Positions 1 through 25,289 of a stretch of DNA of 25,289 nucleotides are shown here, piece after piece. This DNA comes from a virus (Duplodnaviria > Heunggongvirae > Uroviricota > Caudoviricetes). Under the pieces are notes generated by a model. That model did no database searches and had not been told where the DNA came from. It worked only from the letters and a program-made list of their open reading frames with translations. The translations under genes and the position numbers were made by a program. How positions within the stretch are numbered: the stretch's first letter is position 1; each line of letters starts with the position of its first letter. The stretch is taken from the IMG/VR virus record IMGVR_UViG_2531839265_000001, positions 1 to 25,289 of that record; one strand, written 5' to 3'.

Positions 1-8264: not shown

Positions 8265-9004
8265 TTATTGAGCATCACTTAAACTCGTCTTATCGAGTAT
8301 AGCTATCCTGTGACCTGCCGGGGTGACCCCAAAATAACGCCTGAAAACACTAATAAAATAAGATGTATTATTATAGCCACACTGCGCAGCGATTCTGTTG
8401 ATGGCGCAGCCATATTGATTCAATAACTTTACAGCCATTCTCATTCGCTCTGTAAGTAGCAACTCGCTGAAACAAGTATCTTCTTCTTTTAGTCTTTTTT
8501 TAACAAACTTTCACTCATGCATAACCGTGAAGACACCTCCCCCAGGGTCCAGTTTGCAGAAATGTCGGTATGAAACAACGCACCAAGCCTGCCACTAATG
8601 CTGCTGATGCACCCTGCCAGAAACGACGAACACATTATCTCTGATGAAAACAACGCCAGACACGAAAAAGAAAGCATCTCTGTCAAGTTATCCGAATGGG
8701 TCTTTTTCTCATTAATATTATCAATCAGAATGCTCATTAATTCCGGCACAGACAAACTCACGCAAAGATATCGTGGCGTTTTCCGGACTAAAATAACATC
8801 CTGCTTCTCCCCATAACTCAACAGGTAACGACATATTGCCGACTCACTGAAGCTTATTCGCCGGAAACATTCAGAAAAAGGCGATAACACCTCCAACCCG
8901 CCCCTGACAAGAAGTGCACTGCCGCTCTCCAAAGAGAGCATTTTCCCTTCGAAGAACACAACGAACGGAGAATGAATAAAAACAACAGAACAGGCTTCAC
9001 TCAT
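8265..9004 (-). CDS. AraC-family transcriptional regulator (AppY/GadX-like), split by a 1-nt frameshift in a T7/A7 run at 8485-8491
   Basis: Track ORF 8489..9004 ends ...SESLLKKD and ORF 8265..8462 holds the C-terminal HTH (...QCGYNNTSYFISVFRRYFGVTPAGH). Adding one A gives ...SESLLKKRLKEEDTCFSELLLTERMRMAVKLL, matching the AppY pattern. Confidence 0.7.
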
Positions 9005-9104
9005 ATCAACTTACCTAACATTGCTGGTCGCAAGATAAGTATATATCGCTTTACAAAAATGCAAGTTGAGAGCCCCGAATTCACAGCCACCAGCGCTTCA
9101 GGCA

Positions 9105-9136
9105 TAAAAAAACCTGTCGTCAGACAGGTTTTTTTA
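9105..9136. terminator. bidirectional rho-independent terminator downstream of Q (candidate tR')
   Basis: A7, ACCTGTC-GTCA-GACAGGT hairpin, T7. Confidence 0.65.
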
Positions 9137-9167
9137 TGCCTGCTTTGCCATTGTGTATAAAAAAGGC

Positions 9168-9196
9168 AAAATATCAGATTCAAATAAAATATAGGC
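9168..9196 (-). promoter_or_regulatory. candidate late promoter P_R' directly after the Q stop codon
   Basis: Minus-strand -35 TTGCAA (9196-9191), 17-nt spacer, -10 TATATT (9173-9168). Position matches the lambda Q / P_R' / tR' arrangement. Confidence 0.5.
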
Positions 9197-9199
9197 CTT

Positions 9200-9889
9200 T
9201 TAATCTACTTTTGCAATACCTTGCTGTGAAAATGTCACCTTTTGTTTTGAACGTATTCTCATCACAAACAATAAAGCTTCACTGTCCAGCCGATGAAAGA
9301 TATGCTTCATTGCCCCCCAGTGGACAGTAAATGTCTTGGACCAGTTTTTGGTTGTTACTCCCACCAGTAATGCCAGCTCCAGGTATTCATAACCTTCCCC
9401 ACCAAAAAGTTCTGCTTTTACTGCCTGCGCCGCCAACCAGATTAATTTTTTCAGGCGGTCTCGTGTTTTCTCTGCAATTTTTCTGGTACCGGATTGAGCA
9501 TTAAATTCATTCCACGCCCACTGCGTTATCGCGATCTGGTGTTCCCAGCAAATACTGCCGCTGTAACACCACAACAACCAGGCTTTATGATGTTCTTCAA
9601 GAGACAGAACAGCCCGCCGCCACGATGATGTCGAAAACTCAACCGGACTGACCAGTGGAATTGACGTCCCCTTCGCTAGCGATTGTTTCCCCGAGATTGG
9701 TGGATTATCCCGCGTTATCATTTTTCCGGTCACTTCATCGCGGTAACGGATTTTTTTACGCCTGTAACGCCCTGTATCAAACATGGTATTCTCCTGCCAG
9801 GCCTCAAGTTGCCCTTTTATAGCTCCACTCAAATCAGCGGTGGCAATCATGAGTTGCTCACGAACAAACTGTAAATACTGGTTATTCAT
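9200..9889 (-). CDS. putative late antiterminator Q (229 aa)
   Basis: Start ATG overlaps the rusA stop (ATGA) and the gene is followed by a promoter and terminator. Assigned from position downstream of rusA; family not positively recognised from sequence. Confidence 0.55.
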   Translation of the reverse strand: MNNQYLQFVREQLMIATADLSGAIKGQLEAWQENTMFDTGRYRRKKIRYRDEVTGKMITRDNPPISGKQSLAKGTSIPLVSPVEFSTSSWRRAVLSLEEHHKAWLLWCYSGSICWEHQIAITQWAWNEFNAQSGTRKIAEKTRDRLKKLIWLAAQAVKAELFGGEGYEYLELALLVGVTTKNWSKTFTVHWGAMKHIFHRLDSEALLFVMRIRSKQKVTFSQQGIAKVD

Positions 9890-10245
9890 GCGCACTCCAG
9901 TTCTGTGATTTTTATCCCCAGCCGCCCACCAGGAACAGGCAGTCCGCGCACAATATTGATTTCATAAAACTGCTCGTCGTCTATGAGTAATCCGGCATGC
10001 GTCAGCGCATCCAGTGGCACCTTCAGGATATTGTCCAGGTCACGACGGCGCTTATCCGGTGGCTCTGCAATAATCTTTATCGCCAGCCTTCCGGACAGGT
10101 TTAATTTCAGTTGCTGCTGGCGAACAATAAGGGCCACATCACGGCGATAACGCTCACCGGCTTTTGATACAAAATATGTGCTGCCACGACGTCGCCAGTA
10201 GGTGTTCACCGTTGGCGGATAAGGCAAAACAAACTCTATACGCAT
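9886..10245 (-). CDS. rusA: Holliday junction resolvase RusA
   Basis: MRIEFVLPYPPTVNTYWRRRG...PDKRRRDLDNILKVPLDALTHAGLLIDDEQ...GGRLGIKITE matches the conserved RusA core. Confidence 0.9.
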   Translation of the reverse strand: MRIEFVLPYPPTVNTYWRRRGSTYFVSKAGERYRRDVALIVRQQQLKLNLSGRLAIKIIAEPPDKRRRDLDNILKVPLDALTHAGLLIDDEQFYEINIVRGLPVPGGRLGIKITELECA

Positions 10246-10257
10246 CAGTAACCTCTT

Positions 10258-10548
10258 TTACCCGAGCACGCCGGTTGCAAAGGCGTGATCAAGAAAACGA
10301 AAAATTAAATCAACCTGGGAACCATGCTTTTCTTCGAACGCCAGCGGATCCGCATGAAGTTCGTTGTGATGTTTCCGGCACAGCGGTAGCATGAAAATAT
10401 CGTGGGATTTTGTTCCCATTCCGCCCTGACCATGACCAATCAGGTGATGGGGATCGTCGGCTGGCTTACCACAACACGCGCACGGCTGTGTCTTTACCCA
10501 GCGCGTGTATTTCTCGTTAACCCAGCGGCGACGTTTAGGTCGTTTCAT
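10258..10548 (-). CDS. small Cys/His-rich nin-region protein (YbcO/DUF1364-like putative nuclease)
   Basis: MKRPKRRRWVNEKYTRWVKTQPCACCGKPADDPHHLIGHGQGGMGTKSHDIFMLPLCRKHHNELH; position immediately upstream of rusA as ybcO in DLP12. ATG at 10548 chosen over the track GTG at 10590. Confidence 0.5.
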   Translation of the reverse strand: MKRPKRRRWVNEKYTRWVKTQPCACCGKPADDPHHLIGHGQGGMGTKSHDIFMLPLCRKHHNELHADPLAFEEKHGSQVDLIFRFLDHAFATGVLG

Positions 10549-10583
10549 GAAAGATTCCGGAGACTCCGGATCAACAGCGATGC

Positions 10584-11234
10584 TTACCACCGTCTTTTCT
10601 TGTGGCGGGATTTGTTGCTGGTGGGCGTGAGGTGGTAGCGCAATATTTTTGTGCGCTGCTTCAGTATACTGGTGGCTGTCTGCTCTCCCGGTATGATGTC
10701 GCTTTCACGGTACACAGAGCGGATTTTTTCCGCACGTAACCCCAGAGAACGACGCAATACTGTCTCAGGTAATGCGTCCACCACCTGATTGCAGACTGCC
10801 CACCAGGATAATTCAGCCAGCGATAATTCCCGCTCCTGCGCACCGCTTATTGCGTAGCGGATGACGTCAATCATCCATGCTGACAGGTTTTGATGAGCAA
10901 GTTGCTCGAGTGATTCGGATGTCTGGTCACGCAGCTGGTTGTCGCAGTGCCAGCACAACACCATCGCTCCGGTACCATAACGATGTATGACGATTTCACT
11001 GTGATGGTAGTCACTATGAGGCCACTGGCAGGATTTAACATGACGCAGGAGCCAGTCAGACAGTGCACCAGTGCCACCGGCAGCACGAATTACCCGCTCA
11101 TTGCTGAAAAATGGCAGCAATGATTTGTCTTCCGCCAGCGGCTGGCGAATGGCAGGAACAACTCCGGACGGCAGACCGCGCATGCTTTTCGGTTCCGGCT
11201 CCACCAGTACTCGAGGGTTATGAAATACCTGCAT
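10584..11234 (-). CDS. hypothetical nin-region protein (about 216 aa from MQVFHNPRV...)
   Basis: Track ORF 10584..11432; the first about 66 codons are low-complexity, so a start near 11234 is more plausible. May be the C-terminal part of a larger gene with 11308..11586. Confidence 0.35.
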   Translation of the reverse strand: MQVFHNPRVLVEPEPKSMRGLPSGVVPAIRQPLAEDKSLLPFFSNERVIRAAGGTGALSDWLLRHVKSCQWPHSDYHHSEIVIHRYGTGAMVLCWHCDNQLRDQTSESLEQLAHQNLSAWMIDVIRYAISGAQERELSLAELSWWAVCNQVVDALPETVLRRSLGLRAEKIRSVYRESDIIPGEQTATSILKQRTKILRYHLTPTSNKSRHKKRRW

Positions 11235-11307
11235 GGATTCACGACCAGGCTTAAGGACCACCAGCCCGAGTTCCGGTACCGGAACAGGTCGAAGCAATAC
11301 CCGCACG

Positions 11308-11586
11308 TTACCTCCAGATCCGTTGCTGGAATGTGCGGGACGGACGCGGTGGGCGTTCAGAGTAAGGCAGTCTGACTGAGATGATCCAGTGTCGGAAGTC
11401 GAGGCTGAGGTCTTTCTGAAACTCGTAACCACGTCTGCGGTAGTTCTGAATCAGCCATTCGGCCTGTTCTTCAGTGCATGGATCATGCTGGAACCAGTCA
11501 GATTTGAATGCATGAGAACGCCGCCCGCGCCTGCTGGCAAGGACGGCGAGATTATCAGAATTGTGTGATCTGGAATTTTGCGCCAT
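11308..11586 (-). CDS. hypothetical protein (92 aa), possibly the N-terminal part of the downstream gene
   Basis: Track ORF MAQNSRSHNSDNLAVLASRRGRRSHAFKSDWFQHDPCTEEQAEWLIQNYRRRGYEFQ...; overlaps 10584..11432 in another frame. Confidence 0.3.
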   Translation of the reverse strand: MAQNSRSHNSDNLAVLASRRGRRSHAFKSDWFQHDPCTEEQAEWLIQNYRRRGYEFQKDLSLDFRHWIISVRLPYSERPPRPSRTFQQRIWR

Positions 11587-11652
11587 CGGCTTTCTCCGGT
11601 GGCACAGTGTTACTCAGCAGGGGTTCAGCCCTGCGCTGAATTGTAGATGAAT

Positions 11653-11916
11653 TCACTCATCTTCAAAAGCAGAAAAACCAGCCTTAAGCCCAGCTTCTTT
11701 CAGAGACTGCAATGATGTGACAAATTCATTTTCACGCAAAATAAAACCATCCGTCACCAATCCATCCACAAAGTAAATTAACGCCGCCCCACTCTTCCTT
11801 TGTTGAGACTGTAAACATTTAATACGGCAGTGGCTGACAATAGCGCCATTCTCAACGCGCACAGTATAGAGGCCATCTTCACTAAAAATTTCAACCAATT
11901 CTTCGATTTTCATCAA
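11653..11916 (-). CDS. hypothetical small protein (87 aa), in the position of rem in Qin
   Basis: Track ORF MMKIEELVEIFSEDGLYTVRVENGAIVSHCRIK...; no recognised family. Confidence 0.4.
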   Translation of the reverse strand: MMKIEELVEIFSEDGLYTVRVENGAIVSHCRIKCLQSQQRKSGAALIYFVDGLVTDGFILRENEFVTSLQSLKEAGLKAGFSAFEDE

Positions 11917-12104
11917 CAGAATCCTTCCAGATAAATAGCACTCCCCTGCTCGGGGTCCATCCCTCTTCTCCCTGCGCGCTACTTAAGAGCCTCGATTCTA
12001 GCCGTGAAGACATGCCAATCAACAGCAATAAGCCACCTGAATAACAGAATCAGACAACCACATCAGTGCAACCAGATGCATCAAGCTCACCGAAAATAAA
12101 CAAC

Positions 12105-12128
12105 AAAAAACCCGCCGAAGCGGGTTTT
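12105..12128 (-). terminator. rho-independent terminator after the Doc-family gene
   Basis: A6, CCCGC-CGAA-GCGGG hairpin, T-run; strongest on the minus strand. Confidence 0.65.
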
Positions 12129-12142
12129 CATTAGAAGCACCT

Positions 12143-12628
12143 TTAGTTTTGCTGTTCTATTTTAAGCTTGATAGTTTCATACAGAACAATAGTTGCGCCT
12201 GTTTTACATAATTCCCGGCTGTCATATGCACGAGACCAATAACACAACCAGTTCTCGAGATCTTCTCGAGTATAGGTTTTGCAGGCCAGTCCCTCTGCCA
12301 TTTCCACGATTTCATCGCCTGGTGCTGTTAACTCATAGCCATTCAACAACAAGAAGACGTAACCAGCCATCATAGCTGTTCGTTTGTTCGCATTAGCAAA
12401 CGGATGATTCTGAATCAGACTTTCAATCAATACCGATGCCAGTACAAACATGTCATTAGTCTGTTCATACCATCGAACCATGCTGGGACGGGCCTGAGAA
12501 GAACTTAAATTATCAACACTCAGCACACCTACAGGTTCATCTGGTGTTTGAAGCTCAATTAAAAGGCGATTGATTTCAGTAAGATCATCAACCGAAAGAT
12601 AGTGCACTCCTTCAACAATCTCAGCCAT
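12143..12628 (-). CDS. Doc/Fic-family toxin (death-on-curing type)
   Basis: Contains HPFANANKRTAMMAG, the Doc-type H-x-F-x-(D/N)-(A/G)-N-K-R motif. ATG at 12628 (track start 12637 is a TTG). Confidence 0.8.
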   Translation of the reverse strand: MAEIVEGVHYLSVDDLTEINRLLIELQTPDEPVGVLSVDNLSSSQARPSMVRWYEQTNDMFVLASVLIESLIQNHPFANANKRTAMMAGYVFLLLNGYELTAPGDEIVEMAEGLACKTYTREDLENWLCYWSRAYDSRELCKTGATIVLYETIKLKIEQQN

Positions 12629-12646
12629 AGAGCACAATACCCATTA

Positions 12647-12826
12647 TTACACTTTTGAAAGTTCTTCCATTGCCTTCTCGTAACGAGAAAAACCGAAATC
12701 GAAAGCATTTTTCACCTGCTCACGATGTGTGCAATTTTCATCAATAGCCGGGCGCGGAGCTGCCACAACGCTTTTATCGCGAGGGGGAATAGTCAATCGC
12801 GGGTGTTTTTTTAGTGCGTAGCTCAT
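12647..12826 (-). CDS. putative antitoxin partner of the Doc-family toxin (59 aa)
   Basis: ATG at 12826, stop 17 nt before the toxin start: MSYALKKHPRLTIPPRDKSVVAAPRPAIDENCTHREQVKNAFDFGFSRYEKAMEELSKV. Not recognisably Phd/YefM from sequence; below the ORF-track cut-off. Confidence 0.45.
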   Translation of the reverse strand: MSYALKKHPRLTIPPRDKSVVAAPRPAIDENCTHREQVKNAFDFGFSRYEKAMEELSKV

Positions 12827-13037
12827 TGGGTGTACCCTTACTTCTCCGTCCTGTTCTTTAACAAAAAATCAAGTCAATACAAAATTAGTCAGGCTAATGT
12901 TGTTAGCATAGCCTAATACCAATCGTATTCACAACCACAGTACGTGAAAAAATCCGCCAAAGCGGGTTAAGTGCGGGTGCGTTGAGGATGCCGACACATC
13001 AGAGGTGGCGGGAGATTACTCTCCCGCCTGGTCACTC

Positions 13038-13193
13038 TTACTTCTCAGATTCGTAGTCCACGAAGACAGCAACCTCCGTCTGGCCGGTTCGGATTCGTAC
13101 CTCGCAGAGGTCTTTCCTCGTTACCAGTGCCGTCACTATGACGGTTAAACAGATGACGATCAGGGCGATTAACATCGCCTTTTGCTGCTTCAT
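13038..13193 (-). CDS. hok: Hok/Gef-family type I toxin (51 aa)
   Basis: MKQQKAMLIALIVICLTVIVTALVTRKDLCEVRIRTGQTEVAVFVDYESEK has the Hok TM segment and CE.R motif. AGGAG RBS before the ATG at 13193. A 9-bp perfect hairpin at 13002-13023 follows the stop. Confidence 0.9.
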   Translation of the reverse strand: MKQQKAMLIALIVICLTVIVTALVTRKDLCEVRIRTGQTEVAVFVDYESEK

Positions 13194-13530
13194 AGCCTGC
13201 TTCTCCTTGCCTTTCGACACGTAAGAGGCTAACCTACATTTGTGAGACGTAGATTGGGCCTCAGATTAATGTTAAGCGTCCTGCAAGACGCGTAATGTTA
13301 ACTGGGGCTTTTCTCTGTTTGCCTTACAGTGGCATGCCCGAGGCAGACAGCCTCAAGCACCCGCAGCAATCTTACCGACACCGATAAGAAAACGCTATTT
13401 TTATTGCCAGCACCATCTATCCAGGCTAATTTATCTGCGTCAGAACGGCGCAATGCGCTCGCCTGAGATACGTTTACTTGCCATGGTAACAACAGATAAC
13501 GGCAATTGTTGTTTCTGTTTTGTTTCCTTC

Positions 13531-13561
13531 AAAAACCCCGGACCATCAATCCGGGGTTTTT
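13531..13561. terminator. bidirectional rho-independent terminator separating the DUF551 gene from the hok unit
   Basis: A5, CCCCGG...CCGGGG hairpin, T5. Confidence 0.6.
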
Positions 13562-13646
13562 GTTTGTTATCCCCAGCGGCAAATCGAATACACCACCAGC
13601 GCCACCGCCATTGCAATTCCTACCGTAGTGAATGCCTCAGGCCAGG

Positions 13647-14339
13647 TCATTGATTCACCTCCTGCGGTGGTTCCGGTAGCGGCATCCAGTGAGTTGAGCT
13701 CTCTACTTCGACGCCGTCTTTGTCCACAAAAGCCATCTTATTCCCGCCACGAGTGAGGCAAAAAACCTTATCCCAGGAACCGGGGAATACATTCCCGAGA
13801 TCATCGCACAGAATCACATCGCAATATTCAGCAGGAACTGCATCACTACAGCTTATCCAGCCAGCCGGAACTCCCGGAGAGCTGGTTGACGTTTCCGAGA
13901 TTTCCCGAAAATTGTTGGTTGACGAATCTTTATTTTCCCGAAAGTTTCCGGCCTGAAGCATGGCGACTCGGCAGGCGTTCCAGCCATCAGCATATGTTTC
14001 AGTTACACCGTCGAGATGGCAGGTAAGCAAATCCATTTCATCCGGCACTATCAGCACCGGCTGGACGGTGACATTGGCAAAGGCAGCACGCAACCCTGTT
14101 TTAATTTCTTCGATTTCATCAGAGCCAAGCGATGAGTCAGAAAGCGCATGGTGAAATGCGTAAGCCATGTCGTCGTTGATTTCTACAGGCACACTATCAG
14201 CCTTGCGGCGCTCCTGTAGCTCGCGCAGAGCCGCTACAACATAATGGCTATTGTGCTGGTCAGCCCACAGAATGAGCCGAATCAACGTTGCATTTGAAAC
14301 GTATTCGTCTGTTAGTTTGCTATTGGTAAAAGTGGTCAT
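13647..14339 (-). CDS. phage protein with C-terminal DUF551-like domain
   Basis: C-terminus ...ILCDDLGNVFPGSWDKVFCLTRGGNKMAFVDKDGVEVESSTHWMPLPEPP resembles the DUF551 pattern; start overlaps the HNH stop (ATGA). Confidence 0.55.
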   Translation of the reverse strand: MTTFTNSKLTDEYVSNATLIRLILWADQHNSHYVVAALRELQERRKADSVPVEINDDMAYAFHHALSDSSLGSDEIEEIKTGLRAAFANVTVQPVLIVPDEMDLLTCHLDGVTETYADGWNACRVAMLQAGNFRENKDSSTNNFREISETSTSSPGVPAGWISCSDAVPAEYCDVILCDDLGNVFPGSWDKVFCLTRGGNKMAFVDKDGVEVESSTHWMPLPEPPQEVNQ

Positions 14340-14701
14340 GCCGTAGCCCCTTTTTGATATTTTTCAAACCAGAACACAACCGGGTCAGATTTCATTTCAA
14401 CCAATCCCATGCGAACCAGCGCTTTGCCTTTCCCGGATGCAAGGAATTCACGACGACCATCACTGATAATTCGCCGATAATCTTCCAGGCTACTGCAATG
14501 CTTGTGCAGATTGCATGGGTGGCATGCTGGTACCATGTTGGATATATCGTCACGTTCCTGGTGAAGCATATTTCCATCAAAACGAATGACCGGTTTTACA
14601 TGGTCTGCATGCCACTTTTCGCCAAGTTCGCAGCCGCAATAAGCGCAGCGACCACCGAACTTCATGCACAGTTCTGCGCGTTGTTTTTTCGTCAGTGCCA
14701 T
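14336..14701 (-). CDS. HNH endonuclease
   Basis: MALTKKQRAELCMKFGGRCAYCGCELGEKWHADHVKPV...MVPACHPCNLHKH has the Cys pairs and HNH histidines. ATG at 14701 with AGGAAA RBS. Confidence 0.8.
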   Translation of the reverse strand: MALTKKQRAELCMKFGGRCAYCGCELGEKWHADHVKPVIRFDGNMLHQERDDISNMVPACHPCNLHKHCSSLEDYRRIISDGRREFLASGKGKALVRMGLVEMKSDPVVFWFEKYQKGATA

Positions 14702-14702
14702 A

Positions 14703-14921
14703 TCAGCTTTCCTTATACGGATTAATTTTATTATGCAGTGTGTTGAACAACGCCCATACCACGTCGTTATACAATTCAATAACTGGCTCAATTATTTTCC
14801 CGATTCCCCATACCAGTATTAACGGGGATATCGGTATCATCAACACGATAAACAGAATTAGAAACAGGAATTCTGTTGCTCTGCTCTTTCGCGGATAATT
14901 TTTCCTGAATAGGAAAGTCAT
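14703..14921 (-). CDS. small membrane protein (72 aa)
   Basis: Track ORF with hydrophobic core FLFLILFIVLMIPISPLILVWGIG. Confidence 0.35.
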   Translation of the reverse strand: MTFLFRKNYPRKSRATEFLFLILFIVLMIPISPLILVWGIGKIIEPVIELYNDVVWALFNTLHNKINPYKES

Positions 14922-15179
14922 ATCACTCCCATTTAATTTGCTTAGAACCGTGATTTCTCCAGCGGTTTTGCGCCGCGCTGGGTTTGTTAAGAGAACACAT
15001 CACGATATCAGCCATGTTTGTGAACAATCCCATTCTGCGGTTACTGAGTTTTAACTATTGCTGGACACCGCGCGCGTTTCTACAGGTCAAAAGAATTTTT
15101 GCTTTACGGTTTTTCATCGTTTTGTTCTCCGATTAGTTCAGCCATTTTTATTACCGCCCTTTCGGGCGGCCTCCCGACA

Positions 15180-15391
15180 TTAATCGTTGTGGTAACTCAT
15201 GGCTTCATTTGCAGCATCAACCGGATCAACCTGCCACCAGCAATAATTTGGGTCGGTTCCTTCAGGTGTCCACGGTTCTAATTCATTTTTTGCCACATTC
15301 TCGTCACCAGTAATTTTAAAAATCTGCTCCGAGAATTTTTTACCCACTCGTTATATTTTTCCGCATTAATGATTTTCTGTGTATTTAACAT
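15180..15391 (-). CDS. small hypothetical protein (about 70 aa) with strong RBS, split by a 1-nt frameshift in a T6/A6 run at 15336-15341
   Basis: GGAGGT RBS then ATG at 15391: MLNTQKIINAEKYNEW.... One extra A joins it to ...KKFSEQIFKITGDENVAKNELEPWTPEGTDPNYCWWQVDPVDAANEAMSYHND. Confidence 0.35.
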
Positions 15392-15441
15392 AGATATACC
15401 TCCGGTTAAGGATTAGATTTTATTTACAACACTAAATTTAA

Positions 15442-15966
15442 TTATTCAGACGAGCGAATCTGTTCCGCACAATGCAACAATGCTTCTGTCACTTCCTTAA
15501 GCGTTACGGTATCGGCATCATCCAGTCCTGCAACTTTTGCGTGCCTGACAAACGCCGCGCGAAGCTCGTTAAACGCCACCGCCCGTACATCAGCCAGGAA
15601 AGCATCTGTAGCCGGGGTTTGCGGCATACCTCCGTCTGTTGCGCAGATATACGCATCAGATATTTCATCCTGCTCGCCATTAAACACATAGCAACTCTGT
15701 ACGATAAATTTATTCAGCCGCGCATTCTCCGCCGCCAGCGTCATGCGTTCTTTCTCAAGTCGGAAAATTTCAGTCACGTATTTGGCGTTTTCACCCCCCT
15801 TGATTAACTCGTTAATTCGTTTGCTTTTAATTTCCAGTTCATCCAGCAGTTCCAGCACAACCTGAGGTGTGGCTTTCATACGAAATGCCAGCAATTTTTG
15901 TGGTGTGGCTGCTATTTTTATTGCTTCTGCCGCCCCACGCAGTGCCTGATAGTCAATGTTGCTCAC
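15442..15966 (-). CDS. Ead/Ea22-like phage protein
   Basis: 174-aa track ORF; coiled-coil-rich middle and overall pattern resemble Ea22-like early proteins of lambdoid phages. Recognition by memory only. Confidence 0.45.
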   Translation of the reverse strand: MSNIDYQALRGAAEAIKIAATPQKLLAFRMKATPQVVLELLDELEIKSKRINELIKGGENAKYVTEIFRLEKERMTLAAENARLNKFIVQSCYVFNGEQDEISDAYICATDGGMPQTPATDAFLADVRAVAFNELRAAFVRHAKVAGLDDADTVTLKEVTEALLHCAEQIRSSE

Positions 15967-16219
15967 TGGTTATCTCCTTTTTCCATGTTTTCAGACTTTC
16001 ACCACAGAACGGGCAAAATGAGACTCGAATAGGTGATTTAGAAAATTCACCAGAACGCAACATCACCAAATCAGGGGCGCGAGTTAAATTCTCATTCCAG
16101 ATTTTGTATATCAGCAGACCTTTTCGCATCGTGTATTCAGCATCATGCTCAAGGGCTTTTGCCAGTGCCGCACATGGTTCTATCTGATTGCCATTAACCT
16201 GACATTTTGATTCGCTCAC
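15953..16219 (-). CDS. hypothetical protein (88 aa) with CPFCG zinc-ribbon-like motif
   Basis: Track ORF; overlaps neighbours by a few codons in an operon-like array. Confidence 0.35.
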   Translation of the reverse strand: MSESKCQVNGNQIEPCAALAKALEHDAEYTMRKGLLIYKIWNENLTRAPDLVMLRSGEFSKSPIRVSFCPFCGESLKTWKKEITSEQH

Positions 16220-16611
16220 AGCATCACCTCCTGAAATTTCCCCTGATAAAACGCCAGCACTCGCTGCATAACCTCACTCTTCCGGCACTCGCGACAGATT
16301 ATGTTCAGGTGTCTGTCGTAGCGGCGTATTTCTCCGTCTGGTAACTTTCGAATCAGTGTCTGGTCAGTTGTTTTCTCCGGCGTCTTACGCCATTCACGAT
16401 ACGCCTGCTCTGATGCAAAAACACCGTATACCCCGGACATGTATAAATCACCACAAGCCAGTACATCCACAAGGCAGCGCCGGACCGAATGCCAGCCAGC
16501 TCCCGTCGCTCTCTCCAGTTGCGACATCGTCATGCGTCCATTTTTACGTACCAATCCGATAATTCGTGCCTTCAGCTCTTCCCGCTGTTCGGGTGTAAAA
16601 GGTTTCGCCAT
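16216..16611 (-). CDS. hypothetical protein (131 aa)
   Basis: Track ORF MAKPFTPEQREELKARIIGLVRKNGRMTMSQLERATGAGWHSVRRCL... with an HTH-like stretch. Confidence 0.4.
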   Translation of the reverse strand: MAKPFTPEQREELKARIIGLVRKNGRMTMSQLERATGAGWHSVRRCLVDVLACGDLYMSGVYGVFASEQAYREWRKTPEKTTDQTLIRKLPDGEIRRYDRHLNIICRECRKSEVMQRVLAFYQGKFQEVML

Positions 16612-16640
16612 AAACCCTCCCGGTAAAATTACTTATCAAC

Positions 16641-17102
16641 TCAAACAAAACCTGCCGCTTTCCGGCGTTCATATTCCTGTTTCAGCAACTCAATTGGTGT
16701 TGGCCCCGACGGGCGTTCTGGTGCTGCCAGTTGCCGCCGTACGGGCGGAACGCTGAAGCCGTCACCAACATGCTTTGCCCATTTCGCCAGTTGCCGTTCT
16801 GCAAGTCGTTTTAACTCCCCTTCGGTCATCTGGCGCTCAATCCCCTTTGAACGCATCTCGAGGCAAATGTGATACAGCACAGGCTGAGACCACGGGTATT
16901 TATCGCTTCCGTCGTATCGCCAGGACTCGTTGCGCCAGCGTCGGTACTCCTCCATCACAGCATCCACCGTCAGACCGAATGGATTGGCCCCGCTTTCCGA
17001 AATCAGCGCCACAAACTCAGCCAGGTCCGGAGGCCATGTTTCACCCGCCCGGCAGCGGTTCATGCACTGGCGGCAGACCTGACGGATTTGCTGCTCAGTC
17101 AT
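16641..17102 (-). CDS. replication protein P-like helicase loader (lambda P homolog)
   Basis: From ATG at 17102: MTEQQIRQVCRQCMNRCRAGETWPPDLAEFVAL...DKYPWSQPVLYHICLEMRSKGIERQMTEGELKRLAERQL aligns to the lambda P C-terminal two-thirds. The ATG overlaps the upstream stop as ATGACTGA. Confidence 0.65.
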   Translation of the reverse strand: MTEQQIRQVCRQCMNRCRAGETWPPDLAEFVALISESGANPFGLTVDAVMEEYRRWRNESWRYDGSDKYPWSQPVLYHICLEMRSKGIERQMTEGELKRLAERQLAKWAKHVGDGFSVPPVRRQLAAPERPSGPTPIELLKQEYERRKAAGFV

Positions 17103-18136
17103 CGCGCCAATCTGTGCAATCCAGAGCTTCGAAGGTGCGGCCCCGTTCTTCTGGGTCCAGCGGTTCGAATAAACCTCCCCCATGAGTTCCCACAGCTTCC
17201 ACGCCGTTTCCGTCGCTGATAAATCCGTTTTCACGTTCCCACTGCTCACGTGCTGCCCGAATTTCCTGAACTGCCCGTGATGCGGTGCCACCTGGTGCTG
17301 CTGCATGGTTTACTCCCTTGCTGACTGGTTTAACCTGCGCCCTGACGTGATTTACGTGACGGGCGAATTTCTGCTCCCACTGAATCTGTGTAAACACTTT
17401 GCCCTCATCACTCCAGTAATCCCGGAATGCGGCAAGTTCAGCAGGTGTAAATTCTGGTTCCGGCAAAGCCATCCCCCACAACGCAGCCCGCCGTCGAAAA
17501 TCCGGCGACGGATACCAGTCATCGGTCATCGGAAATTTTCCGATGGGCTCTCTCAGGCCATCCAGGAATACAGGGGACGCCGCCTGTAACGACAAAACCT
17601 CCCGCTCACTGGTCGGAGCACTCTCGCGTGCGTTATGTGTGGGGTTTAGATCTTTGGGTTCCTTTGGGTTCCGTGATCCGTTTTTGGGTGTCTTTAATGG
17701 AAAATTTGGATCTCTTTGGTTGTTTTTCATGCAGCAAAGAGTTCCGTTTTTGGGGCTGTTTTGTGCTGAAACATAACCATTTTCGGTACTGTTTTTATTA
17801 ACAGCACCAATTTTACCCACCTTTAAAGACTCCCATTTTTTGGGTGTATTCAGGCTCGGCAACACTTTCTTCTACGCCGATAAGTCGGTACACCACAATT
17901 TGCTTTGTTCTGCCTTTTCTCTCACCGGTATCAACAATTAACCCAATCTCCATCAGGTGTCGTAAGCTGTCCTGCACAGTCTTTTTGTTCAGTTCCGTTA
18001 CTTCTGCCAGTGCAGATACAGACGGGTATGCACACAAATCGGCACCGCACATATCAGCAAGCCAGGTCAATACTGACTTACTGGATGAACTGCCGGTTTT
18101 CACCTTTTTAGCCCATCGTAGTGCATCGATACTCAT
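17095..18136 (-). CDS. replication initiator: N-terminal HTH domain and C-terminal DnaT-like domain, apparently split at a T6/A6 run (17836-17841)
   Basis: Track ORF 17813..18211 has an HTH domain (MSIDALRWAKKVKTGSSSSKSVLTWLADMCGADLCAYPSVSALAEVTELNKKTVQDSL). ORF 17095..17865 has a Pro/Lys/Asn-rich linker and IGKFPMTDDWYPSPDFRRRAALWGMALPEPEFTPAELAAFRDYWSDEGKVFTQIQWEQKFARHV, matching the E. coli DnaT C-terminal domain. Removing one A from the run fuses the frames; two separate genes cannot be excluded. Confidence 0.5.
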
Positions 18137-18659
18137 ACGAACCCCAGACAGATATTTGTTTATCTGCAAAGTAATGTTGGTATTGCTGACGATACGCGTG
18201 CTTGAAAGCAATAGCTTTTTCTATAAGCTCGTCAGTCTCACGTTCCACAACAGCTGGATCCGCAAAAAGCAGCCCGGACTCCACCACATCGCCATATTCT
18301 TTGTTTAACCCGGCGATCATGTACGTAATGCTTTTTCCGTCAGTAATTTCACAATACAACCTGAAATCGCTGATCCGGATAGCCTCCATAATTGCCGGAA
18401 TCAGCGCCGTGAATTTTTCCCGCTTATCCCTGGTGTCGATAGCTTTCCAGCGTTCAAATATTTTCACCCGGTTAACGCCCAGTGCCCGTTGATCAACCGC
18501 GCCATCATCAAACGTGACGCGTTGAACATCAATGTTCGGGCGTTCTTTCAGAGCCCAGAATGCTTCCGTGATTAATATCGTCGCCTGCTCCTGTGTCATT
18601 CCTAGTCGGCATACCCAGGTATCCAGAGCCTCACAAACCTGTTCAGGGGTGATTTTCAT
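18108..18659 (-). CDS. hypothetical protein (183 aa) at the cII position downstream of dicC
   Basis: Track ORF; ATG at 18659 overlaps the last codons of dicC. Confidence 0.45.
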   Translation of the reverse strand: MKITPEQVCEALDTWVCRLGMTQEQATILITEAFWALKERPNIDVQRVTFDDGAVDQRALGVNRVKIFERWKAIDTRDKREKFTALIPAIMEAIRISDFRLYCEITDGKSITYMIAGLNKEYGDVVESGLLFADPAVVERETDELIEKAIAFKHAYRQQYQHYFADKQISVWGSYEYRCTTMG

Positions 18660-18873
18660 TGTTCAACCGCCCCGCCCGCTTTGCCTTACGATATTCGTCA
18701 TAAACTTTTGGGTCGTACTGAAGTTCCCCGCCGGATGCCTCTTGCAGGCGCATCGCGCGACCTTCAGGAACTAGATCCCCTTTCCAGCTATAAAGCGAAG
18801 CCAAACGAATACCAGCAGCTTGTGCAAGTTTTGTTTTTGAACCGAAATACAAAAGCGCGTCAGTTTTAAGCAT
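18643..18873 (-). CDS. dicC: Cro-like repressor DicC
   Basis: MLKTDALLYFGSKTKLAQAAGIRLASLYSWKGDLVPEGRAMRLQEASGGELQYDPKVYDEYRK... matches remembered E. coli DicC; divergent from dicA. Confidence 0.8.
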   Translation of the reverse strand: MLKTDALLYFGSKTKLAQAAGIRLASLYSWKGDLVPEGRAMRLQEASGGELQYDPKVYDEYRKAKRAGRLNNENHP

Positions 18874-18883
18874 TTAAAGCACC

Positions 18884-18934
18884 TTGCCTGTTAGTCATGA
18901 CTAACAAAATAGATGTTAACAAAAACATAGTCAA
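18884..18934 (-). promoter_or_regulatory. dicC promoter with operator: -35 TTGACT (18934-18929), -10 TATTTT (18911-18906), 16-bp perfect palindrome GTTAGTCATGACTAAC (18890-18905)
   Basis: 17-nt spacing; the palindrome sits between the -10 and the dicC start. Its left half is also overlapped by a plus-strand TTGCCT at 18884-18889. Confidence 0.55.
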
Positions 18935-18956
18935 TAAGATTTAGCATTAGCTAACT

Positions 18957-19363
18957 ATGGATACAAAAATTTAACCATTGGCGAACGCATTAGATATCGC
19001 CGAAAAAACCTCAAATACACCCAAAGGTCTCTTGCTAAAGCCTTGAAAATTTCTCATGTGTCGGTTTCACAATGGGAACGGGATGATAGCGAACCTACAG
19101 GGAAGAATCTTTTTGCACTTAGCAATGTACTGCAGTGCTCGCCAACATGGATTCTATTTGGCGATGAAGACAAGCAACCATCACCACCTATTGAGGATCC
19201 AGTTACTTTATCCCCCAAAGAACACGAGCTCCTTGAACTTTTTAATGCATTGCCTGAATCAGAACAGGACGCTCAGCTCACCGAGATGCGCGCCCGAGTA
19301 AAAAATTTCAACAAACTCTTTGAAGAATTATTAAAAGCCCGTCAACGAACAAACAAAAGATAA
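18957..19363 (+). CDS. dicA: CI-like repressor DicA (HTH_XRE), N-terminus broken by a 1-nt frameshift in an A5 run at 18965-18969
   Basis: Track ORF 19043..19363 plus in-frame upstream text ...NLTIGERIRYRRKNLKYTQRSLAKALKISHVSVSQWERDDSEPTGKNLFALSNVLQCSPTWILFGDED... matches DicA. ATG at 18957 reads MDTKI-stop as given; one extra A gives MDTKNLTIGER.... Confidence 0.8.
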
Positions 19364-19423
19364 CACAATCAATGTGTTATCTTTTTTGTTGCTAAAAATG
19401 TTAGCCATAACAAACAAAAACAC

Positions 19424-19452
19424 TTGACCACGCTGTTAGTCATGACTAATCT
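19424..19452 (+). promoter_or_regulatory. early-left promoter with second operator copy: -35 TTGACC (19424-19429), palindrome GTTAGTCATGACTAAT (19435-19450), -10 TAATCT (19447-19452)
   Basis: Operator lies within the 17-nt spacer, the classic arrangement for repressor occlusion. Drives ydfA, ydfB, dicF and dicB. Confidence 0.55.
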
Positions 19453-19529
19453 TATTTACATCAAGACACCGCACGGTGTTCTCAGCAAACAGTTCCGCTC
19501 CCCCGGCGTTAAGGGGAAATGAGGTCAAC

Positions 19530-19682
19530 ATGGATACTATCGATCTTGGCAACAACGAATCTCTGGTGTACGGCGTGTTTCCCAACCAGGACGGCACATT
19601 CACCGCGATGACGTATACCAAAAGCAAAACGTTTAAAACCGAATCTGGCGCGCGTCGCTGGTTAGCCAGAAACACTGACTGA
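19530..19682 (+). CDS. ydfA: YdfA-like small protein (50 aa)
   Basis: GAGGT RBS then ATG: MDTIDLGNNESLVYGVFPNQDGTFTAMTYTKSKTFKTESGARRWLARNTD. Confidence 0.55.
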   Translation: MDTIDLGNNESLVYGVFPNQDGTFTAMTYTKSKTFKTESGARRWLARNTD

Positions 19683-19693
19683 TGAGGTTGGCG

Positions 19694-19900
19694 ATGGAAT
19701 TTAAAGATTTACCTCCAGACACTCAGAAAATCGCCGCAGAAACACTGAAATCTCTCATTTTGGACGGGGGGACAGAAAAGGTAGAGCCAGCTAAAAAAAA
19801 CTGGCTCAAGAAATCAGAGAAGCCTTTATTGCTCTTTATCAGTCTTCTCCATAGCGGCTTGTTTTTCTTCTTTCAATATATTGCGAATTGTAATAACTGA
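19694..19900 (+). CDS. ydfB: YdfB-like small protein; ORF extends to 68 aa, the 3' third overlapping a convergent minus-strand gene
   Basis: GAGG RBS then MEFKDLPPDTQKIAAETLKSLILDGGTEKVEPAKKNWLKKSEKP.... Confidence 0.45.
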   Translation: MEFKDLPPDTQKIAAETLKSLILDGGTEKVEPAKKNWLKKSEKPLLLFISLLHSGLFFFFQYIANCNN

Positions 19901-20011
19901 ATTGGCCGCCTCTGAAGGGGATGACATTTTGCCAGCCCGAATTAACTCAACTGTTAAGTTCAAAGCTGCAACAGATGGATAGGTAAATGGGTTAATTAAC
20001 TTGTCTGACAT
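19826..20011 (-). CDS. small protein (61 aa) with strong RBS, convergent with and overlapping the ydfB-like ORF (possibly YdfC-like)
   Basis: GGAGGA RBS, then MSDKLINPFTYPSVAALNLTVELIRAGKMSSPSEAANSVITIRNILKEEKQAAMEKTDKEQ. ATG at 20011 chosen over the track GTG at 20083. Confidence 0.5.
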   Translation of the reverse strand: MSDKLINPFTYPSVAALNLTVELIRAGKMSSPSEAANSVITIRNILKEEKQAAMEKTDKEQ

Positions 20012-20334
20012 TTTATCCTCCATTGAGGTTACTGGTTGAGAATGGAGACCACACGTGACAGCGTGTTGTCGTGCGCCGGACACGGATAAGAATCCGGCAC
20101 TGACAGTTTACTGAAAGGATATATCCCTGAAAAGTCAGGGCATAACGCGAAAGCGCACGGCGGAGGTGTCTTTTCCTTAGAAGGCTTGTCGTTAGATTTC
20201 TTCGATTGTGCGCTTCCGGTTGTGGCACTCCGCGAAATGGCGCGGCGGTAAGTATGGCGGGGTTATTCCTTCCCCGTTGAGGACACCGGGTTGTCAGGTT
20301 GACCATACGCTTAAGTGACACCCCCGCTGCAACA

Positions 20335-20400
20335 ACCCATGTTGATTACCTTTTGGCGGGTATCCGTTTTTGTTTTCCCTTGTGATACCCGCCCTTTTTA
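20335..20400 (+). ncRNA. dicF: DicF-like small RNA (terminator hairpin 20355-20393 plus T-run)
   Basis: Sits between ydfB/C and dicB as in Qin. TTGGCGGGTATC...GATACCCGCCCTTTTT parallels the remembered K-12 DicF 3' end, and the flanking AAAGTGAATTTTGTGATG text matches the K-12 dicF-dicB spacer as I recall it. 5' end unknown. Confidence 0.4.
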
Positions 20401-20582
20401 AAGTGAATTTTGTGATGCGGTGAATGCGGCTCAGCGCACGCGGAACAGTTAAAAAGGCCAGTTGGCTTCCGTATTGGTTCTTATGGGTGGGTTCTCTGTA
20501 TCCGGCGTTAATTGTTAACTGGTTAACGTCACCTGGAGGCACCAGGCACCGTATCACAAAATTCATTGTTGAGGACGCGATA

Positions 20583-20765
20583 ATGGAAACGTTATTACCA
20601 AACGTTAATACGTCTGAAGGTTGTTTTGAAATTGGTGTCAGAATCAGTAACCCTGTATTTACTGAAGATGCCATTAATAAGAGAAAACACGAACGGGAGC
20701 TATTAAATCAAATATGCATTGTTTCAATGCTGGCCCGTTTACGCCTGATGCAAAAAGGACGCTGA
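20583..20765 (+). CDS. dicB: cell-division inhibitor DicB
   Basis: GAGGA RBS then METLLPNVNTSEGCFEIGVRISNPVFTEDAINKRKHERELLNQICIVSMLARLRLMQKGR, nearly identical to remembered E. coli DicB. Confidence 0.85.
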   Translation: METLLPNVNTSEGCFEIGVRISNPVFTEDAINKRKHERELLNQICIVSMLARLRLMQKGR

Positions 20766-20767
20766 CA

Positions 20768-20971
20768 ATGAATACAGCATTTGCTCTCGTTCTGACAGTT
20801 TTTCTTAATACAGGCGAGCCAGTCGATCTTGTTATTGGTATACATGACTCAATGAAAGAATGCATGGCTGCCGCAGCGGAACAGAAAATTCCTGGCAACT
20901 GTTATCCGGTTGATAAAGTTATTCGCATGGACAATAACGAAATCCCGGCAGGACTTAAAACAGCACCGTAA
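20768..20971 (+). CDS. ydfD: YdfD-like small secreted protein (DUF1482-like)
   Basis: MNTAFALVLTVFLNTGEPVDLVIGIHDSMKECMAAAAEQKIPGNCYPVDKVIRMDNNEIPAGL with an N-terminal hydrophobic segment. Confidence 0.65.
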   Translation: MNTAFALVLTVFLNTGEPVDLVIGIHDSMKECMAAAAEQKIPGNCYPVDKVIRMDNNEIPAGLKTAP

Positions 20972-21051
20972 TTAATATCCGGTTTCATTTTTATATGCCA
21001 GCAATGGCAGGGATTTGTTCACCCTTAAATCTGTAATGAGGTTAAAACAAA

Positions 21052-23523
21052 ATGAGTAAAGTCTTTATTTGCGCCGCCATTCCGGACGAACAGGCAATAA
21101 AGGAAGAAGGGGCAGTCGCTGTAGCCACTGCCATTGAAGCCGGTGACGAACGTCGCGCCCGTGCCAAATTTACCTGGCAATTCCTGGAGCAATATCCGGC
21201 TGCTCAGGACTGCGCTTATAAATTTCTTGTCTGCGAGGATAAACCCGGCATGCCCCGCCCTGCCATCGACTCCTGGGATACCGAATATATGCTGGAAAAC
21301 CGCTGGGATGAGGAAGGCGCTTCCTTTGTCCCGGTCGAACCAGAATCCGATCCGATGAACGTCAATTTTGACAAGCTGTCCCTTGAAGTACAGAACGCGG
21401 TCCTGGTTAAGTTCGGTACATGTGAAAACATCACCGTTGATATGGTGATTAGTGCACAGGAATTGTTGCAGGAGGACATGGCAACATTCGACGGGCATAT
21501 CGTTGAGGCATTGATGAAAATGCCTGAAGTTAACGTCATGTATTCAGAACTAAAGCTGCTCGCCATCGGGTGGGTTAAACATAAATGTAAGCCGGGTGCA
21601 AAATGGCCTGAGATCCAGACAGAATTACGCACCTGGAAAAAACGTCGCGAAGCCGAACGCAAGGAAACCGGGAAATACACGTCTGTTGTTGATCTTGCCC
21701 GCGCCAGAGTCAACCGACAGCACACTGAAAACTCAGCAGGAAAAATCAACCCCGCCACTGCCGCCATTCGTCGCGAATACAAGCAGACATGGAAAACGCT
21801 GGATGAAGAACTGGCCTACGCTCTGTGGCCTGGCGATATTAATGCCGGAAACATTGACGGCAGCATCCATCGCTGGGCAAAAAATGAAGTTATCGACAAA
21901 GATCGCGAAGACTGGAAGCGCATTTCCGCATCAATGCGCAAACACCCCGATGCCGTTCGCTACGACCGTCAGACTATTTTTGGCCTTGTCCGTGAGCGTC
22001 CGATCGACATTCACAAAGATCCCGTGGCACTGAACAAATACATCACTGAATACCTGGCGACAAAGGGCGTGTTTGAAGATGAAGGAACAAATCAGAGCGC
22101 AACTGATACTCTCTCGTCGCCAGTACCAGAAACTGATGCAGTGGAAACGGCAATTCCGGACAACGAAAAAATCGAATGCAAAGTGGAAGTCGAACCATCT
22201 GTAGAGCGTGAGGGGCCGTTCTACTTCCTCTTCACAGATAAGGATGGCGAAAAATATGGTCGTGCAAACAAACTTTCTGGTCTGGATAAGGCGCTGGCTG
22301 CCGGGGCTACTGAAATCACGAAAGAAGAATATTTCGCCCGCAAAAACGGTACATACTCAGGTTCACAACAAAATACTGGTGCATCTGACACGACCGCACA
22401 ACCAGAGCCGGTAAAAGTTACCACTGACGAAGTAAACAAAATTATGCAGGCAGCCAATATCAGCCAGCCTGACGCCGATGTACTGCTTGCAGTATCACGT
22501 GGTGAATTTGTTGTAGGGGTTAGCGATCCGAATGATCCGAAATGGGTGAAGGGGATTAAAACCCGCGATTCTGTGAACCAGAACCAGCAAGAAACAGAAC
22601 AGAACGACCAGAAAGCGGAACAAAACAGCTCAAATGCGTTACAAAACGAGCCAGAAACGAAACAGCCTGAACCAGAAGAGCAACAAGAACCGGAAAAAGT
22701 CTGTACCACCTGCGGTCAGACCGGCAGCGGTAACTGCCCTGATTGCGGCACTGTGATGGGCGACGCAACATACCAGGAAACATTCGATGAAGAGAATCAG
22801 GTTGAAGTTCAGGAAAATGATCCGGAGGAAATGGAAGGCGCTGAACATCCACACAAGGAGAACCCTGGCGGCAATCAGCATCACGCCAGCGATAATAAAA
22901 CTGGCGAGGCGACAGATCCCTTAATTAAGGTGAATGGTCATCATAAGCTCACATCCACCAGCAGAGCGGGGATTCATCTGATGATCGACCTTGAAACCAT
23001 GGGAAAAAATCCCGATGCCCCGATTATCTCAATAGGCGCAATATTTTTCGATCCACAAACCGGAGATATGGGACCGGAATTTAGCAAGACCATCGATCTG
23101 GATACTGCTGGCGGAGTCATTGATCGTGACGTCATTAAATGGTGGCTGAAGCAATCACGTGAAGCGCAGTCTGCCATTATGACCGATGAAATCCCGTTAG
23201 ATGATGCACTACTGCAATTGCGGGAATTTATCGACGAAAACTCCGGTGAATTTTTTGTTCAGGTCTGGGGTAATGGGGCCAACTTCGACAACGTGGTTTT
23301 ACGCCGTTCATACGAACGACAGGGTATCCCCTGCCCGTGGCGCTACTGCAACGATCGCGATGTACGCACAATCGTTGAGCTGGGGAAAGCCATAGACTTC
23401 GATGCCAGAACGGCTATTCCATTCGAAGGTGAGCGCCATAATGCACTTGATGACGCTCGTTACCAGGCAAAATACGTTTCAGCTATCTGGCAAAAACTGA
23501 TCCCGAGTCAGGCTGATTTTTAA
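21052..23523 (+). CDS. large YdfE-like protein (823 aa) with C-terminal DexA-type DEDDh 3'-5' exonuclease domain
   Basis: GAGGTT RBS. C-terminal about 180 aa carry DEDDh motifs IDLETMG, WGNGANFD and HNALDDARY and resemble T4 DexA. Upstream are a CTTCGQTGSGNCPDCG zinc-ribbon-like motif and a Q/E/N-rich acidic linker. N-terminus MSKVFICAAIPDEQAIKEEG... matches the truncated YdfE of K-12 as I recall it. Confidence 0.7.
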   Translation: MSKVFICAAIPDEQAIKEEGAVAVATAIEAGDERRARAKFTWQFLEQYPAAQDCAYKFLVCEDKPGMPRPAIDSWDTEYMLENRWDEEGASFVPVEPESDPMNVNFDKLSLEVQNAVLVKFGTCENITVDMVISAQELLQEDMATFDGHIVEALMKMPEVNVMYSELKLLAIGWVKHKCKPGAKWPEIQTELRTWKKRREAERKETGKYTSVVDLARARVNRQHTENSAGKINPATAAIRREYKQTWKTLDEELAYALWPGDINAGNIDGSIHRWAKNEVIDKDREDWKRISASMRKHPDAVRYDRQTIFGLVRERPIDIHKDPVALNKYITEYLATKGVFEDEGTNQSATDTLSSPVPETDAVETAIPDNEKIECKVEVEPSVEREGPFYFLFTDKDGEKYGRANKLSGLDKALAAGATEITKEEYFARKNGTYSGSQQNTGASDTTAQPEPVKVTTDEVNKIMQAANISQPDADVLLAVSRGEFVVGVSDPNDPKWVKGIKTRDSVNQNQQETEQNDQKAEQNSSNALQNEPETKQPEPEEQQEPEKVCTTCGQTGSGNCPDCGTVMGDATYQETFDEENQVEVQENDPEEMEGAEHPHKENPGGNQHHASDNKTGEATDPLIKVNGHHKLTSTSRAGIHLMIDLETMGKNPDAPIISIGAIFFDPQTGDMGPEFSKTIDLDTAGGVIDRDVIKWWLKQSREAQSAIMTDEIPLDDALLQLREFIDENSGEFFVQVWGNGANFDNVVLRRSYERQGIPCPWRYCNDRDVRTIVELGKAIDFDARTAIPFEGERHNALDDARYQAKYVSAIWQKLIPSQADF

Positions 23524-23584
23524 TGTTCAACCGTCGCCAGTTGTCGTTGGTATTCTGCAACTGGCGCGTTCCGGAGTGATAGCC

Positions 23585-24940
23585 ATGAGCGAACAGTACC
23601 TGATAACGCTCGATGAGTGGAAGCCAAAACGGTTCAGTCTCCCAATAACAAACACTACCCTGGTGAAATACGGAAAACTAGGATACATCGTTCCAAGACC
23701 ACAAAAAATTCGTGGGCGTTGGCTGATAGATCGCCGAGCAGTATTTGTTGGACCTGGTGAAACAGGAATTGCGCCGGAAATTCATACTGGCGATGATGAT
23801 GCACTGAAGGAGATTTTAACTCATGTCACCGAGGCCACGAAAAACAGCACTGACGTAGCCGGACTTTACGAAAAATTTGATCGCAGAACTGGCAGAGTTT
23901 ACTACCAGTATAAAAACCCTGTGACTGGAAAATTTCACGGGCTCGGAACAGACAAAGGTAAGGCAGAAAAAATCGCTTCCACAGCCAATCAGCGAATAGC
24001 TGCAGCAGAGGCTGAATATTTCATGCGCAAAATTGATGAAAGTCCGTCAGCAACAAAGCGTCGGGGTATCAGATTAAAGGCATGGGTTGATCGATATCTG
24101 AAAATACAGGACACGCGACTGAAAAATGGAGATATTGCAGCTACAACTCACAAAGAAAAAGCCAGAATGGCTGCATACCTGGTTTCCCGTCTGGGAAACC
24201 ACCCATTGAAAGAACTGGAAGTAAGAGACTTTGCATTAATACTGGATGAGTGGCTGGATAAAGACATGGTCAGCACAGCGAGAGTAAATCGTGGATTATG
24301 GGTTGATATTTATAAAGAAGCACAGCATGCAGGGGAAGTTCCTCCTGGATGGAATCCTCCGGAGGCTACCCGTAAACCGATCCCTAAAGTAACTAGAGCC
24401 AGGCTCACCCTGGAAGACTGGCAAAAAATTTACAACGCAACGCCTGAAAAACACTTTATCCGTAACGCAATGCTTCTTGCGATTGTTACTGGTCAGCGCC
24501 GTGATGACATTTGCCACATGCGTTTTTCAGATGTGTGGAACGAACACTTGCATATCACCCAGGGAAAAACCGGAATGCGTCTGGCGTTACCGCTTACACT
24601 ACGCTGTGATGCCATTGGGATAACGTTAAAAGAAGTTATTGATGGGTGCCGAGACAGAATATTAAGTCCATATCTAATCCATAGTCGGCACCAGAAACAA
24701 CCAAAGCCGATGAGTAAAGACAACCTGAGCGACTACTTTGCCAAAGCACGGGATCTGGCTGGGATAACTCCACCAGCAGGAAAAACTCCGCCAACATTTC
24801 ATGAACAACGCTCCCTGTCAGAACGACTGTACCGCGCGCAGGGTATTGATACAAAAACATTACTGGGACATAAAGTCCAGGCAACCACCGATCGTTATAA
24901 CGATACTCGTGGTCAGGAATGGGTTAAATTGGTTGTTTGA
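23585..24940 (+). CDS. excisionase-like segment fused in frame to a lambda-family tyrosine integrase; the fusion is probably caused by a missing base in the A5 run at 23840-23844
   Basis: N-terminal about 85 aa (MSEQYLITLDEWKPKRFSLPITNTTLVKYGKLGYIVPRPQKIRGRWLIDRRAVFVG) are Xis-like. The rest aligns to lambda Int (YEKFDRRTGRVYYQYKNPVTGKFHGLG ... HEQRSLSERLY ... LGHK...DRY.DTRG.EW). An out-of-frame ATG at 23823 reads MSPRPRKTALT-stop; with one extra A it becomes MSPRPRKNSTDVAGLYEKFDRR..., a typical Arg-rich Int N-terminus overlapping the xis end. Confidence 0.75.
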   Translation: MSEQYLITLDEWKPKRFSLPITNTTLVKYGKLGYIVPRPQKIRGRWLIDRRAVFVGPGETGIAPEIHTGDDDALKEILTHVTEATKNSTDVAGLYEKFDRRTGRVYYQYKNPVTGKFHGLGTDKGKAEKIASTANQRIAAAEAEYFMRKIDESPSATKRRGIRLKAWVDRYLKIQDTRLKNGDIAATTHKEKARMAAYLVSRLGNHPLKELEVRDFALILDEWLDKDMVSTARVNRGLWVDIYKEAQHAGEVPPGWNPPEATRKPIPKVTRARLTLEDWQKIYNATPEKHFIRNAMLLAIVTGQRRDDICHMRFSDVWNEHLHITQGKTGMRLALPLTLRCDAIGITLKEVIDGCRDRILSPYLIHSRHQKQPKPMSKDNLSDYFAKARDLAGITPPAGKTPPTFHEQRSLSERLYRAQGIDTKTLLGHKVQATTDRYNDTRGQEWVKLVV

Positions 24941-24985
24941 CGAAATAAATACAGCTGAAAAATGTTGATATTGCTTTGCTAGTGT

Positions 24986-25008
24986 AAAAACCCCGGCATC
25001 AACCGGGG
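24986..25008 (-). terminator. rho-independent terminator after the rightmost gene
   Basis: A5, CCCCGG-CATCAA-CCGGGG hairpin; T-run on the minus strand. Confidence 0.55.
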
Positions 25009-25016
25009 TTCGGAGA

Positions 25017-25220
25017 CTAATCTTGATCAGGTTCCTGCTTAGAATAATGTTTTCCAACAATAAATGCCGTAACCAATGCAACAAGATCTATTGAAACGAG
25101 AGTTCCGGCAAGAACTGTCTCCCCCATGACGCCAAAGACAGTGGCAGCTAAGATGATCAATATTGCCAACCAAAAAGCCTTTGTTTGACCATCTCTGGCA
25201 ATATCAATGCTATCAGCCAC
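25017..25220 (-). CDS. small two-TM membrane protein (67 aa), possibly host flank or att-adjacent cargo
   Basis: Track ORF (GTG start) MADSIDIARDGQTKAFWLAILIILAATVFGVMGETVLAGTLVSIDLVALVTAFIVG...; followed by a terminator. Confidence 0.35.
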   Translation of the reverse strand: MADSIDIARDGQTKAFWLAILIILAATVFGVMGETVLAGTLVSIDLVALVTAFIVGKHYSKQEPDQD

Positions 25221-25289
25221 TGTTTTATGGCGATGAGCCTGCTCTTTTCGGTCAACTCAACAAGTCGATTTGCAAGCCCAGGCACCAGT

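Follow-up and report, generated by a model that had tools for sequence, protein, structure and literature searches.

The DNA analysed here, referred to as the window, is a stretch of 25,289 nucleotides from a virus of the Caudoviricetes (IMG/VR record IMGVR_UViG_2531839265_000001). The features identified in the region of interest are listed in Table 1. It is apparent that a hok/sok locus (13038-13362), an ORF encoding a 59-aa protein, a gene for a Doc-family toxin and a terminator are all situated on the minus strand. An initial annotation had placed a hok gene, a Doc-type toxin gene preceded by a 59-aa ORF and a terminator there; all of these elements were present at about the positions assigned to them, and the hok gene had indeed been kept.

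Table 1. Positions of the features identified in the hok and doc region of the window, with the basis for each assignment
Feature	Position	Strand	Basis
Intrinsic terminator	12106-12129	-	Terminator scan: 10-bp stem, 5 GC pairs, T run
Doc-family (Fic fold) toxin gene, 161 aa	12143-12628	-	PF02661, TIGR01550, phrog_577
Catalytic motif HPFANANKR, residues 75-83	12380-12406	-	Read from sequence
59-aa antitoxin candidate ORF	12647-12826	-	ORF; phrog_2208
C-terminal helix, residues 34-57, core F-x-R-Y-E-K-A-M-E-E-L-S-K	12656-12727	-	AlphaFold2 and hhalign; proposed Doc-binding 'Phd-C'
Conserved N-terminal peptide, residues 1-19, core R-L-x-I-P-P-R-D-K-S	12770-12826	-	Column entropy
Candidate extended -10 promoter element TGGTATTAG	12913-12921	-	Suggested by conservation
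Second hairpin copy (hok terminator)	12947-12968	-	Direct repeat and junction alignment with K-12 Qin
hok toxin CDS, 51 aa	13038-13193	-	PF01848 HOK_GEF, E 7e-23, 80.4 bits (cut-off 22)
hok mRNA leader / sok region	13188-13362	-	Rfam 'sok' RF01794, 112.5 bits (gathering score 59), full model length
mok leader reading frame, in frame with hok	13194-13250	-	Alignment to mokW of 933W
Sok promoter-like TTGCCT-17-TAACCT	13207-13235	+	Hexamers read from sequence
Sok antisense RNA	13242-13312	+	sokW misc_RNA coordinates (AF125520) transferred via gap-free alignment

Boundaries, contexts and conservation of the gene pair

The stop codon of the 59-aa ORF lies 18 nt before the ATG of the Doc gene at 12628 (an alternative TTG start at 12637 adds three codons), and the operon formed by the two genes ends at the terminator. 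This terminator had been described as belonging to the pair itself. A hairpin is present there as described, but it is not unique to the pair: together with a second copy of the hok terminator it forms a 22-nt direct repeat (12105-12126 and 12947-12968; 91% identical, 842 nt apart). In junction alignments, the terminator at 12106-12129 is matched by the one hairpin present at the 'empty site' of K-12 Qin, and the other copy marks the upstream edge of a cassette of 842 bp. The Doc cassette is flanked by two copies of the hok terminator, 3' of hok, and both of its flanks in E. coli have homologues in Qin sequence from which the cassette is absent.

The cassette had also been proposed to occupy the position of relBE in Qin, as the product of module swapping at a toxin-antitoxin hotspot. 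Neither proposal was borne out as stated, and no swap at one site is involved. In K-12 Qin, relBE is situated upstream of hokD, at the place of the hok leader, whereas the window retains a complete leader of the hokW type, with the cassette downstream of hok, between the duplicated hairpins. The cassette is, moreover, independent of hok: it was also found at other moron sites, in prophages of Salmonella, Providencia and Pseudomonas, with no hok nearby.

The hok CDS shares 92-93% DNA identity with hokW of phage 933W and hokD of K-12. A sok-like region, which the initial annotation had proposed to look for upstream of hok, was found there; the match to RF01794 was reported on the hok-sense strand, and sokW could be aligned without gaps. 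Translation of hok requires a start codon in the mok frame; the ancestral one (13248-13250), ATG in mokW, reads ACG in the window. ATG occupies this position in 44 of 48 related hok loci and ACG in the window only; the first possible start is a GTG at 13220, 30 nt downstream.

No promoter was called on the minus strand by a consensus scan with strict -35/-10 rules. The candidate extended -10 element is proposed on grounds of conservation, TnGTATTA being the only invariant block upstream of the RBS region across six divergent lineages. No operator palindrome was conserved between lineages, and the -10-like box was the only conserved non-coding block. The RNA fold of the cassette leader was unexceptional (z = -1.55), and a search of Rfam at a permissive threshold, covering 12000-13500, returned only sok, the sub-threshold matches falling on the terminator hairpins.

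The distribution of the two genes was determined for 91 loci, defined as those with a Doc at least 55% identical to that of the window. A full-length homologue of the 59-aa protein was encoded directly upstream of Doc in all 91, which span Escherichia, Salmonella-type, Serratia, Providencia, Morganella, Kluyvera, Rosenbergiella and Pseudomonas. It lay 9-62 nt upstream of Doc, mostly 9-33; the intergenic gap of the pair was put at 3-18 nt. The cassette occurs in about 2% of complete E. coli genomes, and each of the 125 E. coli genomes with at least one of the two genes had both. The sole match suggestive of a plasmid location was a 4-Mb record, which is evidently a chromosome, and this location was rejected.

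Insertions were observed in the nin region after hok, in the interval from the tail chaperone/tube genes to the tape-measure gene, and beside an integrase gene. In E. coli the cassette is bordered by hok and rem, in Salmonella and Providencia by tail or KilA-N genes, and in Pseudomonas by an integrase gene; no third gene was conserved beside the pair across the contexts compared. Two adjacent, co-oriented genes, with that of the antitoxin first, are kept as a pair, as is expected of a type II system. Nucleotides 12106-12968 of the window probably make up a mobile type II toxin-antitoxin cassette of two genes, complete in itself.

Sequence features of the toxin and its 59-aa partner

The Doc protein matched the Pfam Fic family PF02661 (E 8e-12, 46.3 bits; cut-off 24), the NCBIfam model TIGR01550 DOC_P1 over positions 2-122 of its 122 (E 7.7e-37, 126.2 bits; cut-off 38.65) and phrog_577, 'Doc-like toxin' (E 2e-50); PADLOC gave weak matches to candidate-system models. 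The HPFANANKR motif, to which the initial annotation had drawn attention, is intact. It fits the definition HxFx(D/N)(A/G)NKR (PMC13034048), with K in place of the G of AMP-transferring Fic proteins, and H75, F77, N79, N81, K82 and R83 are invariant in 43 members of the Doc subfamily. A further feature of this subfamily is a C-terminal extension of ~20-30 aa that P1 Doc and E. faecalis Doc lack. The tail that follows the catalytic motif measures 71-82 aa in nearly all subfamily members (59 aa in one unique pair); of 46 other Docs, 43 have a tail of 49-64 aa. An AlphaFold2 model of the Doc monomer, built with 43 close relatives, had a mean pLDDT of 47.6 and was too poor for use.

The 59-aa ORF gave dN/dS values of 0.05-0.18 against 11 diverged alleles for which dS is unsaturated; these low values mark it as a real gene under purifying selection. 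Its product had no match in Pfam or NCBIfam (E up to 1 in both), in PADLOC or in the PDB. In particular, it did not match PF02604, the YefM-fold DNA-binding and dimerization domain. The view that the partner of Doc is not of the Phd/YefM type, for which a search of antitoxin families by HMM had been suggested, was therefore upheld. The sole match was to phrog_2208, of 'unknown function'. When the family profile was used to search the PDB, ribosomal protein S25 (E 0.21) and a RES-domain protein (E 1.1) were returned and judged to be chance matches, and no chain of 9VZC was retrieved, even at E up to 10.

Among 1.84 billion representative proteins searched, the family comprises 139 clusters at 90% identity and 39 representatives at 50%. 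Its members are 38-97 aa long and have no other recognizable domain, apart from two long outliers, which are multi-stretch matches and look spurious. No description of the family was found in the literature searched, including reports on domain-less Doc antitoxins and on Doc in the nin region or in Gifsy prophages. The NCBI pipeline names the partner a 'hypothetical protein' in all of the E. coli records listed out of the 125 cassette-bearing genomes, that of the enterohaemorrhagic strain HUSEC2011 among them.

AlphaFold2 predicted a single helix in the 59-aa protein (residues 34-57, pLDDT > 90). Residues 1-33, which are Pro-rich, were predicted to have neither a fold nor secondary structure. 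Column entropy, calculated from 119 representatives, is low in an N-terminal peptide (0.97 bits) and in the helix (0.89 bits) and higher in the linker (1.99 bits). The pLDDT of this peptide is 60-71, with no secondary structure predicted, and its core, IPxRDK, is kept in the most distant family members. It was noticed post hoc that the spacing I13-PPRD-K18-S19-xV-A22 in the peptide equals that of I377-REGG-R382-T383-VG-A386, around the Doc target in EF-Tu; an HMM of the N-terminal block did not match EF-Tu.

Docs related to that of the window are partnered by PhdYeFM, MazE/AbrB, Panacea and ParD-like (RHH-type) proteins, the C-termini of which share the motif ...[KR][YFH]xKA[FMY][EK]EL[AS]K. 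When the 59-aa family was compared by hhalign with the pooled C-termini of 27 YefM/AbrB-type partners, a match was obtained in register to the last residue (P 9.2e-6, score 24.5, probability 83%). Shuffled controls averaged 8 with a maximum of 20.4, and none of 120 reached 24.5. The same register was recovered with the YefM-type set alone (P 4.6e-4, probability 33%) and with the AbrB-type set alone (P 1.3e-3, probability 18%). In the reverse direction, an HMM built only from partners with a DNA-binding domain ranked the 59-aa family, at its C-termini, immediately after the training classes among 3147 ORFs; in this database the individual E value of the window's own 59-aa sequence was ~1. Searched against 2309 ORFs from related loci, the HMM of the 59-aa family itself retrieved family members only and no AbrB-, YefM- or Panacea-type partners. 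Since the family HMM retrieves only its own members, the probable homology of the helix to Phd-C is supported by the profile-profile comparison and the reverse HMM search; the similarity shows at the profile-profile level only.

Proposed function of the 59-aa protein

The most probable explanation of these results, to which a probability of roughly 0.78 may be attached, is that the cassette is a self-contained two-gene Doc module with a 'Phd-C only' antitoxin of 59 aa that has no DNA-binding domain. The helix (residues 34-58) aligns in register with the C-terminal segment common to the YefM-, AbrB-, Panacea- and RHH-type proteins that partner related Docs, a segment through which Phd contacts Doc in the structures of the P1 and E. 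faecalis pairs. Transcription of the minus strand would proceed, probably from the cassette's own promoter, through to the terminator. Doc toxins phosphorylate EF-Tu (Thr382/383) and arrest growth; by homology with P1 Doc, the Doc of the window would be a Fic-fold kinase that phosphorylates EF-Tu and stops translation. The antitoxin would consist of a conserved, probably extended N-terminal peptide (IPPRDKS), a variable linker and an amphipathic C-terminal helix, the last corresponding to Phd-C, the element with which P1 Phd and E. faecalis Phd occupy the groove of Doc. Direct binding of the helix would be expected to neutralize Doc, since the helix would be the Phd-C element. In published structures, the Doc groove holds exactly the C-terminal segment of Phd (PMC13034048, 9VZC), and a Phd-C element fused to SUMO neutralizes a Doc toxin (PMC10440598). 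The antitoxin may be labile, given the predicted disorder of residues 1-33.

The initial annotation had raised the possibility of an uncharacterized type of antitoxin. This holds insofar as the family is unannotated; the alignment of the helix with the C-termini of other Doc partners, on the other hand, points to a Phd-type antitoxin of truncated architecture and to no new way of neutralizing Doc. That the 59-aa protein might instead be a complete Phd in diverged form, with a DNA-binding domain of the YefM type and autoregulation, as in an ordinary Phd/YefM-Doc pair, is suggested by the order of the genes, the small one preceding doc, and by the resemblance of the C-terminal helix to that of Phd, but is extremely improbable. 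No match to PF02604 or to an NCBIfam antitoxin was obtained even at E up to 1, and only 33 Pro-rich residues, predicted to be without secondary structure, precede the helix. The YefM-type partners of Doc in related loci are 80-91 aa long and contain an NQNFS...PRY domain that is absent here, and the non-coding DNA offers a -10-like box in place of a conserved operator palindrome. The missing DNA-binding domain and the lack of a conserved operator argue, as far as sequence allows, against autorepression. Regulation could in principle be entrusted to a separate neighbouring protein, in a three-component system resembling paaR2-paaA2-parE2 with its domain-less antitoxin, and palindromes do lie over the putative promoter in some lineages (e.g. 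AATGTAACTTAACTTACATT in Providencia). The neighbours differ by lineage, however, with no third gene conserved beside the pair, and the homology of both E. coli flanks to cassette-free Qin sequence also speaks against such an arrangement, which is considered very unlikely.

It is also conceivable, though rather improbable, that the 59-aa protein is not an antitoxin but a leader peptide, a chaperone or an unrelated phage protein, and that the Doc-like protein is non-toxic or controlled in some other way. The similarity of individual sequences to Phd C-termini is weak, and the conserved N-terminal peptide has no assigned role, both of which would fit this explanation. It is difficult to reconcile, however, with the absolute co-occurrence of the two genes across gammaproteobacterial lineages and unrelated insertion sites, with the strong purifying selection on the 59-aa ORF, or with the in-register match between the helix and the C-termini of Doc partners from two independent classes; in addition, the catalytic motif of Doc is invariant and therefore calls for an inhibitor. 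The N-terminal peptide co-occurs with the subfamily-specific C-terminal extension of Doc, on which it may dock. Carried further, this suggests a two-pronged linear inhibitor, a possible but unlikely elaboration, in which the helix would anchor in the Phd groove and the peptide would be a second element matched to the extension, possibly as a pseudosubstrate occupying the active site, to which its EF-Tu-like spacing might point, or as a sensor or degron through which phage infection would set Doc free.

The 'Phd-C only' module would be an unannotated yet recognizable variant of a well-known toxin-antitoxin system, with one feature that is without precedent, the conserved N-terminal peptide and the matching extension of the toxin. 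Current annotation names Doc but not its partner, and recognition of the 59-aa family as Doc antitoxins would close this gap for prophages of Escherichia, Salmonella, Providencia, Serratia and Pseudomonas. The family would also provide a natural case of an idea that has so far been mainly engineered, namely that the Phd helix alone neutralizes and the DNA-binding domain is dispensable, and one may then ask what balances a Doc module that lacks autoregulation. Since its insertion sites in prophages are known hotspots of morons and defence, a role of the cassette in phage exclusion or prophage retention may reasonably be considered.

Comparison with known systems

The hok/sok locus next to the cassette resembles hokW-sokW of phage 933W/Sp5 in its full hokW-type leader and Sok region, and differs from it in the mok start, ACG in the window and ATG in hokW-sokW. 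It is unlike hokD (relF) of K-12 Qin, from which the whole leader is missing, with relBE in its place.

The class I Fic antitoxins VbhA and YhfG are helical inhibitors of ~55-62 aa encoded upstream of a Fic-fold enzyme, and their [S/T]xxxE[G/N] motif reorients ATP in AMP-transferring Fic proteins. On direct reading, this motif is absent from the 59-aa sequence, in which T33-HR-E36 and S47-RY-E50 are wrongly spaced, and the toxin here is of the Doc-type NKR, not NGR, form. Another parallel is PaaA2-ParE2 of the E. coli O157:H7 prophage CP-933P, whose small, largely unfolded antitoxin has no DNA-binding domain (PMC8630535). Both systems place a small domain-less antitoxin, for which classical autoregulation is impossible, in a lambdoid prophage. 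The ParE toxin and its neutralizing element are unrelated to those described here, however, and PaaA2 has the regulator paaR2, whereas no third gene is conserved beside the Doc cassette.

P1 Phd-Doc (PDB 3K33, 3DD7, 3KH2) shares with the cassette the Fic fold, the HxFx(D/N)(A/G)NKR motif, the upstream position of the antitoxin gene and a phage-borne location; in both, the C-terminal helix of the antitoxin would be expected in the Doc groove. P1 Doc, at 126 aa, matches the Doc of the window weakly (E 1e-4, residues 53-115). P1 Phd (73 aa) carries an N-terminal YefM-fold DNA-binding domain and is autoregulated by conditional cooperativity, whereas the 59-aa protein has no such domain. The solved chain closest to the Doc of the window is that of E. 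faecalis Doc (9vzc_A; E 1.8e-13, residues 6-116), whose motif likewise takes the form HxFxNANKR. Of E. faecalis Phd, only the C-terminal helix (residues 52-79) is visible in complex with the toxin (9VZC; PMC13034048). The beta-sheet DNA-binding N-domain of EFPhd, which recognizes a palindromic operator (PMC13034048), is absent from the 59-aa protein.

PanA(Phd-C)-Doc of Corynebacterium doosanense (NetFlax) indicates that a linear, portable C-terminal element suffices against Doc, whatever it is attached to (PMC10440598), and Panacea-type partners with the same C-terminal motif are situated upstream of Docs related to that of the window. The isolated Phd-C element required a SUMO tag for activity in vivo (PMC10440598). 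Compared with PanA, the 59-aa protein has no folded attachment; it carries instead a conserved N-terminal peptide of 19 residues.

Organisation of the locus and its insertion site

The initial annotation had described a hok gene beside a Doc-type gene with an unrecognised partner, and this observation was borne out: all of the named elements were located on the minus strand. The prophage that carries them is a lambdoid mosaic, of which they occupy the early-right portion (nin to Q), with about 60% of the window covered by E. coli prophage matches at approximately 92% identity. Beyond the second terminator, in the direction of transcription, lie rem, ydfU (DUF968), rusA and Q homologues. A frameshift near 10647-10650 breaks the ydfU-like DUF968 gene (10258-11432): the K-12 and TUM1881 proteins match in one frame over residues 1-220 and in another over residues 220-349. 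Whether pseudogene or sequencing error, the break is in keeping with a prophage in decay. Three clustered tRNA genes (Gly-TCC, Thr-TGT, Met-CAT; 5610-5919, minus strand) were also observed; they belong to the late region and lie downstream of the gene for the Q antiterminator.

Features of the hok-Doc locus, segments aligned with K-12 Qin, and conservation blocks of the 59-aa protein (mean column entropy, 119 representatives)
Feature	Position	Strand	Match or remark
Leader and sok region of hok/sok	13188-13362	-	Rfam RF01794, 112.5 bits
hok CDS	13038-13193	-	PF01848, E 7e-23
Terminator hairpin, first in transcription order (after hok)	12947-12968	-	
59-aa ORF	12647-12826	-	
Doc-family gene, 161 aa	12143-12628	-	PF02661, E 8e-12; TIGR01550, E 7.7e-37
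HPFANANKR motif	residues 75-83 of Doc-family protein		
Second terminator hairpin, after Doc	12106-12129	-	
Qin-aligned segment	10258-11987		ydfU and rem
Qin-aligned segment	12092-12126		left side and hairpin of single hokD terminator
Qin-aligned segment	12948-13207		same hokD terminator hairpin, and hokD
N block	residues 1-19		0.97 bits; A4, K7, R10, I13, P14, R16, D17, K18 near-invariant
Linker	residues 20-36		1.99 bits
Helix	residues 37-59		0.89 bits; Q37, A41, F42, F46, R48, Y49, E50, A52, L56, K58

The two genes form an 842 bp cassette that is flanked by two copies of the terminator hairpin (12105-12126 and 12947-12968) and is placed 3′ of hok, because the Qin alignment maps both flanks to the single hokD terminator. 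The Doc module had been assigned to the position of relBE in Qin, an assignment that does not hold, since relBE lies 5′ of hokD and the Doc cassette 3′ of hok. Just 14 nt of homology between K-12 and the window precede the hok ATG; relBE therefore occupies the place of the hok leader in K-12, and in the window the hokW/sokW-type leader is complete. Elsewhere in E. coli (L037, L038, L040 and others) this hairpin is followed by a second cassette allele with an unrelated leader; the antitoxins there are 88-100% identical to that of the window. With two alleles behind one hairpin, the hok terminator hairpin looks like a recombination junction for module exchange.

The search for a sok-like region upstream of hok was positive. 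RF01794, the 'sok' model of Rfam (157 positions), matched the hok-sense strand and spanned the entire leader of the hok mRNA; the SokW RNA annotated in 933W falls on the opposite strand, at 13242-13312, and the strand of the RF01794 match is therefore not that of Sok. The mok start codon in the window is ACG (13248-13250, minus strand). Of 48 related hok loci, 44 have ATG at this position, and hokW of 933W/Sp5, which has been studied experimentally, is one of them. The window's hok toxin may be translationally silent, or reliant on an in-frame GTG at 13220.

The small ORF and its pairing with Doc

Searches of Pfam, NCBIfam, PADLOC and the PDB gave no match to the 59-aa protein encoded directly upstream of Doc; its sole match was phrog_2208, of 'unknown function'. 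It is nevertheless apparent that the ORF is a genuine gene and always accompanies this Doc subfamily. Its dN/dS against diverged alleles was 0.05-0.18, and a full-length homologue was found directly upstream of Doc in all 91 loci in which Doc was at least 55% identical to that of the window (Escherichia, Serratia, Providencia, Morganella, Kluyvera, Rosenbergiella, Salmonella-type viral contigs and Pseudomonas phages). The partner of a single distant Doc (37% identity) was a classical Phd/YefM. The cassette was carried by 125 of 5426 complete E. coli genomes, with both genes present and chromosomal in every case, and adjoined hok in 120 of them; it was essentially absent from plasmids. Its annotation in E. 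coli was 'Doc toxin | hypothetical protein' throughout the records listed.

A profile search of a 90%-identity protein collection placed the family at 139 clusters, and when 1.84 billion representatives were searched exhaustively with HMMER, only 39 hits were obtained at E values up to 1e-3. Two long, multi-stretch hits look spurious; all other members are of 38 to 97 aa and have the same two conserved blocks and no extra domain.

The antitoxin and Doc ORFs share one frame, with two TAA stops between them (12629-12649); in Providencia and Pseudomonas a single stop and 3 nt separate the frames. The shared frame is probably a mere result of tight spacing.

Architecture of the 59-aa protein

Conservation along the protein is bimodal. 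With AlphaFold2 and the family alignment, no secondary structure was predicted for residues 1-33 (pLDDT 60-71), and residues 34-57 were predicted to form one helix (pLDDT above 90). The helix was compared with the products of genes upstream of Docs of the wider clade, from viral contigs. By Pfam, these partners comprise PhdYeFM, MazE/AbrB, Panacea and ParD-like proteins, as well as several small proteins without a Pfam match, and they have a common C-terminal motif regardless of N-terminal domain (...NKAVYEELAK, ...HKKAFKKLAE, ...KRYAKSFEELAK), with which the C-terminus of the 59-aa family (...SRYEKAMEELSKV) agrees.

When a profile restricted to the C-terminal 28 residues of 27 YefM- and AbrB-type partners was compared by hhalign with the 59-aa family, it matched residues 35-59 and kept register as far as the C-terminus (P 9.2e-6, score 24.5); 60 column-shuffled templates and 60 shuffled queries averaged approximately 8, with maxima of 12.9 and 20.4. 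With full-length alignments, the YefM class alone gave P 4.6e-4 and the AbrB class alone 1.3e-3, in identical register. When an HMM of this training set was run against 3147 ORFs, the 59-aa family came next after the training classes, always matching at C-termini, with E values of only 0.015-5 for individual members. The family's own HMM retrieved no other antitoxin class. The likeness to known partners is thus one of sequence profiles, not of pairs.

In E. faecalis Phd, it is the corresponding segment that is seen on Doc in 9VZC (PMC13034048); named Phd-C, it is sufficient for neutralisation when stabilised (PMC10440598). We read the 59-aa protein as a Phd-C-only antitoxin. Small upstream partners (46-67 aa) without a Pfam domain were also observed at other viral-contig Docs (IMG/VR loci L196, L199, L222, L223, L166/L212 and L230), with C-termini of the ...KKLAEK, ...RLSDK or ...KLSKN type. 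Beyond the 59-aa family, Doc antitoxins without a domain may recur in phages as a theme not yet described.

The N block is constrained equally to the helix, and it co-occurs with a toxin extension specific to the subfamily. The tail after the catalytic motif is 71-82 residues in nearly all Docs partnered with this family (59 in one unique pair) and has within it a conserved segment, WLxxWxRxYDxRxLC; the tail of other Docs is 49-64 residues in 43 of 46 cases. The upstream non-coding regions vary by lineage, no conserved operator was found in them, and the only block that they share before the ribosome-binding region is a box of the -10 type, TnGTATTA, which argues that the partner of the N block is not DNA but the conserved toxin. 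The N block also resembles the EF-Tu loop around Thr383, but the likeness was recognised post hoc, gained no support from an HMM check and is speculative.

Proposed mechanism and relation to known systems

The cassette would probably be transcribed from its own promoter (candidate TGGTATTAG at 12913-12921) as far as the terminator. Translation of antitoxin and Doc is probably coupled, since the gap between them is 18 nt here and 3 nt in several lineages. Doc would, by homology, phosphorylate EF-Tu; the antitoxin helix would fill the Phd groove of Doc, and the N block would supply a second contact. Since the antitoxin has no DNA-binding domain, the toxin/antitoxin balance could not depend on conditional cooperativity. 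The cassette would be likely to serve in retaining the prophage or in excluding other phages.

Other moron hotspots also carry it. In Salmonella and Providencia prophages the cassette has the tape-measure gene on one side and tail chaperone or tube genes on the other (L263:3860-5392; L259-L266), in one case beside a SNIPE/T5orf172 nuclease gene and in others beside KilA-N genes, and this gap within the tail module looks like a defence or moron hotspot. In Pseudomonas prophages it adjoins the integrase. No third gene was conserved beside the cassette across the E. coli, Salmonella, Providencia and Pseudomonas contexts, which is evidence against a system like the tripartite PaaR2 (PMC8630535), with its third component.

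The cassette is a real, conserved and unannotated variant of the Phd-Doc system. The proposal of an uncharacterised antitoxin type stands in part: judged by the refuting condition that the initial annotation had set, the protein is not a known Phd/YefM, the defining domain being absent, but on our reading neither is it a new type, its probable neutralising element being the known one. The principle is known, and the 59-aa family is apparently new to the literature; compared with Phd-Doc, the new details are the paired N-terminal peptide and toxin extension.

Follow-up and report, generated by a model that had tools for sequence, protein, structure and literature searches.

A lambda-type replication module of a Rac-like prophage with a DnaT-like initiator and a P-like helicase loader predicted to start inside the initiator gene

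The minus strand between positions 16641 and 18136 of the window, the whole 25,289-nucleotide stretch of viral DNA that was analysed, carries two co-oriented genes in the list of open reading frames, an initiator gene followed by a helicase loader gene. By sequence comparison, the two form the initiator/loader pair of a lambda-type replication module from a Rac-like lambdoid prophage. A preliminary description had proposed that an HTH- and DnaT-like initiator is paired here with a loader of the lambda P family, and the Pfam and PDB sequence matches bear this out. The module is mostly ordinary in that it belongs to a known prophage replication type, and it has a frameshift that is apparently inactivating. 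The PGAP pipeline annotates the module in 907 of 5426 complete Escherichia coli genomes (about one in six), and the same module lies in the PPompW prophages (Stx2a phage records LC5678xx) with 95.7% DNA identity to the window. A literature search on DnaT-like phage initiators and on ydaU/ydaV found no functional study. The features are collected in Table 1.

Table 1. Features of the replication module, with positions in the window.
Feature	Position	Strand	Evidence
Initiator N-terminal ORF, predicted winged-helix/HTH origin-binding domain	17813..18136	-	ORF list, weak Pfam match
Rest of the initiator frame: Lys/Asn/Pro-rich linker, DnaT-like domain, tail	17095..17834	-	ORF 17095-17865, alignment to PPompW and L004
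Frameshift site, net +1 base	17835..17836	-	CCCAAAAA-AT-GGG here, CCCAAAAA-C-GGG in relatives
Iteron-like copy 1, mutated by the frameshifting change (CCCAAAAACGG in intact relatives)	17833..17844	-	repeat search
Iteron-like copy 2, exact CCCAAAAACGG	17744..17754	-	repeat search
Iteron-like copy 3, exact CCCAAAAACGG	17678..17688	-	repeat search
Cluster of three GATC sites adjoining the repeats	17649..17712		3 GATC per 100 bp at only one other place in the window
DnaT-like ssDNA-binding domain, three-helix bundle	17335..17535	-	Pfam, PDB chains, AlphaFold
Conserved tail helix TASRAVQEIRAAREQWERE	17230..17286	-	same DNA as loader codons ~7-26
Out-of-frame overlap, 212 nt: last 70 initiator codons, first 69-70 loader codons	17095..17306	-	open frames
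Shine-Dalgarno AAGGGAG, 6 nt upstream of the loader ATG 17304-17306	17313..17319	-	sequence, comparative data
P-like helicase loader, full-length form, 221 aa (stop 16641-16643)	16641..17306	-	ORF, Pfam, alignment, AlphaFold, Foldseek
ATGACTGA: initiator stop TGA with the ATG of loader codon 69	17095..17102	-	sequence
Loader residues 84-221, like lambda P 96-233 (end of domain II, III, IV)	16644..17057	-	hhalign

In all relatives checked, the initiator is intact in a single frame and has 346 amino acids. It appears to consist of four parts, a winged-helix domain, a linker rich in lysine, asparagine and proline, a DnaT-like domain and a tail of about 70 residues. In the window the N-terminal ORF starts with the ATG at 18136 and ends prematurely after 107 residues with a TAA at 17813-17815. 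Its Pfam matches were weak: HTH_36 reached 23.3 bits (E=5.5e-5), below the cut-off of 25, and RP-C reached E=1e-3. The Pfam scan found no match to the Phage_rep_O domain (PF04492) in the initiator. The DnaT-like domain matched PF17948 with E=3.9e-18. The solved DnaT chains 4ou6, 6aep and 9zbt were matched with E~1e-19, the matches being limited to DnaT residues 83-157, and AlphaFold predicted the domain with a pLDDT of 86-93. These PDB matches leave the N-terminal domain of DnaT (residues 1-~83) without a counterpart; in its place, the phage linker and the HTH domain are found upstream. E. coli DnaT, the primosomal protein I of PriA-dependent restart, is strongly similar in its C-terminal three-helix bundle 83-157, but it is a stand-alone protein of about 179 residues with its own N-terminal domain, whereas the domain in the window is embedded in a phage initiator. 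From these alignments, the window protein is a domain relative and not an orthologue of DnaT.

According to the model, the tail that follows has one conserved helix and then an acidic, glycine-rich region, predicted with very low confidence and probably disordered. The helix, also given as ASRAVQEIRAAREQW, has the invariant pattern A-S-R-A-V-Q-x-I-x-x-A-x-x-x-W in the alignment, and its prediction is of low confidence (pLDDT ~57). The distal part of the tail contains the peptide …GLFEPLDPEERGR… and the frame ends with the TGA at 17095-17097.

The preliminary description had treated the initiator as one ORF. This does not hold for the window, since the segment 17095-18136 has 1042 nucleotides, which is not divisible by 3, and the gene is split into 17813-18136 with the HTH part and 17095-17865 with the linker, the DnaT part and the tail. 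As sequenced, the HTH part and the DnaT part are in different frames. The window carries the allele CCCAAAAAATGGG where the intact initiators have CCCAAAAACGGG. The C->AT change lies inside the first iteron-like repeat and shifts the frame after codon 97. All full-length E. coli matches listed had 1495 nt compared to the 1496-nt query. The frameshift allele was found in 0 of the 890 E. coli genomes that cover the 70-nt stretch with the site (best full-length identity 97.1% over 69 nt), and an exact match was also absent among the viral contigs. Because this private change cuts the initiator to 107 residues, the module as sequenced should be non-functional.

If the change were a sequencing or assembly error, the organism would have an intact initiator; only the pseudogene claim would fall, and the architecture would stay as described. 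The change occurred at a homopolymer (A5 to A6), the allele is private, and apart from this site both genes are intact, with 96-98% identity to relatives that look functional, all of which would fit an error. However, C->AT is an insertion plus a substitution and thus more than a change in homopolymer length, and defective prophages of the Rac-like kind are frequent in E. coli. We consider an error a serious possibility, somewhat short of even odds. Recoding at the A6 run, either by a programmed +1 ribosomal frameshift or by slippage during transcription, would produce a short HTH protein together with the full initiator, and the sequence CCC AAA AAA T does offer an A-run where tRNA-Lys could re-pair. 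Yet all relatives read through A5C in one frame, a conserved recoding signal is thus lacking, and A6 is short for efficient slippage, which makes programmed recoding extremely improbable.

The linker between the two initiator domains contains direct repeats of CCCAAAAACGG, three in the intact relatives, two exact and one mutated in the window. Both exact occurrences of this 11-mer in the 25-kb window are within the linker. In the intact relative L004 the copies lie at gene positions 292, 381 and 447. When the family was searched for clusters of exact 8-mers, they appeared at the equivalent gene position in most members; as a positive control, the k-mer method recovered the lambda iterons at about 349-433 and the phi80 iterons at about 385-436 of their genes. 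The stretch 17680-17810, adjoining the GATC cluster, has 57-70% A+T. By analogy to lambda O and phi80 gp15, the linker DNA with its repeats, A+T-rich stretch and GATC cluster is the probable origin. The preliminary description had suggested looking for an origin-like iteron array within the initiator gene, and a putative one does lie there. Its spacing of 66-90 bp is atypical, however, as lambda has four iterons about 20-24 bp apart, and the repeats encode a repetitive peptide. They may therefore be coding repeats instead of binding sites.

The loader ORF runs 204 bases upstream of the ATG that was proposed earlier, up to the ATG at 17304-17306. The protein matched the Pfam model Phage_lambda_P (PF06992) with 60.4 bits (cut-off 26), residues 56-188 aligning on model positions 28-161, which would place the loader from residue 56 on at about lambda P residue 65 onward. 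Using hhalign, residues 84-221 aligned to lambda P 96-233 with a probability of 99.7% and E=9e-26, and no alignment was obtained upstream of loader residue 84, in the region of lambda P domain II (~30-119). Lambda P residues 80-203 were matched by phmmer, with residue 80 aligned at loader residue 69. The limits of the lambda P domains are known, and domains III-IV contact DnaB in the solved complexes (PMC12661323). In a Foldseek search, 218 columns aligned to the full-length lambda P chain 9oa1_Z with E=1.5e-5 and a low TM-score of 0.44. It is this fold search alone, at that TM-score, that suggests that the N-domain of the loader is colinear with lambda P domain II. AlphaFold predicted helices at 29-46, 48-54 and 60-67 with a pLDDT of 76-83, and residues 29-86 are predicted to form a distinct helical N-domain. 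For residues 1-26 the confidence of the model was very low, and this part is probably disordered.

To assess the start site, we compared 32 loci. The ATG at 17306 was present in all 32, preceded by a GGAGG/GGGAG site with a mean anti-Shine-Dalgarno duplex of -9.35 kcal/mol (background -2.8), although the Shine-Dalgarno site was visible and had some influence on which ATG was chosen. Entries named 'replication protein' at NCBI with 221-223 amino acids covered the protein to 100% with 54-98% identity. The loader is predicted to be a full-length, lambda-P-type protein of 221 residues, with translation beginning within the initiator gene at the ATG at 17306.

Two shorter loaders have to be weighed against this 221-residue form. 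A protein of 153 residues would start at the ATG within ATGACTGA and be translationally coupled to the initiator stop, and the tail would stem from the N-terminus of an ancestral P protein, the O/P boundary having shifted; this was the view of the preliminary description. PGAP calls such a P gene of 462 nt with an 8-nt overlap in E. coli, and the phmmer alignment to lambda P residue 80 begins just at query residue 69. The 8-nt motif is indeed present, but its ATG is most likely an internal methionine codon and not a coupled start, as position 69 is an ATG in only 22 of the 32 loci and has a duplex of -4.0 kcal/mol, a site at background level. A start at Met69 would also cut off the confident helices between 29 and 67 and the residues W50, K53, N54, G55, P58 and W62, which are invariant, and the Pfam match begins already at residue 56. 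We consider the 153-residue form very improbable. The claim of a shortened loader is thus contradicted by the conserved upstream ATG with its Shine-Dalgarno site, the invariant residues and the AlphaFold and Foldseek results, although it was correct that the sequence homology is confined to the C-terminal part of lambda P (80-203, 96-233). A start at Met42 (MGEVYSNRW...) would give a loader of about 180 residues and an overlap of 89 nt, with the upstream frame open but untranslated. PGAP calls this start in Citrobacter, Klebsiella, Brenneria and other genera, and many database entries have 180-181 residues. Position 42 is an ATG in 30 of the 32 loci with a moderate Shine-Dalgarno-like site of -5.6 kcal/mol, residues 1-34 are variable, and the very low confidence of residues 1-26 would agree with such a start. 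But the AW-x-LWE motif with the invariant W39 lies upstream of Met42, the helix 29-46 spans it, and the position is leucine in two of the loci (L024 and L026). The ATG present in every locus has a much stronger site, and none of the loci has a stop in the loader frame between both ATGs. Met42 as the start is unlikely; both isoforms could also coexist.

The shift of the O/P boundary had been based on a resemblance of the initiator tail to lambda P. In a single BLASTP comparison, the tail aligned weakly to lambda P 30-81 (23.1 bits, E=7e-4). At the profile level the resemblance was lost: when the tail profile was compared to the lambda P family with hhalign, the probability was 0.7%, and a derivation of the tail from lambda P was rejected. 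The boundary shift fails with it at the family level, and the loader's own residues from 56 on fill the model positions 28-161. Neither the tail alone nor loader residues 1-68 alone had a Pfam match at E<=10. The comparison of the tail to lambda O by BLASTP gave nothing significant (E=0.97). The ending '...LD..TDW', which also occurs in lambda O and phi80 gp15, has too few residues to argue for homology, and its W alternates with R through a synonymous change of an isoleucine codon in the loader frame; we therefore claim no homology for the ending.

When the ATG at 17306 is used, the two genes share 212 nt out of frame. In the 32 loci, which come from many genera, the overlaps are 149-227 nt long and contain 0 stops in the initiator frame, 0 in the loader frame and 117 in the third frame. 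Given the loader protein, the chance of an open initiator frame is about 0.003-0.15 per locus. A raw product of the stop avoidance (2e-11) was discarded, because it is inflated by defining the overlap by the first stop. Over loader codons 1-34 the codon positions followed the periodicity of the initiator frame, and identical amino acids were encoded by the same codon at a rate of 0.61 compared to 0.41 outside of the overlap (p=1.6e-5). By the codon-position pattern and the synonymous constraint, the initiator frame dominates in the DNA of the tail helix. For loader codons 35-69 no extra synonymous constraint was observed when Met and Trp codons were excluded (0.42 vs 0.41). A raised third-position identity in this part (0.49 vs 0.38) disappeared when Met/Trp codons and close pairs were taken out. 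Since the distal half shows no synonymous constraint, selection on the distal tail rests on the maintenance of the ORF only, for which a conservative, Fisher-type combined p of ~0.03 was obtained from 16 lineages that are not fully independent. With both frames open across divergent lineages and a conserved start and ribosome binding site inside the initiator gene, the alignments argue for a same-strand dual-coding pair.

As in phage lambda, the initiator gene precedes the loader gene and both lie downstream of cro/cII-like genes, iteron-like repeats occur within the initiator gene in the part that separates its two domains, and the loader is homologous to lambda P over residues 84-221, with lambda P in the DnaB complex as its best structural match. 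In contrast to lambda, the window initiator has a weak HTH_36-like and a DnaT-like domain instead of Phage_rep_O, the loader N-domain is not alignable by sequence to lambda P domain II, and the overlap is 212 nt out of frame instead of 4 nt (ATGA). Phage phi80 also has its iterons inside the initiator gene 15, and the C-terminal half of its gp14 is 48.8% identical to loader residues 93-221. The N-terminal half of gp14, however, is of the lambda P type, the C-terminus of gp15 is of the lambda O type (...NNTDWAYGVIR), and the overlap is 4 nt. Phi80 therefore looks like a hybrid in which the loader halves are exchangeable modules.

Closer relatives are the ydaU/ydaV genes of Rac-SA53, where the DnaT domain, the tail and the loader are about 91% identical, but the N-terminal domain and linker are different up to a recombination junction that lies directly before the DnaT domain. 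Unlike in the window, the initiator is intact, with 346-356 residues, in PPompW, in Rac-SA53 and in the PGAP pair, which is annotated as 'DnaT-like ssDNA-binding domain-containing protein' and 'replication protein P'. We consider the loader annotation of 140 or 153 residues in these records too short. As in the window, the pair in the Rac prophage of K-12 is preceded by ydaS/ydaT-like genes and followed by a ydaW/DUF977 gene. Its YdaU (DUF1376) was rejected as a homologue of the DnaT and tail part because no DnaT domain or tail was detectable. K-12 YdaV has the annotation putative ATP-binding protein and not that of a P-type loader; we take it to be a DnaC-like ATPase. The ydaU and ydaV genes do not overlap. 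In the Vibrio phage D77, the last 212 nt of an HTH_36 initiator gene overlap a 219-residue ORF, so that the overlap has exactly the length found in the window. The first ~130 residues of this ORF are 30% identical to the N-terminal part of the loader and the initiator tail is also 30% identical (E=3e-5), but the C-terminal half of the Vibrio protein had no match to the loader by tblastn. A Vibrio phage O-like initiator with an adjacent loader is known as the context of VdhL (PMC11087808).

The same tail and loader follow initiators of the DnaT type, the Phage_rep_O type and the HTH_36/DnaD_N type and unclassified initiators; one locus (L020) carries the tail together with PF04492. Where the initiator terminates in the lambda O-like NNTDW, its partner has a lambda-P-type N-domain, and the two genes overlap by only 4-29 nt. 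In a possible mechanism, the winged-helix domain would bind the repeats, the DnaT-like domain would hold the unwound single-stranded DNA and the tail would recruit the loader-DnaB complex via the N-terminal part of the loader. As the tail and the loader N-terminus would be encoded on shared DNA, recombination could not separate them. We tentatively propose that a dual-coding cassette of about 70 codons, distributed from Escherichia to Vibrio phages, keeps a recruiting tail and an initiator-binding loader part on one DNA that mosaic recombination cannot divide, although we regard this as less probable than not. Taken together, we assign a probability of about 0.7 to the whole reading of a lambda-type module with a 221-residue loader from 17306, a dual-coding overlap of 212 nt, a private frameshift and a putative recruiting tail.

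In this very common prophage module, the loader is presently annotated at three lengths, 140/153, about 180 and 221 residues, and the comparative evidence favours the longest form. Pipelines that penalise long overlaps truncate the loader, also in the Vibrio phage records. The cassette, if it is indeed inseparable, would account for the occurrence of one tail-plus-loader unit on at least three unrelated initiator types. For the recognition between lambda O and P, an engagement of O by the N-terminal lassoes of P is no more than a speculation (PMC12661323). In the family described here, recruitment would fall to a short conserved helix, and discrete types of initiator end go together with discrete types of loader N-domain. 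Such a family would be a compact and testable system for the study of how phage initiators hand DnaB loaders to the origin.

The module consists of an initiator and a loader gene, both on the minus strand. The preliminary description correctly recognised an HTH plus DnaT-like initiator and a lambda-P-like loader, in agreement with Pfam and the solved DnaT chains. The HTH_36/RP-C-like domain of the N-terminal ORF was weak, slightly below the Pfam cut-off (E=5.5e-5, 23.3 bits). The second initiator ORF matched PF17948 (E=3.9e-18) and the DnaT chains 4ou6, 6aep and 9zbt (E~1e-19, DnaT residues 83-157 only). In the E. coli relatives, PGAP calls a 'DnaT-like ssDNA-binding domain-containing protein' of 346 aa and, overlapping it by 8 nt, a 'replication protein P' of 153 aa, so the earlier picture is their standard annotation. 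Of 5426 complete E. coli genomes, 907 contained 80% or more of the 1496-nt stretch. DNA identity to the module was 95.7% in the PPompW prophages (submitted along with Stx2a phage records) and ~91% in Rac-SA53 for the 3' half. Essentially, this is an ordinary, widespread prophage replication module.

A YdaT_toxin-family gene (18108-18659) shares 29 nt with the beginning of the initiator, and 29 nt separate the loader from the DUF977 (YdaW-like) gene (16216-16611) behind it. The relatives keep this Rac-type order (YdaT_toxin, initiator, loader, DUF977). Positions 1-25000 of the window are a mosaic, of which the best complete E. coli genomes cover ~57-60% at ~92-94% identity; the prophage as a whole had no close full-length match in this collection.

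Coordinates of the features of the initiator-loader module in the window
Feature	Position	Strand	Remark
Initiator N-terminal ORF	ATG at 18136	minus	downstream of cro-like gene and ydaT-like gene
Mutated repeat copy	17833-17844	minus	bears the frameshifting change
Premature stop TAA	17813-17815	minus	ends N-terminal ORF after 107 codons
DnaT DNA-binding domain ORF	17095-17865	minus	frame differs from N-terminal ORF
Exact repeat copy	17744-17754	minus	matches CCCAAAAACGG repeat
Exact repeat copy	17678-17688	minus	matches CCCAAAAACGG repeat
Shine-Dalgarno-type site AAGGGAG	17313-17319	minus	6 nt, then ATG 17306
Loader ORF	16641-17306	minus	221 aa; Phage_lambda_P match 60.4 bits
Octamer ATGACTGA	17095-17102	minus	read from sequence

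The initiator of the window is split into two frames. The stretch 17095-18136 is 1042 nt long, and all the full-length E. coli matches listed span 1495 nt against the 1496-nt query. In the alignment, the minus strand of the window reads CCCAAAAA-AT-GGG, whereas PPompW and strain PSJ-22 have CCCAAAAA-C-GGG. The allele was found in 0 of 890 E. coli genomes covering the surrounding 70-nt stretch, where the best full-length E. coli matches reached 97.1% over 69 nt, and there was no exact match among viral contigs. At face value, the sequence makes the initiator a pseudogene. A sequencing error, with an intact initiator in the organism, is possible but somewhat doubtful; the change from C to AT is more than a difference in homopolymer length. 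That a programmed frameshift links the two ORFs is very unlikely, because the two-frame layout was absent from all relatives. On the pseudogene reading, the module is apparently inactivated in the window.

The start of the loader was analysed next to that of its homologues. A search with the 221-aa ORF gave many proteins of 212-223 aa with 100% coverage and 49-98% identity, including NCBI entries titled 'replication protein', and also shorter calls of ~180, 153 and 140 aa. The invariant residues W50, K53, N54, G55, P58 and W62 all lie upstream of Met69, the start assumed in the preliminary description. We compared 32 loci from Escherichia, Citrobacter, Enterobacter, Klebsiella, Pluralibacter, Pectobacterium, Erwinia, Rahnella, Serratia, Yersinia and others. 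In these, the loader ATG sits 23-36 codons upstream of a conserved AW-x-LWE motif and is preceded by a GGAGG/GGGAG-type site. This ATG was present in 32/32 loci with a mean anti-SD duplex of −9.35 kcal/mol, against a background within the gene of −2.8 ± 2.3 kcal/mol. Position 42 was ATG in 30 loci (−5.6 kcal/mol) and position 69 in only 22 (−4.0 kcal/mol, near background), which speaks against the proposed translational coupling at the octamer.

The AlphaFold model of the loader, computed from the alignment, had a mean pLDDT of 74. Residues 1-26, with a very low confidence (pLDDT <50), are probably disordered, and helices were predicted at 29-46, 48-54, 60-67 and 71-86 (pLDDT 76-83). A 153-aa product would therefore cut through a folded helical domain. 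Foldseek against the PDB gave significant matches to lambda P chains only; 218 columns aligned to 9oa1_Z, the only chain of lambda P that is resolved over its whole length in the complex with DnaB (E=1.5e-5), with a TM of 0.44 as expected for flexibly linked domains. By hhalign, only residues 84-221 aligned to lambda P, at residues 96-233 (99.7%), which comprise the end of domain II and domains III and IV (PMC12661323). The statement that the loader matches only the C-terminal part of lambda P thus holds for sequence similarity. It is not shortened, however, but has its own N-terminal domain and a normal length.

With the start at 17306, the first 212 nt of the loader are the last 212 nt of the initiator, read in the +2 frame. 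The overlap was 149-227 nt in the 32 loci, whereas lambda-like loci from the same search had about 20 nt, and lambda and phi80 have 4 nt each. In the overlaps no stop occurred in either the loader or the initiator frame, and 117 occurred in the third frame. When synonymous codons were resampled with the loader protein fixed, the initiator frame stayed open in 0.3-15% of the trials per locus. Vibrio phage D77 (L048:1152-2460, OZ195826) is only ~30% identical, yet its 219-aa ORF, beginning at ATG 1801, shares 212 nt with the end of an HTH_36-type initiator. Vibrio phages, of which 124 records matched in the search, carry the same overlap. In D77, only the distal 109 codons are annotated (2134-2460, 'hypothetical protein', internal Met). 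The N-terminal ~130 residues of this ORF resemble the window loader, which its C-terminal half did not match; a relationship of the ORF to the VdhL loaders is possible (PMC11087808).

The constraint in the overlap is partitioned between the two frames. Over loader codons 1-34 the initiator frame dominates: nucleotide identity by loader codon position was 0.56/0.41/0.51, the least conserved position being the initiator's wobble position, and the same codon was used for the same amino acid at 0.61 (0.41 outside the overlap; p=1.6e-5). Here the initiator frame encodes a conserved TASRAVQ(E/Q)IRAAREQW (alignments A6, A3), predicted with low confidence as one helix. Over codons 35-69 the loader frame dominates, and no extra synonymous constraint was found there without the Met and Trp codons (0.42 versus 0.41), so the argument for the distal acidic, Gly-rich tail is solely its never-interrupted frame. 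T-ending codons were found at none of 74 risk sites in 16 lineages, compared with 28% of comparable sites outside the overlap (conservative combination, p~0.03). Translation of both frames is well supported for the proximal ~100 nt, and a functional distal tail is plausible. A possible parallel to the long tail is the O' product reported in early lambda work, which reads through the O stop and on into the first part of P; toxicity was seen with plasmids that contained O together with P DNA of 35 or 62 codons (PMC3640518). The loader matches P0024, P0083, P0107 and P0108 (291-385 aa, PF06992 joined to DUF1627 or DUF1376) are probably products of junctions between initiator and loader that are frameshifted or wrongly called in the genomes concerned.

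The preliminary description took a likeness of the tail to lambda P as a sign of a shifted O/P boundary. Pairwise, the likeness was confirmed by BLASTP (residues 8-50 of the 89-aa tail versus lambda P 30-81, 23.1 bits, E=7e-4 in a single comparison). It failed at the family level, where the tail profile (27 sequences) against the lambda P profile (18 sequences) gave a probability of 0.7% (E=0.076, 23 columns) and the Pfam search of the tail no match. Loader residues from 56 on align to Pfam model positions 28-161, and model positions 1-162 are lambda P residues 38-198; the loader frame itself would therefore supply the lambda P counterpart from about residue 65 on. By the profile test and these positions, the likeness does not indicate a boundary shift. 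Many tails (A3; window 17095-17130) close with '...LD-x-x-DW/R-x-D', which bears a superficial likeness to the '...LD-x-NTDW' C-terminus of lambda O and phi80 gp15. This is probably a coincidence, because the W/R alternation tracks a change between synonymous Ile codons of the loader frame; BLASTP of the tail against lambda O was not significant.

The initiator gene was also inspected for iterons. An intact relative has three copies of (A/C)CCCAAAAACGG at gene positions 292, 381 and 447, all in the linker that separates the HTH domain from the DnaT domain; the two exact copies in the window are the only ones in 25 kb. An 8-mer method, which also picked up the annotated iterons of lambda and phi80 at the corresponding position of their initiator genes, found clustered repeats in most family members (gene positions ~160-510); their sequences differed between N-terminal domain types. 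Rac-SA53 has another N-terminal domain and a different linker, and becomes similar again directly upstream of the DnaT domain. The linker has 57-70% A+T over 17680-17810, flanked by three GATC (Dam) sites within 61 bp (17649-17712) beside the repeats; the window has only one other such cluster. These features fit a candidate lambda-type origin inside the initiator gene. Since the spacing of 66-90 bp is unusual and the repeats double as coding for a repetitive peptide, they are only putative binding sites.

Tail and loader were found together after initiators with a DnaT domain (loci L005, L006, L009, L016), with Phage_rep_O and no DnaT (L020), with HTH_36/DnaD_N (L021 and the Vibrio phage) and without a Pfam domain (L022, L029, L031). 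A second kind of DnaT-domain initiator (276 aa) was seen in E. coli GCA_029615825 (L051:2501-4079); it ends in '...LDWNNTDWIEGV', resembling the ends of phi80 gp15 and lambda O, and overlaps by only 29 nt with its loader, a 258-aa protein whose N-half is of the lambda-P type. DnaT-like domain and loader type are therefore independent modules. K-12 YdaU, in contrast, has neither DnaT domain nor tail, and the next gene, YdaV, is annotated as a putative ATP-binding protein. The type of the initiator C-terminal end co-varies with that of the loader N-terminal domain, whatever the rest of the initiator. phi80 gp14 (L049:1498-2187) looks like a hybrid, with a lambda-P-type N-half and a C-half 48.8% identical to the window loader; the junction appears near the FLPSPGQF / WPPDLAEF segment. 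The two loader halves are thus exchangeable.

Lambda O and the loader P interact with each other (PMC11087808); an engagement of O by N-terminal lassoes of P is speculation only (PMC12661323). By analogy, the tail may recruit the loader via the loader's N-terminal part. The annotation of the junction is inconsistent, and no description of it or of the cassette was found in the searchable literature. The more interesting result is a conserved dual-coding junction of ~200 nt that acts as a portable tail-plus-loader cassette, and the common DNA for tail and loader N-terminus would hold the partners together in mosaic recombination.

What the first reader, a model, noticed from the sequence alone, without database searches (positions are those of the whole stretch)
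18880..19455. Immunity switch with one 16-bp palindromic operator on each side of dicA
GTTAGTCATGACTAAC (18890-18905) lies at the dicC promoter and GTTAGTCATGACTAAT (19435-19450) lies inside the spacer of the early-left promoter. A single operator per promoter, rather than a lambda-style triple operator, fits the DicA/DicC system. As given, dicA is frameshifted at its fifth codon, so whether the lysogen expresses functional repressor depends on the homopolymer question.
Basis: seen in the sequence. Interest (0 to 1): 0.4.

Follow-up and report, generated by a model that had tools for sequence, protein, structure and literature searches.

The report
Qin-type DicA/DicC prophage immunity switch

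Summary
GTTAGTCATGACTAAC (18890-18905) and GTTAGTCATGACTAAT (19435-19450) lie where stated and are far beyond chance. They flank a dicA gene that diverges from dicC, in a lambdoid prophage running from terminase to integrase.

The first site equals the published operator Oc of E. coli K-12 Qin. It abuts the -10 of the dicC promoter and covers its start site. The second lies in the spacer and -10 of dicBp (TTGACC-17-TAATCT), upstream of ydfA...dicB. This switch is already known.

"One operator per promoter" is only partly right. Each promoter region holds a second conserved site: Oa (18941-18954, abutting the dicA ATG) and Ob2 (19400-19415). The 2+2 layout recurs in relatives whose operators have a different sequence.

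The dicA frameshift (A5, against A6 in 85 of 85 related loci and every listed best match among 848 E. coli genomes) is one of at least six ±1 changes in A/T runs that break otherwise intact phage genes. A sequencing artefact is the likeliest cause.

In passing: the four central operator positions (YYATRR) toggle by transitions about 50-fold faster than third-codon positions. This is unexplained.

The parts
18108..18659 (-). ydaT-family gene downstream of dicC (cII position)
   Evidence: Pfam YdaT_toxin 26 bits. 95.6% identical to the annotated YdaT-family protein of L003.
18643..18873 (-). dicC (Cro-like repressor, 76 aa)
   Evidence: NCBIfam NF007282 DicC 159 bits (cut-off 130); Pfam P22_Cro. 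97% identical to K-12 DicC.
18890..18905 (.). Operator Oc, GTTAGTCATGACTAAC, perfect palindrome
   Evidence: Equals the core of K-12 Oc, TTGTTAGTCATAACTAACAA, which DicA binds in vivo (PMC3441716). Arms are invariant in 82 loci.
18906..18934 (-). dicC promoter: -35 TTGACT (18934-18929), 17-bp spacer, -10 TATTTT (18911-18906). Inferred start about 18899, inside Oc.
   Evidence: Promoter scan. PMC3441716 maps the K-12 dicC 5' end with the -11 A in this hexamer. The start coordinate in the window is my inference.
18941..18954 (.). Oa-like site TTAGCATTAGCTAA, 2 nt upstream of the dicA ATG and 50 bp centre-to-centre from Oc
   Evidence: Nearly invariant, centre included, in 82 loci. A TTAG-N6-CTAA site occupies the same place in Citrobacter, Serratia, PPompW and Klebsiella-phage relatives.
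18957..19363 (+). dicA (CI/C2-like repressor, 135 aa when one A is restored); frameshifted as given
   Evidence: A5 at 18965-69 against A6 in relatives. The repaired product hits NF007257 DicA at 235 bits and Pfam HTH_3.
19355..19385 (+). Intrinsic terminator of dicA (13-bp stem plus T run)
   Evidence: Terminator scan.
19400..19415 (.). Ob2, GTTAGCCATAACAAAC: left arm canonical, right arm degenerate; 8 bp upstream of the dicBp -35 and 35 bp centre-to-centre from Ob1
   Evidence: 3 mismatches. Left arm is near-invariant (1 variant) in 82 loci, and the centre shows the same YYATRR variation as Oc and Ob1. A positional equivalent exists in all four diverged relatives.
19424..19452 (+). dicBp (early-left-type promoter): -35 TTGACC 19424-29, 17-bp spacer, -10 TAATCT 19447-52
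   Evidence: Read from the sequence. Some relatives have TAATAT at the -10. The consensus scan did not call it because the -10 matches only 3 of 6. dicBp is repressed 22-fold by DicA in K-12 (PMC10448788).
19435..19450 (.). Operator Ob1, GTTAGTCATGACTAAT, spanning the spacer and the first 4 nt of the -10 of dicBp
   Evidence: Arms are conserved in 82 loci.
19459..19529 (+). Conserved leader of the ydfA-dicB operon
   Evidence: Near-invariant in 82 loci. GTTCCGC...GCG.TA..GG is kept in relatives with 53-74% DicA identity.
19530..19682 (+). ydfA-like gene (DUF1391), first gene of the operon controlled by Ob1
   Evidence: Pfam DUF1391 100 bits.
20583..20765 (+). dicB (cell-division inhibitor), intact; the toxic cargo that DicA keeps silent
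   Evidence: Pfam DicB 127 bits; NCBIfam NF049927 126 bits.

Best explanation
The region 18.6-19.7 kb is the immunity switch of a Qin/P22-like lambdoid prophage. dicC (Cro analogue) and dicA (CI/C2 analogue) are transcribed divergently. dicA ends in a terminator, and a separate promoter, dicBp, then reads ydfA, a dicF-like segment and dicB.

DicA, a 135-aa HTH protein whose N-terminal domain is P22-C2-like, binds as a symmetric dimer to GTTAG-N6-CTAAC sites. [quoted passage not shown] Bound at Ob1 (19435-19450), inside the spacer and -10 of dicBp, it excludes RNA polymerase and silences the toxic dicB operon. DicC recognises the same TTAG...CTAA motif on both sides of dicA and represses dicA, which makes the switch bistable.

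Shown in the literature for K-12: DicA binds Oc; DicA represses dicC and dicBp; DicC ChIP peaks lie on both sides of dicA. Inferred here: Ob1 is the DicA/DicC site at dicBp, and Oa (18941-54) and Ob2 (19400-15) are auxiliary sites. Oa is possibly the site through which DicC shuts off dicA.

The dicA frameshift is most likely a homopolymer sequencing error, so the real prophage probably makes functional repressor.
For: Gene identity: (DicA, DicC and DicB models above their cut-offs). Synteny matches K-12 Qin and TUM9757.

Operators are non-random and confined to the switch. The window's Oc matches the published 20-nt K-12 Oc at 18 of 20 positions, both differences falling at variable positions (PMC3441716). 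Oc abuts TATTTT of a TTGACT-17-TATTTT promoter.

Arms are invariant in 82 related loci. Operator arms and centre change together with the HTH sequences of DicA and DicC in PPompW- and Klebsiella-type relatives, while the site positions are kept.

Literature: DicA represses dicBp 22-fold and the switch is bistable through DicC (PMC10448788). [quoted passage not shown]

Frameshift as artefact: A6 in 85 of 85 related loci. Among 848 E. coli genomes the listed best matches all show 99.3% identity, i.e. the single gap, so none of the listed hits reproduces A5. Five other ±1 changes in A/T runs split terS, a holin, DUF968 and the O-like replication protein, and fuse xis to int, while the encoded proteins stay 91-99% identical to intact homologues. 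dicB is intact, so a true dicA null should be toxic (PMC10448788).
Against: No binding or transcript data exist for this locus. The DicA site at dicBp has never been mapped experimentally; the Reg-Seq paper states 'binding location is unknown' (PMC7567609). An in vivo assay reported that DicA binds neither Om nor Oa (PMC3441716, data not shown there), so a role for Oa with DicA is unsupported. The dicBp -10 is weak and the consensus scan did not call it. The Ob1-Ob2 spacing of 35-36 bp is not an integral number of helical turns, which argues against simple lambda-like cooperativity. The artefact reading of the frameshift is circumstantial, because no reads are available.
Confidence: 0.88

Rival explanations
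1. Strict single-operator switch. Only Oc and Ob1 are functional. Oa and Ob2 are non-functional look-alikes, conserved for other reasons such as the dicA translation-initiation region or an UP-element-like sequence.
For: [quoted passage not shown] Ob2's right arm is degenerate (CAAAC or CATAC). ChIP resolution cannot separate sites 35-50 bp apart (PMC11430063).
Against: Oa keeps TTAG-N6-CTAA in relatives down to 53% DicA identity even though its other bases change. Ob2's left arm is near-invariant (1 variant). Its centre follows the same YYATRR rule and the same rapid transition toggling as Oc and Ob1, which is hard to explain unless the same protein reads it. Ob2 switches to the CTTAG type together with Oc and Ob1 in PPompW and Klebsiella relatives.
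Confidence: 0.25
2. dicA is truly inactivated in this strain (a real A6-to-A5 deletion). Repression of dicC and dicBp is then supplied in trans by a second DicA-type prophage or by host YjdC, or else the operon is derepressed.
For: The sequence as given has A5 and a stop at codon 6. E. coli genomes carry up to 7 places matching this switch, so trans immunity is possible. YjdC is reported to regulate DicA targets when DicA is absent (cited in PMC11430063).
Against: None of the listed best matches among 848 genomes, and 0 of 85 related loci, carries A5. The same kind of lesion hits at least five other unrelated phage genes, only in A/T runs, with no nonsense codons, IS elements or larger deletions in them. 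dicB is intact.
Confidence: 0.1
3. The palindromes are not protein operators but RNA or DNA hairpins (attenuators or terminators), or chance repeats.
For: They are perfect or near-perfect inverted repeats that could form short hairpins.
Against: The chance expectation is 0.08. No T-run follows them. The central positions vary freely without keeping pairing symmetry. K-12 Oc has genetic evidence for DicA binding, since a single A-to-C change in an arm abolishes it (PMC3441716).
Confidence: 0.02

Closest known systems
dicA-dicC-dicB immunity region of the E. coli K-12 cryptic prophage Qin (Kim)
   Same: Same genes in the same order (ydaT/ydfX side, dicC, dicA, ydfA, dicF region, dicB). DicA is 92% and DicC 97% identical. 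Same Oc, Oa, Ob2 and Ob1 sites, same promoters and same dicA terminator.
   Different: Here the switch sits in an apparently complete lambdoid prophage running from terminase to integrase, with int in the position that lies next to potC in the closest relative L003. The operator centres differ: Oc is TCATGA here and TCATAA in K-12. ydfB/ydfC and dicF are diverged. dicA carries the A5 frameshift.
immC region of Salmonella phage P22 (c2 repressor, cro, OR/OL)
   Same: The DicA N-terminal HTH domain is 57% identical to P22 C2 residues 8-70, and DicC hits Pfam P22_Cro. The repressor and cro genes are divergent. The operators are symmetric, with contacted outer bases and a central segment that in P22 is not contacted and sets affinity (PMC4267663).
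   Different: P22 has three tandem operators at each of OR and OL and a RecA-cleavable C2 with an S24 domain. DicA has 135 aa, no S24 domain and no Ala-Gly site, and is relieved by the antirepressor Rem (PMC10448788). The site layout here is 2+2 with spacings of 50 and 35 bp.
Lambda CI/Cro switch (OR1-3, OL1-3)
   Same: Same logic: the repressor blocks the rightward (cro-like) and leftward early promoters and activates its own promoter; Cro-like DicC represses the repressor gene; the switch is bistable (PMC3441716, PMC10448788).
   Different: No tripartite tandem operators. Different operator sequence and different repressor C-terminal domain. Not SOS-inducible.
PPompW-type and Klebsiella phage ST405-OXA48phi1.2 DicA-like immunity regions
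   Same: Same architecture and the same conserved ydfA-type leader. DicA identity is 65% and 54%.
   Different: Operators are CTTAG-N6-CTAAG with an A/T-rich asymmetric centre. Their centres are not hypervariable.

Membership tests
DicA repressor family (NCBIfam NF007257) | Full-length match to the DicA model above its curated cut-off | tested here: met
   235 bits against a cut-off of 101, residues 4-135, using the reading frame restored by one A.
DicA repressor family (NCBIfam NF007257) | Intact open reading frame of about 135 aa | tested here: not met
   As given, A5 at 18965-69 leads to a stop at codon 6. The longest downstream ORF (19043-19363) lacks helices 1-2 of the HTH. Judged a probable sequencing artefact.
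DicA repressor family (NCBIfam NF007257) | Cro/C1-type HTH N-terminal domain and no LexA/S24 autocleavage domain | tested here: met
   Pfam HTH_3 59 bits at residues 12-66 and no Peptidase_S24 hit. The absence of the Ala-Gly site is described for K-12 DicA in PMC10448788.
DicC (Cro-like) family (NCBIfam NF007282) | Match above cut-off, and position divergent from dicA | tested here: met
   159 bits against a cut-off of 130; Pfam P22_Cro 44 bits. The gene is on the minus strand, 83 bp from the dicA ATG.
Qin-type immunity switch | Operator Oc (inverted repeat TTGTTAGTCATAACTAACAA in K-12) adjoining the -10 of the dicC promoter | tested here: met
   CTGTTAGTCATGACTAACAA at 18888-18907 matches 18 of 20 positions. 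The TATTTT -10 at 18911-18906 abuts it (PMC3441716).
Qin-type immunity switch | A DicA-repressed promoter (dicBp) downstream of dicA that reads ydfA...dicB | tested here: met
   TTGACC-17-TAATCT at 19424-19452, then ydfA (DUF1391) and dicB. The region aligns base for base with K-12.
Qin-type immunity switch | DicA and DicC physically bind the palindromes and repress the two promoters | not testable with these tools
   Known only for K-12: Oc binding in vivo (PMC3441716), dicBp repression (PMC10448788) and DicC ChIP-seq (PMC11430063).
Lambda/P22-style tripartite operator | Three tandem repressor sites, separated by a few bp, overlapping each early promoter | tested here: not met
   Only two motif-conforming sites occur per region, 50 and 35 bp apart centre to centre. 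The sequence between Oc and Oa has no TTAG-N6-CTAA match.

The most novel reading that the evidence does not exclude
The four central positions (6, 7, 10, 11) of the three GTTAG-YYAT RR-CTAAC operators may act as a fast-evolving 'affinity rheostat'. They flip only by transitions (G:C to A:T and back) and change about 50 times faster than third-codon positions among near-identical prophages, while the arms and the central AT never change. This would mean either a site-specific mutational hotspot in these palindromes or recurrent selection that retunes how tightly the toxic dicB operon and dicC are repressed. I found no report of this for DicA-type switches.
Probability: 0.3. Interest if true: 0.55.

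Novelty: already known. Interest (0 to 1): 0.2.

Why it matters
For annotation, the locus can be labelled confidently as a DicA/DicC immunity region with named operators and promoters. The dicA 'pseudogene' should not be taken at face value.

For biology, the comparative evidence gives a testable refinement of a switch whose dicBp operator has never been mapped: a 2+2 site layout, with Oa forming a separate class from Oc, Ob1 and Ob2.

The rapid, transition-only turnover of the operator centres, if confirmed in larger data, would be a natural experiment on how non-contacted operator bases tune a prophage repressor that guards a toxic cell-division inhibitor.

Tried and rejected
- The genome-contig scan with DicA returned only 5 loci, so the viral contigs sets were used for statistics instead.
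- Rfam at gathering and at E<=1 found no DicF or any leader family in 19300-21200. The dicF-homologous stretch is recognisable only by alignment to K-12.
- The consensus promoter scan found PdicC but not dicBp. dicBp was placed by eye and from its conservation.
- RNAalifold on the ydfA leader gave only a 4-bp invariant hairpin with no covariation, so no RNA structure is claimed.
- Test of whether operator-centre hypervariability is general to the family: it is absent from 72 PPompW-type loci, so it is specific to the YYATRR operators.
- Hairpin-loop cytosine deamination as the sole cause is rejected. Changes go in both directions (T to C and A to G as well), and adjacent flanks vary to all four bases.
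- Quasi-palindrome correction as the sole cause is rejected, because about two thirds of centres are imperfect palindromes.
- Mosaic recombination as the sole cause is unlikely. Of 9 locus pairs that differ at exactly one of 873 columns, 4 differ at a centre position.
- My one search used wrong third-codon coordinates for dicA; this was corrected.
- The alignment of the 12850-12922 block to the switch is too AT-rich and ambiguous to claim homology.

Full report
**Observation.** GTTAGTCATGACTAAC (18890-18905) is a perfect palindrome, 18 bp long with its flanking T and A. GTTAGTCATGACTAAT (19435-19450) differs only in its last base. Allowing three mismatches, the motif occurs three times in the 25.3-kb window against 0.08 expected, and 0 of 100 shuffles reached three. 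The third copy, GTTAGCCATAACAAAC at 19400-19415, lies 35 bp upstream of the second and was not reported. The arms-only pattern TTAG-N6-CTAA occurs four times against 0.26 expected: the two reported sites, TTAGCATTAGCTAA at 18941-18954 two bases before the dicA ATG, and one at 12903-12916.

**What the genes are.** The minus-strand ORF 18643-18873 is DicC (NCBIfam NF007282, 159 bits; Pfam P22_Cro). The plus-strand gene starting at 18957 is DicA once one A is restored (NF007257, 235 bits; HTH_3; no S24 domain). Downstream lie a DUF1391 ydfA homologue (19530-19682) and an intact dicB (20583-20765). The 1.1-kb switch is 97.3% identical to E. coli TUM9757 and about 89% identical to K-12 Qin, with the same gene order. 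The whole window is a lambdoid prophage from terminase to integrase; in the closest relative L003 the integrase gene lies next to potC.

**Where the sites sit.** On the minus strand a TTGACT-17-TATTTT promoter (18934-18906) ends exactly at the palindrome. For K-12, Yun et al. mapped the dicC 5' end so that the -11 A lies in this hexamer, and they described Oc as overlapping the -10 (PMC3441716). Transferred to the window, that puts the start near 18899, inside the operator; this coordinate is my inference. Downstream of dicA a 13-bp-stem terminator (19355-19385) is followed by TTGACC (19424-29), a 17-bp spacer and TAATCT (19447-52). The second palindrome fills the 3' part of the spacer and the first four bases of the -10. 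Some relatives have TAATAT there, a better -10.

**More than one site per promoter.** In 82 related loci (DicA 92-99% identical) the arms of Oc, Ob1 and the left arm of Ob2 are essentially invariant, and the Oa site is invariant including its centre. Citrobacter and Serratia relatives (74% and 65% DicA identity) keep all four sites. In phage PPompW (65%) and Klebsiella phage ST405-OXA48phi1.2 (53%) the operators have changed to CTTAG-N6-CTAAG with an A/T-rich centre, together with changes in HTH helices 2-3 of DicA and in DicC. Even so, there is again one site at the dicC promoter, one TTAG-N6-CTAA site abutting the dicA start, one site in the dicBp spacer, and one with a degenerate right arm about 36 bp upstream. 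The conserved layout is thus 2+2, neither 1+1 nor lambda's 3+3. Oa behaves as a separate class: its outer base is T or A rather than G or C, and its centre is fixed. It may be the site through which DicC shuts off dicA; this is inference only.

**Literature.**
- Oc (TTGTTAGTCATAACTAACAA) binds DicA in vivo. A single arm mutation abolishes binding. DicA at Oc represses dicC and activates dicA. Om and Oa, which had been proposed from sequence alone, were not bound by DicA (PMC3441716).
- dicBp is repressed 22-fold by DicA, relieved by the antirepressor Rem, and bistable through DicC (PMC10448788).
- Reg-Seq recovered the DicA site at dicC but notes that the DicA site for dicB is low-evidence with unknown location (PMC7567609).

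The finding therefore restates a known system. The exact dicBp operator is a long-standing prediction that has not been mapped experimentally.

**The frameshift.** The window has five A at 18965-69 and relatives have six. This holds for 85 of 85 related loci. Among 848 E. coli genomes that match 18906-19040, all listed best matches are at 99.3% identity, which is that single gap, so none of the listed hits reproduces A5. Comparison with intact homologues shows the same type of lesion elsewhere:
- T4 against T5 at 1701 (terS);
- A6 against A7 at 4409 (holin);
- T5 against T6 at 10645 (DUF968);
- T6 against T5 at 17835 (O-like replication protein);
- A5 against A6 at 23840, which fuses xis to int.

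The affected proteins are otherwise 91-99% identical to their homologues and carry no other damage. Because dicB is intact, a real dicA null should be toxic; dicA deletions in K-12 are made in a ΔdicBF background (PMC10448788). A homopolymer sequencing artefact is the most economical reading. A true pseudogene with immunity supplied in trans cannot be excluded without reads.

**Noticed in passing: fast-evolving operator centres.** In Oc, Ob2 and Ob1 the positions 6, 7, 10 and 11 are each biallelic, C/T or A/G only, giving YYATRR. Transversions do not occur in 82 loci, nor in the Citrobacter and Serratia sites.
- On a tree built from the dicC and dicA coding sequence these 12 positions need 3-10 changes each (mean 6.9). 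The 96 four-fold sites need a mean of 0.52 (maximum 2), and the arms 0.1.
- Without any tree, Oc, Ob2 and Ob1 show 9, 11 and 9 four-site haplotypes. At most 5 are possible without recurrent change.
- Pairs of loci with identical coding sequence still differ at 8.9% of centre positions. Pairs with 1-3 coding differences differ at 26% of centre positions against 0.46% of third-codon positions.
- Of nine locus pairs that differ at a single column out of 873, four differ at a centre position.
- The 4 bp just 5' of Oc and of Ob1 also turn over fast, to all four bases.
- PPompW-type operators do not show the effect.

In P22, whose C2 N-terminal domain is 57% identical to that of DicA, the central operator bases are not contacted and set affinity through minor-groove properties that depend on G:C against A:T (PMC4267663). 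That fits a tuning role. I could not determine why the rate is so high.

**Verdict.** The 'single operator' claim is an undercount of conserved sites, and the frameshift is probably not biological.

**Limits.** There are no binding, transcript or read data for this locus. The comparative set is dominated by E. coli prophages. The rate comparison uses simple parsimony and pairwise counts, not a recombination-aware model.

Noticed in passing
window 18895-18900, 19405-19410, 19440-19445 (and loci L001-L091): Central positions 6, 7, 10 and 11 of the three GTTAG-YYATRR-CTAAC operators toggle by transitions only. They diverge about 50-fold faster than third-codon positions among near-identical prophages, while the arms and the central AT are invariant. 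The effect is absent from PPompW-type operators. The mechanism is unexplained.
   Followed up: yes
window 18885-18888 and 19430-19433: The four bases immediately 5' of Oc (between Oc and the dicC Shine-Dalgarno) and of Ob1 (between the -35 and Ob1) are also hypervariable, using all four bases. The neighbouring 52 bp up to the dicA ATG are almost invariant.
   Followed up: partly
window 1701, 4409, 10645, 17835, 23840 (also 1816, 4862, 16629, 21043): ±1 length differences in A/T homopolymers relative to close relatives split terS, a holin, DUF968 and the O-like replication gene, and fuse xis to int. The pattern is typical of homopolymer miscalls across the whole window.
   Followed up: partly
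window 12886-12916: Two operator-like palindromes, ATTAGTCAGGCTAAT (N5 spacing) and GTTAGCATAGCCTAAT (same arms as Ob1), lie next to an AGTCAA -35-like block. They are upstream on the minus strand of a 59-aa ORF plus a Fic/Doc toxin gene (12143-12826). They could be the toxin-antitoxin module's own operator or an extra DicA/DicC target. Similarity to the switch is ambiguous.
   Followed up: partly
window ~20350-20400: The segment that aligns with K-12 dicF is diverged, with several indels. Rfam does not recognise it even at E<=1, so whether a functional DicF sRNA is made is open.
   Followed up: partly
window 19459-19529; L006, L007, L089, L090: The leader between dicBp and ydfA is highly conserved (GTTCCGC...GCG.TA..GG) even in relatives with 53-74% DicA identity, and more so than the repressor gene itself. 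This suggests a functional RNA or DNA element, possibly nut-like. RNAalifold found only a small invariant hairpin.
   Followed up: partly
window 13038-13362 and 5613-5919: A hok/sok module (Rfam sok, 112 bits) and three tRNA genes lie in the late-region side of the prophage.
   Followed up: no
L004 (JAIIUG010000151.1): A 2.5-kb contig binned as a Collinsella sp. MAG carries a Qin-type dicC-dicA switch with 93% DicA identity. This is most likely a mis-binned E. coli prophage fragment.
   Followed up: no

What the first reader, a model, noticed from the sequence alone, without database searches (positions are those of the whole stretch)
19826..20011. Well-initiated small gene convergent with and overlapping the 3' end of the ydfB-like ORF
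A 61-aa minus-strand ORF with a GGAGGA RBS runs antisense into the early-left operon, overlapping the last about 25 codons of the plus-strand ydfB-like frame. Either the ydfB-like ORF is really shorter (K-12 YdfB is about 42 aa as I recall) and its tail is a chance frame, or the two are mutually antisense and could regulate each other.
Basis: seen in the sequence. Interest (0 to 1): 0.35.

Follow-up and report, generated by a model that had tools for sequence, protein, structure and literature searches.

The report
Small antisense prophage gene, real
The 61-codon reverse-strand ORF is a real, conserved small prophage gene of unknown function sitting head-on inside the phage early operon, while the striking 25-codon overlap with its neighbour exists only in this sequence, because the neighbour carries a 2-base frameshift.

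Summary
The minus-strand ORF 19826-20011 (61 aa, GGAGGA 4 nt before the ATG) is there as described. It is a real gene. Homologues of 59-61 aa at 46-63% identity occur in Enterobacter and metagenomic prophages. dN/dS is 0.09-0.14 in its frame and at least 0.84 in four of the five other frames; the mirror antisense frame gives 0.15-0.23.

The plus-strand neighbour is not YdfB-like. It is a 52-aa phrog_9419 protein. In this window alone it carries A8 instead of A6 at 19793-19800. That frameshift creates the 25-codon overlap. The normal overlap is 29 nt, and a 23-29 nt tail-to-tail overlap recurs in five other lineages.

The gene lies antisense inside the DicA-controlled early-left (dicBF-type) operon. 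It has a structured leader whose third hairpin pairs with the Shine-Dalgarno sequence, and a hairpin just after its stop. The same leader and ATG precede four unrelated small ORFs (61, 64, 69 and 80 aa) and match in at least 777 of 5426 complete E. coli genomes. K-12 Qin keeps only a relic of the leader.

No match explains the function in Pfam, NCBIfam, PADLOC, PDB or Foldseek. This is an ordinary but uncharacterised accessory small gene, and modestly interesting.

The parts
19826..20011 (-). Coding sequence of a 61-aa small protein (identical to RefSeq WP_001305873.1, 'hypothetical protein'). The predicted fold is a helical hairpin.
   Evidence: PGAP annotates the identical protein. Homologues of 59-61 aa at 46-63% identity appear. 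dN/dS between E. coli and Enterobacter copies is about 0.14 or lower (synonymous sites saturated in one pair), and 0.09 within Enterobacter, against 0.84 or more in the other frames except the mirror antisense frame. The AF2 model has pLDDT 82.8 with helices 12-25 and 32-59.
20016..20021 (-). Shine-Dalgarno sequence GGAGGA, 4 nt upstream of the ATG.
   Evidence: Read directly from the sequence. It is identical in 125 related copies, but those were selected by a pattern that includes it.
20017..20048 (-). Leader hairpin 3. The anti-SD UCUCCAUU (20048-20041) pairs with AAUGGAGG (20024-20017) and so occludes the Shine-Dalgarno sequence.
   Evidence: The minus-strand RNA fold forms it (z = -2.37), while the plus-strand fold does not (z = -0.72). 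The CUCCAU/AUGGAG stem is kept in Enterobacter-type leaders although the loops differ in sequence and length. Two 5'-arm variants stay paired on the minus-strand RNA (C-G to U.G, and U.G to C-G). No compensatory double changes were seen.
20050..20066 (-). Leader hairpin 2 (ACACG / CGUGU).
   Evidence: Predicted. Variants show the series C-G, then U.G, then U-A (ACAUG/CGUGU and ACAUG/CAUGU) and loop inversions. The hairpin is broken in the leader of the 64-aa cassette, so it is not essential everywhere.
20073..20100 (-). Leader hairpin 1 (GUGCCGGAU ... GUCCGGCGC), probably the 5' end of the mRNA.
   Evidence: Predicted. It is conserved in E. coli, in Enterobacter-type loci and in K-12 Qin.
20105..20133 (-). 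Candidate sigma-70 promoter: -35 TTTTCA (20133-20128), a 17-nt spacer, then -10 TAAACT (20110-20105). The start site inferred from this is about 20098-20101.
   Evidence: It comes from my own hexamer scan and is not reported by the tool's stricter scan. A -10-like hexamer ends 6-7 nt before hairpin 1 in five different upstream contexts: TAAACT, TGaTATCAT, TGtTAGCAT, TAAAAT and TGgTAAACT. This is inferred, not shown.
19784..19807 (-). Terminator-like hairpin GAGCCAG-loop-CUGGCUC, 18 nt after the minus ORF stop and followed by UACCUUUUCU. It lies inside the neighbour's coding sequence (codons E-P-x-x-x-L-A).
   Evidence: The terminator scan reports it in the window and at the same place in L146, but not in L145. 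The fold has z = -2.98. In six lineages 95.8% of cells are paired, and two single-sided changes give G.U on the minus strand. Covariation is not significant, and the stem is also constrained by the codons it encodes.
19694..19900 (+). Neighbouring early-left gene (phrog_9419 family, normally 52 aa), frameshifted in this window. After codon 35 the frame is aberrant.
   Evidence: PHROG match E 1.3e-21 for the 52-aa form. PGAP annotates the 52-aa form in relatives. Alignment. The window's 68-aa product is unique among about 150 copies. dN/dS of the 52-aa form is 0.23-0.27.
19793..19800 (.). Poly-A tract, A8 here and A6 in all 37 relatives. It causes the frameshift and forms the loop of the terminator-like hairpin.
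19826..19854 (.). The ancestral 29-nt tail-to-tail overlap of the two coding sequences. It encodes ...LYQSSP* on the plus strand and ...TDKEQ* on the minus strand. The ancestral plus-strand stop is TAG 19852-19854.
   Evidence: Equivalent overlaps of 23-29 nt occur in L145, L146, L150, L151 and L152.

Best explanation
The minus-strand ORF is a genuine small-protein gene that appears to be expressed on its own signals. It is nested antisense inside the early-left operon of a Qin/dicBF-type lambdoid prophage. That operon runs repressor, ydfA-like gene, 52-aa gene, then a DicF-like RNA, dicB, DUF1482 and an exonuclease.

Shown here:
- The gene encodes a conserved protein of about 60 aa, predicted to be a helical hairpin, under strong purifying selection.
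- It sits tail-to-tail with a conserved 52-aa protein domain. The overlap is 23-29 nt in six lineages, counting this window's E. coli lineage (29 nt in its unframeshifted relatives).
- It occupies a slot where a conserved leader, ribosome-binding site and ATG are followed by any of four unrelated small ORFs.
- The 25-codon overlap in this window is a secondary effect of an A6-to-A8 frameshift, or a homopolymer sequencing error, in the neighbour.

Inferred, not shown:
- Transcription starts at a weak sigma-70 promoter just upstream of a 5' hairpin, at about 20098-20101.
- Translation is gated by a hairpin that pairs the Shine-Dalgarno sequence.
- The mRNA ends at the GAGCCAG/CUGGCUC hairpin inside the neighbour's coding sequence.
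- Like other prophage accessory genes with their own signals, it is probably made in the lysogen while DicA keeps the early-left operon off.
- The protein probably works by binding another protein.
- Its head-on transcription and complementary RNA would also oppose leaky read-through towards the toxic dicF-like RNA and dicB, and would be switched off in turn when the operon fires.
For: - ORF, ribosome-binding site and coordinates.
- RefSeq annotates the identical protein as a hypothetical protein.
- Diverged homologues of the same length share the invariant core LT-ELIRAGK...AA...I-IR..L.
- dN/dS is about 0.14 or lower between E. coli and Enterobacter copies, and 0.09 within Enterobacter. Four of the five other frames give 0.84-15.7; the mirror antisense frame gives 0.15-0.23.
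- The same convergent arrangement lies next to the repressor in the early-left operon in Enterobacter roggenkampii and in metagenomic or sequencing-run contigs.
- The shared leader and ATG precede four ORF families of 61, 64, 69 and 80 aa.
- The 69-aa family has dN/dS 0.23 in its own frame.
- At least 777 of 5426 complete E. coli genomes match the leader and start region.
- Leader folding and its conserved stems.
- Terminator-like hairpin.
- Frameshift in the neighbour.
- The early-left (dicBF) transcript starts at dicBp upstream of ydfA and is repressed by DicA in K-12: PMC10448788.
Against: - No transcript, start-site or ribosome-profiling data were available, so the promoter is only a -10-like hexamer at a fixed distance. 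The tool's promoter scan does not report it.
- The leader stems are almost invariant, so there is no compensatory covariation. Hairpin 2 is broken in one cassette family.
- Homologues with a second, different leader (L150, L154) show no obvious Shine-Dalgarno occlusion.
- The terminator-like hairpin lacks a T-rich tail in L145, L150 and L151, and its stem is also constrained by the neighbour's E-P...L-A codons.
- The gene is dispensable. There are frameshifted copies (P0006 on 19 contigs, and P0005), a deletion of its 5' end (L014), and complete absence from K-12.
- Only 10 of 5426 complete E. coli genomes carry this particular cassette.
- Function is wholly unknown. Pfam, NCBIfam, PADLOC, PDB sequence search and Foldseek against PDB and BFVD gave nothing.
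Confidence: 0.75

Rival explanations
1. The main product is the RNA, not the protein. In this reading the minus-strand transcript is an antisense regulator of the early-left (dicBF-type) operon, acting by transcriptional interference and by RNase III cleavage of the duplex. The ORF is secondary, or serves only to stabilise the RNA.
For: The gene is fully embedded antisense in the operon in every lineage examined. The 3' overlap and the hairpin inside the neighbour's coding sequence are conserved. Four unrelated ORFs share one leader, which would fit a role for the act of transcription rather than for any one protein. RNase III already processes the plus-strand dicF precursor in K-12 (PMC10448788).
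Against: The protein sequence itself is under strong purifying selection across genera. pS is 0.66-0.82 against pN 0.14-0.23, and the length is conserved. The 69-aa sister ORF is likewise constrained. An RNA-only function would not conserve amino acids while synonymous sites saturate. The two roles are not mutually exclusive.
Confidence: 0.15
2. The 61-aa protein and the 52-aa neighbour form a functional pair, such as a toxin-antitoxin-like or inhibitor-target module. Their tail-to-tail overlap would couple their expression.
For: The 61-aa family has the 52-aa domain as its convergent partner in six of the seven lineages examined. This holds even where that domain is the C-terminus of a 118-aa protein (L150). 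Both are small, helical, hydrophilic proteins under purifying selection.
Against: L154 has the small gene with an unrelated 85-aa neighbour and no overlap. The 52-aa domain also occurs without this small gene, as the N-terminus of 112-, 186- and 212-aa proteins next to other cassettes. In this window the partner is frameshifted while the small gene is intact. Neither protein matches a PADLOC model or has a membrane segment. The two are not paralogues (hhalign probability 0.3%).
Confidence: 0.08
3. The ORF is a chance open frame on the antisense strand, or an annotation artefact.
For: It has no family annotation. Within E. coli the substitutions do not discriminate between frames: dN/dS is 0.36 in the ORF frame and 0.31-0.45 in three others. 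Frameshifted copies exist.
Against: There are homologues at 46-63% identity with the same length and an invariant core. The cross-genus dN/dS of 0.09-0.14 is specific to this frame and its mirror. The strong ribosome-binding site and start are conserved. It matches two PHROG families at E 1e-7 and 4e-6.
Confidence: 0.02

Closest known systems
Qin prophage dicBF operon of E. coli K-12 (dicA; ydfA-ydfB-ydfC-dicF-dicB-ydfD)
   Same: The backbone and gene order match: a DicC-like and a DicA-like regulator, YdfA (DUF1391, E 4e-29), the structured dicF precursor leader, DicB (E 1.5e-37), DUF1482 and an exonuclease. In K-12 the operon is transcribed from dicBp upstream of ydfA and is repressed by DicA (PMC10448788).
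   Different: K-12 has ydfB and ydfC, both on the plus strand and both unrelated to either ORF here. K-12 has no minus-strand gene. It retains only hairpins 1 and 2 and the 5' arm of hairpin 3 of the leader. The window also carries a variant RNA in the DicF position.
Lambdoid prophage 'morons': accessory genes with their own promoter and terminator inserted between conserved phage genes (concept recalled from my own knowledge of the phage literature)
   Same: It is a small extra gene, present or absent or swapped between otherwise similar prophages. It has a terminator-like hairpin and a possible promoter of its own.
   Different: It is oriented head-on inside the early-left operon and overlaps its neighbour's 3' end. 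The promoter and lysogenic expression are not demonstrated. The same leader serves four different ORFs.
Sister cassettes behind the same leader: 69-aa phrog_4274 (O157:H7 prophages, WP_001133037.1), 64-aa phrog_4987 (HUSEC2011, WP_001295058.1) and an 80-aa zinc-ribbon-like ORF
   Same: They share the leader, Shine-Dalgarno sequence, ATG, position and strand. All are annotated only as hypothetical proteins. The 69-aa family is under purifying selection.
   Different: The protein sequences are unrelated and fall in different PHROGs. The plus-strand neighbour differs too: it is 212 or 112 aa rather than 52 aa, and in the 69-aa loci the two coding sequences abut without overlapping.
Convergent, 3'-overlapping type I toxin-antitoxin modules of prophages (for example txpA/RatA and bsrG/SR4 of Bacillus subtilis; recalled from my own knowledge)
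   Same: Both are convergent transcription units with complementary 3' ends in a prophage, and both have a 5' leader that sequesters the Shine-Dalgarno sequence.
   Different: Both partners here encode conserved hydrophilic proteins. The 61-aa product has no membrane segment (maximum Kyte-Doolittle score over 19 residues is 0.95). No non-coding antitoxin RNA is evident.
Phage antisense RNAs against early genes (lambda oop against cII, P22 sar against ant; recalled from my own knowledge)
   Same: A short transcript runs opposite to an early operon next to the immunity region.
   Different: Those RNAs are non-coding. Here the transcript carries a conserved protein-coding frame.

Membership tests
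YdfB (E. coli K-12 b1572), as claimed for the plus-strand ORF | Sequence similarity to K-12 YdfB (42 aa, MDFDTIMEKAYEEYF...) | tested here: not met
   BLASTP gives no alignment at E <= 100. Relatives such as L002 carry a true ydfB in addition to this gene. The ORF matches phrog_9419 instead.
   K-12 ydfC is on the plus strand. BLASTP gives no alignment.
Protein-coding gene (general test) | Purifying selection specific to the reading frame across diverged homologues | tested here: met
   dN/dS is 0.09-0.14 in frame. It is 0.84-15.7 in the other frames except the mirror antisense frame, which gives 0.15-0.23. Length is conserved at 59-61 aa with 17 invariant columns.
PHROG families phrog_17494 and phrog_27767 (unknown function) | Significant profile match | tested here: met
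   E 1.1e-07 over residues 1-49 and E 3.6e-06 over residues 4-41. Neither family has an annotated function.
Prophage moron (autonomous accessory transcription unit) | Own terminator directly after the gene | tested here: inconclusive
   A hairpin with a T-rich tail is found in the window and in L146, and a strong T8 tail in L152. The tail is absent in L145, L150 and L151.
Prophage moron (autonomous accessory transcription unit) | Own promoter | tested here: inconclusive
   There are only weak -35/-10 matches. A -10-like hexamer sits at a fixed distance from hairpin 1 in five contexts. The tool's scan does not report it.
Prophage moron (autonomous accessory transcription unit) | Presence/absence or replacement between otherwise similar prophages | tested here: met
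   The gene is absent from K-12 Qin. Four alternative ORFs occupy the same slot. This cassette is in 10 of 5426 genomes, while the leader and start region match in at least 777.
Prophage moron (autonomous accessory transcription unit) | Expression from the repressed prophage | not testable with these tools
   No transcriptome of a strain carrying the cassette was available. The K-12 start-site paper I tried to consult is not held.
Type I toxin-antitoxin (convergent 3'-overlap type) | Small hydrophobic membrane toxin | tested here: not met
   GRAVY is -0.33, the maximum 19-residue hydropathy is 0.95, and 16 of 61 residues are charged. The model is an amphipathic helical hairpin.
Known anti-phage defence proteins (PADLOC-DB) | Profile match to a defence-system component | tested here: not met
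   No family at E <= 0.1 for the 61-, 64- or 69-aa ORFs, or for the 170/172-aa inserted gene.

The most novel reading that the evidence does not exclude
The conserved leader with its occluded ribosome-binding site, the interchangeable small ORFs and the tail-to-tail overlap with the 52-aa domain could together form an undescribed antisense-embedded cassette slot in dicBF-type prophages. Its head-on transcription unit would act as a lysogeny-side brake on the toxic dicF/dicB arm. The swappable small proteins would be exclusion or counter-defence effectors that are switched off when the early-left operon fires.
Probability: 0.12. Interest if true: 0.55.

Novelty: new member of a known kind. Interest (0 to 1): 0.3.

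Why it matters
The dicBF operon is the best-studied example of toxic cargo on a cryptic prophage, and its published maps are based on K-12, which has lost this gene. At least 777 of 5426 complete E. coli genomes, O157:H7 and O104:H4 strains among them, match the leader and start of a conserved head-on small gene between the promoter-proximal genes and the dicF precursor. If that gene is transcribed in lysogens, it would be an unrecognised layer of control over DicF and DicB. It would also be a source of four uncharacterised small-protein families. For genome annotation there are two lessons: the short antisense ORF is real, and the long overlap is a frameshift artefact of the neighbour.

Tried and rejected
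- **Known K-12 genes.** I tested ydfB for the plus ORF and ydfC for the minus ORF. Neither gives any alignment, and ydfC is on the other strand.
- **Inverted paralogues.** The 52-aa and 61-aa proteins looked alike by eye (IAAETLKSLIL against VAALNLTVELI). hhalign gives a probability of 0.3%, so this is rejected.
- **Type I toxin.** Rejected, because there is no hydrophobic segment.
- **Family and structure look-ups.** All were empty or non-significant:
  - Pfam;
  - NCBIfam;
  - PADLOC;
  - PDB by sequence and by profile;
  - Foldseek against PDB and BFVD, best E above 1.
- **Collections with no match.**
  - tblastn of the 61-aa and 69-aa proteins against the GenBank phage collection found nothing.
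  - A scan of GTDB species-representative genomes confirmed no relative.
  - IMG/VR returned only near-identical copies.
- **Rfam.** No family covers the ORF or its leader. A PhrS match on the minus strand (17.8 bits against a gathering score of 37) is noise.
- **Within-E. coli substitution counts.** There are 8 synonymous and 10 non-synonymous changes, too few to tell frames apart. The test only became decisive with the Enterobacter homologues.
- **Covariation.** The leader and the terminator hairpin have conserved stems but no significant covariation.
- **Literature.** There is no mention of the RefSeq accessions or of a convergent gene in the dicBF locus. The K-12 start-site paper I tried to consult is not held.

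Full report
**Observation**

The window carries a minus-strand ORF from the ATG at 20011-20009 to the TAA at 19828-19826. It encodes 61 aa: MSDKLINPFTYPSVAALNLTVELIRAGKMSSPSEAANSVITIRNILKEEKQAAMEKTDKEQ. GGAGGA lies 4 nt upstream of the ATG. The plus-strand ORF 19682-19900 overlaps it by 75 nt.

**Context**

The region is the immunity and early-left part of a Qin/dicBF-type lambdoid prophage. In order it holds:
- a DicC-like gene (18643-18873, minus);
- a DicA-like helix-turn-helix gene (about 19043-19363, plus);
- a YdfA/DUF1391 gene (19530-19682, E 4e-29);
- the plus ORF in question;
- the minus ORF;
- about 560 nt homologous to the K-12 dicF precursor;
- DicB (20583-20765, E 1.5e-37);
- DUF1482 and an 823-aa exonuclease.

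**The plus ORF is not ydfB**

K-12 YdfB and YdfC are both on the plus strand and are unrelated to either ORF here. RefSeq relatives annotate a 52-aa hypothetical protein, MEFKDLPPDTQKIAAETLKSLILDGGTEKVEPAKKLAQEIREAFIALYQSSP. It matches phrog_9419 at E 1.3e-21.

The alignment shows that the window has A8 at 19793-19800, where all relatives have A6. Across all loci fetched the count is 37 of 37 with A6 and only the window with A8. The window's 68-aa product is unique among about 150 copies of the gene family.

The 33-residue tail that overlaps the minus ORF is therefore a frameshift product, or a homopolymer sequencing error. The ancestral stop is TAG 19852-19854, and the ancestral overlap is 29 nt.

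**The minus ORF is a real gene**

PGAP annotates the identical protein, WP_001305873.1, as a hypothetical protein. Within E. coli the cassette is rare: 10 of 5426 complete genomes. It is also nearly invariant there, so substitution counts cannot tell frames apart.

An exhaustive HMMER search and a profile search found diverged homologues of 59-61 aa at 46-63% identity. They share an invariant core, A..LT.ELIRAGK......AA...I.IR..L.

| Comparison | Nucleotide identity | pS | pN | dN/dS in frame |
|---|---|---|---|---|
| E. coli against Enterobacter | 64-66% | 0.70-0.82 | 0.23 | about 0.14 or lower (synonymous sites saturated in one pair) |
| Within Enterobacter | 74% | 0.66 | 0.14 | 0.09 |

The other frames give 0.84-15.7. 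The exception is the mirror antisense frame, which shares third codon positions and gives 0.15-0.23. The 52-aa neighbour is also constrained, at 0.23-0.27.

**The arrangement is conserved**

In an Enterobacter roggenkampii genome and in several metagenomic or sequencing-run contigs, the small gene again lies head-on in the early-left operon, just beyond the first gene after the CI-like repressor. In five of these six lineages it overlaps the 3' end of the same 52-aa domain by 23-29 nt. In L150 that domain is the C-terminus of a 118-aa protein. In L154 the neighbour is unrelated and there is no overlap.

**A slot with interchangeable ORFs**

The 41 nt before the ATG are GGTCTCCATTCTCAACCAGTAACCTCAATGGAGGATAAA on the minus strand. 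This stretch and the first codons match in at least 777 of 5426 complete E. coli genomes. In those genomes and in IMG/VR contigs, the same leader and ATG are followed by four unrelated ORFs:
- 61 aa (this one);
- 69 aa (phrog_4274, in O157:H7);
- 64 aa (phrog_4987, in HUSEC2011);
- 80 aa (zinc-ribbon-like).

The 69-aa family has dN/dS 0.23 in its own frame. Degraded copies also occur, with frameshifts and a 17-aa truncation. K-12 Qin keeps leader hairpins 1 and 2 and half of hairpin 3, but ydfC abuts where the ORF would be.

**Signals**

Folded as minus-strand RNA, the leader forms three hairpins, and the third pairs UCUCCAUU with AAUGGAGG, the Shine-Dalgarno sequence (z = -2.37). The plus strand does not form it (z = -0.72). 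The CUCCAU/AUGGAG stem and hairpin 1 are retained in Enterobacter-type leaders with different loops, but there is no compensatory change. Single-sided variants give G.U pairs on the minus strand.

A second leader type (L150, L154) lacks obvious occlusion of the ribosome-binding site.

A -10-like hexamer ends 6-7 nt before hairpin 1 in five different upstream contexts. In the window it is TAAACT at 20110-20105, with TTTTCA 17 nt upstream. The stricter tool scan does not report it, so the promoter is inferred.

Eighteen nt after the stop, GAGCCAG-loop-CUGGCUC forms a hairpin on the minus strand (z = -2.98). The terminator scan reports it in the window and in L146. It is present in six lineages with 95.8% of cells paired, but covariation is not significant. 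The T-rich tail is missing in three lineages, and the stem is also constrained by the neighbour's E-P...L-A codons.

**Function**

The AlphaFold2 model is a helical hairpin with pLDDT 82.8. It has no membrane segment. Nothing matched in Pfam, NCBIfam, PADLOC, PDB or Foldseek. Two PHROG families of unknown function match at E 1e-7 and 4e-6. The 52-aa and 61-aa proteins are not paralogues.

My best account is an accessory small protein that is probably expressed in the lysogen. Its head-on transcription unit necessarily gives RNA complementary to any early-left transcript. Only the gene's reality, its conservation, its arrangement and the frameshift are shown. Promoter use, translational gating, termination and any antisense effect are inference.

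**Verdict**

This is an ordinary kind of object, a small uncharacterised prophage accessory gene. It is solidly real, and it sits in a conserved and slightly unusual antisense-nested, tail-overlapping arrangement. The feature that made it stand out, the 25-codon overlap, is a private frameshift in the neighbour.

Noticed in passing
window 20340-20400 (+): The DicF position holds a different sRNA-like element: TTGATTACCTTTTGGCGGGTATCCGTTTTTGTTTTCCCTTGTGATACCCGCCCTTTTT, with a terminator hairpin GGCGGGTATC/GATACCCGCC followed by T5. Its flanks are K-12-like (the dicF precursor leader and the dicB 5' UTR). Rfam gives no DicF hit even at E <= 10. Full-length copies occur unannotated in 216 of 5426 complete E. 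coli genomes. This may be a DicF paralogue with a different seed.
   Followed up: partly
L008 2362-2874 and L012 1655-2245 (the same strand as the small ORF): In some prophages a 170-196-aa gene is inserted just upstream of the small ORF's leader hairpin 1. It belongs to phrog_1244 and has a coiled coil plus a C-terminal CxxC...CxxC motif. It has no Pfam or PADLOC match. The sequence just upstream of it (CCTGCTTTTTAACCAC[G/A]TCAGGCGAGGTGG) also precedes the small-ORF homologues in L150 and L154.
   Followed up: partly
window 19694-19853 and related loci: The plus-strand gene family has a shared 52-aa N-terminal domain (MEFKDLPP..IAAETL...AF..LYQ) followed by nothing, or by C-terminal extensions that give 112-, 186- and 212-aa forms. 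The form varies with the minus-strand cassette next to it.
   Followed up: partly
window 19801-19900 (+): The frameshifted tail of the plus ORF creates a hydrophobic, membrane-like stretch by chance (PLLLFISLLHSGLFFFFQYI, maximum 19-residue hydropathy 1.88) that is absent from the normal protein.
   Followed up: no
window 20050-20066: Leader hairpin 2 occurs in two orientations among relatives (loop CTGTCA or TGACAG). It also shows the series C-G, U.G, U-A in its stem.
   Followed up: partly
window 13188-13362 (-) and 5613-5919 (-): There is a sok antitoxin RNA (112.5 bits), which implies a hok/sok module. There is also a cluster of three tRNA genes elsewhere in the prophage.
   Followed up: no
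window 20392-20615 (+): A sub-threshold match to Salmonella sRNA STnc100 (34 bits against a gathering score of 47, E 2.7e-05) covers the dicB 5' untranslated region.
   Followed up: no
L001 787-1265 and L008 3748-4229: Close relatives of this prophage carry a RelB/PaaA2-ParE/RelE type II toxin-antitoxin pair between the DicA-like gene and ydfA. The window lacks it.
   Followed up: no

What the first reader, a model, noticed from the sequence alone, without database searches (positions are those of the whole stretch)
20084..20765. DicF-like sRNA and DicB cell-division inhibitor retained downstream of an about 500-bp structured non-coding stretch
A strong terminator hairpin (20355-20393 plus T-run) in the position of dicF precedes an almost canonical dicB. 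The hairpin body differs from the K-12 DicF as I remember it, so target specificity (ftsZ and others) may differ. The region 20084-20330 has no convincing ORF and may hold the processed 5' part of the sRNA precursor.
Basis: partly seen in the sequence, partly recalled or inferred. Interest (0 to 1): 0.45.

Follow-up and report, generated by a model that had tools for sequence, protein, structure and literature searches.

The report
New allele of DicF/KilS prophage sRNA
In front of the cell-division inhibitor gene dicB, at the position where E. coli K-12 carries the small RNA gene dicF, this prophage carries a different, undescribed small-RNA hairpin, one of many interchangeable versions found at this position in related phages.

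Summary
A strong terminator hairpin (20355-20393, then T5) lies 184 nt upstream of a genuine dicB (20583-20765), inside about 570 nt with no credible ORF.

The flanks are 95-96% identical to the K-12 Qin dicF locus. The RNA body (20334-20388) is only 51% identical. It gets no Rfam DicF hit even at E<=10, and it has lost predicted pairing to ftsZ, xylR, pykA and manX.

A survey of about 230 phage and prophage loci shows at least seven hairpin classes at this position. They share the stem base GGCGG/CCGCC followed by U5. Their 5' tails, their loops and the downstream kill gene (dicB or kilR) reassort.
- Class 1 is DicF (4057 of 5426 E. coli genomes).
- Class 2 is the Rac-prophage sRNA KilS (2217 genomes).
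- The window's class occurs in 156 genomes, and I found no description of it.

Its loop core UUUCCC(UU) recurs in three different stems, which suggests a seed.

Most likely it is both an attenuator for dicB and an Hfq-type sRNA with non-DicF targets. Expression and targets are untested.

The spacer just upstream (20229-20328) is a conserved RNA fold with a predicted pseudoknot. It is also present in the phage P1 ban-operon leader. Its function is unknown.

The parts
20066..20228 (+). 5' part of the non-coding spacer, homologous to the K-12 Qin ydfC-dicF spacer. Homology with Qin starts here; the genes further upstream are unrelated.
   Evidence: 83% identity to K-12 over 20066-20199, against 41% over 19700-20060. 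No Pfam-supported ORF.
20229..20328 (+). Conserved structured RNA block. Helix A 20230-20234/20241-20245. Helix B 20258-20262/20272-20276. Helix C 20288-20296/20316-20324. Predicted pseudoknot GUAUGG 20252-20257 with CCAUAC 20303-20308. Function unknown.
   Evidence: About 95% identical to K-12. Also found in the P1/P7/RCS47 ban-operon leader, Salmonella phage F1055, phage 2H10 and Stx2c phages. On 81 distinct sequences 96.2% of cells pair, against 36-53% when partners are slid. Four pairs change on both sides. Further compensatory helix-B variants are visible by eye.
20329..20354 (+). Variable 5' tail of the sRNA (...CAACAACCCAUGUUGAUUACCUUUU). The processing site corresponding to the DicF 5' end is predicted near 20346-20350. 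This is an inference.
   Evidence: Aligns with the K-12 segment that holds the RNase E-made DicF 5' end (PMC5069750). The same tail occurs with a different hairpin class in 7 other loci, including L148, L173 and L175.
20355..20399 (+). sRNA body and intrinsic terminator: 10-bp stem, 19-nt loop CGUUUUUGUUUUCCCUUGU (20365-20383), then C and U5. This is hairpin class H3.
   Evidence: Fold z = -5.2. No Rfam DicF hit. The class is present in 156 of 5426 complete E. coli genomes. The loop core UUUCCC(UU) is shared with L155 and with Citrobacter braakii L269 in different stems.
20395..20582 (+). dicB leader. A long-range duplex 20395-20422 x 20547-20575 closes a branched domain. It pairs the terminator U-tail with the dicB Shine-Dalgarno GAGGA (20571-20575). 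By position it is the likely RNase III substrate that gives the 72-nt DicF form in K-12 (inference).
   Evidence: -77.6 kcal/mol, z = -5.8. 94-96% identical to K-12 Qin and also shared with the Rac kilR leader. Sub-threshold Rfam STnc100 match, 34 bits against a cut-off of 47, E = 1.8e-5.
20583..20765 (+). dicB, the cell-division inhibitor (60 aa).
   Evidence: Pfam DicB 127.5 bits. 92% identical to K-12 DicB. Annotated as dicB in the near-identical strain SC407.
20768..20971 (+). ydfD-like DUF1482 gene, the next gene of the operon.
   Evidence: Pfam DUF1482 80.9 bits.
19530..19682 (+). ydfA-like DUF1391 gene, the first gene of the early-left operon downstream of the DicA-like repressor gene.
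   Evidence: Pfam DUF1391 100.4 bits. Same gene order as K-12 Qin.

Best explanation
The hairpin at 20355-20399 is an undescribed allele (class H3) of the prophage sRNA position that holds DicF in Qin-type prophages and KilS in Rac-type prophages.

Shown:
- It occupies the same position between the same conserved flanks.
- It keeps the shared stem base and U-tail.
- Its 5' tail and loop differ from both DicF and KilS.

Inferred mechanism:
- Transcripts of the repressor-controlled early-left operon, or of a weak internal promoter like the one proposed for KilS, either stop at this hairpin or read through it.
- Stopped transcripts, trimmed at the 5' end near 20346-20350, give a roughly 50-nt RNA with a 3' U-tail. 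This RNA would bind Hfq and pair with mRNAs through its exposed U/C-rich loop (core UUUCCC, anti-Shine-Dalgarno-like).
- Its targets differ from those of DicF, and ftsZ is probably not among them.
- Read-through transcripts fold the leader duplex, which hides the dicB ribosome-binding site and offers an RNase III site. The hairpin therefore also works as an attenuator that limits DicB.
For: - Positional homology. The flanks are 95-96% identical to K-12 dicF and the body is 51% identical.
- Hairpin stability, z = -5.2.
- All 44 distinct hairpins found at this position fold, at -10 to -24 kcal/mol, and nearly all keep the same stem base. There is one compensatory base change, GGUGG/CCACC, in L003.
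- Two alleles at this position are experimentally established Hfq-associated sRNAs. DicF: PMC5069750. KilS: annotated b4833 in K-12, supported by northern blot and RIL-seq (PMC8175672).
- DicF pairs with ftsZ and pykA through its 3' region, which here forms the hairpin loop and 3' arm (PMC5069750). Hairpin-region seeds therefore have a precedent at this position.
- The H3 loop core UUUCCC(UU) is kept in three different stem backgrounds: the window, L155 and Citrobacter braakii L269.
- The loop is 19 nt, far larger than a terminator needs.
- Pairing test. Real DicF ranks xylR 2nd, pykA 3rd and ftsZ 11th of 139 K-12 start regions. The window RNA ranks them 94th, 69th and 88th.
- The leader duplex is conserved in front of both dicB and kilR.
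Against: - There are no expression, Hfq-binding or target data for this allele.
- My target test covers only 139 genes. It uses a home-made accessibility model, and that model ranked the known DicF target manX only 56th of 139.
- No target in the window stands out from background.
- The U-tail is only 5 nt.
- One allele class (H7) is a minimal 6-bp terminator, so a large loop is not essential at this position.
- The shared loop motif could have spread by recombination rather than being kept by selection.
- The simple scan predicts no internal promoter.
Confidence: 0.6

Rival explanations
1. The hairpin is only an intrinsic terminator or attenuator that limits read-through into dicB. Its interior varies neutrally and it has no trans-acting role.
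For: - The invariant parts across alleles are the terminator features: the GGCGG/CCGCC base and the U-run.
- Class H7 is a bare 6-bp terminator.
- The P1 version is a plain UUCG-loop terminator.
- No significant target was found.
Against: - A 19-nt loop is unnecessary for termination.
- The loop core UUUCCC(UU) recurs in three different stems.
- The two studied alleles at this position, DicF and KilS, are both Hfq-associated sRNAs (PMC5069750, PMC8175672).
Confidence: 0.27
2. It is a diverged but functional DicF orthologue that still represses ftsZ.
For: - Same position, same operon with dicB, similar size and architecture.
- A weak G-U-rich pairing of the loop with the ftsZ Shine-Dalgarno region can be drawn: -6.9 kcal/mol hybrid energy.
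Against: - No Rfam DicF hit at E<=10, whereas K-12 DicF scores 76.7 bits and a half-diverged allele (L003) still scores 61.1.
- Net predicted ftsZ interaction is -3.7 kcal/mol, rank 88 of 139. DicF gives -9.8, rank 11.
- Both the loop and the 5' tail that carry the DicF pairing sites are replaced.
Confidence: 0.08
3. The conserved non-coding stretch encodes a small protein: the 36-aa ORF 20208-20315 (phrog_8854), or an N-terminally extended DicB starting at ATG 20424.
For: - The ORF 20208-20315 matches phrog_8854 at E = 3e-14.
- The ORF 20424-20765 is open and in frame with dicB.
Against: - 1-nt indels (CCCC versus CCCCC) and other length changes that are not multiples of three lie inside the first ORF in many loci.
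- Changes there are compensatory for RNA helices.
- No Pfam hit. Nothing is annotated in K-12.
- K-12 has a 14-nt deletion inside the second ORF.
Confidence: 0.03

Closest known systems
DicF sRNA of the Qin prophage (Rfam RF00039)
   Same: - Same position: conserved spacer upstream, the same leader and dicB downstream.
- Same stem base GGCGG/CCGCC followed by CUUUUU.
- Similar size and architecture, a short 5' tail plus a large-loop terminator hairpin.
   Different: - The 5' tail (UUUCUGGUGACGUUU in DicF) and the whole hairpin interior are replaced.
- No Rfam hit.
- Predicted pairing to ftsZ, xylR, pykA and manX is lost.
KilS sRNA of the Rac prophage (b4833; Bar et al. 2021, PMC8175672)
   Same: - It occupies the homologous position.
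- It ends at the same CCGCCCUUUUU and is followed by the same leader, there in front of kilR.
- This shows that non-DicF alleles at this position can be real Hfq-associated sRNAs.
   Different: - Different tail and loop (class H2).
- The Rac locus lacks most of the upstream conserved block.
- The one reported KilS target, yncL, was not tested here.
AsxR/AgvB 'anti-sRNA' family of EHEC lambdoid prophages (Tree et al. 2014, PMC4104026)
   Same: Short (51-60 nt) prophage sRNAs at a fixed position in the phage genome. Related copies share one conserved part and differ in a variable pairing part.
   Different: - Different locus: the moron site downstream of PR'.
- No sequence relationship was tested or is claimed.
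- There the 3' part is conserved and the 5' part varies. Here both the tail and the loop vary.
'dicF-like region' in the phage P1 ban-operon leader (AF234172.1, 68791-68892)
   Same: It shares the upstream structured block at 76-81% identity, with compensatory changes. The block is again followed by an intrinsic terminator in a repressor-controlled early operon.
   Different: The P1 terminator is a plain UUCG-loop hairpin. It is followed by tRNA genes and the ban operon, not by a kill gene.
Rfam STnc100 (RF02076)
   Same: The dicB leader 20392-20615 matches the whole model, with the same outer long-range stem.
   Different: The score is 34 bits, below the curated cut-off of 47. It is a resemblance, not membership.
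HK022 put antiterminator RNAs (PMC9378689)
   Same: Considered for the upstream block: a structured cis RNA downstream of an early promoter and upstream of terminators, in phages where no N-like gene is visible.
   Different: No sequence similarity to the HK022 immunity region, only chance-level short matches. The predicted fold also differs: three helices plus a pseudoknot, against two stem-loops. This is only an analogy.

Membership tests
DicF (Rfam RF00039) | Covariance-model score at or above the gathering cut-off of 48 bits | tested here: not met
   No DicF hit in the window at gathering, nor at E<=10 on 1001 nt or 216 nt. Positive controls: K-12 76.7 bits, L003 61.1 bits, L237 55.5 bits.
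DicF (Rfam RF00039) | Location in the dicB operon, between the ydfC-type spacer and dicB | tested here: met
   The flanks are 95-96% identical to K-12 on both sides of the RNA body. dicB is confirmed.
DicF (Rfam RF00039) | 3'-region sequence that pairs with the ftsZ ribosome-binding site (PMC5069750) | tested here: not met
   The hairpin interior is replaced. Predicted ftsZ interaction is -3.7 kcal/mol, rank 88 of 139, against -9.8 and rank 11 for DicF. This is a prediction only.
DicF (Rfam RF00039) | 5' region that pairs with xylR (PMC5069750); predicted site here CUGGUGACGUUU | tested here: not met
   The tail is UUACCUUUU instead. xylR ranks 94th of 139, against 2nd for DicF.
DicF/KilS-type prophage sRNA position (defined in this report) | Terminator hairpin with base GGCGG/CCGCC followed by CUUUUU and then the AAAGUGAAUUUUGUGAUG leader of a kill gene | tested here: met
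   Window 20355-20417 has all these elements. The same frame holds DicF, KilS and at least five other hairpin classes.
KilS (b4833) | Sequence similarity of the RNA body to K-12 KilS | tested here: not met
   The three-way alignment shows only the stem base and the leader shared. The window belongs to class H3, not H2.
Hfq-dependent base-pairing sRNA | Stable transcript, Hfq binding, seed-dependent regulation of targets | not testable with these tools
   Only sequence features are available: an intrinsic terminator with a U5 tail and a U-rich accessible loop.
Intrinsic (Rho-independent) terminator | G+C-rich stem immediately followed by a U-run | tested here: met
   10-bp stem with 7 G-C pairs, then C and U5. 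-18.5 kcal/mol.
HK022 put-type antiterminator (for the upstream block) | Sequence or structure similarity to putL/putR | tested here: not met
   blastn-short against HK022 25000-30500 gives only matches of 13 nt or less, best E = 0.05-0.6. The put sequences themselves were not available to me, so the test is indirect.

The most novel reading that the evidence does not exclude
The dicF/kilS position is a hypervariable, modular 'seed cassette' of temperate enterobacterial phages. Conserved flanks hold interchangeable 5' tails and hairpin loops, and each combination redirects an Hfq-type sRNA to a different set of host mRNAs. The window's UUUCCC-loop allele would be an uncharacterised regulator.

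In addition, the block with a predicted pseudoknot just upstream (20229-20328), shared with the phage P1 ban leader and always followed by a terminator, would be a new cis-acting RNA element. It would control termination or processing at that terminator, working like an antiterminator or a riboswitch.
Probability: 0.3. Interest if true: 0.65.

Novelty: new member of a known kind. Interest (0 to 1): 0.45.

Why it matters
DicF is a textbook prophage sRNA that blocks cell division and affects metabolism and EHEC virulence. Published surveys that I could read counted only copies more than 99% identical to it (PMC5069750). The paper that defined KilS never mentions DicF (PMC8175672).

If DicF, KilS and the window's RNA are alleles at one position, three things follow.
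- 'dicF copy number' in pathogens under-counts a larger repertoire of prophage regulators.
- Genomes with dicB but a non-DicF allele, about 3% for this class, should not be assumed to repress ftsZ through an RNA.
- The position offers a natural experiment in how sRNA seeds are exchanged.

The conserved upstream block may explain how read-through into the toxic genes dicB and kilR is controlled.

Tried and rejected
- Rfam at gathering and at E<=10 on three nested regions. There was no DicF hit. The only other weak hits were STnc100 (sub-threshold, in the leader) and a tRNA-like mascRNA match at E = 2.2, which I treat as chance. ARAGORN finds no tRNA there.
- Full-length RNAduplex of each allele against ftsZ. 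It was uninformative because it ignores intramolecular structure. I replaced it with an accessibility-corrected scan that has positive controls.
- Search for a target of the loop inside the 25-kb window. The best sites, -20.5 to -17 kcal/mol, are what 150 kb of K-12 background predicts for that many windows.
- Internal sigma-70 promoter. The scan found none on the + strand in 19300-21100. A TAGATT at 20193-20198 aligns with the region upstream of the KilS 5' end, but it has no -35 element. This remains an inference only.
- put-like antiterminator. No similarity to the HK022 immunity region.
- Riboswitch-like alternative pairing between the block and the terminator. Long-range alternatives exist. 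In K-12 the minimum-energy fold pairs GGCGGUAAGUAUGGCGGGG with the 3' half of DicF. In the window the terminator conformer is 8.6 kcal/mol better. I make no claim from this.
- Literature. Faubladier & Bouche 1994, Melson & Kendall 2019 and Murashko & Lin-Chao 2017 are not held. I therefore cannot exclude that the 1994 paper already showed some variant sequences.
- K-12 CPS-53 as the home of the H2 allele. This was wrong. It is the Rac prophage.

Full report
OBSERVATION.

GGCGGGTATC (20355-20364) and GATACCCGCC (20384-20393) form a perfect 10-bp stem around a 19-nt loop, CGTTTTTGTTTTCCCTTGT. The stem is followed by C and TTTTT (20394-20399). As RNA it folds at -18.5 kcal/mol, z = -5.2, and none of 200 shuffles does as well.

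dicB lies at 20583-20765. It scores 127.5 bits against Pfam DicB and is 92% identical to K-12 DicB. A DUF1482 (ydfD-like) gene follows it. A DUF1391 (ydfA-like) gene lies upstream.

The window is the early-left arm of a lambdoid prophage. Its closest relative in the genome collection is integrated next to ompW and carries lysis and terminase genes.

HOMOLOGY WITH K-12.

Alignment with the K-12 Qin dicA-dicB region shows a cassette pattern.
- 19700-20060: 41% identity, which means unrelated.
- 20066-20199: 83%.
- 20200-20333: 95%.
- 20334-20388: 51%, with 8 gap columns.
- 20389-20441: 96%.
- dicB: 92%.

The hairpin therefore occupies the dicF position, but its body has been replaced.

IS IT DicF?

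Rfam gives no DicF match in the window, either at the gathering score or at E<=10 on 1001 nt and on 216 nt. In the same kind of scan K-12 DicF scores 76.7 bits. An allele that keeps only the DicF 3' half (L003) still scores 61.1 bits.

I built an accessibility-corrected pairing test. It combines duplex energy with the opening energies of both RNAs. I ran it on 139 K-12 translation-start regions taken from three 50-kb stretches.
- Genuine DicF ranks its validated targets xylR 2nd, pykA 3rd and ftsZ 11th.
- manX, which DicF regulates by an unusual Hfq-dependent mechanism (PMC5861419), ranks 56th.
- The window RNA ranks ftsZ 88th (-3.7 kcal/mol), xylR 94th, pykA 69th and manX 75th.

Membership in the DicF family fails, and DicF function is not predicted.

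WHAT THE POSITION HOLDS ELSEWHERE.

I made two exact-pattern scans of viral contigs and one scan of species-representative genomes. Together they gave about 230 copies of the frame.

The 75 nt upstream of TTTTT-AAAGTGAATTTTG comprise 67 distinct sequences. The hairpins comprise 44 distinct sequences. All of them fold, at -10 to -24 kcal/mol.

I sorted them into classes that share the base GGCGG...CCGCC-CUUUUU. Counts are from the viral-contig sample.
- H1, DicF: 98 loci.
- H2: 56 loci.
- H4: 23 loci.
- H3, the window's class: 12 loci.
- H5, H6 and H7: 5 loci each.
- Singletons make up the rest.

The 5' tails are modular as well.
- The window's tail also occurs with an H4 hairpin in 7 loci (for example L148, L173, L175).
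- The DicF tail also occurs with H5 and H7 hairpins.

The downstream kill gene reassorts too.
- H1 goes with dicB 93 times and with kilR twice.
- H2 goes with kilR 53 times.
- H3 goes with dicB 7 times and with kilR once.
- H4 goes with dicB 8 times, with kilR 4 times and with neither 10 times.

H2 is the Rac-prophage copy, between sieB and kilR. In K-12 it is annotated as the sRNA KilS, b4833. KilS was found by Hfq RIL-seq and confirmed by northern blot. Its reported target is yncL, and it may have its own promoter. The paper that defined it does not mention DicF (PMC8175672). The three-way alignment shows that DicF, KilS and the window RNA end at the same CCGCCCUUUUU and are followed by the same leader.

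Counts in 5426 complete E. coli genomes:
- the DicF-type query is found in 4057 genomes;
- the KilS-type query in 2217 genomes;
- the window's hairpin in 156 genomes, or 213 with the wider 91-nt query, which also picks up tail-sharing relatives.

Outside E. coli, the frame was found in E. albertii, E. ruysiae, Shigella flexneri and Citrobacter braakii. It is also present in plaque-forming or inducible phages such as mEp460, Tritos, PPompW and Stx2 phages. The only phage record with the H3 allele is PP818812.1, where it precedes a Kil gene.

A POSSIBLE SEED.

Within class H3, the loop run GUUUUCCC does not vary in the copies seen. The core UUUCCC(UU) also appears in two other stem contexts.
- L155 combines a DicF-type stem with the loop AUUUUUGUUUUCCCUU.
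- C. braakii L269 has GGCGGUAUCAGC-AUUUCCCUU-GCUGAUACCGUC.

Retention of one loop motif in three stems argues that the loop is a functional module. DicF pairs with ftsZ and pykA through its 3' region, which here forms the hairpin loop and 3' arm (PMC5069750), so there is a precedent at this position. The motif is complementary to purine-rich, Shine-Dalgarno-like AAGGGAAA sequences.

I could not scan a whole genome. Within the window, no site exceeds what background predicts.

THE LEADER.

The stretch 20395-20600 folds at -77.6 kcal/mol, z = -5.8. A 28-bp long-range duplex (20395-20422 with 20547-20575) closes a branched domain. It pairs the terminator's U-tail with the dicB Shine-Dalgarno GAGGA (20571-20575).

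Its position fits the RNase III cut that produces the 72-nt DicF form in K-12 (PMC5069750, PMC9438474). That link is my inference.

The leader matches Rfam STnc100 over the whole model, but below the cut-off: 34 bits against 47.

THE UPSTREAM 'STRUCTURED' STRETCH.

By energy alone, 20066-20345 is unremarkable, z = -1.6. But 20229-20328 is nearly invariant among Qin-type loci. It also recurs at 76-82% identity in several other phages.
- The ban-operon leaders of P1, P7 and RCS47. There it starts about 45 nt downstream of the C1-controlled ban promoter. It overlaps a feature that the P1 annotators called 'dicF-like region'.
- Salmonella phage F1055.
- Phage 2H10 and the Stx2c phages carry it at 89-91% identity.

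In every case an intrinsic terminator of unrelated sequence follows 20-35 nt later.

I propose three helices and a pseudoknot, with coordinates given in the parts list. On 81 distinct sequences:
- 96.2% of cells form standard pairs, against 36-53% when partners are slid by 1-3 columns;
- four pairs change on both sides, which only 2 of 500 shuffles reach;
- the proposed pseudoknot is 99.6% paired and shows G-C to A-U and U-A to C-G changes.

Helix B has further compensatory variants that MAFFT misaligns: CUGGGG/CUCCAG, CGAGG/CCUCG, CAGGGG/CCCCUG and CUGGG/CCCAG.

The number of independent events is small, so I call the fold supported, not proven. G-U pairs favour the + strand.

A 36-aa ORF across the block matches phrog_8854. 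Frequent 1-nt indels inside it argue against coding.

The function is unknown. There is no similarity to the HK022 put region and no Rfam family.

MECHANISM: SHOWN VERSUS INFERRED.

Shown:
- positional homology to dicF and kilS;
- a stable terminator hairpin;
- loss of the DicF sequence determinants;
- a conserved leader duplex that covers the dicB ribosome-binding site;
- modular reassortment at the position.

Inferred:
- transcription from the repressor-controlled early-left promoter;
- termination at 20399 and 5' trimming near 20346-20350;
- Hfq binding;
- loop-mediated pairing to unknown mRNAs;
- attenuation of dicB.

My confidence is about 0.95 that this is an allele at the dicF/kilS position. 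It is about 0.8 that it terminates transcription, about 0.55-0.6 that it yields a trans-acting sRNA, and about 0.7 that it does not regulate ftsZ.

NOVELTY.

The kind is known: prophage sRNAs in front of kill genes (DicF 1989-2016, KilS 2021). A 1994 paper that I could not read reported dicF-related prophage sequences. The P1 annotators also noted a 'dicF-like region'.

In the papers available to me I did not find any of the following:
- this allele;
- the statement that DicF and KilS are alleles at one position;
- the tail/loop/kill-gene reassortment;
- the predicted pseudoknot fold of the upstream block.

I therefore rate it a new member of a known kind, of moderate interest.

CAVEAT ON THE WINDOW SEQUENCE.

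Three homopolymer runs differ by one base from relatives.
- The loop has T5, where every genome copy listed and SC407 (L002) have T6.
- The A-run at 19804-19811 differs in length from SC407.
- An A5 run at codon 4-5 of the dicA-like repressor gene, where K-12 has A6, shifts the reading frame.

These may be assembly errors. If the last one is real, the operon's repressor is inactivated.

Noticed in passing
window 18958-19363 (+): The DicA-like repressor gene is frameshifted at its fourth or fifth codon. The window reads ATGGATAC-AAAAATTTAA where K-12 dicA reads ATGGAAACAAAAAATTTAAC, so the A-run is A5 instead of A6. The remaining ORF starts at TTG 19043 and lacks the first 20 positions of the helix-turn-helix profile. 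It is either a real pseudogene, which would derepress the toxic operon, or a homopolymer sequencing error.
   Followed up: partly
window 20367-20371; 19804-19811: Two more homopolymer runs differ by one base from relatives. The loop has T5, where every genome copy listed and SC407 (L002) have T6. The A8 run at 19804-19811 changes the frame of a hypothetical ORF relative to strain SC407. Together with the dicA site, this suggests homopolymer errors in the assembly.
   Followed up: partly
window 20229-20328 (+); L271 (phage P1) 1498-1597; L273 (P7); L274 (Salmonella phage F1055): A conserved RNA block of about 100 nt with three helices and a predicted pseudoknot. It is shared by Qin-type prophages and by the ban-operon leader of P1-family phages, and it always lies just upstream of an intrinsic terminator. 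There is no Rfam family and its function is unknown.
   Followed up: partly
window 19829-20011 (-): A 61-aa ORF on the opposite strand sits where K-12 has ydfC. It is convergent with the operon. It matches phrog_17494 and phrog_27767 (unknown function) and has no Pfam hit. A hairpin at 19784-19807 with a T8 run on the minus strand looks like its terminator.
   Followed up: partly
L243 (K-12 Rac) 5406-5503 (-) compared with window 20208-20223: The 5' end of KilS (GUGGGAGUGCGCCUCCGGUUG) corresponds to GTGCGCTTCCGGTTG in the window. Rac lacks the roughly 120-nt block that follows in Qin-type loci. If the window had a similar start site, its primary transcript would be about 190 nt.
   Followed up: no
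L001 (K-12 Qin) 2762-2940: In K-12, the minimum-energy fold of block plus DicF pairs GGCGGUAAGUAUGGCGGGG of the block with the 3' half of DicF, instead of forming the terminator. This may be relevant to processing or termination control, or it may be a folding artefact.
   Followed up: no
PP818812.1 (L270) 2501-2587: The only phage-collection record with the window's allele is labelled 'Actinobacillus phage vB_Apl-pPE4'. Yet it carries E. coli-type DicA, YdaT, Kil and exonuclease VIII genes, so the host label looks doubtful.
   Followed up: no
window 13188-13362 (-); 5610-5919 (-): A sok antitoxin RNA (112.5 bits, part of a hok/sok module) and a cluster of tRNA-Gly, tRNA-Thr and tRNA-Met lie in the late region of the prophage.
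   Followed up: no
window 20330-20336 and equivalent positions in other alleles: The precursor just upstream of the tail carries CAACAAC or CACAACA, which resembles the GcvB target consensus CACAACA cited for AgvB (PMC4104026). This would matter only if the mature RNA starts upstream of 20330.
   Followed up: no

Follow-up and report, generated by a model that had tools for sequence, protein, structure and literature searches.

Exonuclease VIII (RecE) of the Rac prophage of Escherichia coli K-12 carries its PD-(D/E)XK nuclease (DUF3799, residues 615-850) behind an N-terminal region whose own function has so far gone without explanation (review PMC11611040). In the account that this review gives of the work, full-length RecE was chosen for linear-linear recombineering since the N-terminal region improves the reaction (Fu et al. 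2012, cited in PMC11611040). Nucleases of the DnaQ type are already published as occurring in lambdoid Rec modules and also near int, and the same study groups together phages that lack a Rec module and are rich in Chi sites (Zheng et al. 2025, PMC12315714). A plasmid-borne E. coli homologue of T4 DexA, EcD, is reported to degrade the DNA of T4 and to confer protection from this phage; there, DexA D90 must be lost to avoid tetramers, and W152 and D169 were proposed to read hydroxymethylcytosine (Kang et al. 2025, PMC12153337). For the gene considered here, known in K-12 as ydfE, we found in the literature no functional study, nor one of Rv2179c in phages.

A common prophage gene of the early-left operon

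The window, that is, the whole stretch of DNA that was analysed (25,289 nucleotides), contains a complete gene for a full-length YdfE-type protein. The open reading frame and all the features that an initial annotation had described in it were recovered where it had placed them. The features discussed below are as follows.

20583-20765, + strand: dicB (Pfam DicB, E 1.3e-36)
within 20714-20971, + strand: ydfD-like DUF1482 gene (Pfam DUF1482, E 1.2e-22)
21052-23523, + strand: complete gene, ATG start, 823 residues; RecE-type scaffold and DEDDh exonuclease
21052-21735, + strand: head, residues 1-228; alpha/beta domain (1-100), then helical domain (105-228) (AlphaFold2)
21784-22071, + strand: middle helical domain, residues 245-340, common to RecE (RecE ~294-353) (BLASTP, NCBIfam PRK09709)
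22213-22347, + strand: small beta-hairpin and helix domain, residues 388-432, between predicted disordered linkers (AlphaFold2)
22476-22925, + strand: block similar to recE at the DNA level, residues ~475-625; SDPxDxKW motif, Q/E/N-rich tract, zinc ribbon-like motif, acidic linker (blastn)
22702-22746, + strand: zinc-ribbon-like four-cysteine motif, C551-x2-C554-x7-C562-x2-C565, CTTCGQTGSGNCPDCG (sequence)
22975-23490, + strand: DEDDh 3'-5' exonuclease domain of the Rv2179c/DexA family, residues 642-813 (Pfam PF16473)
23576-24940, + strand: xis and int joined in one 454-residue reading frame (Pfam Exc, weak; Arm-DNA-bind_1; Phage_integrase)

The gene is the last before xis/int in a DicA-type-repressed early-left operon (ydfA-ydfB-dicB-ydfD-exo) of a Qin/CP-933-like lambdoid prophage, and given this repression its product is expected to be made upon induction or infection. 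The same dicB/ydfD-like order lies upstream in K-12 Qin, phages mEp460 and 689R5, and E. coli AJ1. Of 5426 complete E. coli genomes, 4797 have a match to the gene, and a single strain often bears it in several of its prophages; 3531 have a near-full-length copy. The closest copy in a complete genome shows 95.3% DNA identity and goes by the annotation 'exonuclease' or '3'-5' exonuclease', and the viable phage mEp460 has one at 90.6% identity. A profile of the same name (phrog_2082 'exonuclease') spans all 823 of 823 residues (E 0). This is thus a very common, ordinary prophage gene of E. coli that had been annotated before, and the label 'exonuclease' is not new. Almost all hits of a first homologue search were near-identical, partial E. 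coli entries, and the diversity reported below was taken from a search of representative clusters.

Compared with two orthologues, the gene has a dN/dS of 0.20-0.23 over its whole length; the folded domains fall at 0.04-0.19, the linkers at 0.5-0.9. Because these ratios are low, we conclude that the gene, whose frame is intact, is under purifying selection and no chance reading frame. The K-12 copy had been called a truncated fragment, rightly so: ydfE is annotated as a pseudogene and adjoins IS2E, its first 256 codons correspond to residues 1-256 at 87% identity, and it is an IS2-truncated copy of the gene at 21052-23523. This pseudogene, the many partial database entries and the frameshifted xis/int neighbour, in which the loss of one base from an A6 run near 23839, as judged against E. 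coli VG48B2, has fused the two frames, might suggest a decaying remnant without current role. Such a fate is very improbable here, given an intact frame with dN/dS around 0.2 and at most 0.19 in folded domains, a full set of catalytic residues, and the persistence of near-full-length copies in the 3531 genomes and in mEp460.

The N-terminal region and RecE

The first ~550 residues had been set aside as a region of unknown function, a view that the recognition of a known RecE-like module in it would overturn. As regards function this description stands; as regards kinship it does not, since NCBIfam, BLASTP and hhalign each return RecE. The NCBIfam model for exodeoxyribonuclease VIII (PRK09709) matches residues 219-625 (E 8.8e-77), with a whole-protein score of 259 bits that lies below the equivalog cut-off of 1269 and covers profile positions 243-602 of 877 only, and BLASTP aligns residues 279-625 with K-12 RecE 294-591 (E 2e-58). 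Protein identity to RecE is ~38% in the middle of the scaffold and rises to ~80% in the segment with the SDPxDxKW motif, the zinc ribbon-like motif and the acidic linker. From nucleotide 1425 to 1874 of the gene the similarity extends to the DNA (recE nucleotides 1365-1772, 75.6% identity, E 5e-98 by blastn). The head is more distant: the Pfam Exonuc_VIII model itself gives no match to the protein, and no match to the head was found among solved or viral structures, yet profile-profile comparison of the YdfE-type head with the RecE head (Exonuc_VIII) by hhalign gave a probability of 96.1% (E 2.9e-9, 178 columns, residues 13-197), which classes it as remotely homologous to its RecE counterpart. 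Its AlphaFold2 model is mostly above 90 in pLDDT, and the middle helical domain is above 90. Judged by these alignments taken together, the N-terminal 625 residues are, over their full extent, homologues of the corresponding part of RecE. For the N-terminus, the protein database also lists precomputed matches of two newer Pfam families, PF27430 and PF27432.

Between the middle domain and the recE block, the prophage protein has an additional element that K-12 RecE lacks, the small domain at residues 388-432, which falls in a gap of the BLASTP alignment. It is modelled with a pLDDT of ~95 between stretches of predicted disorder (residues 345-383 and 438-455) and shows the lowest dN/dS in the protein (0.04-0.06). 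Further on, the acidic Q/E/N-rich linker of the initial annotation is borne out by composition: residues 505-552 contain 21% Q, 21% E and 12% N, and residues 570-634 are acidic, with 17% E. The four-cysteine motif that it reported (C551, C554, C562 and C565) is likewise present, with the same pattern in K-12 RecE. Among 22 representative clusters carrying the SDPxDxKW motif, eight have the four cysteines, which are therefore optional. The motif may bind zinc; the Pfam DZR model reaches 13.1 bits on it, below its cut-off of 27.3 (E 0.11).

The similarity to RecE stops at residue 625 (RecE 591), at the junction with the nuclease; in RecE the nuclease domain begins from ~615. Since resemblance breaks off precisely at the start of the nuclease domains, we regard the protein as a RecE paralogue with a swapped nuclease cassette, a DEDDh module of predicted 3'-5' polarity in place of the 5'-3' PD-(D/E)XK one. 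Pfam finds no DUF3799 in it; because a DEDDh, RNase-H-like fold replaces the PD-(D/E)XK fold, a polarity opposite to that of RecE would be expected. Both genes adjoin xis/int and share one position within the early-left operon, but no recT follows the prophage gene. Indeed, no annealase gene (recT) lies beside the fused DEDDh gene in any of the five contexts examined (the window and four related ones).

The claim that the gene takes the position of recE found a direct illustration in another contig (L009), whose Rac-like operon reads sieB-kilR-ydaE-[RecE-head::DEDDh hybrid]-xis-int, the hybrid sitting where recE sits. This replacement is an observation in favour of a part in recombination.

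The DEDDh domain and its candidate substrates

As had been proposed from the sequence, the C-terminus is of the DexA type. Pfam PF16473, a family that includes DexA, matches residues 642-813 with 221.5 bits, where the cut-off is 27 (E 8.2e-66; 2-177 of the 177 profile positions), and T4 DexA (8kel/8ken, E 3.2e-5; ~32% identity to the domain) is the only solved structure that the sequence search detected. D646, E648, D746, H796 and D801 align with DexA D7, E9, D119, H186 and D191 and do not vary among the six sequences aligned, DexA being one of them; dN/dS across the domain is 0.12-0.17 (two orthologues). From these alignments we are confident in assigning the C-terminus to the Rv2179c/DexA family of DEDDh domains, with all five catalytic residues kept. 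Its placement outside the lambda-Exo fold also holds, no PD-(D/E)XK domain of the lambda Exo/YqaJ type being matched in the Pfam, NCBIfam and PDB searches. DexA differs from the prophage protein in being a standalone enzyme of 227 residues with several insertions that the latter does not have. That the closest solved relative is a DNA exonuclease counts in favour of recombination.

What the domain acts upon can be read in more than one way. PF16473 is named for an exoribonuclease, and this is a point against recombination, as the substrate could be RNA or short oligonucleotides. An enzyme like Rv2179c of Mycobacterium tuberculosis or NrnC would shorten RNAs from the 3' end or break down short oligonucleotides; its targets may be sRNAs or the transcripts of the operon, or else the nucleotide signals of host defence systems, whose destruction would serve counter-defence. 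The best Pfam family is indeed the '3'-5' exoribonuclease Rv2179c-like' one, named after these nanoRNases, and the K-12 operon yields the processed sRNA DicF. We nevertheless hold an RNA substrate to be rather unlikely. The Rv2179c structure was not detected in the sequence search of solved structures up to E 1, which leaves the DNA exonuclease DexA as the sole relative there; Rv2179c and NrnC are cellular RNA or oligoribonucleotide enzymes without the scaffold, which is shared instead with relatives that are a dsDNA exonuclease or an ssDNA annealase and so points to DNA; and the window has no DicF match at the Rfam gathering score.

Homology to DexA, whose record says that it is involved in host DNA degradation, and the early expression expected from the operon are compatible with the classical role of the T4 enzyme, in which host DNA fragments are reduced to mononucleotides during lytic growth. 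For such scavenging a large conserved RecE-type scaffold would be needless, and some relatives bear annealase tails instead. Lambdoid phages are not known to degrade the host chromosome. This role thus appears quite unlikely.

DexA-like enzymes may also act against other phages. The DEDDh domain would then protect the lysogen through selective degradation of the hydroxymethylcytosine-modified DNA that superinfecting T-even phages bring in, as proposed for EcD ('HREX'). The same operon encodes DicB, which is reported to protect against some phages. EcD itself is a precedent, an E. coli DexA homologue protective against T4 (PMC12153337), yet a different, standalone protein: its primer-encoded termini (MIDTET... 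and ...TIPETY) are absent from the window and differ from those of the prophage protein, and identity between the two was rejected. Furthermore, the tetramer-forming D90 of DexA is retained as D718 in both HMMER and MAFFT alignments; W152, the proposed hydroxymethylcytosine reader, aligns with C766, a position at which relatives have W or Y; the gene should, by its operon position, be repressed in the lysogen; and among known defence systems PADLOC returned only a generic CRISPR-associated DEDDh match (E 1e-4). Exclusion of T-even phages is, for these reasons, unlikely. DexA D169, likewise a proposed hydroxymethylcytosine reader, falls in an indel-rich region where the alignment is ambiguous.

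Scaffold relatives and the proposed function

The scaffold itself turned out to be combined with various enzymes. We compared 51 long sequences, the prophage protein and 50 long representative relatives, whose tails are a PD-(D/E)XK nuclease, a DEDDh nuclease, a Rad52-fold annealing domain (by modelling) or no enzyme at all. Heads and tails were found in every combination: RecE heads are followed by DEDDh tails (P0128, P0142, P0255 and phage 689R5), and YdfE heads by PD-(D/E)XK tails (P0193, P0130, P0186 and P0230). The Rad52 fusions (phrog_2489; among them gp07 of Pectobacterium phage ZF40, annotated 'putative exonuclease') share the homologous head and middle of the YdfE/RecE type and likewise lie between repressor and int in the operon, but their modelled tail is an annealing domain and no nuclease; the 'RecE-2' proteins described by Zheng et al. 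(2025) may be among them. A nuclease partner beside the ZF40 relative was considered and rejected, the downstream gene being Sipho_Gp157 and not a DEDDh nuclease. Overall, the scaffold is a recombination-associated carrier.

The standalone DnaQ-type nucleases (mEpX2 gp032; that of epsilon34 in Zheng et al. 2025) offer another comparison. They too are encoded in lambdoid early-left operons, and gp032 is 58% identical to residues 642-816, yet they are ~180 residues long and flanked by a Rad52-family annealase, SSB and Abc2, while the prophage protein is fused to a 625-residue RecE scaffold and has no annealase neighbour. In phage mEpX2 the Rec module consists of the annealase, SSB, the standalone DEDDh homologue and Abc2; the occurrence of this homologue inside a canonical Rec module is a further point for recombination. 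Against it stands the observation that 3'-5' exonucleases usually inhibit homologous recombination (PMC12315714).

We propose that the protein is a DNA exonuclease that processes 3' ends in phage recombination or replication on a RecE-type scaffold, a proposal that we give an even chance of being right. The scaffold would place the enzyme at the site or partner to which it also leads RecE, probably DNA ends, where the metal-dependent DEDDh domain would remove nucleotides from 3' ends, for example from 3' single-strand tails or flaps, and this trimming could shape recombination-dependent replication or repair of the phage. Because no annealase is adjacent in the five contexts, a role in recombination must go through host proteins, and a phage without an annealase of its own probably depends on host RecBCD/RecA. 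The window contains nine Chi sites against ~1 expected from shuffled sequences, a count that fits the class of phages with many Chi sites and no Rec module (PMC12315714).

More tentatively, the N-terminal region of RecE may be a portable targeting scaffold, with which lambdoid phages deliver interchangeable DNA-end effectors (5'-3' PD-(D/E)XK, 3'-5' DEDDh, Rad52-fold annealase, or none) to one site or host partner. The form with a DEDDh tail, which occurs in Chi-rich phages that lack an annealase of their own, would then define a strategy of recombination or replication in which the action of host RecBCD/RecA on phage DNA ends is tuned and not replaced. The gene bears on the recombination-dependent growth of lambdoid phages that have no Rec module. 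The natural occurrence of one scaffold with nucleases of opposite polarity and with a Rad52-type annealase provides an experimental handle on the role of the scaffold, and the variety of its tails could give new parts for recombineering.

The nuclease domain and its conservation

21052-23523, + strand: open reading frame of the YdfE-type exonuclease, ATG start, 823 aa

The full Pfam Rv2179c-like profile (PF16473) matches aa 642-813 (E 8.2e-66; 221.5 bits, cut-off 27), and phrog_2082 ("exonuclease") covers residues 1-823 of 823. T4 DexA, the T4 exonuclease A (sequence from the T4 record), belongs to the same Pfam family with about 32% identity, and its structures 8kel/8ken (E 3.2e-5) are the only solved ones reachable by sequence. 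All five DEDDh catalytic residues (D646, E648, D746, H796, and D801) are kept, being invariant in an alignment of the protein, DexA, and four relatives. N-terminal to this domain lies a four-cysteine motif, CTTCGQTGSGNCPDCG (C551, C554, C562, and C565), with a tract of 21% Q, 21% E, and 12% N just before it (aa 505-552) and an acidic linker after it. K-12 ydfE, which over its first 256 codons shares 87% identity with the window protein, is an annotated pseudogene adjoining IS2E. The initial annotation, which described a DexA-type DEDDh C-terminus, these flanking elements, and a truncated K-12 copy, is thus confirmed in its observations.

The gene is functional as well as common. Its pairwise dN/dS is 0.20 and 0.23 against the orthologues of phage mEp460 and Escherichia coli AJ1, ranging from 0.04 to 0.19 in every folded domain and from 0.5 to 0.9 in the predicted disordered linkers. 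Of 5426 complete E. coli genomes, 4797 have a match, which in 3531 covers 80% or more of the gene; matches occur at a median of two places per genome and are annotated as "exonuclease" or "3'-5' exonuclease". A copy with 90.6% identity is present in mEp460, a plaque-forming phage. Such selection and distribution contradict a non-functional remnant. The top identity among these complete genomes is 95.3%, and at this 95% level the gene belongs to a well-filled, annotated family; the finding as such is already known and the biochemistry predictable. A rival role is anti-phage defense of the "HREX" type, as claimed for EcD, an E. coli DexA homologue reported to act against T4 (PMC12153337). EcD, however, is a different, standalone protein, and DexA D90, the aspartate whose loss defines the HREX class, is kept here as D718, while DexA W152 aligns to C766; a PADLOC search returned nothing informative for defense.

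A RecE-like N-terminal scaffold

The N-terminal region, taken as unknown in the initial annotation, is no orphan but RecE-like by the following comparisons. NCBIfam PRK09709, the RecE equivalog, matches aa 219-625 (profile 243-602 of 877, E 8.8e-77), far under its equivalog cut-off. BLASTP aligns aa 279-625 with K-12 RecE 294-591 (E 2e-58), protein identity reaching about 80% from around aa 470 on, cysteine motif and acidic linker included; in the DNA, 75.6% identity is shared between gene nt 1425-1874 and recE nt 1365-1772. Pfam Exonuc_VIII gives no direct match to the head (aa 1-228); profile-profile comparison of 89 YdfE-type with 12 RecE-type heads yields a probability of 96.1% (E 2.9e-9, 178 columns). 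In the protein database, close homologues (P0001-P0120) carry precomputed matches to two more recent Pfam families, PF27430 and PF27432, in this region. The likeness ends at aa 625 (RecE 591), just ahead of the RecE PD-(D/E)XK domain (Pfam DUF3799, aa 615-850). Given this RecE-like N-terminus and a similarity ending before the RecE nuclease domain, the protein is a RecE paralogue with its nuclease cassette exchanged. A RecE-like module was the very result that the initial annotation named as refuting its unknown N-terminal region. Beyond the existing annotation, then, the entire N-terminus is shown to be RecE-like and the nuclease to be swapped at a sharp junction.

AlphaFold2 modeled aa 1-470 from a 41-sequence alignment (mean pLDDT 83.5), with disorder at aa 345-383 and 438-455 and these confident domains:

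aa 1-100: alpha/beta
aa 105-228: helical
aa 245-340: helical
aa 388-432 (window 22213-22347): small domain, beta hairpins and helices, pLDDT about 95

Within the protein, dN/dS is lowest in the small domain (0.04-0.06), for which K-12 RecE has no equivalent. For the scaffold domains, Foldseek against viral models found nothing at E ≤0.001, and a profile search against PDB sequences gave no match.

Exchange of tails on a shared scaffold

Searched exhaustively with HMMER, aa 1-640 retrieved only 242 of 1.84 billion representative clusters. In 51 long sequences (the window protein and 50 long representative relatives), Pfam recognized the Exonuc_VIII head in 20, DUF3799 in 11, Rv2179c-like in 7, and RecT in 1. 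Seed mapping recovered every combination of head and tail (P-numbers denote homologues from the protein searches):

YdfE head, DEDDh tail: window protein, P0121, P0122
RecE head, DEDDh tail: P0128 (first 444 aa 94-100% identical to K-12 RecE), P0142, P0255, phage 689R5
RecE head, PD-(D/E)XK tail: RecE, P0254, P0257
YdfE head, PD-(D/E)XK tail: P0193, P0130, P0186, P0230

Sixteen relatives, among them Pectobacterium phage ZF40 gp07 (annotated "putative exonuclease"), group by a tail of about 270 aa with motifs reminiscent of Rad52; therefore, a Rad52-fold annealase is also borne on the same scaffold, likewise beyond the annotation. P0125, P0136, and P0263 join the scaffold to a short conserved tail of about 45 aa (…LTIAA[IL]xG[LM]CANPA…) without a recognizable enzyme domain, and may be the "RecE-2" proteins lacking a nuclease domain of Zheng et al. 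2025 (PMC12315714). The motif SDPxDxKW (here GVSDPNDPKW, aa ~490-498, window 22519-22545) occurs in 22 representative clusters, with DEDDh, PD-(D/E)XK, and Rad52 tails alike, and may serve the scaffold in binding a partner. Only 8 of these 22 have the zinc ribbon, which is thus optional. Full-length RecE improves linear-linear recombination (review PMC11611040). The RecE-like N-terminus, sharp swap, and Rad52-fold tails make the function of the RecE N-terminal region approachable by experiment. In P0219 (703 aa), RecE residues 1-~520 run in frame into RecT from the middle of the zinc-ribbon motif, as if a deletion had joined recE to recT.

Genomic context and proposed role

The early-left operon runs HTH repressor, ydfA (DUF1391), dicB, ydfD (DUF1482), and exonuclease, the last gene before xis/int. 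K-12 Qin, mEp460, E. coli AJ1, and phage 689R5 share this layout, none with an annealase gene near the exonuclease. In contig L009, carrying a relative, a hybrid of RecE head and DEDDh tail takes the place of recE in a Rac-like operon (sieB, kilR, ydaE) and recT is absent; in phage mEpX2, by contrast, a standalone DEDDh homologue (58% identity) lies within a canonical Rec module of Rad52-family annealase, SSB, exonuclease, and Abc2. The class is already in the literature: Zheng et al. 2025 (PMC12315714) describe 3'-5' nucleases of the DnaQ type that occur in the Rec modules of lambdoid phages and sporadically close to int. The same study describes Chi-rich lambdoid phages without a Rec module, with which the Chi (GCTGGTGG) excess in the window is consistent: there are nine octamers where shuffles predict about 1.0. 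Seven of them lie on the - strand, and one is within the exonuclease gene.

Chi sites: 4538, 4888, 9087, 10617, 11258, 13593, 15234, 22955, 24770

Alongside the direct observations of an intact DexA-family DEDDh active site, a RecE-type scaffold, purifying selection, and an early-left operon position, we suggest that the scaffold might place this nuclease where the RecE scaffold places its own, plausibly at DNA ends. The enzyme would there trim 3' ends (tails or flaps) in recombination-dependent replication or repair of the phage, possibly jointly with host RecBCD/RecA, a reliance proposed because the phage is without an annealase. To this reading as a whole we assign about an even chance. Its strongest arguments are that relatives join the same scaffold to a recombination exonuclease or to a Rad52 annealase (guilt by fusion) and that the same nuclease domain occurs in Rec modules elsewhere (guilt by neighborhood). 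Against it counts that 3'-5' exonucleases are usually anti-recombination (PMC12315714). A possible RNA or oligonucleotide substrate also counts against it. For the rival reading as an RNA or oligonucleotide exonuclease, or as a counter-defense factor, only the family name speaks; the substrate of the closest characterized relative is DNA. DexA-like scavenging of host DNA fits poorly with a conserved scaffold.

Other features of the window were recorded. In K-12, dicF sits between ydfC and dicB. Here dicB is present, but no DicF sRNA match reaches the Rfam gathering score at 19900-20580 or elsewhere in the window. E. coli VG48B2 is 99.8% identical at xis/int; relative to it, the A6 run where the two genes overlap is one A shorter (near 23839), fusing Xis to Int and putting the start codon of int out of frame. 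Either the mutation is genuine, inactivating or fusing the genes, or the homopolymer was misread in sequencing.

23576-24940: xis and int as one 454-aa reading frame
13188-13362, - strand: sok antitoxin RNA of a hok/sok module
5610-5919, - strand: cluster of three tRNAs (Gly-TCC, Thr-TGT, Met-CAT) in the prophage late-regulatory region
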